From positions 1,054,001 through 1,118,000 of the forward strand of contig NEEC01000014.1 in NCBI GenBank assembly GCA_002189035.1: a stretch of DNA of 64,000 nt, in the 5' to 3' direction. The stretch's first letter is position 1, and each line of letters starts with the position of its first letter. Made by a program: the position numbers and the translations under genes. Shown here one piece after another: positions 1-64,000 of the stretch. The stretch comes from Utricularia gibba. Its lineage: Eukaryota > Plantae > Magnoliophyta. The notes under the pieces were generated by a model, which saw only the letters and a program-made list of their open reading frames with translations, made no database searches and was not told the DNA's origin.

Positions 1-1704
1 AGCATTCCGAGGGATAAGATTTCATACTTGCTAATTTCAACAGCATCAAGAGAATACATGCGAGTTGCTGGATTGTACTGCCTTTGCTTTACAAAGCCGG
101 AATCAATTACATACCTAAGATGAAAACCAGAGTTAGAGGACAGTCATGATGGCAATGATTCTACCTTCAACCACTAAGGGAAAGGAGAACGGTAAATAGC
201 CTTCTAAGGATAGCAAAAATAGACAAGAAACAGAAATTTTAATAAATTTCTTACACAACACCATCAATAGTCAAGGATGTCTCTGCTATGTTTGTAGAAA
301 CAATAAATCGACGAGAATTTGGAGGGGCAGGCATGAACACTCGAACCTGTTAATATAAAGCAAGTTTAGGAGGATGCCGAGTGCTTTGTAAATAAACCAA
401 TGTGCAAACAGCAGATAGAGAGTAGATACTATCCTGGAGCTCCGGCGGCAATGACCCATGAAGAGGAAGAACTATGGCATCCATACAAGATCCTTCTTCC
501 AAGTTCAGAATCCTCTCCTCGAACTTCTTTATAAATTTTTCTATATCATCCTACCAGAACAAAAACAATCTATTAGGTCGGTCATATACCATCAGAGGCA
601 TTATAAACTGGGCATAAAGAAACAATATCAAAGGGACAAACTTTTCCAGTCAAGAAGATTAGAACATCGCCTTCAGGTTCTTTAACATGTATATCTGTAA
701 AAACAGGCAAAAGAATGGCATAAATCAAGAATTTGCAAAAGGTGGCATCTTCACAGGAAAGGATAAATAAAGTCTCTACGCACCCAAAGCAGTTTCAAGA
801 GCAGCTTCAATATAACTTTTTGGCCTTTCTAAGCAATGCTTTTTCTCAACGGGGAATAATTTCCCGGGAACATTAACAACAGGGCAGTCAGAAAAAAATC
901 TGGATACTTTTTCACCATCCAGTGTGGCTGATGTGATCATAACTTTTAAATTGGATGCACGGATCACAATCAAGCGTTTCATCAGCCCAAGCAGTATATC
1001 TCTGCGAGACATACATATCACAACATTCATCAATAAAACAAAGAAATATATTTATATAAGATAGGAGAAGCTAGAAGATCGAGAATTACTGATAATTACA
1101 GTAAAGAAAATCAGTATGCTAATGAAATTTACGTGTTTAAGCTTCTCTCATGAGCCTCATCCAATATAATAACCGAATACTTGCTTAGTAAAGGGTCAGA
1201 AAGACTTTCACGAAGAAGCACTCCATCCGTCAAGTACCTGCACAAACGATTAGAGGTCCCATTTCAGCAATTTGAATTCATATTGGAATCCACATTGCTG
1301 TCAAAGAATAACTTTACTTAATCAGAGTATTGTCTGAAGTTCTATCATCAAAGCGTATGCCATATCCTACTTCACCCCCTATCTCAACATTAAGCTCTTC
1401 TGAAACTCGCCTGTTCCATCAACCAACAAAGGAGGCAAAATTGCACACTTGAAACTTCGAAATACTTTACAAATTCATAACTGATGCCCGTCACATAGAA
1501 TTACCGGGCTAAAGAGACGGCTGCCACACGACGAGGCTGAGTGACGGCGATGCAGCCGGATTTCGAATAACCCCTTCGATGAAGAATCTGAGGAAGTTGC
1601 GTGCTTTTACCTGAACCAACTTCCCCAATTACCACGACCACAGTATTTTTCTCCACAGTTTCCAAGATTTGCTCCTGGAATTTGATAATAGGCAATTGCT
1701 CCAT
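1..1704 (-). CDS. DEAH-box pre-mRNA-splicing-type RNA helicase (At1g27900-like); 3' part runs off the window start
   Basis: ATG at 1704. Exons 1505-1704, 1318-1410, 1133-1237, 784-1001, 642-694, 434-550, 255-346, 28-114. They encode motif [10 protein letters not shown], Ia QPRRVAA, II DEAHERS, III SAT, LPLHGSL and [15 protein letters not shown]. One intron (347-433) has a non-canonical donor (see findings). Confidence 0.93.
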
Positions 1705-1821
1705 TGTCACAAACTCAAAACACAATCTTCCATGAAGGACATCTTAGAGCTTTATCAACTTTGAAGCCCGTCATCATCTTTGCCCTTCATTAAGCAGAAG
1801 ACCCAGAACAAGTTTTCGATT

Positions 1822-1829
1822 TAGGGTTT
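1822..1829 (-). promoter_or_regulatory. telo-box (AAACCCTA) upstream of the DEAH helicase
   Basis: TAGGGTTT on + strand about 120 nt upstream of the ATG. Telo-boxes are established elements of plant RNA-processing and translation genes. Confidence 0.5.
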
Positions 1830-2704
1830 AGAGTAGAATACTAAACCCCCCCTTCCCCTTCCCATCATCACCTTTGTCCTTCATTATAAAAAGAGATGCT
1901 TTTTTATAGTATGGGCAAATTGGAGAGCTGTTACGAAAAACAACGGTGCTCTACTGGTTCTCTCCCGTTATGGTTCGTCGGAGGCCCTTCAGATTTATCA
2001 AGATGCATTTCAACCCACTTAACTTCTCTGCGAGGCCAGTGAAACCGTTAAAAGTTCGAGAATCGAATGATGCGTTCAATTCAGGGCTAACATCAGGATC
2101 CTCACTTTGGTGAAAATCGAATCGCAAAGTAAGCCCTTAAAGACCCAAAATGAGCCCTAGCGCCATTCCAGATCTCTAGCAAGAAACGACTCAGTGATCT
2201 ACCTCCGGTGGTCGAACGGGCCTCCGTCACAAAAAAGGACTCGCGTAGCGCTAACGTGCACAGTCTCCAAGAACTGAAGACGAGCAAAATTACCAAACCG
2301 AGGCCTGAACCGGCCACGTTAGTTAATTTGAAAAATAACTATTGTGTTTTAGTGTGTTTAAAAATCTACTAATTCTATGTGTAATTTATTGTGCTTAGTG
2401 TGTGTGAGAGAAATGTACAGTGGGTAACTTTCAAAATGGCCGATAGTAGTCTGGATGGTTAAATTCTGTGTACCAAGAAAACATACACAAAAAAATAGTG
2501 CTTTTTGTTCCGGGAGGGGAGGGTCTTCTTTTTTCTTGAAAAAGGCATTTGCTTGACGAAGTCAAAACAAAGACTGAAGCTTTTGGTGTGCACTCACTAC
2601 GTTCAGGGCAACTTTAGCACAAAAAGTGTTGCCGTTCTTCAAGATAAGGTAGCTACTAGGCAAGAACTCATGCAATGTACAGATCTTGGCCCCTTACTGG
2701 AGGA

Positions 2705-4399
2705 TCAAGACACGGGGTAATCCAACTGTGAATGGACATCAGCAAGGAGCTCTTGATCACTGATGCACCCTAATGAATCCACAGTTTGAAGTCCAGAGAA
2801 GGGAGGATACAGCAACTCCTCTCGAGAAGGGTGTGTTTGGAAGTCGTCCCACAGCCCCAGATGTTGTTCGTATACCAGGGAAGTTTGATCCAGCACCTCT
2901 GCGCTCCATTGAGAACAGGAAGCCATATCAGCAGAGTATGCCGACGAGGGAGGAGCAGATCCAACTTTAGCTACTTCTTCAATGGCTTGAATCTTGCTTA
3001 TTCCTTGGTGAGGGAGCGCGCTGGATCCCACAGACTCGATAGGAGCATATTGAAGATCATCGCAATTTTCATCAGAGATGAAAGCCCTTGGGGATTCCAT
3101 GCCCCAAGAACACTGAGGTTGCACCAAGGACTTAGAAACTTGTGGCCCAGAGGGGGGATGAAGCTGGCCTCTCCGGTTTCCTTCCCAAGAGTTGTTTGGT
3201 GAGTAGAAGATGCCAAGTGGTTTGGTGATCTTTGAAGGCAGACATTACGCATTGATACTTTGGAAGAGATATTTGCTGCAAAAGCAGCTTTCATCTCCTT
3301 TTCTTTCTCCAATCTGTTCAGGAAGAGCCTGTACTTCTGAAACAGCCAGAAAGAGGGAAAGACTTACTACAAAACAGCGAAAGATCTTCTCACAACGTTT
3401 AAAGAAACCACCTGTAGATGGCTGGCAACATTTTCCCTGGTTAACCATGGAACTCCCATCAGATCAAGTATCTTTTTGGGTCCAGCTTCTGCAAGGCAGA
3501 GGAAAATCAAGCATTGATCGTTCATATAGCAATACAAAAAAGAGAAAGTGCTCTTACTTTCAGATCCAATCTGATTCAGAGCTTGAACAAATTTCTGATG
3601 AAGATCAACAGTCCAAACAACCCTGGGCTTCTTTGTAGTAACACAGGAAGAAGAAGAAGCATCACTGAAATCTCTATCATCATACACGCTGCTCTCAAAA
3701 TCCATCCTTCGCTTCCGAGTAACATAATCTCCACTAAACAAGTATTGACCTTCTAATGGATTCATCCCTTCCACGCCTTCGTAGCAATCGATTTCCCTCA
3801 TCTCATTAACCCTTTTCCTAAGAACATGCTGCCATATGTTCTTCAGCTCCTTCATTCTTATAGGCTTCAAAAGGTAATCACAAGCCCCATGTTGCACCCC
3901 TCTCATTACCCGGCTCGTTTCGCCATCCACAGACATCACTGGATGCACAAAGTGTTATCAAATGAGGGCACATGATCTAGCAAAGGCGAAAATGAATGGC
4001 ACTGCACAAGAGCACTTACTTATCACAGGAAGATCCATTTCTAAACCAACAAGTTCAAGAAGCTTGAAACCATCCATATCAGGCATGTTCACATCGCTGA
4101 TAACAATATCAAATCCATCCTTCCTCTGTCGAAGCAAGAAAAGAGCCTCTCTAGCCAAATTACATGTCGTCACTGAAATCCACAAAAGAACTAAGCATTT
4201 AATCACAATTCTGCACCCCCCACAGTTCTAAAACATGAAAAGGAGGAACTTTTCTGTCCAATGCCCACAAACGCAAACCTTCATAGTTACACTTTTTGAG
4301 CATTTTCTCCAGAATCTTCAACCAAGTTGGATCATCATCAACCACAAGAACCCGGAGACCGGCCGGAAAACGAATCGAAGAAAACCACGATGAATCCAT
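2705..4399 (-). CDS. ARR11: type-B response regulator (receiver plus GARP/Myb domain), ARR11-like
   Basis: Exons 4279-4399, 4020-4172, 3558-3938, 3411-3488, 2705-3336. Receiver motifs [36 protein letters not shown]; GARP motif [16 protein letters not shown]...[14 protein letters not shown]. The last exon needs one frame change or an extra intron between about 3000 and 3250. Confidence 0.88.
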
Positions 4400-5424
4400 T
4401 GCAAGGACACCAAAGTCAGAATAAAACGACAAGCACACAGTAAGAGTGATGAATCCAAGGACTGAAAAAAATGAAGCAAAGGCATGCCACTAGAACACTT
4501 TGTCTGCAAGCTCGAAGAATTGATATTTATGGCAAGTTGGTGGACGGAAAAGGGAGTGTGGTTTATTTTATAATTTCATCGACCACGACATGAAAGAAGT
4601 TTTATAATGGAGAGTGCATGGGAAGGTGTTGAGTATGGATGGTGACAGAAGAGTATGTTTGTCGTTTGCTCACACCCTTGTCTTGGTTGATTGGAGGAGG
4701 AGGAGGAGTTTAAATAATGTGATTTACGAATAATATCGTATAAGAATAATATAAATCATGATATTTGATATTAAAACTGAAAAATTGAACAATTCTCATT
4801 TTAAAACTTAATTTTTTTTTCACAATTGAGTGCAAAAGTAACAAAACATGGTCATATCAAACATCAATCCTTTTCTTTCTTTTCTTTTTTAACTTCTTTG
4901 AGTATTTATTTATCTTTTTTGTTATATTTAATAATAACGAGTGGAGGGGAGGTTTATGGGTGGGCCCACGCCGCTATGTTGCACAGTGTTTGAACAAGCT
5001 GGGCCCCATAACTTCTCAGTTATTAATATTTTTGTAAAAAGAAAATGAATAGAATTTTGTTTAAATAAAACGTTGGGGGTTAGCGATAATGATTGCATTT
5101 TAAAGCCAAAGCGGTGGATTAAGAGGGTAATTAGGGAGGGCGGACGTGGCATCTTTGACGAGAAAAGGACGTGACGGTGCCGATGGGGTGCGCCGCTGGT
5201 TTCTTTTATAATTAGTGCGTGAGGTGGGAGTCTTGAGTTGCTTAGCTGGAACCACGACTGTTCAGACATTTTCTGTCCCAAAGGCGGGCATGAATAGACC
5301 CCTCCTAACTTCCCCTCCTCCCCCCGGCTGAACAAATTAGGGGGCCATTTTTTCCCGAAATGTGGAGAAAAAAATGAAATTTTATCAAAATTGAAAACAT
5401 TAGGTAATTATTTGTGAGAATATC

Positions 5425-5439
5425 TAGGGTTTAGGGTTT
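5425..5439. promoter_or_regulatory. double telo-box / short telomere-type repeat TAGGGTTTAGGGTTT
   Basis: Seen directly in the divergent ARR11-PPR intergenic region. Confidence 0.45.
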
Positions 5440-6377
5440 TCATATCGTTTTAGCGTGAGAATTAGGTCTTGTTTGTGAAAATTGAAAGATTTGGATTTTA
5501 TGGAGATTTTTACTTTCAATAAAAGTAATTATCACAAACTACTAATGTAGAAAATTATAATATGATTTTTTGTAGCAAAATAATTTATTTAATATAAAGT
5601 GATTTTTGAAGTTGATTAGTTGGAGGTAAATTACCCGCGTCTCCTTACCATATTTCTATATTTGCGTTTCATGCCATAAATGGAAGTGTCCCCACCTCCA
5701 ACGGCTCACTAGTAAATGCTACCACGCTCCCATCCGAATTCATCAGGTGAATTCATGCTTGTATCTATCAGAGACCAGTGGCGGATATTGATCGGAAAAT
5801 TGGGGATGGATCAGAGGATTGAAGTGGTGGATCCAAGTGTAATGATCTATCCGTGCATCCATCAGCTTTTTGTATTGTATGATATTATTTATTTTAATGA
5901 TCTAATTTTTACGATTTTACGTTTTTTTATAAGTAAAAAGATTTATATAAGATTAGAAGTATTGTTCTGTTTAAATAGTTACTTTTTATTGTTTATAACC
6001 AATATGGGATATCATTATCAAATTCTTACTGTTACATCTTGCTTGGGTGTTTGATTTCATCCAAACTCGAAGATGTTATAGTGAACGATATTTTTTAGAT
6101 TAAAGAAAAATTTGATTCAATTTTATTATAAAAAAGGTTAAGTTTAAAATAATGAATAAATTAAAAAATGCATTTAATCTACTTTAAAAATGGGGAAGGC
6201 GATCTAGGGTTAGTGATGTAGGTGATGGTTGACTGAGTCAACTAGCAACCCGCTAACATGGGCTTTGGTGTGGGCCTGGAGAGGCTCAAGAGGGTCTGAT
6301 TGTGGTTGATTGGTTCACGAGAGTCCGATACGCTCTCCGATCCATCGCTGCTCTGCTGAGAGAAGAGAGCCCGTGAA

Positions 6378-7948
6378 ATGGCGTGTAGGCGCCTCGCGGC
6401 GGTGGGTTCACGCGTGGGAAGGGGAATGGGGTTTTCCGGTTCATCTTCCATTGGACTCGCGGCGACGGTTACCCATTTGCTTAGTTTTTCAACCAGAGGG
6501 GAGAAAGCGGAAATCGACAATCGTGGTGAATTGCTGTCCATTGTAGAGAATTTGTACGAACATCGCAGCTGGAAATTCCTGACTCAAAATTTTAGGTCAG
6601 TCAAGTTTTCGGACCCTATGATTCAATATATACTCTTGCAGCTGAAGGAACCGATTAATTCAAGGAAAGCCCTGAATTTCTTCCACTGGTGCGCGAAAGG
6701 AATGGGTTTGGAGCATGGGTATCAACGTATTCCATTATGATCCATATTCTGGCTAAAGCCAGGCTTGTTAAGGATGCCAGGATATTGCTTGAATCTGTTC
6801 TGAACAAAAATATTTTCCCTGATGGAGATTCTAAAGTTTTTGTTGTTTTGAATGCTTTACTTGATACGTATAATGTAGCAGATTCGGTTCCATTTGTTTT
6901 TGACTTGTTTGTGCAAACCTATGCGAAGTTAAGAATGTCTGATGATGTTCTTGCCGCTTGTAAGTTGCTGTCTGATCATGGTTTTATGTTAAGTGTGATT
7001 AGTTTCAATACATTGCTACATGTGACAGAGAAATCCAGCAACGTCGACCTGGCATGGAGAGTGTATGAGCATATGATCATTTGTAGGATATGCCCGAATG
7101 AAGTGACCATCAGAATCATGGTGGATGCATTATGCAAGAGCGGAAATTTAGAGAAGTTTCGTAATCTTGTCTCTAAGATGCACGGGAATAGATGTTCAGT
7201 ACCTGTGGTGATTGTGAATACTTTTTTGATCTATGAACTGATAAGAATGAATAGGATTGAAGAAGGGGTGAGATTATTGAGGTGGATGATGCAAAAAAAT
7301 ATGATCTTGGATAATATATCTTGTTCCTTGGTCGTGTTTGCCAAGATGAAGATGGGGGATTTTGCTGCTGCTCAAGATATTCATGATCAAATGCTTAAAA
7401 GAGGTTTTCCAGAGAATGCTTTCGTGTGCAGTCTATACATCGAGACTTACAGTGATAACGGAAGGATGGATGAGGCATTTGGGCTATTGGAGCAGATGGG
7501 GAAACTGCGATTGAGTCCAACAGAAGAAGCAATGAATAAGCTCTTCAAAGGTTGCTCGCGTATGCCCTTGGACAGTGGGGTCTTATATTGCAAGAGAATA
7601 GTAGAGCAGCAGCAGTTTGTTCCTAGTTGCTCAGCAGTGAATGAGATGTTTGAGAAGCTTTGTGAAAACGGGAAGACGAAGGATGCTGATGAGATAATGA
7701 CCAGTTTGTTGGATAAGGGATTCAAGCCTGATGAAAACACCTACTCCCATCTTGTTTGTGGCTATGGCAAAGAAGGCAAAACTGAAATGTTCCTGAAGCT
7801 TCTGTACGAGATGAAGCACCATCTAGGCATTCCGGTTTTGACTTCAATCGTTTCAAGACTCTCTGGCTATGGCCGTCTGGAAGAAGCAAAGAAATATGTT
7901 GAAGTAATGCAACCATGCCCTTCCCCTGTCACAGTGGAAAGGCGTTGA
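6378..7948 (+). CDS. P-type pentatricopeptide repeat protein, mitochondrial (At1g66345/MISF26-like), with a one-base frameshift at 6717-6719
   Basis: Overlapping ORFs 6378-6740 (Arg/Ser-rich presequence, ALNFFHW) and 6689-7948 (STYSIMIHILAKARL, VFDLFVQTYAK, PNEVTIRIMVDALCK, PDENTYSHLV). Adding one G at GGG restores EHGVSTYSIMIH. No intron. Confidence 0.85.
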
Positions 7949-10308
7949 TGTATACAAAAGCATTCTTCCCAACACGTAGTTCAGGCATTTCGTGAATAGC
8001 AGGATGGTCTCCATGGCGAAGGAGACATTAGGAGCAAGCCCGAGGAGTTTTTGAAACTTAGCCCTGAGTGTACAAAAATGTTTTAAACAAAGGGAAATGA
8101 ACCTTTAAAAATGATAGAATATTCACCATTGATACTGATACCAAGTTCAACCTCGAAGAACTCGTGCGATTCCGCTGGTACTTGTCGTTCAAGTAAAGAC
8201 TCGTGTTATGCTTGCCGTGTTTGTAATAGTTCCTCCGGCGACGTCCGCGGCGGCGACTTCACAAATTCTTGTTTTTGATTATTTTTCAACCACCGCCTCC
8301 TGACAGTGGACGCCGCTGACCCACCGCCAATTCTATTTTGTATGTTAATGTCGTTTAAAAATATACACTTCTGTACCGTGAAACATGAAATGTCGGGTTT
8401 ATATTCATCCACATCGTCAGATCCCCACTGGGTTTTTTTTTTTTTTTGTGAGCTATTTGGTCCCATTGGCTGCTTTTTGTTCACAAAGGGACCACTTTGC
8501 AAGAGATATGACTGATTCGTTTAGCTTGATTTGATTTATTTAGGTGATCAAGATTGCAATTTTGTAGGAAGTTGCAGAGGGTCAGAAAATAGTCTAGACG
8601 GTAAGACCCCGTGCACCTTAACTATAGCTTCGCAGTGACAACCTTGATCGAATGTGTAGGATAGGTAGGAAAAGGTGGACACAGTGATTTTGTGTATGAG
8701 ATTGCAGAGGGTAAGAGGAGATTGATAATCATCATCATGTCTTTTAGAGTCAAGTGGTTTTGGTGAATCCCAACTTGAAAGACGTCTTTTTTCCATGATT
8801 TGTGCTTGAAAATTGTAGTTGGGTTGGCTTCAATCCCAAGCCTGGATTTTTGGATTTCGTGAAGGAATGGGAAGCTTTCACATGGCGGAGGTAGATAAAA
8901 CGGGGGGAATTTTAACGCGGTAAAATGGCCGCACCACATCTCAAAGCAATTACATGTTGAAACTTCACACCTCATGTCTCTAAAGCTTTCTGATTCCCTT
9001 TAAATTACTCAACTTGACGGTGAATATATAGACGAACGGGGAGGCGTATTCACTCATTTTGATAACAATTTTCTCTGCCTCTATCTTTCTTGGAAAGGTC
9101 TGGTTTTTTTTTCTCAAATATCCCATCAAGAACCCAGTTTCACGACGCCCTCAAACCATCATCTTTGTCTAAGAATCAATCGCCAGTAGTGATTTGTGTA
9201 CAGAATCGGGTGATCGGATTGAAACCCAGTTCAAGAATCTTCATTTTGATCGGATTCTAACGGTCGGGGGGAATTCCACAAGAATCTGTATTATGGGTTC
9301 TGATCAGTCTTGCCTCCCTTTTGCATGTAAACTTTTGAAGTTTTTGTTCATTTAGATCTGTTTTGGCACCGAATGTGCATAGCCCATGACTCCAAGTGCT
9401 TTCGTTTTAACAGTTTCCGATGAAAATCATCCGATCATAAGTGCTGATTGAAGAATTTTTTCTGGGAGATGCTGTGAACTGGAGTATTTGTGGCCGACGT
9501 CTTCATTAGATCTTATTGTTGGGAACATGATAATCACCTGTCGCCTCTTTGTGTCCATCGCCATCTTCGCTTGAGCGGTCCTTTTTTACACAATCCCCCA
9601 TAAAAAGGTTCTGGGATTTATTCTTGATACCTTTTTTTCATTGGAAAATCCTGTCTTTTGGGCTTCCCTTTATGTGGAGTAATATCTTTGATCGAAGTTC
9701 CGGATGCTTCACGAAACTGTATTCCTTGTCCGAGCATACGTTATCTACACGCATGCGTTCGTCCTGTTTAGACAAGCTATTAGTTCTATGTTTCTATTTT
9801 CAACGGTCGGTGTTGGAACTCTGAATGTTACCAAGGTTTGAGGAACCTGGTGGAGTTCTTCGAACAGACCCTGGGCTTTTTTAGCCCTTCTGTGCGTTTT
9901 TCTGTTTGATAAGAACTGGATTTGCTGATGATCTCTCTACTCTTCAATGTTGATATAGAATTGGCGCAATGTCGATGCTTTTTCTTTCCAAGAACTGCAT
10001 TTTTTGAATCCTTCGATATATGAATTTTGATAGTTGTTTTCTTTTGACTTTCAGATCTTCCAACCCATCGCTGCTGATAAGTTACAATTCAGGTAATCAA
10101 TGATCAAGTGTGTAGTTCGACAACGCCCTGGTTCTTTTCCAGATTAAACTTAATTTATTGAGTTTCAGGCATCTGATGAAAATTTTGTGGAAGTTCTGTA
10201 AAACAGTAGGGACAGAATGATGAAAGATTGAGTCTGGTTATTGTTTTCTTAGGAACAAGATCTTCACATCTACAAAATCAGGGCACTGCAGACACAAAGC
10301 GGTGCCCA

Positions 10309-12404
10309 ATGGATGCTACAACTACTGGAGCATCGAGCATTCAGTACCATAACGCAACTGAGCAGACAGTTGCCACTCTTGTCTCCCCTTTAGTCTCTCA
10401 TCCAAGACAACAACGTCATTGCTTTGGAAATGCGAGTCCTGGGGAGTTCCCATTGTCTGCCAATCCATCAATTGTTTTACACTTCCTTACTGCTTGCAAC
10501 CTTGATCCACATGATCTTGCAAAGCTCGAGGCAAGAAAATTAGTTGTACGTTATTAGCTAGAGTTGATGCTGCTGCTAATTGCATGATAACCTTTTTCCA
10601 GGCAACTTGTTCGTTTTTCAAACAGCCTGCACATTTTCCTCCTGATCAGGAGCTTTCACTAGCAGAGCTTGCCGCTCTAGATATGTGCCAGAAAAGAGCC
10701 ATATTTAAGCCAATGACTTTTTGCCAGAGACAAAAATTAAAGCAAACCTGTGGGGGCTCATGGAAACTTGTACTGAGATTTTTGCTTGCAGGAGAAGCAT
10801 GTTCCCGCCGGGAGAAGTCACAGGCTGTTGCTGGACCTGGACACAGTATTGTCGTGACTTCTAAAGGAACTGTGTATTCATTTGGCTCTAATAACTGTGG
10901 GCAACTTGGACATGGAACCTTGGTCAAGGAATCATGCCCTCGTCCAATCAGGTCAGTTTTTTGTGTATGCAATTGGTTTATTTTGCAAATCCATTAATGC
11001 TGTAATATAGGCTTACTTGAATTCAGATCCCTCCAAGGAATTCGTATTATTCATGCAGCTGCTGGATCTGGTCGGACGATCCTAACTAGTGATGCTGGAA
11101 AAGTCTATGCATTTGGTGAAGATTCATTCAGGGAAGCCGAATACGTGGCTCAAGGAAATAATTTGGTGACCACCCCTCAACTTCTTGAATCCTTGAAAGA
11201 TATCTTTATTGTGCAAGCAGCCATTGGAAATTTCTTTACTGCTGTGTTATCAAGAGAGGGACAAGTTTACACGTTTTCATGGGGAGATGAAAACAAGCTT
11301 GGTCATCAAACAGATTTAAATGATCTTGAACCGCGACCCCTCTTGGGGCCGCTTGAAAACATACCGGTGGTTCAGATTGCTGCCGGCTATTGCTACCTTC
11401 TTGCCTTGGCTTGTCAACCAAATGGCATGTGAGTTTTTTCTTCAGCTTCCTGGTTTAGAAGCAATGTTCTAAGCTTGGTCTTAAGTTCTAACTACAGAGT
11501 CTGTATCCAATCTGCAAATAAGTTGATCCTAAGAACTTTGTCATCAAGAAACATCTTTTGCAAAGCTTATTTGGATTTTGTGGTTATTGATTGGCATACC
11601 AGGTCAGTCTACTCTGTTGGTTGTGGATTGGGTGGCAAGCTTGGCCATGGTACCAGAACTGATGAGAAGCAACCAAGATTGATTGAGCAATTCCGAACAC
11701 TGAATATTCAGCCAAAAGTTGTCGCTGCAGGGGCATGGCACGCTGCGGTTGTTGGAACAGATGGAAGAGTTTGCACATGGGGTTGGGGCCGATATGGCTG
11801 CTTAGGCCATGGAAATGAAGATTGTGAATCAGTTCCTAAGGTGGTGGAAGGCCTGAAGGATGTCAAAGCAACTACTGTTGCCACTGGAGACTATACCACA
11901 TTTGTGGTTTCAGATAGTGGGGATGTTTATTCTTTTGGGTGCGGGGAATCATCCAGTCTCGGCCATGACACCCTTGTTGCCGATGGCGAGGTTAGTCATT
12001 TACACCATCTTCATCATTTCTTAGTTTGAGGAACCTGCTCCAAAAAATGATTAATATGGTTGCAAGAGCTGCCCAAACTTAGTGTGGTTGCTCAAGAATG
12101 TTCGCCAACATTCTTTTATGATCCTGATACTTGCTGTCTTTCTTGCTGGCCTCAGGGAAATAGGCGCACCAACATCCTAAGTCCAAAGCTTGTGACATCG
12201 TTGAAGAAGGCAAACGAGCGTATCGTTCAAATAAGTCTCACTAACTCTATATACTGGAATGCTCACACATTTGCACTTACAGAATCCGGTAAGCTGTATG
12301 CTTTTGGTGCCGGTGACAAGGGACAGCTCGGTGTGAACCTTGACACCAATCAGGTTGAAAGAGTGGAACCGGAGCGGGTGGCCATCGAACTCAGTGATTC
12401 ATGA
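10309..12404 (+). CDS. RCC1/UVR8-like repeat protein (At3g26100-like)
   Basis: Exons 10309-10530, 10602-10951, 11027-11428, 11603-11990, 12156-12404. RCC1 repeats VYSFGSNNCGQLGHG, GKLGHG, WGWGRYGCLGHG, AFGAGDKGQLG. First coding intron is GC-AG. Probable 5'UTR exons lie upstream (about 9060-10250). Confidence 0.92.
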
Positions 12405-13270
12405 AGCATGTATATCTGTAATTATACCAATCAGCATCATCTTTACTCTGGATTCCCTGTTTTATTTCCTCATCTAGTTTGCTTGTACATAGGTTATCTG
12501 ACTGTGAATAACTGTAGGAATTCAGTTTAGGAGCTGCAAGAATTAGCATGTTAGAAATATGTTAGCTCCTGTCCCTATGATATGATTCATTTGATGACTG
12601 TGAAGTTGGTTGCTTCAAAGTAGTTAAAGAAAATTATTCTGCTTCAGCATAAAAAAAGTAGACAAGAACAACATGGAGATAGCTTAACAATCACAAAAGC
12701 AGGTTATCTGCTGGACATGTAGTTTTATCTTATCCCAGATGCATTCTTTTAGAGCTGTATTCCAGAGTTAACAGGGAGCACATAAATTTAGCGCTATGCT
12801 CCATGTCATGGACGGAGTCATACTGAGAGGTTGTAAACGTATGCTTATCACTACACTAACATACTCTGATCTGACAACGGGAGCCTGAGAATTGAAACTG
12901 GGTCGTGATATGGAGGGATCATGAACATTACTGGCATTGATTGAGTACCAAATAATGTGCTTATGGGGATGCGGCAAGGTTCGTTTCTGTTGCTTTTGCA
13001 TGCATTAGGACATGTTCTTGCGTTGGACAATGGACTTTGCCGCAGATCTGGTATCCCAAGATTAATTTTCCATGGATACATACAAAGAGGCAGAACAAAT
13101 TCTGTGTGTTGTAAAGTGAAGACAGAAGAAGAAAATGATACACCCATGTGAAAAGTTCAGTCATCTTTTCCTTTTTGTTGTAAGCAGAAGCATCATAACA
13201 GTAGGTTTATGAGTTGCCTGAGTAAGTGTAGCTGTGCTGTTGTCGGTTGAATGCAACGCATTGTATGATC

Positions 13271-15725
13271 ATGAGCTTACTTGAAGATTGTGAAGAAGAA
13301 AATTTTTTTTTATTGAGAGACATCATTCACACACATGATCCAGATGATCGTTGGCTCGATACGGAGCTACTGCTGCACCTGGTGGAAAGAACTTTATGCT
13401 CCATCATGAAAGATGAACCTGTCTGTTGGTGTCGTTGATTTTGAACTGTTTGTTTTCAATACGGCCGTCTCTGAAGCTTCTCCTGTTTTTCATCAGGCAA
13501 ACGGGTTGCAAGCTGATGCAGTCGAAATTGATCTGGTGGGATCCCAGAAGCCAATTTCACTAGTGATGAACAGGTTATCCGCTGAGGTAACTAGACTTCT
13601 CCTTTACAGCCGTACAGCCGCTGTTTCTTTTTTCTGGTTGAATCGAAAATTGGAGTCTTTGTTTGCTAGATGCTCCATGGGCAGTGTTCTGTGGAAGACA
13701 ATACACACATGAAAACACTGGCCTTACTCCAAATCCTCAGTCAATATGAGTGGGAGGCAAAGATGGTTCTTGCACTTGGTTCCTTTGCTTCTATTTTTGG
13801 ATCGTTTCGTCTCATACAGAGGCTGCAAACTGGTAATGATTTGGGATTACTCCTTGCAAAAATGATGCAAATCCCCATGGCTCTGGATACCCTTAATCCA
13901 AAGATGAAGGCTATGGACATGCTGGTAAAAACCATGGTGACGCTCTCAAAGAAAGTAGTAAGTTTCCAAGATATGCATTGGCTCGATGAGTATTTAGACG
14001 GAAAAGTTGCAATCTTTTCCAAGTCGAAGATTGTCATAGCTACTTATTGGATGTTGAAGAGCATACTGGAGTGCTCGAATCAGCTTCGAGATTTCAGGAT
14101 CTCGAATATTGAGCAAGTGCATGTTCTTTCTCTTCCCAAACTGCCTGTTAAATCTCCCTTGTTGCGTTTCAGCTTTCTGATCCAATGACACTCTACAGGC
14201 ATTGTGATAGAGCCGTGGGATCAGCTTGGAAACTCCACAGTTTAGGAAGTAAGCTCAACAGCTTGGAGAACGAAATCGGAGCATATATAAACAAATATCA
14301 GAAGCTGATAGGTATCTTTGTATCAGCAAAGTTAGTTTTTTTTCATTGTTCTGAGTTCAATACCGACTGGCAGAGACAAAGTTGCACAAGAAGCTGGAGA
14401 CTATGTACAATGAGAAACAAGTTGACAACCAGAATGCCCTGAGCAGCTTATTTCCTTCAAGGAATCAATTCCCTCTCAAGAAACTCTCCACAGGGGATAA
14501 GGTGGTTCTTTGTTATTCTTCTTGCAAACTGACTTTGGTTCTTTGTCAGTGACTTAGTTTTGTGTCCTTGTCACTTCCTGACAGTGTGGATTCATAGATC
14601 TAAAAGATATGGTTGTAATAATCTTAATCTCAAAACCTGAGCTGCTACCCTTGGAGAAGCTGTTCTTGTTGATGCAAAGGATTTCTCCTCATTCACAACC
14701 AGAAAAGCTTGCTGTACTCTGGGTTCCCATCTCATCTTCGAATGAATGGAGCCGAATCGATAGAGAAAATTTCAACTTCTTCTCAAATCACTTGACATGG
14801 TTTGCCATCAGAAGGCCATGGTCTCTGAATCCATTCACTCTGAACTTCATCAGACGAGAGTGGAAGTTCAATGAGGAACCCATGATGATCATATTGAATG
14901 AAAATGGGGTGATAACCAACACAGATGCTACCAGCATGATTTGGTTATGGGGATCAAAAGGGTATCCGTTTTCATCTTCAAGAGAAAAGGATCTCTTGGA
15001 TACAGATTCCGGTGCTTTTGATATCATTATTGATGGAATCAGCCCTTTGTTAGCTAAGTGGGTAGGCATCTTCACCTTTTCTTCACGCAGTTCATTCATA
15101 TTTTCTTGAACTGAACTCAAGGAACTTTGATCTTTCACTGTGCTAGTTAACTGATGGCAAAACCCTCTGCTTATATGGGAGTCAGAACCTAGACTGGGCC
15201 ATCAGATTCAGTGCAGGTTTAAAGAGGATACCGAGTTCCAAATTCGAGCTCCATGGCGTATACGTTGGATCCAAGAACAATGCTGAACGAACCAGAGCCA
15301 TTGCAGAGCTCATCACTACAGAAAACTTAAGCCTCTGCTTACCTTCAGCCATGGCGCATTTGTTCTGGCTCCAGTTATCTATACTCGCGAACACGTTCCG
15401 CCATGGAACCCGATCGAAACTAGCGAACAAGCTGACAGAGCTGCTAGACTACAACGAGAACTGGGTTATCATAGGAAACTCACAATACGCAGCAACACTT
15501 GATGACGAACAGATCAATTGTTTGGTGGAGGGAATTCCTTTACATGTGCCGGAGATCGGCTTGACGGGTGCGACTGGAGGCGCGGTTGAGCCTCCGTCCG
15601 ACAGAAAAGCTTGCTGCTTTGAACAAGTTGTTCCTTATGAAAACGGACTCATCGGAAAAACCGCAACATGCAGCTCCTGCAAACGCCCCATGGTGAAGTT
15701 CGTCGTGTTCAAATGTGAAGGATGA
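13271..15725 (+). CDS. SEOC: SIEVE ELEMENT OCCLUSION C-type protein
   Basis: Exons 13271-13420, 13497-13586, 13670-14112, 14199-14311, 14374-14501, 14585-15061, 15147-15725. Motifs HTHDPDDRWLDTE, YEWEAKMVLALGSFA, WFAIRRPW, MIWLWGSKGYPF, and C-terminal zinc-type motif CSSCKRPMVKFVVFKCE. ATG 13265 is an alternative start. Confidence 0.88.
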
Positions 15726-16252
15726 ACCTAGAAAACGATTGCCTGTGTGTTTTTGAGATGCTTTAAAATGGTTCGTTTTAAACATAATTTTCACGTGTTT
15801 AATTTATTTTTTTGAATATAATATAACTATCATTTAGTGAAAATCATTCATATAATTAAATGAAAATATGTGAAGTACTATCTTAAAAATAGACCTTTAT
15901 TTTATGATTGGATTTAATTCGAATCGTTCAATAAATCAACACAATTCTCATAAAAAAATTATATATATAATTTTTTTGATTACTAATGATTTTTTTTAGT
16001 TCAATGAAATTTATATTATATATAGTCATATGATATAAATATCATTTAAAGTTTGTATTCAAAATTAAATATTTATGATTATTTTTTTTGTAGTGTTTAG
16101 TGGGGAAGGGACATGGGGTATCTTGAACAGAAGGCCGGTGAAAATAAAGCATGCGGTGGGTTGCCGGCATTTGTCTCTGTAAGCAAGCCAAGAACAGGGT
16201 TCGCTTTCACTTTGCTTCATCCCATGTTTCAGAAGCTACCTCTTTTCACTGC

Positions 16253-16259
16253 TATAAAA
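16253..16259 (+). promoter_or_regulatory. TATA box of SEOb gene
   Basis: TATAAAA 62 nt upstream of ATG 16321. Confidence 0.5.
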
Positions 16260-16320
16260 CCTGCCCATCCCCATGGCATGACACCAGCATCCCCCACCTT
16301 CCCTTCTCTTGTCATCAGCC

Positions 16321-19080
16321 ATGGCAGCCATCCCAAGCCAGCCGCCTGTGTTGAGATCCTCCGTCCAGTCTGCGCCGCAGGGGCCGGTCATCGATAAACC
16401 CCATGAAGTCGATCATGCCACTCCCATTAAGCCTCTGACCTCCATTGTGCCCTACGGCCGGAGCTCGGCCGTGAGGGGAGACCGCCAGCTGTACTCCGAT
16501 GAGAGTGCCCTCACTAAACAGATCGAAGCCACCAACGCCGTCGATGTCGAGGAGATCAATGTACGGTCGGTTCTGTCCGTCGTTGAGGACATTCTGCGCC
16601 TGGCTAGGCCGTCTACTTTTGAGATCACTACTACTAACACTACCGCCGGCGGCCATCAGGTACTGTATGGCTTTTTCTATATCGGTTGAGATTTGAATTT
16701 TGAAAAATGACAATCAGTTCGTGTCTGATCTCAAAGATTAAGACACTTGAAGATTCAAAGGCTGCCCATTATCATTCAACCGATGACAAGATTGGGCTCC
16801 CCTCTCACGCCAGGAGCTTCCACAGCGTTGGCTCTGATCATGACTCTGAGATTCTCAAGATTCTCGCTTATCACATAAACAGAATTCACTGTGAGGTGAT
16901 ACCACTTTCAAGAAATATATATGCTTTTGCCAAAATTTAGGGATGATGCCATTGTTTATGTGGTAACAGTTGATAGCGAAATGCACTGGTGGTGGAGAGT
17001 CGCACGCAGTGACCATGGAACTTCTGAAGTCTCTTTCCCACTACGCATGGGATGCGAAAGTTGTGATCTCTCTAGCAGCTTTCTCAATCATCTACGGGGA
17101 GTTCTGGCTGGTGGAGCAGCTCCACACCAAGAATCCATTGGCTAGAAGCATTGCTGCTCTCAAGGATCTCCCTGGGATATTGGCTCACCCCGAGGAACTG
17201 CGCAAGAAAATAGAAGGCGTTCTCGAATTACTCACCGTGGTGCTCAAAGTGACACGGTGCATTGTTGAGTTTAAGGAGCTCCCTTCACAATATATCAGCC
17301 GCCAGTCGCCGGAGATCATGGTGGCGACAGCGCACATCCCCACGGGTGTTTACTGGGTCGTGAGGAGTCTGCTTGTTTGTGCCTCAACTATCGTCAACCT
17401 CATCGGTGCTGGCCATGAGTATGTCCAACACCTCTTTAACATTACCCTCGAAAGCCTATCATAACTTCCAGGTTTCATATTAATGATTCAGGTACATTTC
17501 TTCAACTGCTGAGTCGTGGGAGATTCTGAACCTTGCTCACAAGCTTTCTGTCATACTCGAACATCTGCAAAACCAACTCAGGATCTGCACCGAGTTAATT
17601 GGTTAGTTGAAGATGGTGTCTGGTCTTTTCAACCTCGGTGAGCTTGAGAATGATGCTATTTTTTTGACAGACAGGAAGAAGCACCAAGATATGTACGATG
17701 ATTTTGTGGAGTTAATGAAGGCTGTTCACATTGACAACATGCCAGTAGTCACTGGTATCATTCCCTCTAAAGAGAATCTGAAGCCACTTTACAATGGAAC
17801 AAGACGAACACATGTTTGTAATCTTTTCTTCTTTTTCTGATTGCTTCACTTCAAAGGGGAGTGATTACATGTGTTGATTGACACCTTTCCAGGAATCCCT
17901 GGAAGCTTTGAGGCTCAAGTATGTGCTCCTGCTGATCACAGACCTGGAGGTTCCTACTGAGGAGATAAATGTTCTCCACATGATCTACAGCCAAACTGCC
18001 AATAGGCATGAGTACGAGGTCCTTTGGCTTCCCATCCTCGACTCCAAGACACCGATAACGCAGTTTCAAGAATCAACCTTCCTCAGTCTCAGGAACAGCA
18101 TGCCTTGGTACTCCGTGGATCATCCCGCCTTGGTCGCCCCTGTGGCCATTCGATACATCAGGGAGCATTGGAAATTCGTCCACATGCCTATTCTAGTTGT
18201 CTTGAATCCCCAGGGGAAGCCCTCAAACCTTGATGCTTTGCCCATGATGTGGATCTGGGGGAGCTCAGGCTTCGACTTCACTAGATACAGAGAGATCGCT
18301 CTATGGCAGGGAAGTGTCTGGAACATGGAGTTGGTCGCAGACAACACTGATCCTCGTATCCCCGAATGGGTATGTGTGTGCACACATCAATCAATGAATC
18401 AGTATCGTGCTTCCTGGTTTTACAGCTAACGGAAGATTCTGCATTTGTAGATGAGATTGGAACGGGTGATCTGCCTCTACGGCGGCGAAGACATCGAATG
18501 GATCCGGAGCTTCACCCGGCTAGCGAAATCGGTGGCCGACGCTCTGCGCGTCCCTCTGGAAATGCTGTACGTGGGGAAACGCAACCCCAAGGAGAAGGTC
18601 CGGAGGTGCCACGAAGCCATCCAGCGCGAGAACCTCAGCCACTTCTTCCCAATCCAGGATCACACCGATTACGTGTGGTACTTCTGGGTACGCCTCTGGA
18701 GCATGTGGAGCTCCAAGAAGCAGATCGGGATGAACGTCGAAAGCGACCCGATAATGCAGGAGATCATGGACATGCTGACCTTCGACAGCAGCGAGCAGGG
18801 GTGGGCAGTTTTCAGCCGCGGCAACTACGAGATCACCAAAGGAAGCGGAGGGAAGGTGATCCAAGTCCTGGAGAACAACGCGCAGTGGACTGGCAGAGTC
18901 GATCACCCCAGCAAGTTCGTGGAAGTACTGGACGAGGAGCTCCGTGGTGTCCATCCGGAACACCACTGCCACCGTCTCATTCTTCCAGGGCACGCCTGGG
19001 GGATCCCGGAGAAGGTCTCCTGCTCGGAGTGCGGGAAGATCATGGACAAATTCGTCATGTACCGATGCTGCGACGAGTAA
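16321..19080 (+). CDS. SEOB: SIEVE ELEMENT OCCLUSION B-type (SEOR1-like) phloem P-protein
   Basis: Exons 16321-16659, 16737-16895, 16970-17418, 17492-17601, 17671-17813, 17893-18369, 18451-19080, all GT-AG. Motifs YAWDAKVVISLAAF, YEVLWLPI, MPWYSV, MMWIWGS, HHCHRLILP, CSECGKIMDKFVMYRCCDE. Confidence 0.93.
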
Positions 19081-19526
19081 CCAGCTCCTCTTGGAGATCA
19101 TGTGTGTCTGCGCCTCCTCTTCTTCTGCAATAACTGTTAACCTCGTACTTTTTCCCCATGTTTGAGCACGTTGCTGCTCATCTTCCCTTCCCTGAATAAA
19201 AGTCCCTGAGTCCGTACATCATCATCCCCAAAATTATCTACTACATCACTCTGACATCATCATTATATCATAATAATAATATGAATTTATGCTTCAAAAA
19301 AATTTAATAGAATTATTTATTAAAGATGCAGAATTTTTATTTATATATTATGAGAAGTATTTATTAAAAATTAATTTTGAGAAATTATATGGAATAGAAT
19401 TTTAATATTATGATTTAGTGGGCATTGGGTTGGGCTGGGAGGGCTACCGTTAGGAGGCCCAAATTCCAGAGAGGCCCAGTTAATACGCCTGAGGAATTGA
19501 GATGGATGATTTCTGTGTTGCCAAGA

Positions 19527-20443
19527 ATGGGGAAGTGGGAGTTGATCGAGCTGCATAGATATTCTTCGGGTTGGGGGAGAGTGGTGGATGATATCGTCAG
19601 GATTGAGAAAAGGGTTTTTCCGAAACACGAATCCCTAGCGAGGTCGTTCGATGAGGAGCTTAGAAAGAAGAATTGTGGATTGGTGTACGCTCAAATTGGG
19701 GACGAAGTCGCCGGCTATGCCATGTATTCTTGGCCCTCTTCGCTCTGTGCTACCATCACCAAAATCGCAGGTACCTTTTTAGTATTGATAATGTTGAAGC
19801 AGGGAGAAAGATCCATTTTTGTATTGCCGTTTCAGTTTTAATGATGCCTTCGTATGGGAAGCAGGATATTTCTGGTGAGATTGTATGGCTGGATACATGG
19901 AATCCAAAATGGAAATATATGTGATCAAAACGAAAATGAGTTGGTTGACAACCGCTCCTTTTTTGTTGTTTTTGTTGGATTAAAGCATCACCAATTGTTT
20001 CTTGGAAACCGAATGAAGCTTTGCTGCAAGTGGGCTTTCGAACGTTGACATGATCAGATAAAGGATTGAATTTCTTTTCATACAGATATGATAGATTGCA
20101 CGTTGTGGCATCTACATATCATGAAATCTTGCTTGTCAGAATGAACATTGCGCTTCCATCTCATAATCATTCTCTTTCGTTTCTGAATGAAAACACAGTG
20201 AGAGAGAGCTATCAAGGGCAGGGCTTGGGAGAAGCATTGGCCAGATATGCTATTGAGAAATGTAGGGTGAGAAGGATCCATAGAGTGCAACTACATGTTG
20301 ATCCCACAAGAATCCCAGCCATGAATCTCTACAAGAAACTCGGCTTCGAGGTCGATAGTTTAGTCGAAGGATACTACTCATCCAGCAGGGACGCCTACAG
20401 AATGTACTTGGATCTCGTTGCAGACACTGTTGGTTGCCACTGA
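19527..20443 (+). CDS. GNAT-family N-acetyltransferase (RimI-like, At2g04845-like)
   Basis: Exons 19527-19770 and 20199-20443. Motifs FPKHESLA, YAMYSWPSSL, acetyl-CoA motif QGQGLGEAL, LHVDPTR..AMNLYKKLGF, YY..RDAYRM. Confidence 0.92.
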
Positions 20444-20670
20444 ATTTTGAACTGACTGTCAACCTTGTTTTTTGAAAAAGCCTTGGTGTTGTAATATTAT
20501 CCTTTTGGGAAGAATATTATTAAAATATTTGGTAATGATAAACCTGCCATTTTTGAATTCTCCTTTGCCTGTTCCTCTTCCTCCTTTCTGAACTTTCTGA
20601 AGTCGAACTCGTCTTCTTTCTCTGATTAAAAGTTGAAAATTTTTTGAAACTTTAAATTATTATTTTCGGA

Positions 20671-20690
20671 AGAGAGAGAGAGAGAGAGAG
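20671..20690. repeat. (AG)10 microsatellite
   Basis: Seen directly, upstream of the MKP1-like gene. Confidence 0.9.
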
Positions 20691-21182
20691 TTTGATCAAA
20701 CTCAACAGGTTTGACTTGGCTCAAACAAATCATATCCCAGATATGTGTCTACGAATTATCTCTGGGAGGCGCTCTGTTTACGTTGGTGTGCTGCATACTG
20801 CGCCGAGTCGAAGGAACGATTGACGTAGTTCTGGTAAGTGTCGTCTTTCTGGGTCGGGATAGTTGAACTTCATATGGCAATTTTTTGTTAATTTCAGCTT
20901 GTTTTCCGATTCTTTTTGTGGGTACTGCGCGTTCGAGTTCCCCATGTTGGTTTCGTGTTTTTCATAAGGAAAAATTGTTTTTTTTTTGGAGTTTTGTGGT
21001 GCTTTCGATCGGTTTCTGATTAGTCGTAGTGGTCTTTGATTCGGCTTCGCATTTTCTCTCCTGAAGCTTTATGTTTCTGTGCACCATTGGTGCTGCAGTT
21101 GAAAGGTGTTCATGTTCGCTGAAAAAAAGTTGAATATATGTGTTAATACTTGATTGCAAGAGCCCCTTAATACAGTCCAGAA

Positions 21183-22881
21183 ATGTTACGAGAGGAAGAG
21201 AAAGATTCAGCATCTGGTGGGAGTTGGAAGACATATTCTAGATCGATGTCATGGACAGAATGTCCGCCGCGGAAGTTGAGCTCTAAGCCTCTATGGAACA
21301 GCAAGGCCAGGGCGTGTTTGCCTCCTCTGCAGCCTCTGAGCATCGTCCGGCCCAGTGTAGAAGAATGGCCTAAACCTGGCTCTGATGATACCGGCATATG
21401 GACAGCTCCTCCTACTCCAACTGCTGTTTATCTCGGGTCTGTAGCCTCTTGTGAGACATCGACTTCAGCTGTGCCTTCGAAAGACAGGCATGTTTCATTC
21501 AATAAAGAATGCTCCAAAGTTTTGGATCATGTGTATGTGGGATGTAATTCTGTGGCCAAGGATCGAGAGATGCTTCACCAGAATAGGATTACACATGTAC
21601 TGAACTGTGTCGGCTACTCCTATCCAGAATATTTCAAGAATGAGTTAGTGTACAAGACACTTTGGCTGCAGGACAGCCCATCTGAGGATATAACAAGCGT
21701 GCTCTATGATGTGTTTGATTATTTTGAGGAGATTCTGGAACACGGAGGCCGTGTGCTTGTTCATTGCTGCCGGGGTGTTTCACGTTCAACTTCACTGGTA
21801 ACAGCAGATGAGCTTTTCTGATGCCTTCCAACAAGTGAAAGCAGCTAGAAGAGTGGCTGATCCTAACGTTGGCTTTGCCTGCCAACTTATGCAATGGCAG
21901 AAGCGTGTGCATGCATTGCCTCCCAGCCCAAACTCATCCCTCCGAATCTACAGGATGGCACCTCACTCACCTTATGATCCTCTTCATATCGTACCAAAGA
22001 TGGTGTGTGAACCAGGTAAAGATAATACACTTGATTCTCGCGGTGCATTCCTTGTTATAATTCCTTCAGCTATATTTATTTGGATTGGAAAACAATGCCC
22101 ACAACTGATGTCAGAGGGTGCCATGAGAGCTGCCAACCAAGCCATTCGATATGAAAGGGCTGAGGGCCGAGCGGTAACTGTTAAAGAAAAAGAAGAGACT
22201 TTGGAGTTTTGGGATGCTTTCGGTTTTAGAAAAGGTTTAGATGGCATCTGGGGTGTAACATCTGAAAAGGAAACAAGGCCTGCGCCAGGATCTAATGTGG
22301 AAGCTGAATGCTTGGCTCAAAGGAAAGTGGACAAGTATGATTCAGATTTTGAAGTCTTTTGGAATGCGCTTGCTGGTGGAGTGATTCCTCCTTTATTATC
22401 TGGAGCAGAACCTGAGATATGCGTTCCTGCTAGAGAGAGCAGATGGGCTGCGTCAAGAGAGAAGCTTGTTTCAGATGATGTCATGGCCCCTTTGGAAGTG
22501 AACCCAAGACAGACCAAGATGGATGCTATCCCAGAGACACACGAGAATAAGGGACTTGATGACACTTCATCCACTCCAGATGTTTGTAGATCTTCAAGGT
22601 CTCAAGGGGGGTCACCCAATTCATCAGCTTCGTATCTTACCTGCAGCTCAAGCTGGTCCAATGACAAGATAAAAGAACCAGAATTCCCCATTAATTTGTT
22701 TTCCCGGTCTCCTTCCTTTAGTTTGGTAGAGTCATTCTCTTCGATTTATCTCCCAAAGCACCATTCAAGCTCACCAGCATCGTCGGTTTCATCTTCAACG
22801 CCCGATTATTCAAGTCCATTCACTTTCTCTCCCTCATCATCTAATTGCTCTGACTCATCTCCTGCTTCTTCATCTCCTTAA
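21183..22881 (+). pseudogene. MKP1: MAP kinase phosphatase 1-like dual-specificity phosphatase with gelsolin-like domain, disrupted as written
   Basis: ORF 21183-21821 (KARACLPPLQPL, KECSKVLDHVY, WLQDSPSEDIT, catalytic VHCCRGVSRS) and out-of-frame ORF 21808-22881 (DAFQQVKAAR, MAPHSPYDPLH, LDSRGAF). The AYLMW segment expected between them is missing. May be a real lesion or an assembly error. Confidence 0.75.
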
Positions 22882-23468
22882 GGTCAGCCTTCTCTATACA
22901 AACTTGAATCCGGAGATATTCCTCCTAGTAGGACCCTTGGCATATGCTTCCGGAAGTTGGTATAGTTCCACTAATTAATCAGAAGAACTAGTGAACGCCT
23001 GTGATCCATCGATGGGAGAAAACTTGTGTTCAAGGTCTGAAGAAGCTGCAGCATCCCTTCCTGATTCTACACTTACCCTTCCTTTTCCTCAAGTAATCTC
23101 AGTCAACAGGGATGAAGCTCCTCAGGAGGGGCATAGTGTTGCCATTCGACTCTCAAGGGATGAACCTACTGAACTTCTGCTCCTCTTGTATCATTTCTCT
23201 TCAGAGAGATGAACACTTTCCAGATTGCTGATATGTATATAGATGATGCATGTGGTTACCAGAGACATCAGGCTGTCTCATTGCTGGTTCTACTGTTCTT
23301 TCTTATTGTTATGAACTTGCAAGACACCTTGCTACAGTTCGTTTGCAATTTCCAACTCCATGATCAACTATATAGATTTGATAAATGTAAGTCACAAGAG
23401 ACAACATCATCCTAAGGTGAGAGATCAGACACTACCTAAAGCCTTAAAAACATACAGGAATTTTCTTG

Positions 23469-25051
23469 TCAGCTTAGAGTAATGTAATAGCTCAAATCCA
23501 CCACCATTACTGTAACATCGTCCAAACTTCCCCTTTCTACAGCAACATCTGCAAGAGCTTTACAACCAGCCAACAGTTCATCACCGTGTCCAATATTCTC
23601 TTTACTAATGTTATGGTCATTCTTGACCCGGATTTGTCTCATTGCCGATCCTCTTATCGACTCCTGTGGTGAACTTCCAGTTTGACGCAGGCTTTCGGCA
23701 TCTGATAGTTTTGCATCTTTTTGTTCCCTCCTCTTGGACTTCACCAGCGAAGAAGGCCTTGGTGATCTGGTCAAATGACAGCCACTCGGTTTGACCTTTC
23801 GGAATGCAAGCGAACGCATTACGATATCTACTGCTTCTTGATTGCTGACCCGTTCCCACAGTCCATCTGACGCCAAGATCAGATATTCCATCTCCGGTGT
23901 CATGTTTATGACTTTTGAATCAGGCTCCGCCACCACCCATTGTTTCAAATGAGCGTCTCCAATGCTTCGAGAAACGGCAAGGCTCCCTTGTATCCTCCAG
24001 GTTCCACGGTGAATTTCCACAAAGCCACCCTGTATGAAAAGTATAAAAGCAGTTTCACCTCGGTAAAATATCGCTTATCACATCATTGTTGTTGCAGATA
24101 AAGATCATCTTCTTTGCTAGAATAATGATGAAAATGTGCAAAGGGACACAGAAAAATGTAATGCACTTACGTTATCCTCAATTCGCCTTCGTTCATCTTC
24201 TCGTGCTGGCTTATGATCAGATGTTAGAGCTTCTGCTTTACCTCCTATGCACAGAACAGCTCTGCAATCTCCCAAGTTTGAAACTGTCACCACTTTCCCA
24301 TCGATCAAAGCAGTGACACAGCAGGCTCCACTACTCAAATCCTGATAATCCCAAGAATTTTAAATTTTTGAAAGTCAAAATTGTAATTTATGAACACAGA
24401 AGCACTAGCACAAAAGTGGCAGTGTGGGAGCAGAACCACGTCATATGGAAGTACCTGTCTCAAGAATTCCTCGTCTGTTTTAAGGTACCCTTCTCTGATA
24501 GCTGCTTCTTTTGTCTTGTTATCCGGAAAGAGTTCCAACATTTCAAGAATCCTGAGATGCAAATTTTCCGCCACAAACTCCGCAGCTTTTCTGCCTCCAT
24601 GCCCATCATACACTCCGAAAAACGCCTGCGATTTCAAATACTGTTGAGATTTTGGAGAACCCCAAAAGCACATCTGAAGAAAAAGGAGCCGGGGAAAAGA
24701 AGAACGATTCGCCTGCACCTTGTCGCGATTTGGGGAAGAAAAGATTCTATGAGCATCTTCCATGAACCTCTTCTTCCCTTTCAACGAATACACAGCAGAC
24801 CCAGCATCCACACGACACGAAACACTCGGTTCACTAACACTAGGACACGAGATTTCCCGCAAAACGCTAGGGATTTCAATCCTGGGCGGTCTCTTTCTCT
24901 TCAGCGAAAACGAATGCAAATCTCCCACAATTGCCATCCCACCTTCTTCCTCCCTTCCAACAGAAGAAATCTCAGCATCCCCAGAACAAATCCCATCAAT
25001 TCCCGCGCATTTTGAACCGCTCTCATCGGGTACGCCCTCAGATTTCGCCAT
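23469..25051 (-). CDS. protein phosphatase 2C, clade B (AP2C-type, At1g67820-like)
   Basis: Exons 24719-25051, 24455-24625, 24171-24341, 23469-24029. KIM-like [58 protein letters not shown]. Confidence 0.93.
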
Positions 25052-25767
25052 CAAATCTCCTAAAAAAACGCACACACAGAAAACAGGCACGAAGATGAGA
25101 ACTGTAACGGTCAGTGGATTCGCTGCAACGGCTAAAGATTTCTCCGTCGCCGCGCCCCATGTTTATAGCCGTTAGAGGGCCAGTCTTTGGTCAAACCCTT
25201 GAACAATTAGTTGACTTTGATCAGCCATTATGCTCCGACCACCAAATTAAATTTCTATTTCTTTTTTATTTTTATAAATAATTCTAAAAAAATAAAATAA
25301 TTATAAAATTTTCTCTTGATAAAACATAATTTAAGAATCTATTTGATCTAGTTTCAACTTTATGTACTTATTTTGTTTTATATGAAATTAAAATAATGAA
25401 GTATTTCAATTTTTTTAGAATTGAGAAATCTCTAATCCAATAAAAATTGACATATTCAAAGACTAGAAAAATGATATTTTTCAAAATAAAAAGGATTATA
25501 ATATCATTAAATTGGATTTATATTTATTAAAATAGGATTTTCATTCATTTCATTGAAGATGGAACATGGAGGAGAGCTCATCATCTCCATCCACCCTACC
25601 CTTGATTACCTTACAGTACAGTAAAAGCATACCACTGAGGGAGCAGTGCAGGCTTCAGACATGGACACCATAGATATCATTCATACCAGAGTGGCTTCAC
25701 AGGCTTCAGGCCTGCAGCAGCCCACTCTCCTTATTCATACGCCATACTCCGGAGTCCTCCTCCTTCC

Positions 25768-26354
25768 TCAGTCGAAGATCGCCTTGGCGTTCCACACCGG
25801 CTTGCGCAGCTTGTCCTCGAGGAGGACGCGGCCCACCTCCTGCACCCCCTCCATCACAAGGTTCTGAGGCTTGCTGCCGGAGTACTTATCGGAACTCGTG
25901 TGAAACTTCATCCCCTGAGCTTTTCCGTCGTCTCTCTTGGGAACCCAGAACCCGTTCTTATACTCCTCTTTCCCGTACCAGCTCTCCCGGCGCTTCATCT
26001 TGTCGTCCAGGTTGCTGATTCCGTTTCCGTAGTGGTGATGGGGGTTTGGCTCGAAGCCGTCGTAGTAGCCACCCTGCTGCTGCTTGCTGTGATTCATCTG
26101 AAGCTTGTTGGAATCCCAGTACCCGTTGTTGTCATACTCCTCCTTCTCGTACCAGCTTTCACGGGACTTGACACGGTCGTCCTTGTAGCTCTCCACGCCG
26201 TAGGTGCCGCCGTTCTTCATCCCGGAGAGGTGGTCGTGGTGGCGGTGGTGTTGGTGGTGGTGGGGGGATGCTTCTCATTGCACCGCCCGCATTCGTCCTC
26301 GGCATAGCAGTAGACCTCTTCTTTGTAGGCATGAGGAGGAGGGTACATCTGCAT
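25768..26354 (-). CDS. uncharacterised hydrophilic His/Tyr-rich protein of about 195 aa, frameshifted at a C6 run
   Basis: ATG 26354 lies about 80 nt downstream of TATAAA (26433-26438). Adding one C at 26262-26267 joins MQMYPPPHAYKEEVYCY...KHPP to HHHQHHRHHDHLSGMKN...WNAKAIFD. GC-rich third codon positions and an internal protein repeat support coding status. Confidence 0.62.
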
Positions 26355-26432
26355 CCTGCTGAAGCTTGTTTTGTCTCGTCGGAGGGGCTCCGGTCGACTG
26401 TACTGCGTCTGTGAAGAGGAGGGATGCTCCTC

Positions 26433-26438
26433 TTTATA
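26433..26438 (-). promoter_or_regulatory. TATA box of the 26354-start gene
   Basis: CTATAAAG on the minus strand. Confidence 0.5.
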
Positions 26439-26650
26439 GCAGGCTCTGGATTCCCAAATGATGAGGATGAATCCGATTCTCGTACAGGAAAACATTGCAA
26501 GTCGTTGGTTTCATGATAACGTCGAATGAGTATCCCATGATTTCTTACACTTGTCCCATTGGGAGGGATATCCGGTTCCAATACACTTGTTCTAAACCGG
26601 GGGAGCGGACCGGTTGAACCGCCAAATATTCGGGTCATTTACAAAAGTAG

Positions 26651-26805
26651 GTACTGATAAAAATATATTTTTTTATTTTGGTTCGGCTAAATAATATAGT
26701 TTTTATTTTGGTACGGATAAAAAATATATTTTTTTTAATTTTTGAACGGCTAAATAATATAGTTTTTATTGTGGTACGGATAAAAAATATATGATATTTT
26801 GGTAC
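26651..26805. repeat. AT-rich tandem repeat, about 2.5 copies of a 60-63 bp unit made of two roughly 30-bp subunits
   Basis: Units begin at 26651, 26711 and 26774 (GTAC(T/G)GATAAAAA..., ...CGGCTAAATAATATAGTTTTTATT). Confidence 0.85.
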
Positions 26806-26919
26806 TTTATTGTCTAGCTAAGCAAGCAAATCAATTATGGAGAAGCAAAACCGTTTCGCAATGAACTCGGGAGCAGTTGAGTTTCAGTGTGTATGATCGA
26901 AGCGCTTCTCGAGCTCTCA

Positions 26920-28167
26920 ATGAGAAAGGCGCAGGATTTAGAGATGAATGTGAAGGAATCCCCTGCTGTTTTGTTCAGAAGATGGCTTCCTATGAATCTC
27001 CTCTGTGCTTTTCTTCTTCTTCTGTTGCTTCCCATGATCCTCCTTCGTCTCTACGCCTACTACCCTTCTTCAGAGGTCACCGTGAGTGTGAGCTTGGTGC
27101 CGGAATCTTGCGACTACGGCGACGGAGAATGGGTGGCGGATGATTCGGGATGGGTTCTGTACAATGGATCAGCCTGTGAAACGATCAAACAAGGCCAGAA
27201 CTGCATGGTCTCCGGCCGCCCGGATCAGGGTTATCTCCGGTGGAGATGGAAGCCTGATGGATGCGATCTTCCCTGGTTCGATCCCAGGGCTTTCCTTAGT
27301 CTTGTCGAGAACAAGCATGTGGCCTTTGTTGGGGATTCACTGGCGAGGAACCAGATGGAGTCACTTCTTTGCATGGTGGCGACTGTGGAGAGGCCCCATC
27401 TGTTCAATGTGGAGGGGGAAGAAGGCAGGTTCAGGAAATGGCGTTTCCCTTTTCATAATGCCAACTTCTCCATCTACTGGTCGCCTTTTCTGGTAAGAGG
27501 GATCGAAAAATCAGCAGAGAGTAACTACAACAAGGTGTTTCTAGACTCTGTGGATGATCGGTGGGCAGCAGAGCTGAGGGAAATGGACATTCTGGTCATG
27601 TCTGCTGGCCACTGGTTCTTACATTCTGCTGTGTACTACTATGAGAACTCAGTGTTTGGTTGCCATTACCGTGAAAACTGCACAGAAACAGGCTTCTACG
27701 ACTCGTTTAGGAGGGCATTGAAGACGACATTAGAAGAAATCATAAGAAGGCATGATGCATCTTGTGAGAAAGAGCTGATGGTATTCTTGACTACCTTCTC
27801 ACCAGCACACTTTGAGGGGGAGTGGGATAAGCTTGGGTCGTGTTCTAGGACTCAGCCCTACAAGAGAAGTGAGCAGATTCTTGAAGGAACGAACGCAGAG
27901 ATGAGGAAAATTGGAGTGGAACAAGTGAAAGAAGCAGGAACCAAGAGTGGAAGCGGAGTCTCAGTAGAGGCACTTGATGTGACTGAACTTTCTCTTCTGA
28001 GACCTGATGGCCATCCTGGACCTTATATGCATCCATTCCCGTTCGCTGATGGGGTTCAAGAGAGAGTTCAGAATGATTGTGTTCATTGGTGCTTGCCTGG
28101 TCCTATAGACACATGGAATCAGATCATGTTAGACATCATCAAGAGAAGTAAATCCAGTAGACAGTAA
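26920..28167 (+). CDS. TBL: TRICHOME BIREFRINGENCE-LIKE xyloglucan O-acetyltransferase (TBL27/AXY4 or TBL22 clade), single coding exon
   Basis: N-terminal TM LLCAFLLLLLLPMILL, CDYGDGEWV, GCDLPWFDP, AFVGDSLARNQMESL (GDS), RPDGHPGPY, DCVHWCLPG (DxxH). Start may be 26893, 26920 or 26944. Confidence 0.92.
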   Translation: MRKAQDLEMNVKESPAVLFRRWLPMNLLCAFLLLLLLPMILLRLYAYYPSSEVTVSVSLVPESCDYGDGEWVADDSGWVLYNGSACETIKQGQNCMVSGRPDQGYLRWRWKPDGCDLPWFDPRAFLSLVENKHVAFVGDSLARNQMESLLCMVATVERPHLFNVEGEEGRFRKWRFPFHNANFSIYWSPFLVRGIEKSAESNYNKVFLDSVDDRWAAELREMDILVMSAGHWFLHSAVYYYENSVFGCHYRENCTETGFYDSFRRALKTTLEEIIRRHDASCEKELMVFLTTFSPAHFEGEWDKLGSCSRTQPYKRSEQILEGTNAEMRKIGVEQVKEAGTKSGSGVSVEALDVTELSLLRPDGHPGPYMHPFPFADGVQERVQNDCVHWCLPGPIDTWNQIMLDIIKRSKSSRQ

Positions 28168-28447
28168 AACAGTGCCCAAATATTGATGTTCATCTCATAT
28201 TTCAGAGTCTTGTTGCAAAAGAAGAAAAACAGGCACCCCTTTTCCATTGATGGCATCCTGCTTCAGTTCTCAGCCTTCTGTATCCCTTCATCTTGCATTC
28301 GTTATTGGTTGTGGTCCTGAAGCCTAACGTAGAAAGCAGAAACTGATGAATGAGTCATGAAACAACATGCTGAAAGGGAAACAGCAAACCTTTTTTTGGT
28401 CTCTTGGAAGTACAATACAAAGATATTCCTCTTCTGGGGTGAACGTG

Positions 28448-30205
28448 CTACTGAAGATGCTTGGTCGGCAAAAGAGGAGCTGTTTCACTTGTTGATTCAG
28501 AATTTCTCAACAGAGTGTCCTCGCTCACGTTTGCCTCCTTTGCTTTTCCCCACATCACGGAGTAGAAACCAGCAACAATGATAACTGACCCCAATAAACT
28601 GTATAAATTCTTACAAAGCATCATATTGTAGGCAGTGACGAGTATTGCAGTATTCCAATCAACACGTTAGGAGCAAAATAAACAGAGAACCATTTTGGTG
28701 ATGGCACAGTTTTCCAGTTTGCATGACTATTTTGTTGCTGAAAAGCATGAGAAGTGCAGGCAAGGAACAGAGGAAGTTACCTTCCGAGATAGATAACATC
28801 ACCCAAGAAGATAATACCAAGAACAGCTGAAATAACTATGCCCAGGGGTTTGAACATGGCAACAAAAAGTGGACCCCTTTTTTGCAGGCACCATGTATTC
28901 ATGCTCACTTGAAATGCTGAACCAATAACTCCCTAAACAAGAAAAGTGCAAAGGAAAGCATGAGTTCCTAATTGGGTTGCAAAGGAGTGTGCGGAAACTC
29001 ACCGAATACAGAACAGAAAACAAACGAATATTCGGTTGCAATGACCAGGCACTTAGGTCATGATCAAGAACCAGAGAAACAGATGTGGAGAGAATGGCAG
29101 CAAATAAACAGTAGAAAAAGACTATGAATAGCTCTGCAGGATACTTCTTGAGAATGGACGCCTGCAAATGAAACATTCTAATGGTTACTGAATCCTTTTC
29201 TTGTAATGAGATTTAAGAAATCTTAGGTTGTCTATGGTACAACTCCTGCTCAAGCTGAGAAGTTATATACCTGCACAATTATGAATGCAGAGGTAACTAC
29301 ACAATCTGCTGTGAGGAACAGTCCTCCAATCACATAGCTCGACTGTGACGATTGGAGACTCAAGATTTGAGGACCTCTGTACAGAGTTACAACAAAAGCC
29401 CCAACTATTGATACTACCGTTCCAGTTACTTTTGCCAGGAAACTTAGATTTCTAAGAGAAATTCTCTCCATCCTATAAAGCCAACCGAGCGGAACGTAAG
29501 AAGAGAAAACTTAAGCTCGTCTTGCTAAAGAGCATTCAAAATAAGAAAAGCCCAAAATGACTCCGAACCCGAACAATACTGCAAGTATGAAAGTAAATCC
29601 TGGAATCAGATTTAGCATTGCAGAAGCAAATGCAGCTGAAGAGTAGCTTATTCCAGTATAGCCAGTCAGTTGTGCCAAGCACCTACAGGGAGATTCCACA
29701 CACGTAAACACCAGGAATAGAAGATTCAAGACCAAAAAACATCAAAGGTAATGTTTTGGAAAAACATTAAGCCCTCAACTAAGCCGAAGCCAGCAAAATA
29801 CTCGCGTCTTTCCTTCATGTTAACCCGATCAAAATATTACAAGCTCAGCAATTGAAAAAAACAATCAGAAAATCAGCATACCCAAGAACGCCTAGCGTGA
29901 AAAATCCAGCAACCAACAACAAACTGAGCGAGGGTCTACTTGATCGCCTAAAGCAAAAATCATCATTGACTGCTGCATATCACAGTTAAGATAGGAAAAT
30001 AAAAGAATTGATACTTGTGAACAAGTAGAGAGATGGGCAGTAGGAGAACAGCGGCAAGAGCATTGGAATAAGCAACGAAAGTATAATTCGTCATCCCAGA
30101 GGCCAAAGCTCCCTTGCTTATGATTATCAATCCCACCTGCGCCGTCGTCGCCGATACCATACCCAGATATGGCGCGGCGGCGCTATCCTGTAGTCTTCTC
30201 ATCAT
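28448..30205 (-). CDS. WAT1-related / UMAMIT (EamA-like) amino-acid transporter
   Basis: Seven exons: 30015-30205, 29882-29947, 29569-29682, 29271-29472, 29003-29161, 28781-28932, 28448-28598. Motifs FVAYSNALA, AMLNLIPGFTFILA, AKVTGTVVSIVGA, RGPLFVAMFKPLG, GFYSVMWGK. Confidence 0.92.
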
Positions 30206-30587
30206 TTCACCAACGTGCCAACAAACTTGATCGAGTGGTAGCGGTACAAGTCCTATAAAACACTCGAGAGTCTGGGACAGAAATTGTTTTTTGCATTTCT
30301 TTTGAATTAGCTGATTGGCTGTCTGTACTCTGTCAGGCCGTCCCTGTACCTGTAATAGAAGAGTTTGATTTGTCCAGAAACAGCAAAATGAGGTAGAGTT
30401 TCATGGAGGCTCGAGTTCAGATCAAATTTACATTACATTACACCATCAGCTATCGTGGCAACCATCCATCAGCTGCATCAACATTTCAAAAACTACAGTT
30501 TTTTCCTGTGAAGAAATGCCACTTCTCAGGGTGAGCAAAACAGAGATGACCCCAGAAAAAACTGAGTCGAAATTCACACATCCTAGA

Positions 30588-33315
30588 CTATGTTCTCTTG
30601 AACACACTGTCAAAGACCGCCTTGAAGTGAGTGACATCCGGAGGCTTAGGATTCGACGCATCGGCCAGGCCTTGGAGCAACCTGACTACATCAGCGGTAT
30701 CATCAAGATACCACTTGGCTTTACTTGGTTTTTGGCCGACGGTGCAGGCAAAGACCTGTGCAGACGGAAGGAGAGAAGAACAAGAGTTGGCACTTGATAT
30801 TCTCTCAAACATATCTTCATCTGATCGGTCGTCTCCAACACACATAACGAAATCGGGTGCCTCCATGTTAGCCACCATCAACGAGAGCATTTTATCCATT
30901 GCGGACCCTTTGGTCACCCCCTGTCAAGTAATGATTTTGCAATGAAGTTCGGGGAGGGCGATATATGGAAAGGCAACAAGAGTGTACCTGTGGCTTAACT
31001 TCGACAATCTGTTGCCCACTGCATACAACTGCAGGTTCGTTAGCAAGAACAGTTTCCAAATGATCTAACAGCTCCTTTGATTGGCATGAACCGAAGTCAG
31101 GGTCAGCATGTTGGTAATGCCACACAGATGCACTTTCTTTGATTTCCATTGAGGATCCATCGGTTGTTTCGGTGTATACCTTCATTACGGGTTCCACTAT
31201 TACCTTCCAATCGAGGTCAAGGTCCAATGACTGCCATTCAGAGTGTTTGCTCAGCCTGATTACTCACAAACATTTCTTGTTATGCATGAACACTAAGAGC
31301 AGGAAGCGGAAACTAATAGAGCCAGAGACATACCTCATGAAATATCCATGTTCAGCTGCCAGGCCAAGTTTTTCACATGGAGAAAGCCAATCACTGAGAA
31401 CATCTCTTCCTCTCCCGCTGATTATAAATACTGTGTTCTTAGGATCATCACAGAGAGAATTCAGAGCATCAATCACCTCAGTACTGGGAGATCTGATGAG
31501 TGAGGATTGAGATACGATTGTACCATCATAATCAAGAAATATTGCTCGTCTACCGGATTTTTTATATGTTGATACCACATGGTCAATAGAAAGCTTCCTA
31601 AAGCTCGGAGAAAGTGAGATGACCCTGAATTTTAGGCCAAAGCCATAACCCCGATAACGCTTATAGTAGTGCTCGTTGCAAGCCCTCTCCATGTCCCTTG
31701 TGAAGCTTTGAGCCCAGTAGGTCACGTTATGTGAACTAACATACCGGTAGTGTTTTTCATGCCTCAGCTGTTTTTCAGCATCAGACATTGTAATTGCAGT
31801 ATTCATTGCCTCTGCAACGGAGTCAATATCCCATGGATTCACCCTTATTGCTCCACTCAGAGATGGAGAGCAGCCAATAAATTCAGAGACAACAAGCATG
31901 CTAGTTCTTGGAGAATCTTGCCCCTTAACAACACCATTACCTACCGCATTAGATGCCCCCTGCCTACAAACCACGTACTCGTAAGGAACCAAATTCATGC
32001 CATCCCTTACTGCATTAACAATGCAGCAATCTGCCACAGCAAAATATGCAGTCTTCTCACCACGTGGGACATTATCAATTAAAACCACAGGCTCATTATC
32101 AGGGGAACCATGTGTCTCGTTGATTCTCCTTGCGATTGTGTATGTTTCTCTTTTTGCTTCCAGAACATCTTTGCCTGAGCTTCTAGCAGGGTTCACGATC
32201 TGAATCAACACCACCCTTCTTCGCAACTTATCATGTAGCCGCAATAGACGCTCAAATGCTAACAACTTCAGGCTAATACCCTTAAATATATCCATGTCAT
32301 CAACTCCAAGAAGTATAATCTTGTTTTTGAACTTTTGACGTAGCTCTTCTATCTTTTCAGATGTGGAAGTTAGATTTACAACAGATTCCAGCCTCCCCAT
32401 ATGAATACCTGCTGGAAGTATTTTGATATATACTGTTCGGCCAAAGTAGTCAAGTCCGATATGCCCCCTCTTAGATTCATAGCTCAGGCCAAGCATTCTA
32501 CTGCAACAAGACAAGAAGTGCCGTGCATAGTCAAAGGTGTGAAATCCTACCAAATCACAATTCAGTAGCCCTCTCAGGATTTCATCTCTAACAGGCAGTG
32601 TTCTATATATCTCTGATGAAGGAAACGGACTGTGAAGAAAAAAACCAAGCTTGATTCGATAATGTCGCTTCCTTAGAAATGTAGGGAGCACCATCAGATG
32701 GTAATCATGAATCCAAATGTAATCATCATCTGGATTAACAACTTCTATAATTTTATCAGCGAAGATTTTGTTTGCAGATACATAGGCTTGCCATAGTTGC
32801 TTATCAAAGCGATCTCCATGATCAACACACATAGGCAGCATGTAATGAAAAAGGGGCCAAAGCTGCTGCTTACAGAAACCATAATAGAAACTCTCCAGGA
32901 TGTCACGAGGAAGAAATGTGGGCACACATTTGAATTCTTTAAAAAGTGCCTTTGCAACTTCTTCCTGCTCATTTGCTTTTATTTCAACTTTCAGTGAACC
33001 AATGTACAAGATCTCAGTCTCAGGTGGGAAACCATCCTTCAAATGAAACAAGATTGAATCCTCGTCCCAACTAAAGGTCCATCTATGTGTTTCGTCACCC
33101 CTTTGGGCATGCAGAGGAAGCATGTTTGCAACTATTATTTTCCGCTCATGAAAAGCAGACGATGATGTTTCCGAGTCCATGCCACCACTAGCATTAATAT
33201 CTGGTATAATTCCATTAAGAGCAAATGCCCTCGGGAGGCCTCTAGGGGTTTGAAGAACATCAGTTATTTCTCCAGAACCCAAATTAAGCAAATTACCACA
33301 GGAACTTGATGGCAT
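30588..33315 (-). CDS. TPS: class II trehalose-6-phosphate synthase/phosphatase (TPS8/9/10 clade)
   Basis: Exons 31334-33315, 30988-31255, 30588-30920. Motifs IIVANMLP, GFFLHSPFPSSE, DLVGFHTFDYARHF, AVRDGMNLVPYEY, HAD motifs IFLDYDGT, VEVKPQGVTKG, GDDRSDEDMF. Confidence 0.95.
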
Positions 33316-34845
33316 TGATTAACAACTCAGTTTACGATGCTTCAGAATTGTTGGTTCTGTGAACTGCAAGTCAAGGAGACACATGAAGTGAGAGTTCGCC
33401 ACAAACAATCTATATGTATGTGCAAAAAAGGTCAACAAGAGCAGCTTCACAAGTGAAAAACGAGGTTCTCTGATATAAAACAATTCAACACTTGGTTTCC
33501 TAATACGTTCCGGACACCATTTGTTTTCTTGAAACGTGCAGGATTTGACATCTTGAAAACCCAACAACTTCAAGCAGAATCACTTTATCTAATTCAGCCT
33601 GCCACAAAGCGACGGAACATACAGCGATAAACTTCCGTGTAATTTTGAAAAAAAAAACGCCTGAGAAACATAAAGCTCGTATTTAAGCAAGCATAAAACT
33701 TCCGAGTTGACTTAACATGATTTGCTATTAAAAAAATCGACCTTGTTTCCAAAATCTACGCCATCAAAAGTACTTTTGAGAAACCAAGAACACAAATAGC
33801 CATCGTTTTCAAGAAAAAAAAAGCAAGAAGCAATTGTAACTCGGCATAATCCAAAGATCAATATCCAATCCTCGCACGTCGCAAAGCCAGATCCTTCAAA
33901 TATCATACTTCACCCTTAAAACAAGAAACCTAGTTAACAAAAGAAAATAAAACGAAACCACAAAAAAAGGAACTCCTTTCACTTCCCCCATCCAACGCCT
34001 CACCAAAAACTCAAATTCGCACCAAATCGAGCACTCACAGAGAAGAAAACGAACCACCCGCTATCGGAAATCCCCTCAACGTCTGCGCTGAAGCCGGAAG
34101 CCGATGCGTCGAGACGTAAACCAAAGTAGCGCTAGAGAGAGAAGAGAAGAGGCGAAAATGGTATAAAGCTTCCTAGAGCGAGAGACTACGAATCGCTTTG
34201 TGAGAGAGGAACGGATGAGGATGAAGACAAGTAGTTCAAAGAGTTGGAAAAGCGTACGAGTCAAAACAGCGTAGTGTACACCAGTGACGGAACCCCTCTT
34301 TACAGTTGGATAACGGCTAAAAATGAGGTGGATAAATAAATATCACATTATCACTGGAATTTTTCTTTTTTCTTAATATTTAATTACATTTTCCAATTTC
34401 ATTTAATTATAAATAATAATATCGTGATTTTGGGGAGGTGATTGGATAAGCATCAAAGGACGCGTCTGCCATTCGCCACGTACACCTACCCCACGCGCCC
34501 ACGCGCTCCTGCTTCCTCGGGTGGTGTGGACCCCAGTTACGAATTTAATTTTTATAAAAACAATTATCCAAAATATTAAAACTAATTAAAATATATTATC
34601 GTCCCATCTTCATTTCCAAAATTTAATCATTTTGAACTTTGAATAGTAAATTATAATAATTAAATTAAATTAAATTAAATCGTGATTGAAATTGGACTAA
34701 TTTTACTCATTTAAATTAATGATATTTTATATGTATGATATTATTTATATTTAACGATATTATATTAAATTTCGCTATCTTTCTATCTGAGTGGTTCGGT
34801 CTTGCTTGACAACATAGGTGGACCATCATTATCCACTGCTTGTTC

Positions 34846-34868
34846 GCCACGTCCACCACATCACGTGA
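34846..34868. promoter_or_regulatory. ACGT-core / G-box cluster upstream of TPS
   Basis: GCCACGTC near 34846 and CACGTG at 34863-34868; another GCCACGT near 34455. Confidence 0.35.
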
Positions 34869-35098
34869 CTCTCGCGTGCTGCTATCGCTCTGCTGGGCCC
34901 CGCCGTCACGCTCTTTGATTGGAAGGTACCTTGCCTGGTGCCGTTTCAGGTCTCAAAAAAAAGGAGTTTGTTTTTAAAATATTTGTTTATAATAATAATT
35001 TATTACTTTTAAAATAGTATTTGAAATTACTGTTGTTAATCCGTACATTTTGCGGCGAGAGTGCTCCGGCAGCGGGGTGCGCGGTTCTGCTTCTTCCC

Positions 35099-35872
35099 CT
35101 AGTGGTGTCTTTGGAACTGAATGATCGCCCACAGAAGATGTCGGAGACCGATGCTCGGCCAAGGGGCTTTCGGGGAATACAGGAGGGAATGCCCACTCTG
35201 CCACAGAAGGAAATTGCTGAGCCTGGTCTCGCCGGAGCTCCTTATTATGATATCCGGATCCGGAGCGCCGGCCATGTGCATATGCTTCTCGATGTCATCC
35301 ACATCAAGAGTCTCGGCTCCGATGGCCCTTTCCCGGCAAGCTCCTTGAACAGCGTGCGCGATCTCCTCCGTCGATGTGTACGCAAGGCAGATCGAAAGCA
35401 CGGCATTCGAATTCTGGGCCGTAGCCTTCATCACCCTTCCGGCCATCATCCTCATCTCCTCGCTCACCAGATCAAGGTTTCCGATGAAGCGTAACCTCAG
35501 GCCGTATTGTTTCGCTATGCTGTCTTCTCTGGTCAAATCTTCGACCTTGTCGCGTATCAGTTGCAGGGTGGAGCTGATCTCTTCAGGGCGTCTTTTGAGG
35601 TTGTCGATGCTGAAGGCGTAGATCGTTATGTACTTCACTTGCAATCCGCAGCAGTATTTCAACACGTTCAAGAGGGCGGCGTACCCCGCCTTGTGGCCTT
35701 CTCCCTCGACGAGCCCACGGCGCTTGGCGTACCGTCGGTTTCCATCCATGATGAATGCGATGTGCTTCGGAATGGGACCAACATGGAGAAGCATAGCTAT
35801 GCAACTGTAAACAAACCTGCACATATCTCTGTATAGCTGTTTCGTTCTAGCCATGAACTGCTTGTCCGCCAT
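35099..35872 (-). CDS. CPT: cis-prenyltransferase (dehydrodolichyl diphosphate synthase, heteromeric-type catalytic subunit)
   Basis: Single coding exon. Motifs GPIPKHIAFIMDGNRRYA, TIYAFSIDNLKR, ICLAYTS, PDPDIIIRSSGETRLSNFLLWQ. Probable 5'UTR intron 35888-36050. Confidence 0.93.
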   Translation of the reverse strand: MADKQFMARTKQLYRDMCRFVYSCIAMLLHVGPIPKHIAFIMDGNRRYAKRRGLVEGEGHKAGYAALLNVLKYCCGLQVKYITIYAFSIDNLKRRPEEISSTLQLIRDKVEDLTREDSIAKQYGLRLRFIGNLDLVSEEMRMMAGRVMKATAQNSNAVLSICLAYTSTEEIAHAVQGACRERAIGAETLDVDDIEKHMHMAGAPDPDIIIRSSGETRLSNFLLWQSGHSLLYSPKAPWPSIGLRHLLWAIIQFQRHH

Positions 35873-36582
35873 AGCTTCTTGAGTAGCCTGAAAGCAAATA
35901 CACATATGAATCTGCAGTGAGCCACTTGAAGCTATCAGAACAGACTGAAAAATCCCAAGATCTCTACACAAGAAATCATGTTAACTACCCACATTCACAT
36001 CTGTGAAAGCGGTGCATCTGAATACACAACACAAAGGAATGAAAGTGCACCTTTAAGAGGCAAATGGACAATCTGCGAAGAAGGTTTGGAATTTAGATGG
36101 CTACTTGTAGAAGAAGCAGCACTGAAATAGCAGAAGAAATGAAAGCACGAGGTCCCCATGTGTTGAAGCAGAGTGTCCCGTGGGGTTCACTCAAGGGAGG
36201 CATTGCAGTAGTGTGACTGTTCTTCAACCAACTTTCAAGAACTGCTTTTTAAATGGAAATGCTCATGGGGCTATCTCTTCAATCCAAAAGACAAGATCTT
36301 GCAGTTGCCCCAGATGTTCACTTGGTATATGATGATGTTGAGCCAAGTTTCAGACAACTCTGGAAGCTGGATTTGTCATCTCGAATCGATGCATGGGAGA
36401 AAATTATATGCAGAAACTGTAATGAAAAGGTTCAAGCACAAGCAAACACTAAGGGCATACTTTATTTCAACACATCACAGGACACTACATTTGCAGAAAC
36501 TACAGTAGCAAGGTTCATCACAAGCAAACACCAAGAGCACCCTTTATTTGGATACAGCCCTTTTTTCCTCATTCATCAGTTA

Positions 36583-37854
<1,272 letters not shown>

Positions 37855-38017
37855 TTAGAAGCCACAATATATAGAAACAGTGCAGCTAGTGTATTTTCAT
37901 TTTTGACGGTGGAAAATGAGAGAACTCATCAAATCACCAACGACCACCAGAAAGAAGAGATCCGGGTGAAGGAAAATGAAGAGTCGGATGTTTGATTCAA
38001 GGTCCTCAGTTGATTCT

Positions 38018-39494
38018 TCAACATGGGTACACTTGAAAGCTCGAAGCTTTGGCCATCGTGCAGACAGGGCAAACATTCACAACAAGATCACATTCTGCAC
38101 ACAGACAGAGATGTTTACAAGGCATCAACAACACAGAAGCCCTATTTACTCCGCAACATCTACAGCCCGTATCACTCATCATCCACTGTGTCGAGCACTC
38201 GTTCGACGCGGGATCATGCTCTCCGAAGCCCTCTTTCCCTAGAGCTTCTTGGAGGCTGTGTTTCAGATTCTTAACCACTGATTCGTTGTAGGTGGCTATC
38301 CGCCGCCACTTACGTGCCTCCGCGGCCTGCTGCTTGATAGTTTCGGAGAGTTGTTTGTTCCTGTTGACTACGCTTGCCAGCTCAAGATCTTTTTCATATA
38401 GTTTCTGTGCATATGCTTCCTCCAAAGCTGCCTTTAAGGCATTTCTGTGTCTCTTAGTCATTGCATGAATTCCCTTCGCTAACTTCTCCCCCTGACAAAA
38501 CAACCATTAAAGCCGTAGCTCAAAAAGCTCTGGTTTCTGTCATTCAGCGAAAAGAAAGTTGCAGATAACTACCTGTTCTGCTACGAAGTAGTGAAGCTCC
38601 GAGCTTTGAAGATCACTCTGAAATCTCAAATCATTGCTCAGGGAAGGGAAGGCCTCATTTACCGATAGCAATGACGAATTTCGTCCGGCAAGGTCATGAT
38701 ACTGACTTAAACCAGTTGTCACACTATTCTGGTTGCCGAAGTTGGGATTAACTGCATCTTTTCGTCCAGAAATTGTGATACATTGAGCCTTCCCCGGCAT
38801 TGCCAAAACCGGGGCTTGCATGTTGTTTATGGTCTGCAGTTGCATTGGCATGATCGACTGATTCCCATCAAAATTTGCAGGAACACCATGAAAATGCAGA
38901 GGCACTACGATGAGCAAAAAGACATTCAGTAACTATCACAGCAATGGTGGATTCAGTGTGCACTCTTGCAATGAGGAAAAAAAAACCGCTCACAGTTTAC
39001 CATAAGAGCGACACAAAATACATACAGTTTCCGCTCAATGCGAGTAGATTAGACGGATCAACATTAAGCTGACACTGCTCATTTATCAGAGGCAGAGGCG
39101 GAACCCCGCTCACAAACTCCCTGATCATTTGCCAGGATTCAATTGGCATGCCAAATTCCCTGACGACACGAAAGCATTATGAGGTAAGCAGTTTCTAAAA
39201 CTCCAATAAAATAAGCACAGAACGATTGCGACTGAGAAGGGTAGGCGAACAAATGCTATCTTGTGGGTAAAGAAAACAATGTGAATCTTGGATTTCTTGC
39301 ATTCCGCTGATGCTGTGCAATAGACACTTTTTTCATTGTTTTTGCATCATTTCGGTTTCAGATTTTTCAGGCCGAACGCAATGTGCAAAATGGATTGATC
39401 GACAGAACACTGAGACATATGCAATAAAAACCATGCGATTCTTGGATTACCTCGCATTCCTCTGACTGTAGTCAAGTTCACCATCTTCATTCAT
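38018..39494 (-). CDS. BOI/SBP-family C3HC4 RING E3 ubiquitin ligase (divergent)
   Basis: Last exon 38018-38491 encodes a coiled coil, YNESVV and RING CRCC...LLMPCKHLCLCAECD...CPVC. Upstream exons 38573-38904, about 39028-39160 and about 39451-39494 splice in frame. The N-terminal exons are less certain. Confidence 0.8.
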
Positions 39495-40874
39495 TACGGG
39501 TATATCACGCACACAAGGCGCAAAATGGATTGATTCATTCTACAAAACCATTCACCAGAAAAGCGTGATCCTTGAGACATATAATCAAACACAACGCCAA
39601 CTCAAACTTACCACGTAGTTGAAGAATCCAAATAAATGAAATCTCGATATGGGTCTTGAGCCTCCGATCTCACCAGTCAATGGAACACCCAACCGGAGAC
39701 GATCACAGTTGGGATTGTAGAAGCAGGTAGAAATGAACGGGGAAATAAAGCAGAGAGTGCGTTAAAGACTGTTTGGGAGGTCGGAGATGATGATGAAGAA
39801 AAGAGGTTTTGGTTTCAACAAACCGAAACAACCACACAAACCACAAGACGCAAGAAACAGCCCCCGCAATGAATTCGAAAACCTTCAAAAGAAGGAAAAA
39901 ATCAACCGCTTTTAAGGGGCAAAAAGCACGTTGGAATGTGAGTTTTTTCAAATCCCCCCACATGGATTCAACAAACCAACCAACTTCCCGGTTACGTTGT
40001 CAGGTGCTAGATTCTTCAAACAACCGTCGCCATCACTGTCCCTGTGTATCGGCCACACGACCGGTCTCCTCCGGCCTCGTCGGTGCGTATGGGCCTGTGG
40101 CCTGCGTATGACCTTGATGAACGGGCCCGATATCATTTGGGCCTCCTTGTTTCGTACAGCCCAAATTCCAATTAGTGAAAATTATGTTGGGTCAGGCTCG
40201 TTTCAAGTCATTATTTATCTTTTTTTTAAAAAAAATAAGAATTCGAGAAAAATCCCAAGCCAACAGTCATGGGCCCGAGACTCACGCAGCCAGCGTCGTT
40301 GACTACTTCTCGAAAACGACGCCGTGTCGCTTATTGGGCCACGTGACGTGTCTCCGGCCCTAATTCGTGTACTCCCAAATTGTCGCCATCTTTCACGTTC
40401 CCATGCAGTTGAAACTTCATTGTCATGTGCATTAAGTACAAGCTGAGAACAATTTTTGTGGAATGCATTTTTATGATGAAAAATGAAATGCAAAGAGGAC
40501 AATCTGAATCGTATGGTTCCAATGCATCTGCCGAATGCGATTTTTCTTTATATTATTATATACGTGTTACACATTTTTACGTTTTTCTTTTATATTAGTT
40601 TTCTAACTAGTCATACATCAAGGTTCTACATTAAAATTTTGATAGAATTGTGGTGCAAAGAATAAAGTTTAGTACACATTTCGCATGTTCATGTTAGAAA
40701 CCCCGCATTTAGAATTTATTCAAAGTACGTCATATATCATCTTAATAGAATTTGAAGTTTATAAGAGTCATTGATAGTAAAGTATTAATATGTTTAAGTA
40801 AATCGTAATTGAATATGCATATACTCAATTGTATATAATATTTTAATATTTAATAATAAAAGTTTGAGTATGTA

Positions 40875-40895
40875 ATATATATATATATATATATA
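40875..40895. repeat. (AT)n microsatellite
   Basis: Seen directly in an AT-rich spacer. Confidence 0.9.
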
Positions 40896-41827
40896 ATTAG
40901 TCATTTTTACATCTGTGCATATTATCCATATGTTCAAAAAATGAGTATGTGATTTATATAATCATATAAGATTAATATATATATATATATATTTGAATAT
41001 AAATTTTATATATTATACTATTAAACACTTTTTAAGTATGACAACTCCCCAAGCCAGATGCACTAATAATGCATCAAAGCTTGGGGATTTTCGATAATGC
41101 CGTTTCTTATTGGTGGGCGAACAATCCAACACTAATTGTTAGATTTGGTTGAGATTATGTGATAAGATGAGATGAATACCACATGAAACTATGGGCTTTC
41201 TTGGGGGATTTGATCCCCATGACGTGGTGTTGCTTGGTGCATAAATGTTTGTCCCCAACACCTTCACATGGCCAGCCCCTCTTCCAATTTCCAACTAGAA
41301 GGCCACTTAATGTGTCCATAGATTGCATTAAAAAACTTACAAATTTTAAAAATACTTTTTATTTAATTAAAATCACTCCTCAAAAAACTATATTTGAAAT
41401 TCGAAAAAAAGTACAACACTTTAGAGGGACAAGGAAGATGGGTTTGGTGTAGTGTCGTCCCCTCGTGCGGATGTCATAACGGGTGCAATTGTAAGAGATG
41501 ATGGGGATGAAAGAAGATGAGAGGGCGGTGAGGAGGAGACATGAGAATGACGCAGCAAAACAACAAGACGGAGCTGATGAAGCTTTCACCTGATTTCTTA
41601 CAGTAAATGTGGATCAGACCAAAGAGGGTGTTATTGTAATGATGACGATGACCAGAAGTTAGTTGGAGTTTCAAGGGACACGAGCCAAGTAGAAGAATAG
41701 GACACGGCAGCAGCAGCCCCTGCCTTAATGCGCACACACAAGTAGCACTGTTTTTTCTGTTGGCTTCTGTGTCTCCTTTGCCATCCATCGTCTCCTATAC
41801 AATTTCCCACCGCTCAGCACAGAGGGG

Positions 41828-41831
<4 letters not shown>

Positions 41832-41859
<28 letters not shown>
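41832..41859. repeat. (AG)14 microsatellite in the 5'UTR of the PADRE gene
   Basis: Seen directly, 14 nt before the ATG. Confidence 0.9.
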
Positions 41860-41862
<3 letters not shown>

Positions 41863-41873
41863 GGAAGCTTCTT

Positions 41874-42513
41874 ATGGGAAACTGCCAGGCAGTGGACGCC
41901 GCCGCCGTCGTGATGTATCATCCTGACGGCAGGCGGGAGAGGATGTATTGGCCGGTGCTTGTGGGGGAGGTGATGAAGATGAATCCCGGGCACTATGTTT
42001 CTCTGGTTATTCAGGTTGATGAAAACGAATCCGATGGCGTCAAGTTTTCGCGTGTCAAGCTTCTCCGGCCGACCGACACGCTTCTTCTTGGCCATGCCTA
42101 TCGCTTGGTTACTTCTGAAGGTAGGTATCCTGTGGAGCCAGCCTTTCCCTGTAGAAAAAAGATTTGATTTTGAGAAGTGGGGTATCTTTGCTTTGTTGCA
42201 GAGGTTGTGAGAATGATTAAAGCAAAGAAGTGTGCTAAGCTGATGATGATGAAGAAGAAGAACCAGGAAGCATCAGGTGAAAATCAGATGCAAACACAGT
42301 ATGAACAGAAGAAAAAGAATCAGGTACCTGTTATTTCAATTAAGGATCAGTTAGGATACTCAAAACACCCCCATCTAGACAAAGCATTTGATGCGTTGCT
42401 AGGCATTGAAACCAGAGAGAAATGAACAGAGATGTGGTTCTAGTTCAACAAATCTGGACTCAAGAAGATCAAGGTCATGGCGCCCATCATTGCAGAGCAT
42501 TTCAGAATCTTGA
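41874..42513 (+). CDS. PADRE / DUF4228-domain protein
   Basis: Exons 41874-42120, 42202-42323, 42403-42513. N-myristoylation-type MGNCQAVDAA, NPGHYVSL, RVKLLRPTDTLLLGHAYRL, and hallmark C-terminus WRPSLQSISES. Confidence 0.92.
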
Positions 42514-42826
42514 GGATGATAATCCAGCATGATTTGTTATTACTGATTTTCAAAGCATCTTTCTTGTAACTCCTGAGTTTCATTTAACAAAGTAACTAGT
42601 AGCTTTTATCAGAGATTTGAATTTATCTGACTAACCTCTGAATCTTGGTTTAAATGATTCTGTGCCAACTGCAACTGGAATCTTTGAGTAGATAAGAACA
42701 ACTGCAACTGGTTAGCATTGAAATGATTCAAACCATATGCTGGTTCCAAGTGTCCACAAAGCAAGGTTTGGCAACAAGAAGGATAATCCAATCCAGTCGA
42801 TTTCAGAGGATATCTAGAGGAACTAC

Positions 42827-43500
42827 TCAAACAACAACATCGACACGCTCAAACTCAATCAAAGACAAGTTGTTGGTTTGGTCCACAGAGAAGCTGGCAG
42901 GTTGCACGACATCAATCCTGCCAGTTCGATCCACAGCAAGCCTCATCGATCCCTTGAACATGTCGATTCTTGCATTTGAGAGGACAAGAGTGTTCCCTTC
43001 TTTGGCCAGGTCCACTGAAAGAATAAATGCTCAGTGGTTGTGGGCAAAAGAAACAAGGGGAGAGAGAGAGAGAGAGTTTACGCATAGGCAGGCAATCAAG
43101 AGTGAATAAAGCAGTGGCAAAATACACAAAAACTTCAGTTTGCAACAAAAAAATGCATTCAACTTCCATGACGATCTATAAGTTCATAAATATGCTAAGT
43201 AATACAAATTCAGTCATAAACACCATGCAACAAATATCGTGCTCTTGGCTTCAGAGATCTTGATGAATCAGAAATAAAAAAAAAATGTGTCGGAATTGTA
43301 AAAGTATGCATACCTTGGTCATTTCTTGCGGTTAATACAATTATTCCAGTTTCATCTCCAACTAAGCACTCAGCAAATCGCCCCTGACTTCTACCTCTCT
43401 GCTGTACAATCTTGGTGTCGATAACTTTTACGGTCAAGTTAAGGCCAGCACTCAATGGGCGCAGCTCATTTACCTTGGTTGCCTGCTTCTTGTCAGCCAT
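42827..43500 (-). CDS. small OB-fold nucleic-acid-binding protein (At1g23750/At4g28440-like)
   Basis: Exons 43314-43500 and 42827-43014. Motifs LNLTVKV, AECLVGDETG, NARIDMFKGSMRLAVD, NNLSLIEFE. Confidence 0.92.
43061..43076. repeat. (AG)8 microsatellite inside the OB-fold gene intron
   Basis: Seen directly. Confidence 0.85.
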
Positions 43501-44316
43501 TTGATAATGCCAAATGCTCTACAAGAAAAACAGAATCTTTGTACAGAATTGGAACATAGAAACCCAGAATTTGACTCTCACAACGCAATTCATACCAAGT
43601 TCCTTTAAATGACCGACACAAGCTTCCGACATTGATAATGGAATTCTAGAATGGGCATCACTAACAGGGATCGCACATGCATTAACCAATGATTTTCACC
43701 AAACCACTGAATCGAACAGAAAATCACCGCAAATTCTTAGATACTAGCACAAGAACCAACATTTATTGTGGATCATACTCAAATCCTATTGCATATCCAG
43801 ATCAAGCAACAAAATGCCATAACAACTCAACAGACAAACCAGGAAATTTGTGAATCACATCAATTTGGGAAAAGGGATTCTACCTGACAACGAAGAGGCG
43901 AAAGAATCACTAAAATCTGCAGCAGGAGGCTCGAACAAGTGTCAATGATTTCAAGCGACGAAAAACAGCAACGTAGCAGGCCCATTATCATACCCTGCGT
44001 CGGCCCAATAATACATTCCTGTTCCATGGCCTTTCCCTGGTTAATCTTTTTTCTCGACAAAGAAACCTTTTTTATCGGAAGAGAAGAAGTGTTCGATACA
44101 ACGTAAGAAGTGTTCAGTACTGCGTTGTCACCCCAAGAAAAATGAGTGTCGCTAGTTTTATTTTTTTACCGCTGTCCACGGTAAGAAATTCATTTACAAC
44201 ATGGGAGCTGATGAACACAGCACCCAGCATTCAAGAGCAAATGAGAGCAAATGATAACTAAGATCCCTTATTGGCAGCAAAGAAGATATCGGGAAGCCGT
44301 TTGAACAAAGCTTTAC

Positions 44317-46571
44317 TCACGGGAGAACGGTTCTCACTTCTTTCCTATCAGCTCCAAAGCTCTGAAATGAATAAAACAGGCTTCCGTTACCTACTGTTGA
44401 AACTCAGGAGATTCGAACCACGGATATGGGAAAGAAGAACTGTACCTCAGATCCCAAGCCTCTGACGTATATGTTTGTGAAAAGCTCGGATGGATCGGGT
44501 AAAGGGCTCTCCTGCAAAGTCAGATGAGTGAAGTGAATCGAGTTTAAAGAAGGAAGGTTTGACAATGGTGTGTGGTCTAACCTTAGCTTTTGCAATGGCT
44601 TCTTCTACTTGTTTCTTGGCTTCCTTTTCTGTATCCTGAGATGAAAAAAACAGCTGATTTTGTAAACTGTGCAAACCACTTGCCCTCAACATATATGCCC
44701 GCAACTAATGGGGAACTATATGGCAACAAATGGGTTTGCGTTTACCTTCAATTCCTTTTCAGTGGCTAAGTCATGAGCTAGAATAAGCTTTCTGACTCTC
44801 TCAACTGGGTCACGCTCCTGCATAAATTGTTATTTTATTTATTATGGAAGGCCAGATAGTAATCAAGACAGTTTGGCGTCAAAATCTATACCTGCCGAAT
44901 TCCAGAAATCTCATCACGTGTGCGATATGTGCTTCCGGGATCTGACATTGAGTGCCCATGATATCTGTAGGTATCCATTTCAAGGATCTGAAACAATATA
45001 TTATTAAGCTCATGTTAAAGTGATTCACTTACAATAAGTATACAGTGCACTGGCTGGAAAACAAAACTCTTGTGTCAAAGCATGGAGAGTGAAACCATGG
45101 AACAAAACAAAAATTTCCAATACGAATGAATACTCCAGGTACAATACGATATAATGTGCACTCACAATAGGTCCATTCTTCAAGACATAATCCTTTGCAA
45201 ACTTGGCTGCTTGCTTGACTGCAAGCACATCCATTCCATCAACCTGTTATGCACCACGAAAGGAATGTTGAGGAAGCAAACAACGTTTTTGAGGTCAATG
45301 AATCATCAGGAAGACTCAGTGGAGAACCCAAAATAGCAAGGCACAGCAATGTCCCGAGTCAATAACAATAACTAAATAAAGGTCCTTTGGCTAAGTGCAA
45401 GCTAAAAAAAAGTGTAAAACATCACGTCCCATTACAATTTTTCCCAGCAGTAAAATGGACCATGTGACATAAAAGTCGACAAAGAAGATGTCTGGCTGAC
45501 CTTCAACCCAGGTACATAATCTCCTCTCTTGTAATATGCTGGGCTCTTTGCTGCTCTCCATTCTGCTGTTCCCATTCCATCTATATATGATATGAAACGT
45601 AGCATATCAAAAAACATGCAAGAACCAGATGATAATTTCACCTAGAAGCTTCGAGAAATGATACTTATGCATAGTCTTTAAGTAACTAGAAGTAACCTAT
45701 TGAACTCATGAGGTTCAGACAGAATATAACAAGAAGAATATAAACAAAAAGAGTTAGCAAACACTGTCGTTCATCCAAAGAGTTAACTAGAAGATAACAG
45801 GAATATTATCCCACTATAAAAAGGGAAAACAAAGGTAAAACTTTCCATATCAAGGCATCGTTGCAACCTAAATTTCAGCTTTTCTGAAAAATTCTTACAG
45901 TGATTGTTCTCGCAAACAAGGATAACAGGCAGATCCCAAAGGGCTGCGATGTTGAGGGCCTCAAACAACTGTCCTTGATTCGCAGCCCCATCTCCATATA
46001 AAGCAAAAGTAACATTGTCTTCCTTCTTATATTTCTGCGCAAAAGCCAACCCGCACCCTAATGGCACTTGAGCCCCAACAATGCCATGGCCACCATAAAA
46101 CCCGTTCTCCTTCCTATAAAAGTGCATCGAACCCCCCTTTCCCTTAGAACAACCATCCCTTCTCCCCATGAGTTCCGAAAACGATTCCAAAAGCGTGCCC
46201 CCACGCCCCAAGAAAGTGCAATGATCACGGTAGGCAGTGATAATGCAATCATTCTTAGTGATTCCAGCTTCCATCCCCACGGCCACAGCCTCCTGCCCAT
46301 CATAAAGATGGCAAAACCCACGGATAAGCTTCGACTTATAGAGCGAATCCGCGGCAATTTCCATTCTTCTCATCAAGGACATATCCCAAAAAAACGATAG
46401 CAGTTCTTTCGGAGATGTTTCCACAGATCGAGAAGGCGGATCGATCTTGTGTCCCGTAAAGGGAAGCGACGTCTCGATAGTGATCGGATCCGCCGACGCG
46501 GTCGAAAGGCATCGGAAGGCGGTCCCCATAGGTTTCAGTAGGTCGCCGGAGCGACGAGCTATTTGAGCCAT
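44317..46571 (-). CDS. PDHA: pyruvate dehydrogenase E1 alpha subunit, mitochondrial
   Basis: Eight exons: 45899-46571, 45501-45580, 45166-45243, 44892-44987, 44746-44817, 44582-44635, 44446-44511, 44317-44361. Motifs [25 protein letters not shown] motif GDGAANQGQ...[17 protein letters not shown]-terminus [14 protein letters not shown]. Confidence 0.96.
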
Positions 46572-46722
46572 TCTACACACAAATCCGATAGCCACCGAGA
46601 GATGCTCCCGTCGAAAAATCCCACGCAGACACAAATGAAACCGGACGGAAGAATGGCTGAAAATTGATTTAATACCCAATTCCTAACTTTCCCTAAATAA
46701 AAAAGAAAGACTCACCATTCTA

Positions 46723-46798
46723 AGCCCATATTGTTTGGGCCTTTTACCTATGCACTCACAGAGCCCAGCGCAATAAAAGCCCATACTGTCTGAGCCCG
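46723..46798. promoter_or_regulatory. cluster of site II (TGGGCY, TCP-binding) elements upstream of PDH E1-alpha
   Basis: AGCCCA at 46723, 46762 and 46778; TGGGCC at 46736. Site II clusters are an established feature of nuclear genes for mitochondrial proteins. Confidence 0.65.
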
Positions 46799-48686
46799 TT
46801 AAAAATGATTTTTTAAATTTGATTATAAGATTAAATTTTTTATTATACATATCATTTTTATGATCAAATATAATAATTTATAAAAAAAAATTAATATATA
46901 AAATTATTATTATTAAAATATTTTTAATATAAAAAATTTTATTTCTATTGGACTCCCTTAGTACAATTGTACTACTACTATTGACTTGATTATTTAAAAT
47001 AAAATAAAATAATTAATAATCTAAAAACCATTATTTTATCGAATTTATTCGAAAATGGTCCTTTTTTCTTTTATTTATTGGGTTGATTTTAATAGCCATC
47101 CTGGGAGGCCCAATCCCCACCTACCGAGGCCAGTGACCATTGCCACGTTGCAAGAGGAGTCGCCTTCAGCCGGCTGGGGCCCAGGCCCAATAGCCGTTGG
47201 GAGGCTGCCCGCCGTCAACATTGACGAAGCCCTGGCCATGTGGGTTCCCCACGTGGCGACGACCGCGTGGTCGGAGACGGGCCCACCACGCTTCTTTAAT
47301 GACCAAAATATCCAATTGCTTGGAAACAAAAGGTCAACATCCCCAGTGGATGATGTTGAAGTGGGTGTGCACTAACATGCGACTCCTGTCCAAATTATGC
47401 CAAGATTCATGTATTTTTTTTCTTTTACAATTAATTTTCAACTTTATTAAATTATTTTTAAACCCCCCAAGAATATACAATTTTTAATCTTGATCACATG
47501 AAGCTAAATTCAGTTGAAATTTTGGGCACCACGAACATTTTGTGTGTGTTTGGGTTCATAGATGTGGGACACTTATTTCAGACAATTTTCAGTTGGGTCC
47601 TTGAGAACTCAAAAAGTTCAGCTACAGTCCCTCCATATGCTGAAATTGTCATTTTCCCTCTGGCCTTTGCTCGCGTCCCCATCTCTGTTTCAGCACATGA
47701 TTTAAAAAAAACAACGTGACGTTGATGCGCACCATACATTAATATTCATATTTTTTATATTTATTTCATTAAATTAAAATAATATTATTTATCAATTAGC
47801 AAATTGGACTTCCATCACTTCTTGAGCTAAAGATTAGTCTTCTAAATTTAAATGGAATATTAAAATCATGCTTCGTTAAAATTATTTAGAATTTCAAACA
47901 CATATGTGTCGAGAATTAAATATGTTTGATGTATATATATATTTCAATAAATACGAGATTTTTTAAGTGAGGTATATTTTTTATTTATTTAAAATGCATA
48001 TATTCTAAAAATTAGATCTATTTAATAGAGATGTATTATGAATACATATATGGTTTTTAAGTTATTTGAATAATCTTCGTAAGATTAGGGCCTTGGTATT
48101 TCAGATTGATTATGAACGAGGAGGGGGATGTGATTAAATATAAAACCTTCATAATTTTATACAAGATATTTTTCTCAAAAAGGAAAAATATAAAATCGTA
48201 AAAGTTGTATATTTGAAAGGATAATATTATAATGTAGATAATGATAATATTTTTGAAAATTTTTATGCAACTTGAATTTTATTAGTCAATAAATTTTGGT
48301 TTATTCTATAAAATATCTATTAAATATAATATTATTTTAATATATATTTGATATAAATTTATTTTAACTATACAATATATATATTTAAATATTAAATATA
48401 TTAATAATTAAATTAACGGACAAAAATTTATCTAGGGGTGTTGATTTTATTTTTCACGTGGGAGAGATGTATAAAAAGGACAATGTGGGGAAAAGGGACG
48501 AATTTATTGCAACCCGAGGGCGTAAATGTGATTTCCTCCAATGCAGAGGACCGGAATGCAAATTTATTTAAAAGCCCCCGTCGAATGCTCCGGCCCAGGA
48601 GAATAAAAAATTACAAATCCAGCTTGTCGTTTATCGACATTTCCATTTCACGGACAGTAGATGTTTGTTTGGAATTTTGTTGATCT

Positions 48687-49612
48687 TCAGAAACGCCATA
48701 GCCAGGTTCCTTGATACTGAACTGGGAACCCCAAATTGCACGAATTGGGCTGAAGATCCTCGCAATTTTCAGGTTCAACTTTCGGGAACGACAGTAGTGG
48801 CTGGAGAAAACTCATGCTTTCATCTGAGAAATCTGGTTTGAAACTCTCTAACGGCGAACTGCTTTCTGAATCGATTATGTCGCTTCTCACGGAGCTCGCC
48901 GCCGCAGCGGGAGATGATGTCTTAGTCTGGGGGTCGGGGGTGAGTTCGTCCTCCGCCACGATAGGATTCCCAGCTTCTGGGTCAGTTGAAGAACCTGAGT
49001 TTCGGGAAAAAACTGATCGGTAAACGAACATACACAGTAAATGATCTTTGGACTAAATGGAAAAGAGATGGACCTGGTTTCGGAGTTGTTGGTTTTTGGC
49101 GAAAATGGCGTCATGATCCGATTTCAGCTTGTCGTATTTGGCTTTCAGGGAGTCAAACTCCTTCTCAAGAAGCTTGGATTTGCAGCGGGCTCTTCGATTC
49201 TGAAACCAAATTGCGATTTGCCGTGGATGCAGTCCAAGTTCTTCAGCGAGTTGCTGTTTCCTGCACGCTTCAAGCTTATTTTCGACTTCGAAAACCTCTT
49301 CAAGAACCCGAACTTGATCCGGTTTCAGCCGCCGTTTCTTCTCCGGGCGGCCGTCGTCCGACTCTCCGTCCATGTTACCGGCAGCCTTTTCGCCATCGAA
49401 ACTAGCCCCAGAGTCTGTAACAGAGAAAAACAGTGGGTTGAGCTTTGATTAATTGCCCAGAAGCATAGACAAATGAAAGCTAGCAATGACACTGAGAGAT
49501 CACCGTTGAAAAAGAGAGAGGGTGAGGAAGAAGTCGGGATCCAGATGGACTCAAAATTGCTTGGGTTCTTCACTGAAAATTCATTCTCAGAGCTGGGACT
49601 CGGAACCTCCAT
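48687..49612 (-). CDS. homeodomain-leucine zipper class I transcription factor, with a one-base frameshift at 48969-48971
   Basis: Exons 49504-49612, 49074-49414, 48687-48994. EKKRRL...[18 protein letters not shown] plus zipper continuing VLQLTQKL. The acidic/aromatic tail [17 protein letters not shown] is reached only by adding one G. Confidence 0.88.
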
Positions 49613-49785
49613 GGCTTTTTTCAGTTTTTCCTCAAGCAGAACTGCAGACGCGCTGCTTCTGGGAACAGACAAAATTTGGAAGAGGTGATGGGGAAACCGA
49701 TACACACGACAATGCCTTTGACTGTGAGTGAGGTATGTATAGAAACTATATTATCTGTATTATTATTTAGTTTTCTTCATATCAT

Positions 49786-49857
49786 GGGGATGTAGCTCAG
49801 ATGGTAGAGCGCTCGCTTAGCATGCGAGAGGTACGGGGATCGATACCCGCATCTCCA
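49786..49857 (+). tRNA. trnA-AGC: tRNA-Ala (anticodon AGC), one C short in the T-stem
   Basis: GGGGATGTAGCTCAGATGGTAGAGCGCTCGCTTAGCATGCGAGAGGTACGGGGATCGATACCCGCATCTCCA matches the canonical plant cytosolic tRNA-Ala(AGC), except CCC where CCCC is expected. Confidence 0.95.
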
Positions 49858-49872
49858 TGCAATGCCTTGACA

Positions 49873-49879
49873 TTTTTTT
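49873..49879 (+). terminator. RNA polymerase III terminator (T7)
   Basis: Run of 7 T, 15 nt downstream of the tRNA. Confidence 0.75.
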
Positions 49880-50193
49880 ATGCTTATTTTTGTTGTTATT
49901 TCTCTCTCTGGTCGGTCAACATTGGTGTACGATGCGTTGCTTCATTTCTCAGGTTATTTATTTGAAGGGGGGCGACAAACAACTTGTTATTCCGCTTGGG
50001 ATATTGGAGCACATTTGCTCAGTTTGAAACCCATTGTTTGGACCTGTACACAGAGCATCTTCTCTGACTTCTTTGTCATCATGAGAGCACATTCTGAGCT
50101 CATCAGATGTCGGTTGGAATATGCATCACGTACAGGGGATCAACATTGAAGTTGTTCTGCTGATGTGCAGGGTGTCTGGGATCAACAGAAAAT

Positions 50194-52134
50194 TCACCAG
50201 AAGTTAGAGCAGGAACATGATCCACCATGGAAATGATGGAATCTCATGTTGTCTCTCACAAGTATTTTCCTTGAAATAAGTTTAGAGACGCAGCACATAA
50301 ACATGTGACAGTCCTCACAGATTCTAAGGTTTTTCACGATTCTGATGACTGAGCCATCTTCAGTAGTCACCAAAGCGTAAGCTAAAGCTAACTTCTCACT
50401 GTGACTCATCAGAATCCTTCTTTTCTCCTCATCACTGACATCGTACACCACGCAGCTCATGTCAGGTTTGTATCCTTCGATCTTCAGCTCATTCACAAGG
50501 GTCTCTAGTCTTTCCCTTATCTGGATGGATCTTGGATGGGTCATCTCGCCTGCATGGAATTTGTGGATCACGCCATTTTCTCCTTCGACCCAACTGAATC
50601 CGGGGCTTTTTTGCAGGCCCTTTTGTTTCATTACCTTTTTCAGATTCAGAACGTCTTCCCATCTTTCTGCCTTGGCATAAACATGAGCAAGCAGAATGTA
50701 ATTCCCTAAATTCCAAGGTTCAAGCTCGAATAGGTTCCTTGCAGCAACTTCGGCTACATCTGGATCTAAATGTTTACGGCATGCTCCAAGAACAGCTCCC
50801 CAGATACCGGCATTGGGTTCCATAGGCATACTTTTGATTAGAGCAAGAGCTTCCTGCAGCCGTCCGCTTCTACTGAGAAGATCCACCATGCAGTTGTAAT
50901 GATCTATACATGGTTTGATGCCGTAAGATGACTCCATTATCTTGAAGAAATGCTGACCTTTGGATACAAGCCCTCCATGGCTACAAGCCGTGAGGACAGC
51001 CATGAAAGTCACCAAATTCGGTTCCACACCACTGGTTTTCACCATCTCCTCAAATAACTCTACTGCTGCATTTGCACTCCCGTGAATAGCAAGAGCATTG
51101 ATCATCGAACTGTAGGCATAGACATTCTTTTCCCGCATAGAATTGAAGACATCGTACGCTTCAGCAATGGATCCACATTTTGAGTACATATCAATCAACG
51201 CTGAACCCAAGTGTACGTCTGTTTCTGGGCTAAAAGGCGAATTTTCAACCACATTCATGACCCATTCAGCATATTTCACAGATCCCAGCTGCGCACAAGC
51301 GTTGATGATGCCTACCAGCGTTACCTCATCAACTTGCACCCCTGCGTTCTGCATTGCTTCGAAGTACTCCAAGGCTTCTTTTGGCTTCGCATTCTGCACA
51401 AAACCAGTTACCATTGCTGTCCATACCACAACATCCTTATCAGTCAAAGTAGAGAACAGTTCACTTGCAGAAACCATATCTCCAGCCTTGGCATAAGCAA
51501 CAATAAGAGTAGTCCATGAAATCATATCACGGTCAGGCATTTCGTCGAACATCTTTCTTGCCCAATCTAACCTTCCGCAATTCAAGTACATGTCAATCAA
51601 TACATTACCCACATGCGTATCTTCGATAAAGCCACCAAGTTTCAAGCTCTCACCATGGAGCTGCCGACCAAAATCAACGTTCATTTCTCTGGAAGACGCC
51701 TTCAGCAGGGCAGAGAAAGTAAACGACAGGGGAATGAGACCCACCTTTCTCATCGACTTATACGCAGAAACCGATTCACGGACCATCCCATCGATCAAGT
51801 ATCCCCTAATCAACGCTGTATATAGAAAAGCATTGGGACATCTCACCTGGGAAAAAACAGAAACTCCGTAACTGTTCATCGTCACGTTCATCCTTGATAG
51901 CGTCCTTAGAAGCTTCGCTACTATGTAAGAGGACTGATGGAGGCATTTCCGCACTAAAGAAGCATGGATTTGTTTGACGTGAGTGAGGCTCTTGCAACCT
52001 TCAAGTTCGTCAATAAGCCGGTTTTCTAACTGCCTGATTCGCTGCAGCTCTGAAAAGGGGATAAACGGAACCTTCTGAGACGGAAATTTGAAGGGCCTGG
52101 AGGAAGCCACCGAATCCGCAACGATGGAAACCAT
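50194..52134 (-). CDS. PLS-E-DYW pentatricopeptide repeat protein (PCMP-H, At5g44230-like), organellar C-to-U editing factor type
   Basis: 646-aa intronless ORF. PLS repeats (DMISWTTLI, GSALIDMYSKCG), PG-box KSPGFSWVE, HSEKLALA, IVKNLRICEDCH, RFHHFHGGSCSCSNFW. Confidence 0.95.
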   Translation of the reverse strand: MVSIVADSVASSRPFKFPSQKVPFIPFSELQRIRQLENRLIDELEGCKSLTHVKQIHASLVRKCLHQSSYIVAKLLRTLSRMNVTMNSYGVSVFSQVRCPNAFLYTALIRGYLIDGMVRESVSAYKSMRKVGLIPLSFTFSALLKASSREMNVDFGRQLHGESLKLGGFIEDTHVGNVLIDMYLNCGRLDWARKMFDEMPDRDMISWTTLIVAYAKAGDMVSASELFSTLTDKDVVVWTAMVTGFVQNAKPKEALEYFEAMQNAGVQVDEVTLVGIINACAQLGSVKYAEWVMNVVENSPFSPETDVHLGSALIDMYSKCGSIAEAYDVFNSMREKNVYAYSSMINALAIHGSANAAVELFEEMVKTSGVEPNLVTFMAVLTACSHGGLVSKGQHFFKIMESSYGIKPCIDHYNCMVDLLSRSGRLQEALALIKSMPMEPNAGIWGAVLGACRKHLDPDVAEVAARNLFELEPWNLGNYILLAHVYAKAERWEDVLNLKKVMKQKGLQKSPGFSWVEGENGVIHKFHAGEMTHPRSIQIRERLETLVNELKIEGYKPDMSCVVYDVSDEEKRRILMSHSEKLALAYALVTTEDGSVIRIVKNLRICEDCHMFMCCVSKLISRKILVRDNMRFHHFHGGSCSCSNFW

Positions 52135-53222
52135 CAGAATAGATATATAACCTTAGTTTCAGAAATCGAGTTCCCCTTCAATCTCTACTATCATATTTAG
52201 GCTTCTTCTCTTTCAATCCAAGATTTCTGGCGATAATCGATATCCTGCCCAACCTGCCAAGCAGCGTGCTGATGGCGCGCTGCCCTCTATCTTGAATCCT
52301 GGCATAGGAATTGGGGATGCTGAATACGAAGAGAGTCTAAATCGCGGTTACCATGCGTATCAGCGACGGCGCGACTTGCAGCGCAGATTGTTCGTCGGAA
52401 CCTCGTTGCGGTTGAGTTGCGAAGAGCGAGGTTTCCGATGACACGGAGTGCTGCCCACAGTTATTGGGCCCGGGCCCATAAGGAAAACAACAAAAACAAG
52501 AAAAAAATAGAAAATTTATTTTCTTGTGCATTCAGGGGAATCAAGAAGATCACTGTCTCCATAGATGAGTTGAACTTGAGCGTGGTTTCATGTATCCGAA
52601 ATCTCAATTGAATTGAAGAGTTGTAGTAGGTCATATGTACTTGAACCATATAATTAGTTTATTGGCTCTGGGCATTGAAAAATCATAAAATGGTCAGCTT
52701 TCATAGGGTGTTGTTTTCTTTGAGATTCCGATATTCTCTGGGGGGACGTGTTTTTGGGAATAGATGTCCATTTCGAGTTCTAGTCTGATCCCTGCGCCCA
52801 GCTTCGAAGGTCAAGCGTGTGATCTGCAAAATTACTGAGCTTTATTTCATTTTCCTGGCTTCACGGTGATGCGAAACTTCATCTTTCTTCTAGGTCTGAG
52901 CTAATTCGCTTGTTTTGGTTTGGGTTTGAATTGAAAAGTAAGAGGGAAAGAAAATTGCTATTTTGGGTCAAGCTTCTCTTGTACTTTTCCTATCTTTAAA
53001 GGGAGAGGAGTTTAAAAGCTTGTGTTTTGATTGTGTTTTCTTGTGAGCTGGAAAAGGGTGATTGTAGCTATGCTTGACCTGTTTTGAGGGTAGCTTGAGG
53101 TATACTTGGTTGTTGTTCTGTTTTTTTGTTGGGTATGGAAAAGAACAGTTAAATGTGATTGAGAACCGATTGATGGAATTTTGGGGCGTTCGTTTTGTGA
53201 AAAGCTTTTAGGTTTGTCAAAG

Positions 53223-55113
53223 ATGGGACTTGCTAATCATAGCTTGAAAACTGAATTCGTTGATGGTAAGAGATCGAGGAGAAAGAGGACAGAAGATGAT
53301 GATGATGCTGTTGATACTGGTTGTTGGTTTAAGTTGAGCTTTACGGGTAGTTGCATTCCTTCAAGATCTAAAGTTGATAGTTCAACAACTGGGACCAGGA
53401 ATCAGGGTAACTTCTTATATTCTCCTCGCTATATCAATTTTACGTTACCATTTGGAGGTTTTGCGTCTAGATTTTCTGTAGCAACAACCATGCCGGTGAA
53501 GTGATTGGCTGGTGTCAACACTTCAGTACATGTTTCTGATTAAACTCATCCATTATTTGATTCAACAGAAACTAAATCTGCTGATGACACCAGCAAAAAT
53601 GGAACAGCTGCTCCTGTTATCCCTCCCTCGAATACAAGCAACACTGAAAGCAGTTCTTCTTTGTCAAAGCTCGAGGAAGAGCTCAAGGTTTCTTCTCTGT
53701 TGCGGAAGTTTAGTTTTAATGATCTTAAGTTGGCAACAAGAAATTTCCGGCCAGAATCTCTTCTCGGTGAAGGAGGTTTCGGTTGTGTGTTCAAGGGATG
53801 GATTGAAGAGAACGGCACAGCGCCAGTTAAACCAGGAACAGGGCTCACCGTTGCTGTCAAAACTCTGAACCATGATGGGCTTCAGGGTCACAAAGAATGG
53901 CTGGTTTGACACTTTCTTTGCTATGTTTTTCTCTATTTCATAGTTGTGAAGCTGTATTTTCTTATTGCAGGCTGAAGTGCGCCTTTTGGGTGACCTTGTT
54001 CATTTCAATTTGGTTAAACTAATAGGCTACTGTATCGAAGATGATCAGAGGCTGCTGGTATACGAGTTCATGCCAAGGGGAAGCTTGGAAAATCACCTCT
54101 TCAGGAGTAAGTACCATACCCTGTGTTTGATTCACAATCACAGAAGAAAATGGGAAAATCCCAGACATTATCTGTTCTGCTTCACAGGGTCCCTGCCTCT
54201 TCCATGGTCCATTAGGATGAAAATAGCTCTTGGTGCAGCAAGGGGCCTCGCATTTCTTCACGAGGAAGCCGAGAGACCAGTAATATATCGTGATTTTAAG
54301 ACATCTAATATTTTGTTGGATGCTGTGAGTGTTCCATCTTTTGCTTCAAGCTTTCCAGTTCATGGAGTACATCCTTTAGCTCTCTTGATTCAGAAAATTC
54401 ATTCAACTCTCGTTCAGGAGTACAATGCCAAACTTTCTGACTTTGGGCTTGCAAAGGATGCCCCTGATGAAGGGAAGACACATGTTTCCACCCGAGTTAT
54501 GGGCACCTATGGGTATGCTGCCCCAGAGTATGTGATGACAGGTAAACAAGCATCCTCCATCCCTGCGATTTTCAAGCTCCATTTCTACCTCCATGGTCAG
54601 CTGTACAAGTTTGCTCTTCTTCTGTTATGATCGGCATTTGCAGGACACCTGACATCCAAAAGCGATGTGTATAGCTTCGGGGTTGTCTTGCTCGAAATAA
54701 TCACCGGAAGAAGATCCATGGACAAGAAACGACCCAATGGAGAGCACAACCTGGTGGAATGGGCAAGGCCGCATCTTGGTGAAACGAGGCAGTTTTACCG
54801 CTTGATAGACCCTCGTCTAGAAGGCCATTTTTCCATCAAGGGAGCTCAGAAGGCTGCCCTCGTCGCTGCAAGATGCCTTGCCCGTGATTCCAAGGCACGG
54901 CCTCTGATGAGCGAGGTCGTTGAAGCGCTCAAGCCTCTGCCTAACCTCAAAGACATCGCTAGCTCGTCTTACTACTTCCAGACGACCGGAAAAAGCGGCC
55001 TGAGAAGCTCCTCCAGAAACGGAATACAACACCCGAGAAGCCTCTCAATACCAAATGGTCATCAAGGTTCACCTTCCCATCAGCAGCTGGTAAAACCAAG
55101 TGGCAAGCCATGA
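53223..55113 (+). CDS. receptor-like cytoplasmic kinase VII (PBL34/PBL35/PIX7-like)
   Basis: Exons 53223-53406, 53569-53903, 53971-54106, 54188-54324, 54418-54541, 54644-55113. Motifs MG start, [51 protein letters not shown]. Confidence 0.95.
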
Positions 55114-55606
55114 GAGAACGGTTACTGTTGTCTGTCTTTTTTTTTGGCATTTGTATTTTTACTGTTGTTACTACAAAATGGGAATACAAGGAAAAGCTAG
55201 TGATTTTCAGATGAGGATTTTCAGGTCTTTGCCTTCAGGCATTTTCCGAAGTTCCGGCCTACCATGCAGCCAAATTTCCCTGAGCAGACACTAAACTAAA
55301 TGGTGATCAGGGACTGCCTCTCTGATCTTCTGTGTTTTGATATTTTTTCCACAGGCAGAGAGCTCTAAAAGCAAATGAATCAATTCACCCCAATTTCTCC
55401 AGTTGCTTATGCACTGTTCAACTGTTTACAATGAATCAATCATTCTGATTCCCTCCTAACCCAACTTATTATCCCTCCCATTTTTTGATCACTTGCTGTT
55501 GTTTCCTGAGGCCTTGCAAAATTCTTTACAGAGGCAGCTGCCTGAAGCAGCAGATCCATTAACTCAGTTGCCTAACGCTGTGCACGGTATGTGTAAATGC
55601 TTTGTC

Positions 55607-57678
55607 CTATGACTCAGCCCTGTGGTGAAATAGCTTTGTGATCGCCCTCCGTTCGCAGTCCTGAAAAAAAAAACATAAGGCTTTTAAGGTACGAGGAACA
55701 TGAAATGCTTTTTCTACTGTGAGTCTGTGATTGTGTGATGTCTGACCCTGAACATGTTCAAGTAGAAGGGGTTTCCAGGGTTGAGTCTTCTCAGCTTCAA
55801 GTAAGTGTAAGCAAAGCTCAGCTGATCACGCGATGTGAACCGATCAACTTCATTGAACCAAAGGCAAGAGAACAAGTTTGACATTGGTGTGTGAGCTCTG
55901 ACGATGAAGGAACCTTCAGGGACATCTGCAGAACAACAAGAATCCACAATCAATTCAAGCAGAAGAAAAGCATGTAATGCACACTTTGAGTGCACAAGAA
56001 AGGGGACGCACAGCTTGGGAGAGGAACATCTGAGCCAGACAACTCGTACTTTGTGAGACCATCATTCTGATAAAAAGTGAACTGCTCATCAATGGCCGAG
56101 TGGCTATACTTATTCAGGCGCTTGTTTTGAAGAACCTCCTCCCAGACACAGCGACGAGCATAGTGACTTGAGATTGCGTACTCAGAGCCATTCCGCCATA
56201 AGAAGTACTCGATGATCAGCATAGGGTCAGCATTCAGCCTCAGCTTGCTGTCCAGCCAAATGGAATACCTGTAGATAAGCGAAGAGAAGGTATTACTATG
56301 GCCACCTTTCTAACAGAAACATATGACAGAAATGAAAAGCATTACCGAGAAGCCGGAAAGAGCCGATGTGACAAAAATTTCGGAACTTTTCCAACTTTTC
56401 TCAAGTCCTCATACGGTAAGTTCCTCACAACAACAATCCTCCACAGCCCGACGTTTCCATTTTCATCAGGGGCCTTTCCCTCTGTCGAAAGCTTAGCCAG
56501 GCTTTCCTCATCGACAAACATAACAAAGCAAACATTTCTCTTAGAGAAATCACTGACCTGCAGATGGGAACTTCTATATCAAGATGATAGCAGCCAAGAC
56601 ATTGCAGGCATAGAAGCTGGAGCAGAAGTCAAAAGACAAAAGAATAATTTCTTACCAATTTACTTGCTGGTCTTCTCAGGAAGTCAGAGCTTCCAAAGAT
56701 ACATGAGGATACAACAACTCTACAGGTATTCATATATCTTTTGTCATCCTCACGTAAGTCAAATCCAGTGCTCGAATATCCATCATGGTTCTTAACAAAG
56801 CCACAGTGAACAGTCTGGTTTCTTGCATGATAGGAGTTCTCTCTGGCTTGAAGTGTCTGATGACCTCCAAATCTAGGATCAGTGAAGGAACTCATGTTCT
56901 CTCTTTCAACGAAAGACAATGCAAAACGATTGAACTTGATGTTATCCTCCGGTTCGTAGATGTTCGAAACAGAGTCCAGAAAGTGTATTTCACAAGGAAA
57001 GTAACCTGCAGAAACACAAATGAGCATTGTATTTCAGGAACCCACAGTCTCAAACCATCCGACGAACAACGCAGAGAGGTGGTTTTAAATCGGATTTCAG
57101 TTCACCTTATGGGGCAACAATACTATCTAAGCAAGATGAAACAACCTCAGGCATCATTTTGAATCAACTAATCTGTAAGAAACAGGGAGCACATTTGGCA
57201 TTTTTTTCACTCACGCTGTCTGTGTGGTTTCACTGGGGTCTTCCCTCCCTGAAACACAACTGGTTCTTCTTCATCATTCCTGATATTTCTCAAAGAAGAA
57301 AGTGTGCCTACAGATAACACAGAAAAGAAAACACATCATGAGACCACATATAAAATGAAGACTGCCAGCCAGAACCAAGCATTTTATGGTACCCCTTCAC
57401 ACAATCCAAAGATTGAACTCATGAATTGAGATTTTGGCCCAGTACCCTGTTTCGATTTGCTTCGCAATCACTAAAAATGAAAACGAGATCAACTCAGAAA
57501 TTAACTAACCATGAAGATGAATCTTTACTCCGAAGTAAGCCACAAGCAGGAGAAAGATTACTGCTAAGGACACCAACCAAAACCGGAATCTTTGCCTATG
57601 AATCCTTCCAAGTTTCCTCAATCTTCGGAAAGCCCATGAGTTTACGTCGCTGTGATCTTGAACTTTGTGATATCCCAT
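55607..57678 (-). CDS. DUF616 / TOD1-MUCI70 family type II membrane glycosyltransferase-like protein
   Basis: Exons 57510-57678, 57215-57307, 56656-57005, 56346-56557, 56012-56268, 55747-55925, 55607-55660, all GT-AG and in frame. TM WLVSLAVIFLLLVAYFGV; motifs VVVSSCIFG, KVPKFLSHRLFP, YSIWLDSKL, VPEGSFIVRAHTPMSNLFSCLWFNEV, RDQLSF. Confidence 0.92.
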
Positions 57679-58942
57679 CAATACAAAGCTCCCAAAAACA
57701 GCTCATCTGAGAACAACAGAAGCTATGATTCCAAGAATCTTTCAGCTACCCCCGTGGCACATCATAAAAAAGAGACCAGAAGACATTGCATTGAAACCTC
57801 CAGATTTCGGGAAGAATGCAAGTCGAAATGGATCAAGAAATGACGATCCGCGAAGACCGGTGTCAGCGTTTGGACATGAAGTAAACTTCCCGTCAGATTT
57901 CCATGGATTTAGAAGAAAACCAGATGACCAGGCCTGACCCGGTCGTTTTCTATGGACCTAAAGCCCACCTTCTATGACCCAGCGTAGGCCCAGCCCTAGG
58001 GGATTATGGGTCCAAAGGGTTTGACCATAACTGATAATTCCCTCCCAACAATACAATTAAATTGTAATTGAATAGCTTAAGATCGCGAGATATCCCTAAC
58101 AATAGTTAGTTAAAATCATACCTGTTTAAAATAGAAAAAAATAAAAATACGTTTCAATGATGATTTAATAATTATTCAATTTGATATCAGAAAAAAACGA
58201 ATTTTTCAATTTCCAATCGCCTAAATCATGGAACTAGAAGTTAAAACTGGCAAGAGTTTTTCATCTTTCTTTTTTAAGAATAGTTGTGGATTGACATTTT
58301 TTAAATTAACAATTAGATGACTTAAGTGAACAAATGTAAAATCAAGGTATATAAAAAACATTAAAAAAATTATATTCAATCGATTATTAATAATTTATAA
58401 GTTATTATATATGTTACGATTTTATTTTCAATTCTCAATTTTTGGTTTTTATTGTAATGTCATGATAGACCTAATATTTAATTCGGTTAAACTTTATTTA
58501 TTTTTTTATAATTGTAAATAATGCTCTAATTATAGATTGATATGATTTTTGTCACATAATCTCAATGTATCTCTTTATTTTTTAACTTAAAGTTAGATAA
58601 TATGAGATACATCTTGACCACTCAAATTATATAATAAGTAAAACATTTTGATGTCATGTTGAAATTAAGAATTCAATGAATCAGATAAATACATGTAAAA
58701 TATAAATACATAATAAATATAAATCATATTATAAAAAATTAAATCTAATTGATCAATAGTAATTTGTTATATAATAATTATTTAACTCTAAGTTTCAATG
58801 CAAGATTCTTTATTATAACGGGTACGACTAGGTTTTCACATTTGATTTATGAAAGTGAACAGTGATAACCCACCCACTTAACTCTTTAACCGAAAACACG
58901 ATGTGTTTCACGCAGGCGCACAGCCGTCGAGGACTTAAAACT

Positions 58943-59205
58943 CTAGTGTCGATTGTGAATGGGATCAGGCCCTCTTTGAACCCTCCTTTTGCTGGAGCTG
59001 CTCGCATCGAACTCGCTGCCCTGAGTAGAACGATCTGTTCCCTCGTTGCCCCGGAGCGGTACGCACTCCGCGTCCGCAACGGCCTCCGATGGCAGTCCTG
59101 CCGGTCGACCGGCGCCGTCATGGTGACCAGGCCTCGGACTGTGGAAAGGGCTAAGCAAGCGAAGAAGAGGAAGAGTGCCATGTGACAGCAGTTGCGCGCG
59201 ATCAT
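58943..59205 (-). CDS. CLE45: CLE (CLAVATA3/ESR) peptide precursor, CLE45-type, split by a frameshift
   Basis: Signal-peptide-like MALFLFFACLALSTVRG in one frame (ATG 59205 or 59181). C-terminal SSSKRRVQRGPDPIHNRH* in the adjacent frame, 12-mer at 58952-58987. One added G at 59049-59052 joins them into about 87 aa. Confidence 0.8.
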
Positions 59206-60421
59206 CTTGTGGGTGGGGATATCGGTAGCCTTTCCACTGCGCTTCGATCCAGGCGCAAAAGCCCTCATAAGGACTCACAGGAGAATCCAGTGAATTGCGT
59301 TCAATCGTATCAGCGCAAATTGCAGCATAAGAATGTCAGAGGAAGAATAAAGATGGCTGGAACAAAACCCTCATGAAGTTAAGCATCTTTTCATTTTTTT
59401 TTTCAATGCGTTTATTTCAACTAATAATAGTAATAATTGCAAAACAAAATATGTAAATAATTGATTATTTTAAAAAAACATAAATTGTGAAGAAAATTAA
59501 ATGAAATTCAAAATATTTAAGAGAAAATGTCTTTTTTTCAAAAAAGAAAAAGAAGGAAATTTTTTTGATGAACCTTTCTGGTATGGTAAAGATTCCTTTC
59601 ATGGTTATGAGCCTTTCCATTCATGGGAGCAAATCATATATTTGTCTAAATAAGGGAGACAAATGCTATTCCTCACATCTGGAAGGACTAAATAGCAAAT
59701 TCTATGAACTATAAAAAAATCACTACAAAGTTTATTTTATTTTCCAATCTCTATTCCCACTGTTAGTCCCATGATCAATCCCTTCATACATTTTCCACTA
59801 GAATATATTTATTATATTTATATTCAATTTTATTTTAACCCTACCATTTAAAACTCATTATCAATTTAATTTTTCAGCTTTGATTCATAAAATTATTTTT
59901 AATCTATTTTCACTCAATGAATTCAAAATGCGATTTTTGAAATGGTTATTATTTCTAATTTTAGGTTAAAATAAAATATTTTTAATCTATTAAAACTTTT
60001 TTTACTTTGAAAATAAAATAATTAATTTTATAAATATGTAAACTCTAATAGATAATTCTCAATTTAAAAAAAATTTAAATAAATATGTACAATCATTTAA
60101 TAAGTAATTTTAAAAAATAATGAAAATATATTAATTAATTTAATATTTTGAAATTCATACCCTATGGGGGAGAAACGTGAGGGTTTGAATTATGAGGTAA
60201 AATACAGTGGAATGTTGGTTTCGTTGTCCATCAGAGGATCTGACACCCAAAACAAACTTGCAACAATGTGGATAGTTTCCGGTGACCACCCGAATCCGAA
60301 CCAGAGAAGGAGGCCATTAATAGCAAGAGTGAGATCTCCGGCAGCGGTAGTAGTAGTAGTAGGTGATGGGTAGCTCCATCTGAACGACAACGACGTCACA
60401 GTGAGAAATAACAGCTTCCGG

Positions 60422-61416
60422 TTACTCTTCTCTCCTGCTTCGTCTGGAGGTCCCTCCATCTCCATGTCTTTCGTTCTGGGGAACCTCCACGCCCAGAAAG
60501 TCGATGAATGGCGGTGGAGGGGCGGAGGCACCGGAAGGGTTGAATGGGAGGATCCTGTGTTGCGCAGAGAGGGTCTGGTTCTGGGTGTGCACGCGTAGTT
60601 CTCCTCCTCCTTCTGCTGCTGTCTCCGGGAATAATGATGATGACCTTCCCCACGTGTGGTACTGGGCTCCTGTGATGATCACGATGACGTGGGTTCGGTG
60701 AGGAGGGTAATAATGATAATTGGGTCCGGAGATGAGAGAAGGCATACCGGGGAAGAAAGCGAGCGGGGGCGGAGGCCAGAATTCGACGGGGTTTCGTTGT
60801 GGGGATGTGTTGTCGGAGACGTAGTGCTGGCCGAATTTTCTTCTTCTGTTGGCGGAAGAAGATTGCTGCTGCTCGCGGTATTTTCTCGCCATGACCACGT
60901 GCCAATGATTCTTCACGGCGTTGTCGGTTCTTCCCGGAAACAGCCGCGCGATCATCGCCCATTTGTTGCCGTACAGCCGGTGCGCCGCCATCAGCTTCTC
61001 CTCCTCGTCGTCGGTGAAGGCCCTCCTATTTATCCGAGGATCCAGCTGGTTGAACCACCGCAGCCGGCAGCTTTTCCCTTCCAAAACCAACAAACAGACG
61101 CCTCAGCAGATGCCTTCCATCACCGGAGAGAAACACTATAATGTAGATGTAATACTAAGTCACCTGATCTCCCCTGAAGCTTCTCCGCAATGAGATTCCA
61201 GTTCTGGGGTCCGTAAGTGGCAACAAGCTCCTTCAGCTTCAAGTCCTCCACGGGCTTCCAATGCCCTCTACAGCACATCTTGCTAAACTGCTGCTGCTGC
61301 GGCACCAACCCTTCAGCTTCTTCATTCAGATCAAGCCCCCATCTCTTCAACACGTAGCTCCTCCTGCTACTAGTATCAGTAGAAGAAGAATCCGCAGCAT
61401 TGCTCGCAAAGGCCAT
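60422..61416 (-). CDS. R2R3-MYB transcription factor, subgroup 21 (MYB105/MYB117 LOF-like)
   Basis: Exons 61164-61416 and 60422-61077. [16 protein letters not shown]...[49 protein letters not shown], and near-C-terminal PPFIDFLGV. Confidence 0.92.
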
Positions 61417-63537
61417 TTCTTTTGCTAAGTCTGAGACAGAGAGAGAACTGGGTGTGGGGACTGAAGAACTGGGAGTTGATTGCCAGATAAAATAACAAGA
61501 AGCAGAGAGCTCCCTCCCTCCCTACCTCCCTCCTTCTCCCTCTCTGGTGCGTGTCCCTACAGAAGAGTTAGCAGTTTTCGTGCTCATTTTGGGGTCTGAC
61601 ACGGGAAATTGGCGTTTTGTTGACGGGGCCATTCATCGTATTCGATGAAGGAAGTTGATCCACAAAAGTAAAAGATTTTGAGAAGATAGCTTTTTTCAGA
61701 CACAGAAGAAAGAGAAGCATCACAACTAGTAGTCAAGTGAAGTCTAACAGAAAGGCACTGCTTCCCTTGATGATGCTAATAATGAGCTTACTGTTTCTTT
61801 TTCTTTTCTGTTGCTTGCTTCTTCCAAGGGCTTTTGACCGCCATAAATTTCCTCCATAAACAATAAAATAACCCCAACCTCCATGCACAACAATACAGAA
61901 ACACCCTAGAAAAAAATCTCTTGCTTCCTCCCATGGCCACCATCCTGTGCACACACTTTTTTACTAGGAAAGCCTGTACCTCCCTCAAACCTCAGTTCCC
62001 ACAACACAAACACCATTACCCATAGTTACAATACCAGAAGAAAATGAAAACAAAGAACTGGCGTAATGTGATTGTCTGATACAGATTTTGACTGGCAGAT
62101 TCCACCGATGGCATCCATTTTTGGGACTGCGATGGGATGATGGAGGATGGGGAACGGTAACTTTTGAGTGGTTAAAATGGGGTAATCCATATGGGCGTCT
62201 GCTGGATCCACAGTGTGTAAGAATCTCAGTGCAGCTCTTTTACCAGATTGAATGCTGCTGAAGATTTTGATTTTAACCCCGTGGGATAAAAACCCAAAAA
62301 AAAAAGAAGAGAAGGGAGTTGCAATAATGCCGATGGTTTGAACATTTGACGACAGATGGAGGTGTAAAAGGAGAAAGACGTGGAGGAGCAAAACCAAGCG
62401 CAGACGAAACCAGTTAATTTATTTCCTCTGCGCGAAGACTACCCAGAGGACCGCCACACACGCAGATATCCATCCTCTCCCCTTCAGTGAAACCTGGGGC
62501 CACAAATGTAAATTCCGCTTCCTCTGGTCTCCTCCATCCACAAAATCTACGTTCTTTTTCTTCTGTGTGTTCACACGCGTTCATGAATTTCGCATTTTGC
62601 ATCCGCGCCCCTCAACTTTTGTATATTTAATAATTAATATATAGGCCCTCCACCCGGAATTAAAGTCAGAATATTTGATATTAGTTAGTATTTGATTGAT
62701 GCGATGCCATAGGACTATAAATATTTAATTAATAGTTTTAAATAATCTAGATATTGTATGAATTTTTTTTAATTCTGCATATATAAATTATTTAAAATTA
62801 TATCATTTTAATTTAATAAAAATCAATTAATTCTATTTTCAATCTCAATAATAAAAAGTATCTAAAAAATCAATCTATTTGAATGAATTTTATTTAAATC
62901 CAAGTAAATTAAATCTATTTAATTTATTTTATCAAGCATATGCAATTCAATCTTGAACTTTTTAGGATACGTATTCCAACCAAACCATCATTTTAAGAAT
63001 TGATTAATTTATAATAATCTAAACCATTTTAATTTATATCCACCTAACAAACTTGGACTTCCACTTAATATGCAAGCACAAAAACTATCCTCGAAAACAA
63101 CCATTTTCCCCTTTCAAACATGAAAGTAAATGAAAAAGAACCTGAAAATCAGGTTTGCAGGTCCTGCCACAAAACACTGCATTGATTTATGAGCTTAAGC
63201 ATTCTGGTAATCTTCAACTTCAAATCATTTTACAGAATTAAGCGCACCCTGGTAGGTAGGGAATACCCCCCTGAATGCGGTGTTCTTGAGCATTGCAGAG
63301 CTTTGTTTTCAATGGCCACTGGCATTGCAGGGCAGGTGGATATAGTAGGCATGGTAACTAATTCTATGCTTTAGAAGGATTGGAGTTCAGTCATGCCTCA
63401 ACAATGGCGCAGAGCGCGCGCAGCAAACCACATATATCATAAGGATGTCACAGTTGATCAATTGAACCACAGAGCAGTCTCATCATCGTTCGGCATTTTG
63501 TAAGTAAATGTACAAATGAAGAAGCAAGGAAGATGAC

Positions 63538-64000
63538 TTACAGGGGTTTGGTCTCAGTCAGCTGCAACCGCTTCTCAACCAGGCGCACAATGAATTCGCC
63601 ATCGCTCACCTTCAGCATTTCCGGGAGAGGCATCAGAAAACCGTAGTCCATCAAAAGCCGGTGTCTTGGCTTGATCTTCCTCTCTAAGCTGAAGGAGAAG
63701 TACTGAGGGAACCTCTTGATTTCCTCCAAGTCTCCATTCATTTCCTTCAAGAAGTACTCAACTTTGGGTCGGTAATTCTTCTCGACGCTCAAGGTCAGGA
63801 GTCTGGGCGACCTCAGGACCATATTTCTGACAACATCGTATTCGATCCCGAGACCCATAAAAAACTCGAGTTTGGGCATGAAAGTGGTCTCGACGCTGGA
63901 AACTAGGAGCAGGGTGGTTTGGGAGGTGAGCCTATTGGGACCTACGAACCCCAATCCGGTGAGGAAATCGAAGGCGGGCTTCAATTGCGAATCGACGTCG
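63538..64000 (-). CDS. MTERF1: mitochondrial transcription termination factor family protein, mTERF1/SOLDAT10-like; 3' part only
   Basis: Open frame to the window end: LLVSSVE...[53 protein letters not shown]. Confidence 0.88.

Follow-up and report, generated by a model that had tools for sequence, protein, structure and literature searches.

A phloem-type CLE signalling-peptide precursor gene with a one-base break in its reading frame in the bladderwort Utricularia gibba

The phloem-type group of CLE peptides ending in DPIHN comprises CLE25, CLE26, CLE33 and CLE45, and the CLE33/CLE45 peptides are ligands of the receptor BAM3 that repress the differentiation of the protophloem. True CLE45 has been reported from the Brassicales only, CLE33 being the older gene; neither position 4 nor position 7 is occupied by proline in any of the CLE33/45 orthologues, and a proline swapped into either of these positions of CLE33 leads to a BAM3-independent root response (Carbonnel et al. 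2023, PMC10244433). The published 12-residue peptides that served for the comparison include those of Arabidopsis AtCLE45 (RRVRRGSDPIHN), tomato SlCLE24 (RRVKRGSDPIHN) and SlCLE7 (RKVRKGSDPIHN), and sesame SiCLE5 (RKVRRGSDPIHN), together with AtCLE26 (RKVPRGPDPIHN), AtCLE25 (RKVPNGPDPIHN) and the CLE25-type peptide RRVPNGPDPIHN, which occurs in tomato, sesame and poplar. The corresponding genes are of variable size and organization. SlCLE24 and SlCLE7 consist of 285 bp and 252 bp, respectively (PMC9670457), and the SiCLE5 precursor of 94 aa; SiCLE2 and SiCLE4 of sesame possess one intron each and encode 106-133 aa, SiCLE10 encodes 122 aa, and the tomato loci SlCLE6 and SlCLE19 span 1.5-2.5 kb (PMC9670457), which implies the presence of an intron. 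Tomato also offers a precedent for CLE genes with a disturbed reading frame, since the apparent frameshift of SlCLE31 was a one-nucleotide error of the assembly SL4.0 and Sanger sequencing revealed an intact gene, and 5 pseudogenes, i.e., about 9%, occur among the 57 CLE candidates of this species (PMC9670457).

The bladderwort locus is located in the window, i.e., the whole stretch of 64,000 nucleotides of Utricularia gibba DNA that was analysed. With a GC content of 42%, a gene roughly every 4 kb and introns 70-95 nt long, the window is in keeping with a very small genome of the Lamiales. The original prediction described a CLE gene split on the minus strand between two frames one base apart, with the signal peptide in frame A and the CLE motif in frame B, and all of its details, including the run of four G at 59049-59052, were found again. 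Frame A starts with the ATG at 59205 and reads M-IARNCCH-MALFLFFACLALSTVRG..., and frame B, offset by one base, opens at 59278, contains no ATG among its 111 open codons and ends with ...SEFDASSSSKRRVQRGPDPIHNRH followed by the TAG stop at 58945-58943 (C-terminal read-out ...KRRVQRGPDPIHNRH-stop, 58943). As assembled, no continuous small ORF (<150 aa) joins the signal peptide to the CLE motif, which are one base out of frame. Exactly one extra base is required at the A to B junction, and its addition restores, as had been foreseen, an ordinary single-exon CLE precursor of 87 aa. An ORF-based annotator would indeed overlook such a gene. The features of the locus are as follows:

59206..59268, minus strand: stretch of 63 nt from a possible in-frame upstream ATG (59268), the use of which would extend the product by 21 hydrophilic residues
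59131..59205, minus strand: start codon and signal peptide (25 residues, frame A), recognized from its charge, hydrophobic core and cleavage-site residues
59053..59130, minus strand: variable region in frame A, with a third-position GC of 0.87-0.93 up to about 59060
59019..59052, minus strand: zone of the frame break, comprising three G runs as candidate sites; 87 aa result from the addition of a G to any one of them
58988..59018, minus strand: last residues of the variable region (..SEFDASSSSK, frame B), read from the sequence
58952..58987, minus strand: 12-residue CLE peptide RRVQRGPDPIHN, read from the sequence and by motif comparison
58943..58951, minus strand: two-residue tail (R-H) and TAG stop, read from the sequence
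58809..58814, minus strand: AATAAA, candidate polyadenylation signal about 130 nt past the stop, read from the sequence

Taken together, these features identify the locus as a genuine CLE signalling-peptide precursor gene, the reading frame of which is interrupted by the lack of a single base. In the repaired precursor, the signal peptide is followed by a variable region, about 47 residues long, and by the 12-mer RRVQRGPDPIHN, with two further residues as a tail. The secretion signal was called from hydropathy and cleavage-site residues: a positively charged N-terminal region precedes the hydrophobic core LFLFFACLAL, with Kyte-Doolittle means of 2.0-2.9 over 9 residues, and V-R-G occupies positions -3 to -1, with small residues at -3/-1. 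In the corresponding segment 59131..59205, the GC content at the third codon position reaches 0.87 in frame A. The 63 nt that precede the start codon probably correspond to a 5' leader, since the extension of 21 residues would bury the signal peptide. All of the residues expected of a CLE peptide near a stop codon (R1, G6, D/N8, P9, H11 and N/H12) occur in the 12-mer, with the stop two codons further. The CLE-type pattern R-x4-G-[PS]-[DN]-P-[ILV]-H-[NH] has a single match in the window, all six frames considered, and none in 300 shuffles, and this match is preceded by K-R, at the end of the ORF and 170 nt beyond a canonical signal peptide. The whole unit of 263 bp has a GC content of 60%, and the surrounding DNA one of 26-35%.

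Three G runs, namely the G4 at 59049-59052 and the two GGG at 59040-42 and 59019-21, mend the frame equally well, and the signal peptide, the CLE peptide and the length of 87 aa remain unchanged whichever of them receives the added G. The G4 originally proposed as the site of the shift is therefore present and suitable, and shares this property with both GGG runs. The third-position GC, high in frame A (0.87-0.93) from the ATG to about 59060, subsequently shifts to frame B. Under a two-state likelihood model, reading the whole unit in frame B falls 13.6 log units below the best split model, and the shift is optimally placed around 59022, within a broad support interval extending from 59089 to 58946.

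With respect to the origin of the break, the consensus of the long-read assembly is probably in error, one of the G runs located between 59052 and 59019 having lost a G. The explanation that best accounts for the whole, an intact single-exon phloem-type CLE gene in the plant whose break is an artefact of the assembly, is accordingly regarded as the likely one. It is favoured by the occurrence of just one lesion, which is one base short, by the G runs located in the permitted zone, by an undecayed codon periodicity, and by a perfect signal peptide and motif. No second lesion was found in the CLE unit and signs of decay are absent, the periodicity being sharp in frame A upstream and in frame B downstream, and both the motif and the stop being kept. 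In addition, another gene of the window shows the same type of break:

6378-7948, plus strand: PPR gene of about 530 aa, split into ORFs of 120 aa and 419 aa, with one base missing at GGG 6717-6719

This gene reads ...ALNFFHWCAKGMGLEHG in one frame and VSTYSIMIHILAKARLV... in the next frame, right after the GGG at 6717-6719, and the conserved N-terminal PPR motif ..FFHWCAKGMGLEHG / VSTYSIMIHIL.. spans the break. The same one-base-short signature as in the CLE gene supports the assembly artefact, and two such events at G runs occur among the approximately sixteen genes of the window. The frameshift-free long ORFs found elsewhere in the window amount to about 6.5 kb, which indicates that its error rate is not extreme; the overlapping open frames that require one base more or one base less (61 versus 55) are uninformative. 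The bladderwort gene resembles SlCLE31 as it appears in SL4.0, in that an indel of one nucleotide, in an assembly of the long-read era, gives a CLE gene the look of a pseudogene. It differs from SlCLE31, where an inserted base was involved and was cleared experimentally, by a missing base known from the assembled sequence alone. More generally, apparent pseudogenes of this assembly may correspond to one-base homopolymer errors, and claims of gene loss in this rootless plant need checks at the level of the reads.

A real frameshift, which would mean that the CLE gene was very recently inactivated, or that a null allele was captured, in a rootless carnivore that no longer needs a phloem or root-meristem signal, is considered less likely. 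Utricularia gibba has no roots, and rootlessness could relax the selection on a root-protophloem signal. The break stands in the assembled sequence, uncontradicted by any independent sequence, and the coding sequence of the window is mostly frame-intact; no protein of the locus, either intact or broken, occurs among about 15 billion predicted proteins; the compact locus of Genlisea aurea lacks a CLE motif; pseudogenes are a regular part of the tomato CLE complement, in the proportion quoted above; and the PPR gene of the window could also carry a true lesion. Against a real frameshift, however, the sole lesion of the CLE gene is one base short with G runs at hand, a type of lesion it shares with the PPR gene, and the motif, the position of the stop and the codon periodicity have all been kept. 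The lack of a database match is moreover expected, as the proteins of the species itself are largely missing from the collection. More doubtful still is the particular scenario in which the frameshift would reflect that a CLE33/45-like "phloem brake" was recently lost, in parallel with the CLE-less block of the rootless Genlisea aurea. If true, the Lentibulariaceae would be shedding a root-protophloem signalling module together with their roots.

It is very improbable that the gene is intact just as assembled, with the two frames linked by a short intron or by some other non-standard route such as an upstream exon or recoding. A compensating splice, the absence of which had been tied in the original prediction to a pseudogene, was looked for among the GT and AG dinucleotides of the interval. 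Short introns of 70-95 nt are typical of this genome, the CLE25-type genes of sesame and tomato have an intron, and 22 GT..AG pairs restore the frame between A and B. None of them is credible, since all exhibit a GC content of 61-73% and depart from the splice consensus, with GTCCGA, GTCACC, GTCGAC, GTTGCG or GTACCG as the donor and a pyrimidine tract absent from all of the candidates. In contrast, the real introns inspected in the MYB, receptor-like kinase, sieve-element-occlusion, trehalose-phosphate synthase and DUF616 genes of the window are AT-rich, measure 70-95 nt and follow the canonical GT[AG]AG..YAG. The spliced products would in addition comprise merely 44-72 aa, and frame B, besides its lack of an ATG, has no coding periodicity in its upstream part.

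The weakest explanation, the chance vicinity of a signal-peptide-like ORF and a CLE-like 12-mer outside of any gene, agrees with the lack of a Pfam match and of a homologue by sequence search but is hardly tenable in view of the unique motif placed after K-R at an ORF end, of the discrete GC-rich island with codon periodicity, of the CLE_plant indication of the ESM Atlas, and of the well-known ability of CLE precursors, in which some 12 residues alone are conserved, to escape sequence searches. In this respect, the nearest cluster of the frame-B fragment in the ESM Atlas carries PF27922 CLE_plant (score 0.90, 173 shared features), to be taken as a lead only. A local copy of the Pfam-A profiles assigned no family to either frame, even at E up to 10, and HMMER gave no match among 1.84 billion representatives at E up to 0.001. 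The word-indexed protein search returned one unscored candidate for the end of frame B; exact look-ups of the 146-aa frame-A ORF and of the neighbouring PPR retrieved no record, and metagenome scans with a protein query and with a DNA pattern in which two of the runs could take up the additional base yielded no match. These blanks say little, because the proteins of the species itself are largely absent from the collections: the best matches of the neighbouring intronless PPR gene come from Lamiales, namely Paulownia (71%), and Sesamum and Buddleja (both 69%), none being closer.

Concerning the subgroup, the locus falls within the phloem-type DPIHN group (CLE25/26/33/45), where it is intermediate between CLE33/45 and CLE25/26 and should not be named "CLE45". 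The 12-mer RRVQRGPDPIHN scores 10/12 against each of AtCLE45, AtCLE26, SlCLE24 and the CLE25-type RRVPNGPDPIHN, which results in a four-way tie. The peptide fails one hallmark of each subgroup, since its Gln4 is CLE33/45-like (no Pro4) and departs from the Pro4 of CLE25/26, but its Pro7 is CLE25/26-like and departs from the Pro7-less state of CLE33/45. The original statement that the peptide is closest to CLE45 thus retains the identity of 10/12, the Gln4 and the short intronless gene, and loses its exclusivity to the tie, to the Pro7 that breaks the CLE33/45 hallmark, and to the restriction of CLE45 to the Brassicales.

Likeness to the CLE33/45 group resides in the absence of Pro4, in Arg5, in the DPIHN end and in the identity to AtCLE45 and SlCLE24. 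It also extends to the precursor, as Ser-Ser-Lys stands ahead of the motif as in SiCLE5 of sesame (SSK-RKVRRGSDPIHN), and to the gene itself, which is short and devoid of introns (about 260-285 bp, 83-94 aa). Unlike the described CLE33/45 orthologues, which are all non-Pro7, the bladderwort peptide possesses Pro7; it has Gln4 where the group exhibits a basic residue or Gly, and the assembled bladderwort copy, unlike the CLE33/45 genes, is out of frame. With the CLE25/CLE26 group, it shares an identical GPDPIHN end, in agreement with the CLE25-like end recognized from the outset, as well as the identity to AtCLE26 and to RRVPNGPDPIHN, and a single CCA-to-CAA change would convert the peptide RRVPRGPDPIHN into the bladderwort 12-mer. 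The near-universal Pro4 of that group is absent from the peptide, however, and the asterid CLE25-type genes are longer than the bladderwort gene, a single exon of 264 bp with no credible intron. The gene architecture therefore leans towards CLE33/45 rather than CLE25/26.

No paper dealing with the 12-mer or with other DPIHN variants lacking the Pro4/Pro7 arrangement was found in the open literature searched, nor any paper connecting Utricularia with these CLE genes. With reference to that literature, the 12-mer is a new but minor peptide variant, and the gene, which is unannotated, represents a new member of a well-known family, with a peptide that is slightly unusual, to be added to the compact genome of a carnivorous plant.

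By analogy with the other members of the family, the precursor would be secreted and the 12-mer freed after the K-R site, with subsequent trimming of the C-terminus. The peptide would then be perceived by receptor kinases of the CLV1/BAM type together with CLV2/CRN, and the resulting signal may restrain the differentiation of the phloem or of the meristem. The suggestion that the Q4/P7 combination could alter receptor preference is consistent with the BAM3-independent response elicited by CLE33 upon introduction of Pro4 or Pro7 (PMC10244433). On the basis of these Arabidopsis swaps and of the presence of Pro7, perception of the bladderwort peptide is predicted to extend beyond BAM3, to which it is probably not confined. 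As the swaps tie both positions to BAM3 specificity, a natural variant without Pro4 but with Pro7 represents a ready-made test peptide.

The CLE gene has a MYB gene as its upstream neighbour:

60422..61416, minus strand: R2R3-MYB gene of the LOF/MYB105/117/CSA-like group, 1.2 kb upstream of the CLE gene, recognized from its ORFs, a visible intron and the names of its homologues

The homologues retrieved with the exons searched singly are annotated as MYB105, MYB117-like, CSA-like and myb-like protein Q. In Arabidopsis, CLE45 corresponds to AT1G69588 and the LOF genes to At1g69560, which we take to be MYB105 in particular, and At1g26780. Judging from the gene codes, CLE45 adjoins there a LOF-type MYB (At1g69560), as the bladderwort gene does. 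The predicted CLE45-MYB105 neighbourhood agrees with the gene codes of Arabidopsis and with the MYB gene located 1.2 kb away in the window, but it did not reappear in other plants: a CLE motif was found within 10 kb of the MYB105/117-like genes at none of seven other plant loci (Salvia divinorum, S. hispanica, Genlisea aurea, Sesamum indicum in two assemblies, Datura stramonium, Hibiscus trionum and Perilla frutescens), for which a flank of 10 kb may be too short. The locus around the PPR orthologue contains no CLE either. When the PPR-orthologue and MYB loci were compared to the window by tblastn, the anchor genes alone matched, i.e., the MYB itself at the MYB loci.

A Dof gene comes after the MYB in Sesamum, Solyc05g007870 (MYB117) adjoins Solyc05g007880 (SlCDF2) in tomato, and a MYB-CC gene comes next in Hibiscus and Genlisea. 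The Genlisea aurea contig KE526936.1 (208-10801) comprises MYB, MYB-CC, RINGv, ZF-HD, RPL34, cullin and Kelch genes and no CLE motif, in an order that is presumably collinear with the Arabidopsis block At1g69560-At1g69670, where CLE45 sits. Conservation of the block around the MYB is partial. SlCLE7 of tomato (chr5:2.20 Mb) may lie near Solyc05g007870, and a conserved MYB-CLE synteny is plausible.

Another gene of the window relates to the phloem:

13410-15725, plus strand: sieve-element-occlusion (SEO) gene with SEO_N and SEO_C domains and canonical short introns, recognized from its domains and introns

This phloem structural gene is located 45 kb from the CLE gene and its presence is regarded as coincidental. 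Additional frameshifts were suspected in the SEO, trehalose-phosphate synthase and DUF616 genes, and all turned out on inspection to be ordinary introns. At 21183-22881 of the plus strand, a dual-specificity phosphatase domain stops at profile position 93/133 at the end of its ORF, and the next long ORF lies in another frame with an overlap of 17 nt and no G/C run; this change of frame probably corresponds to an intron.
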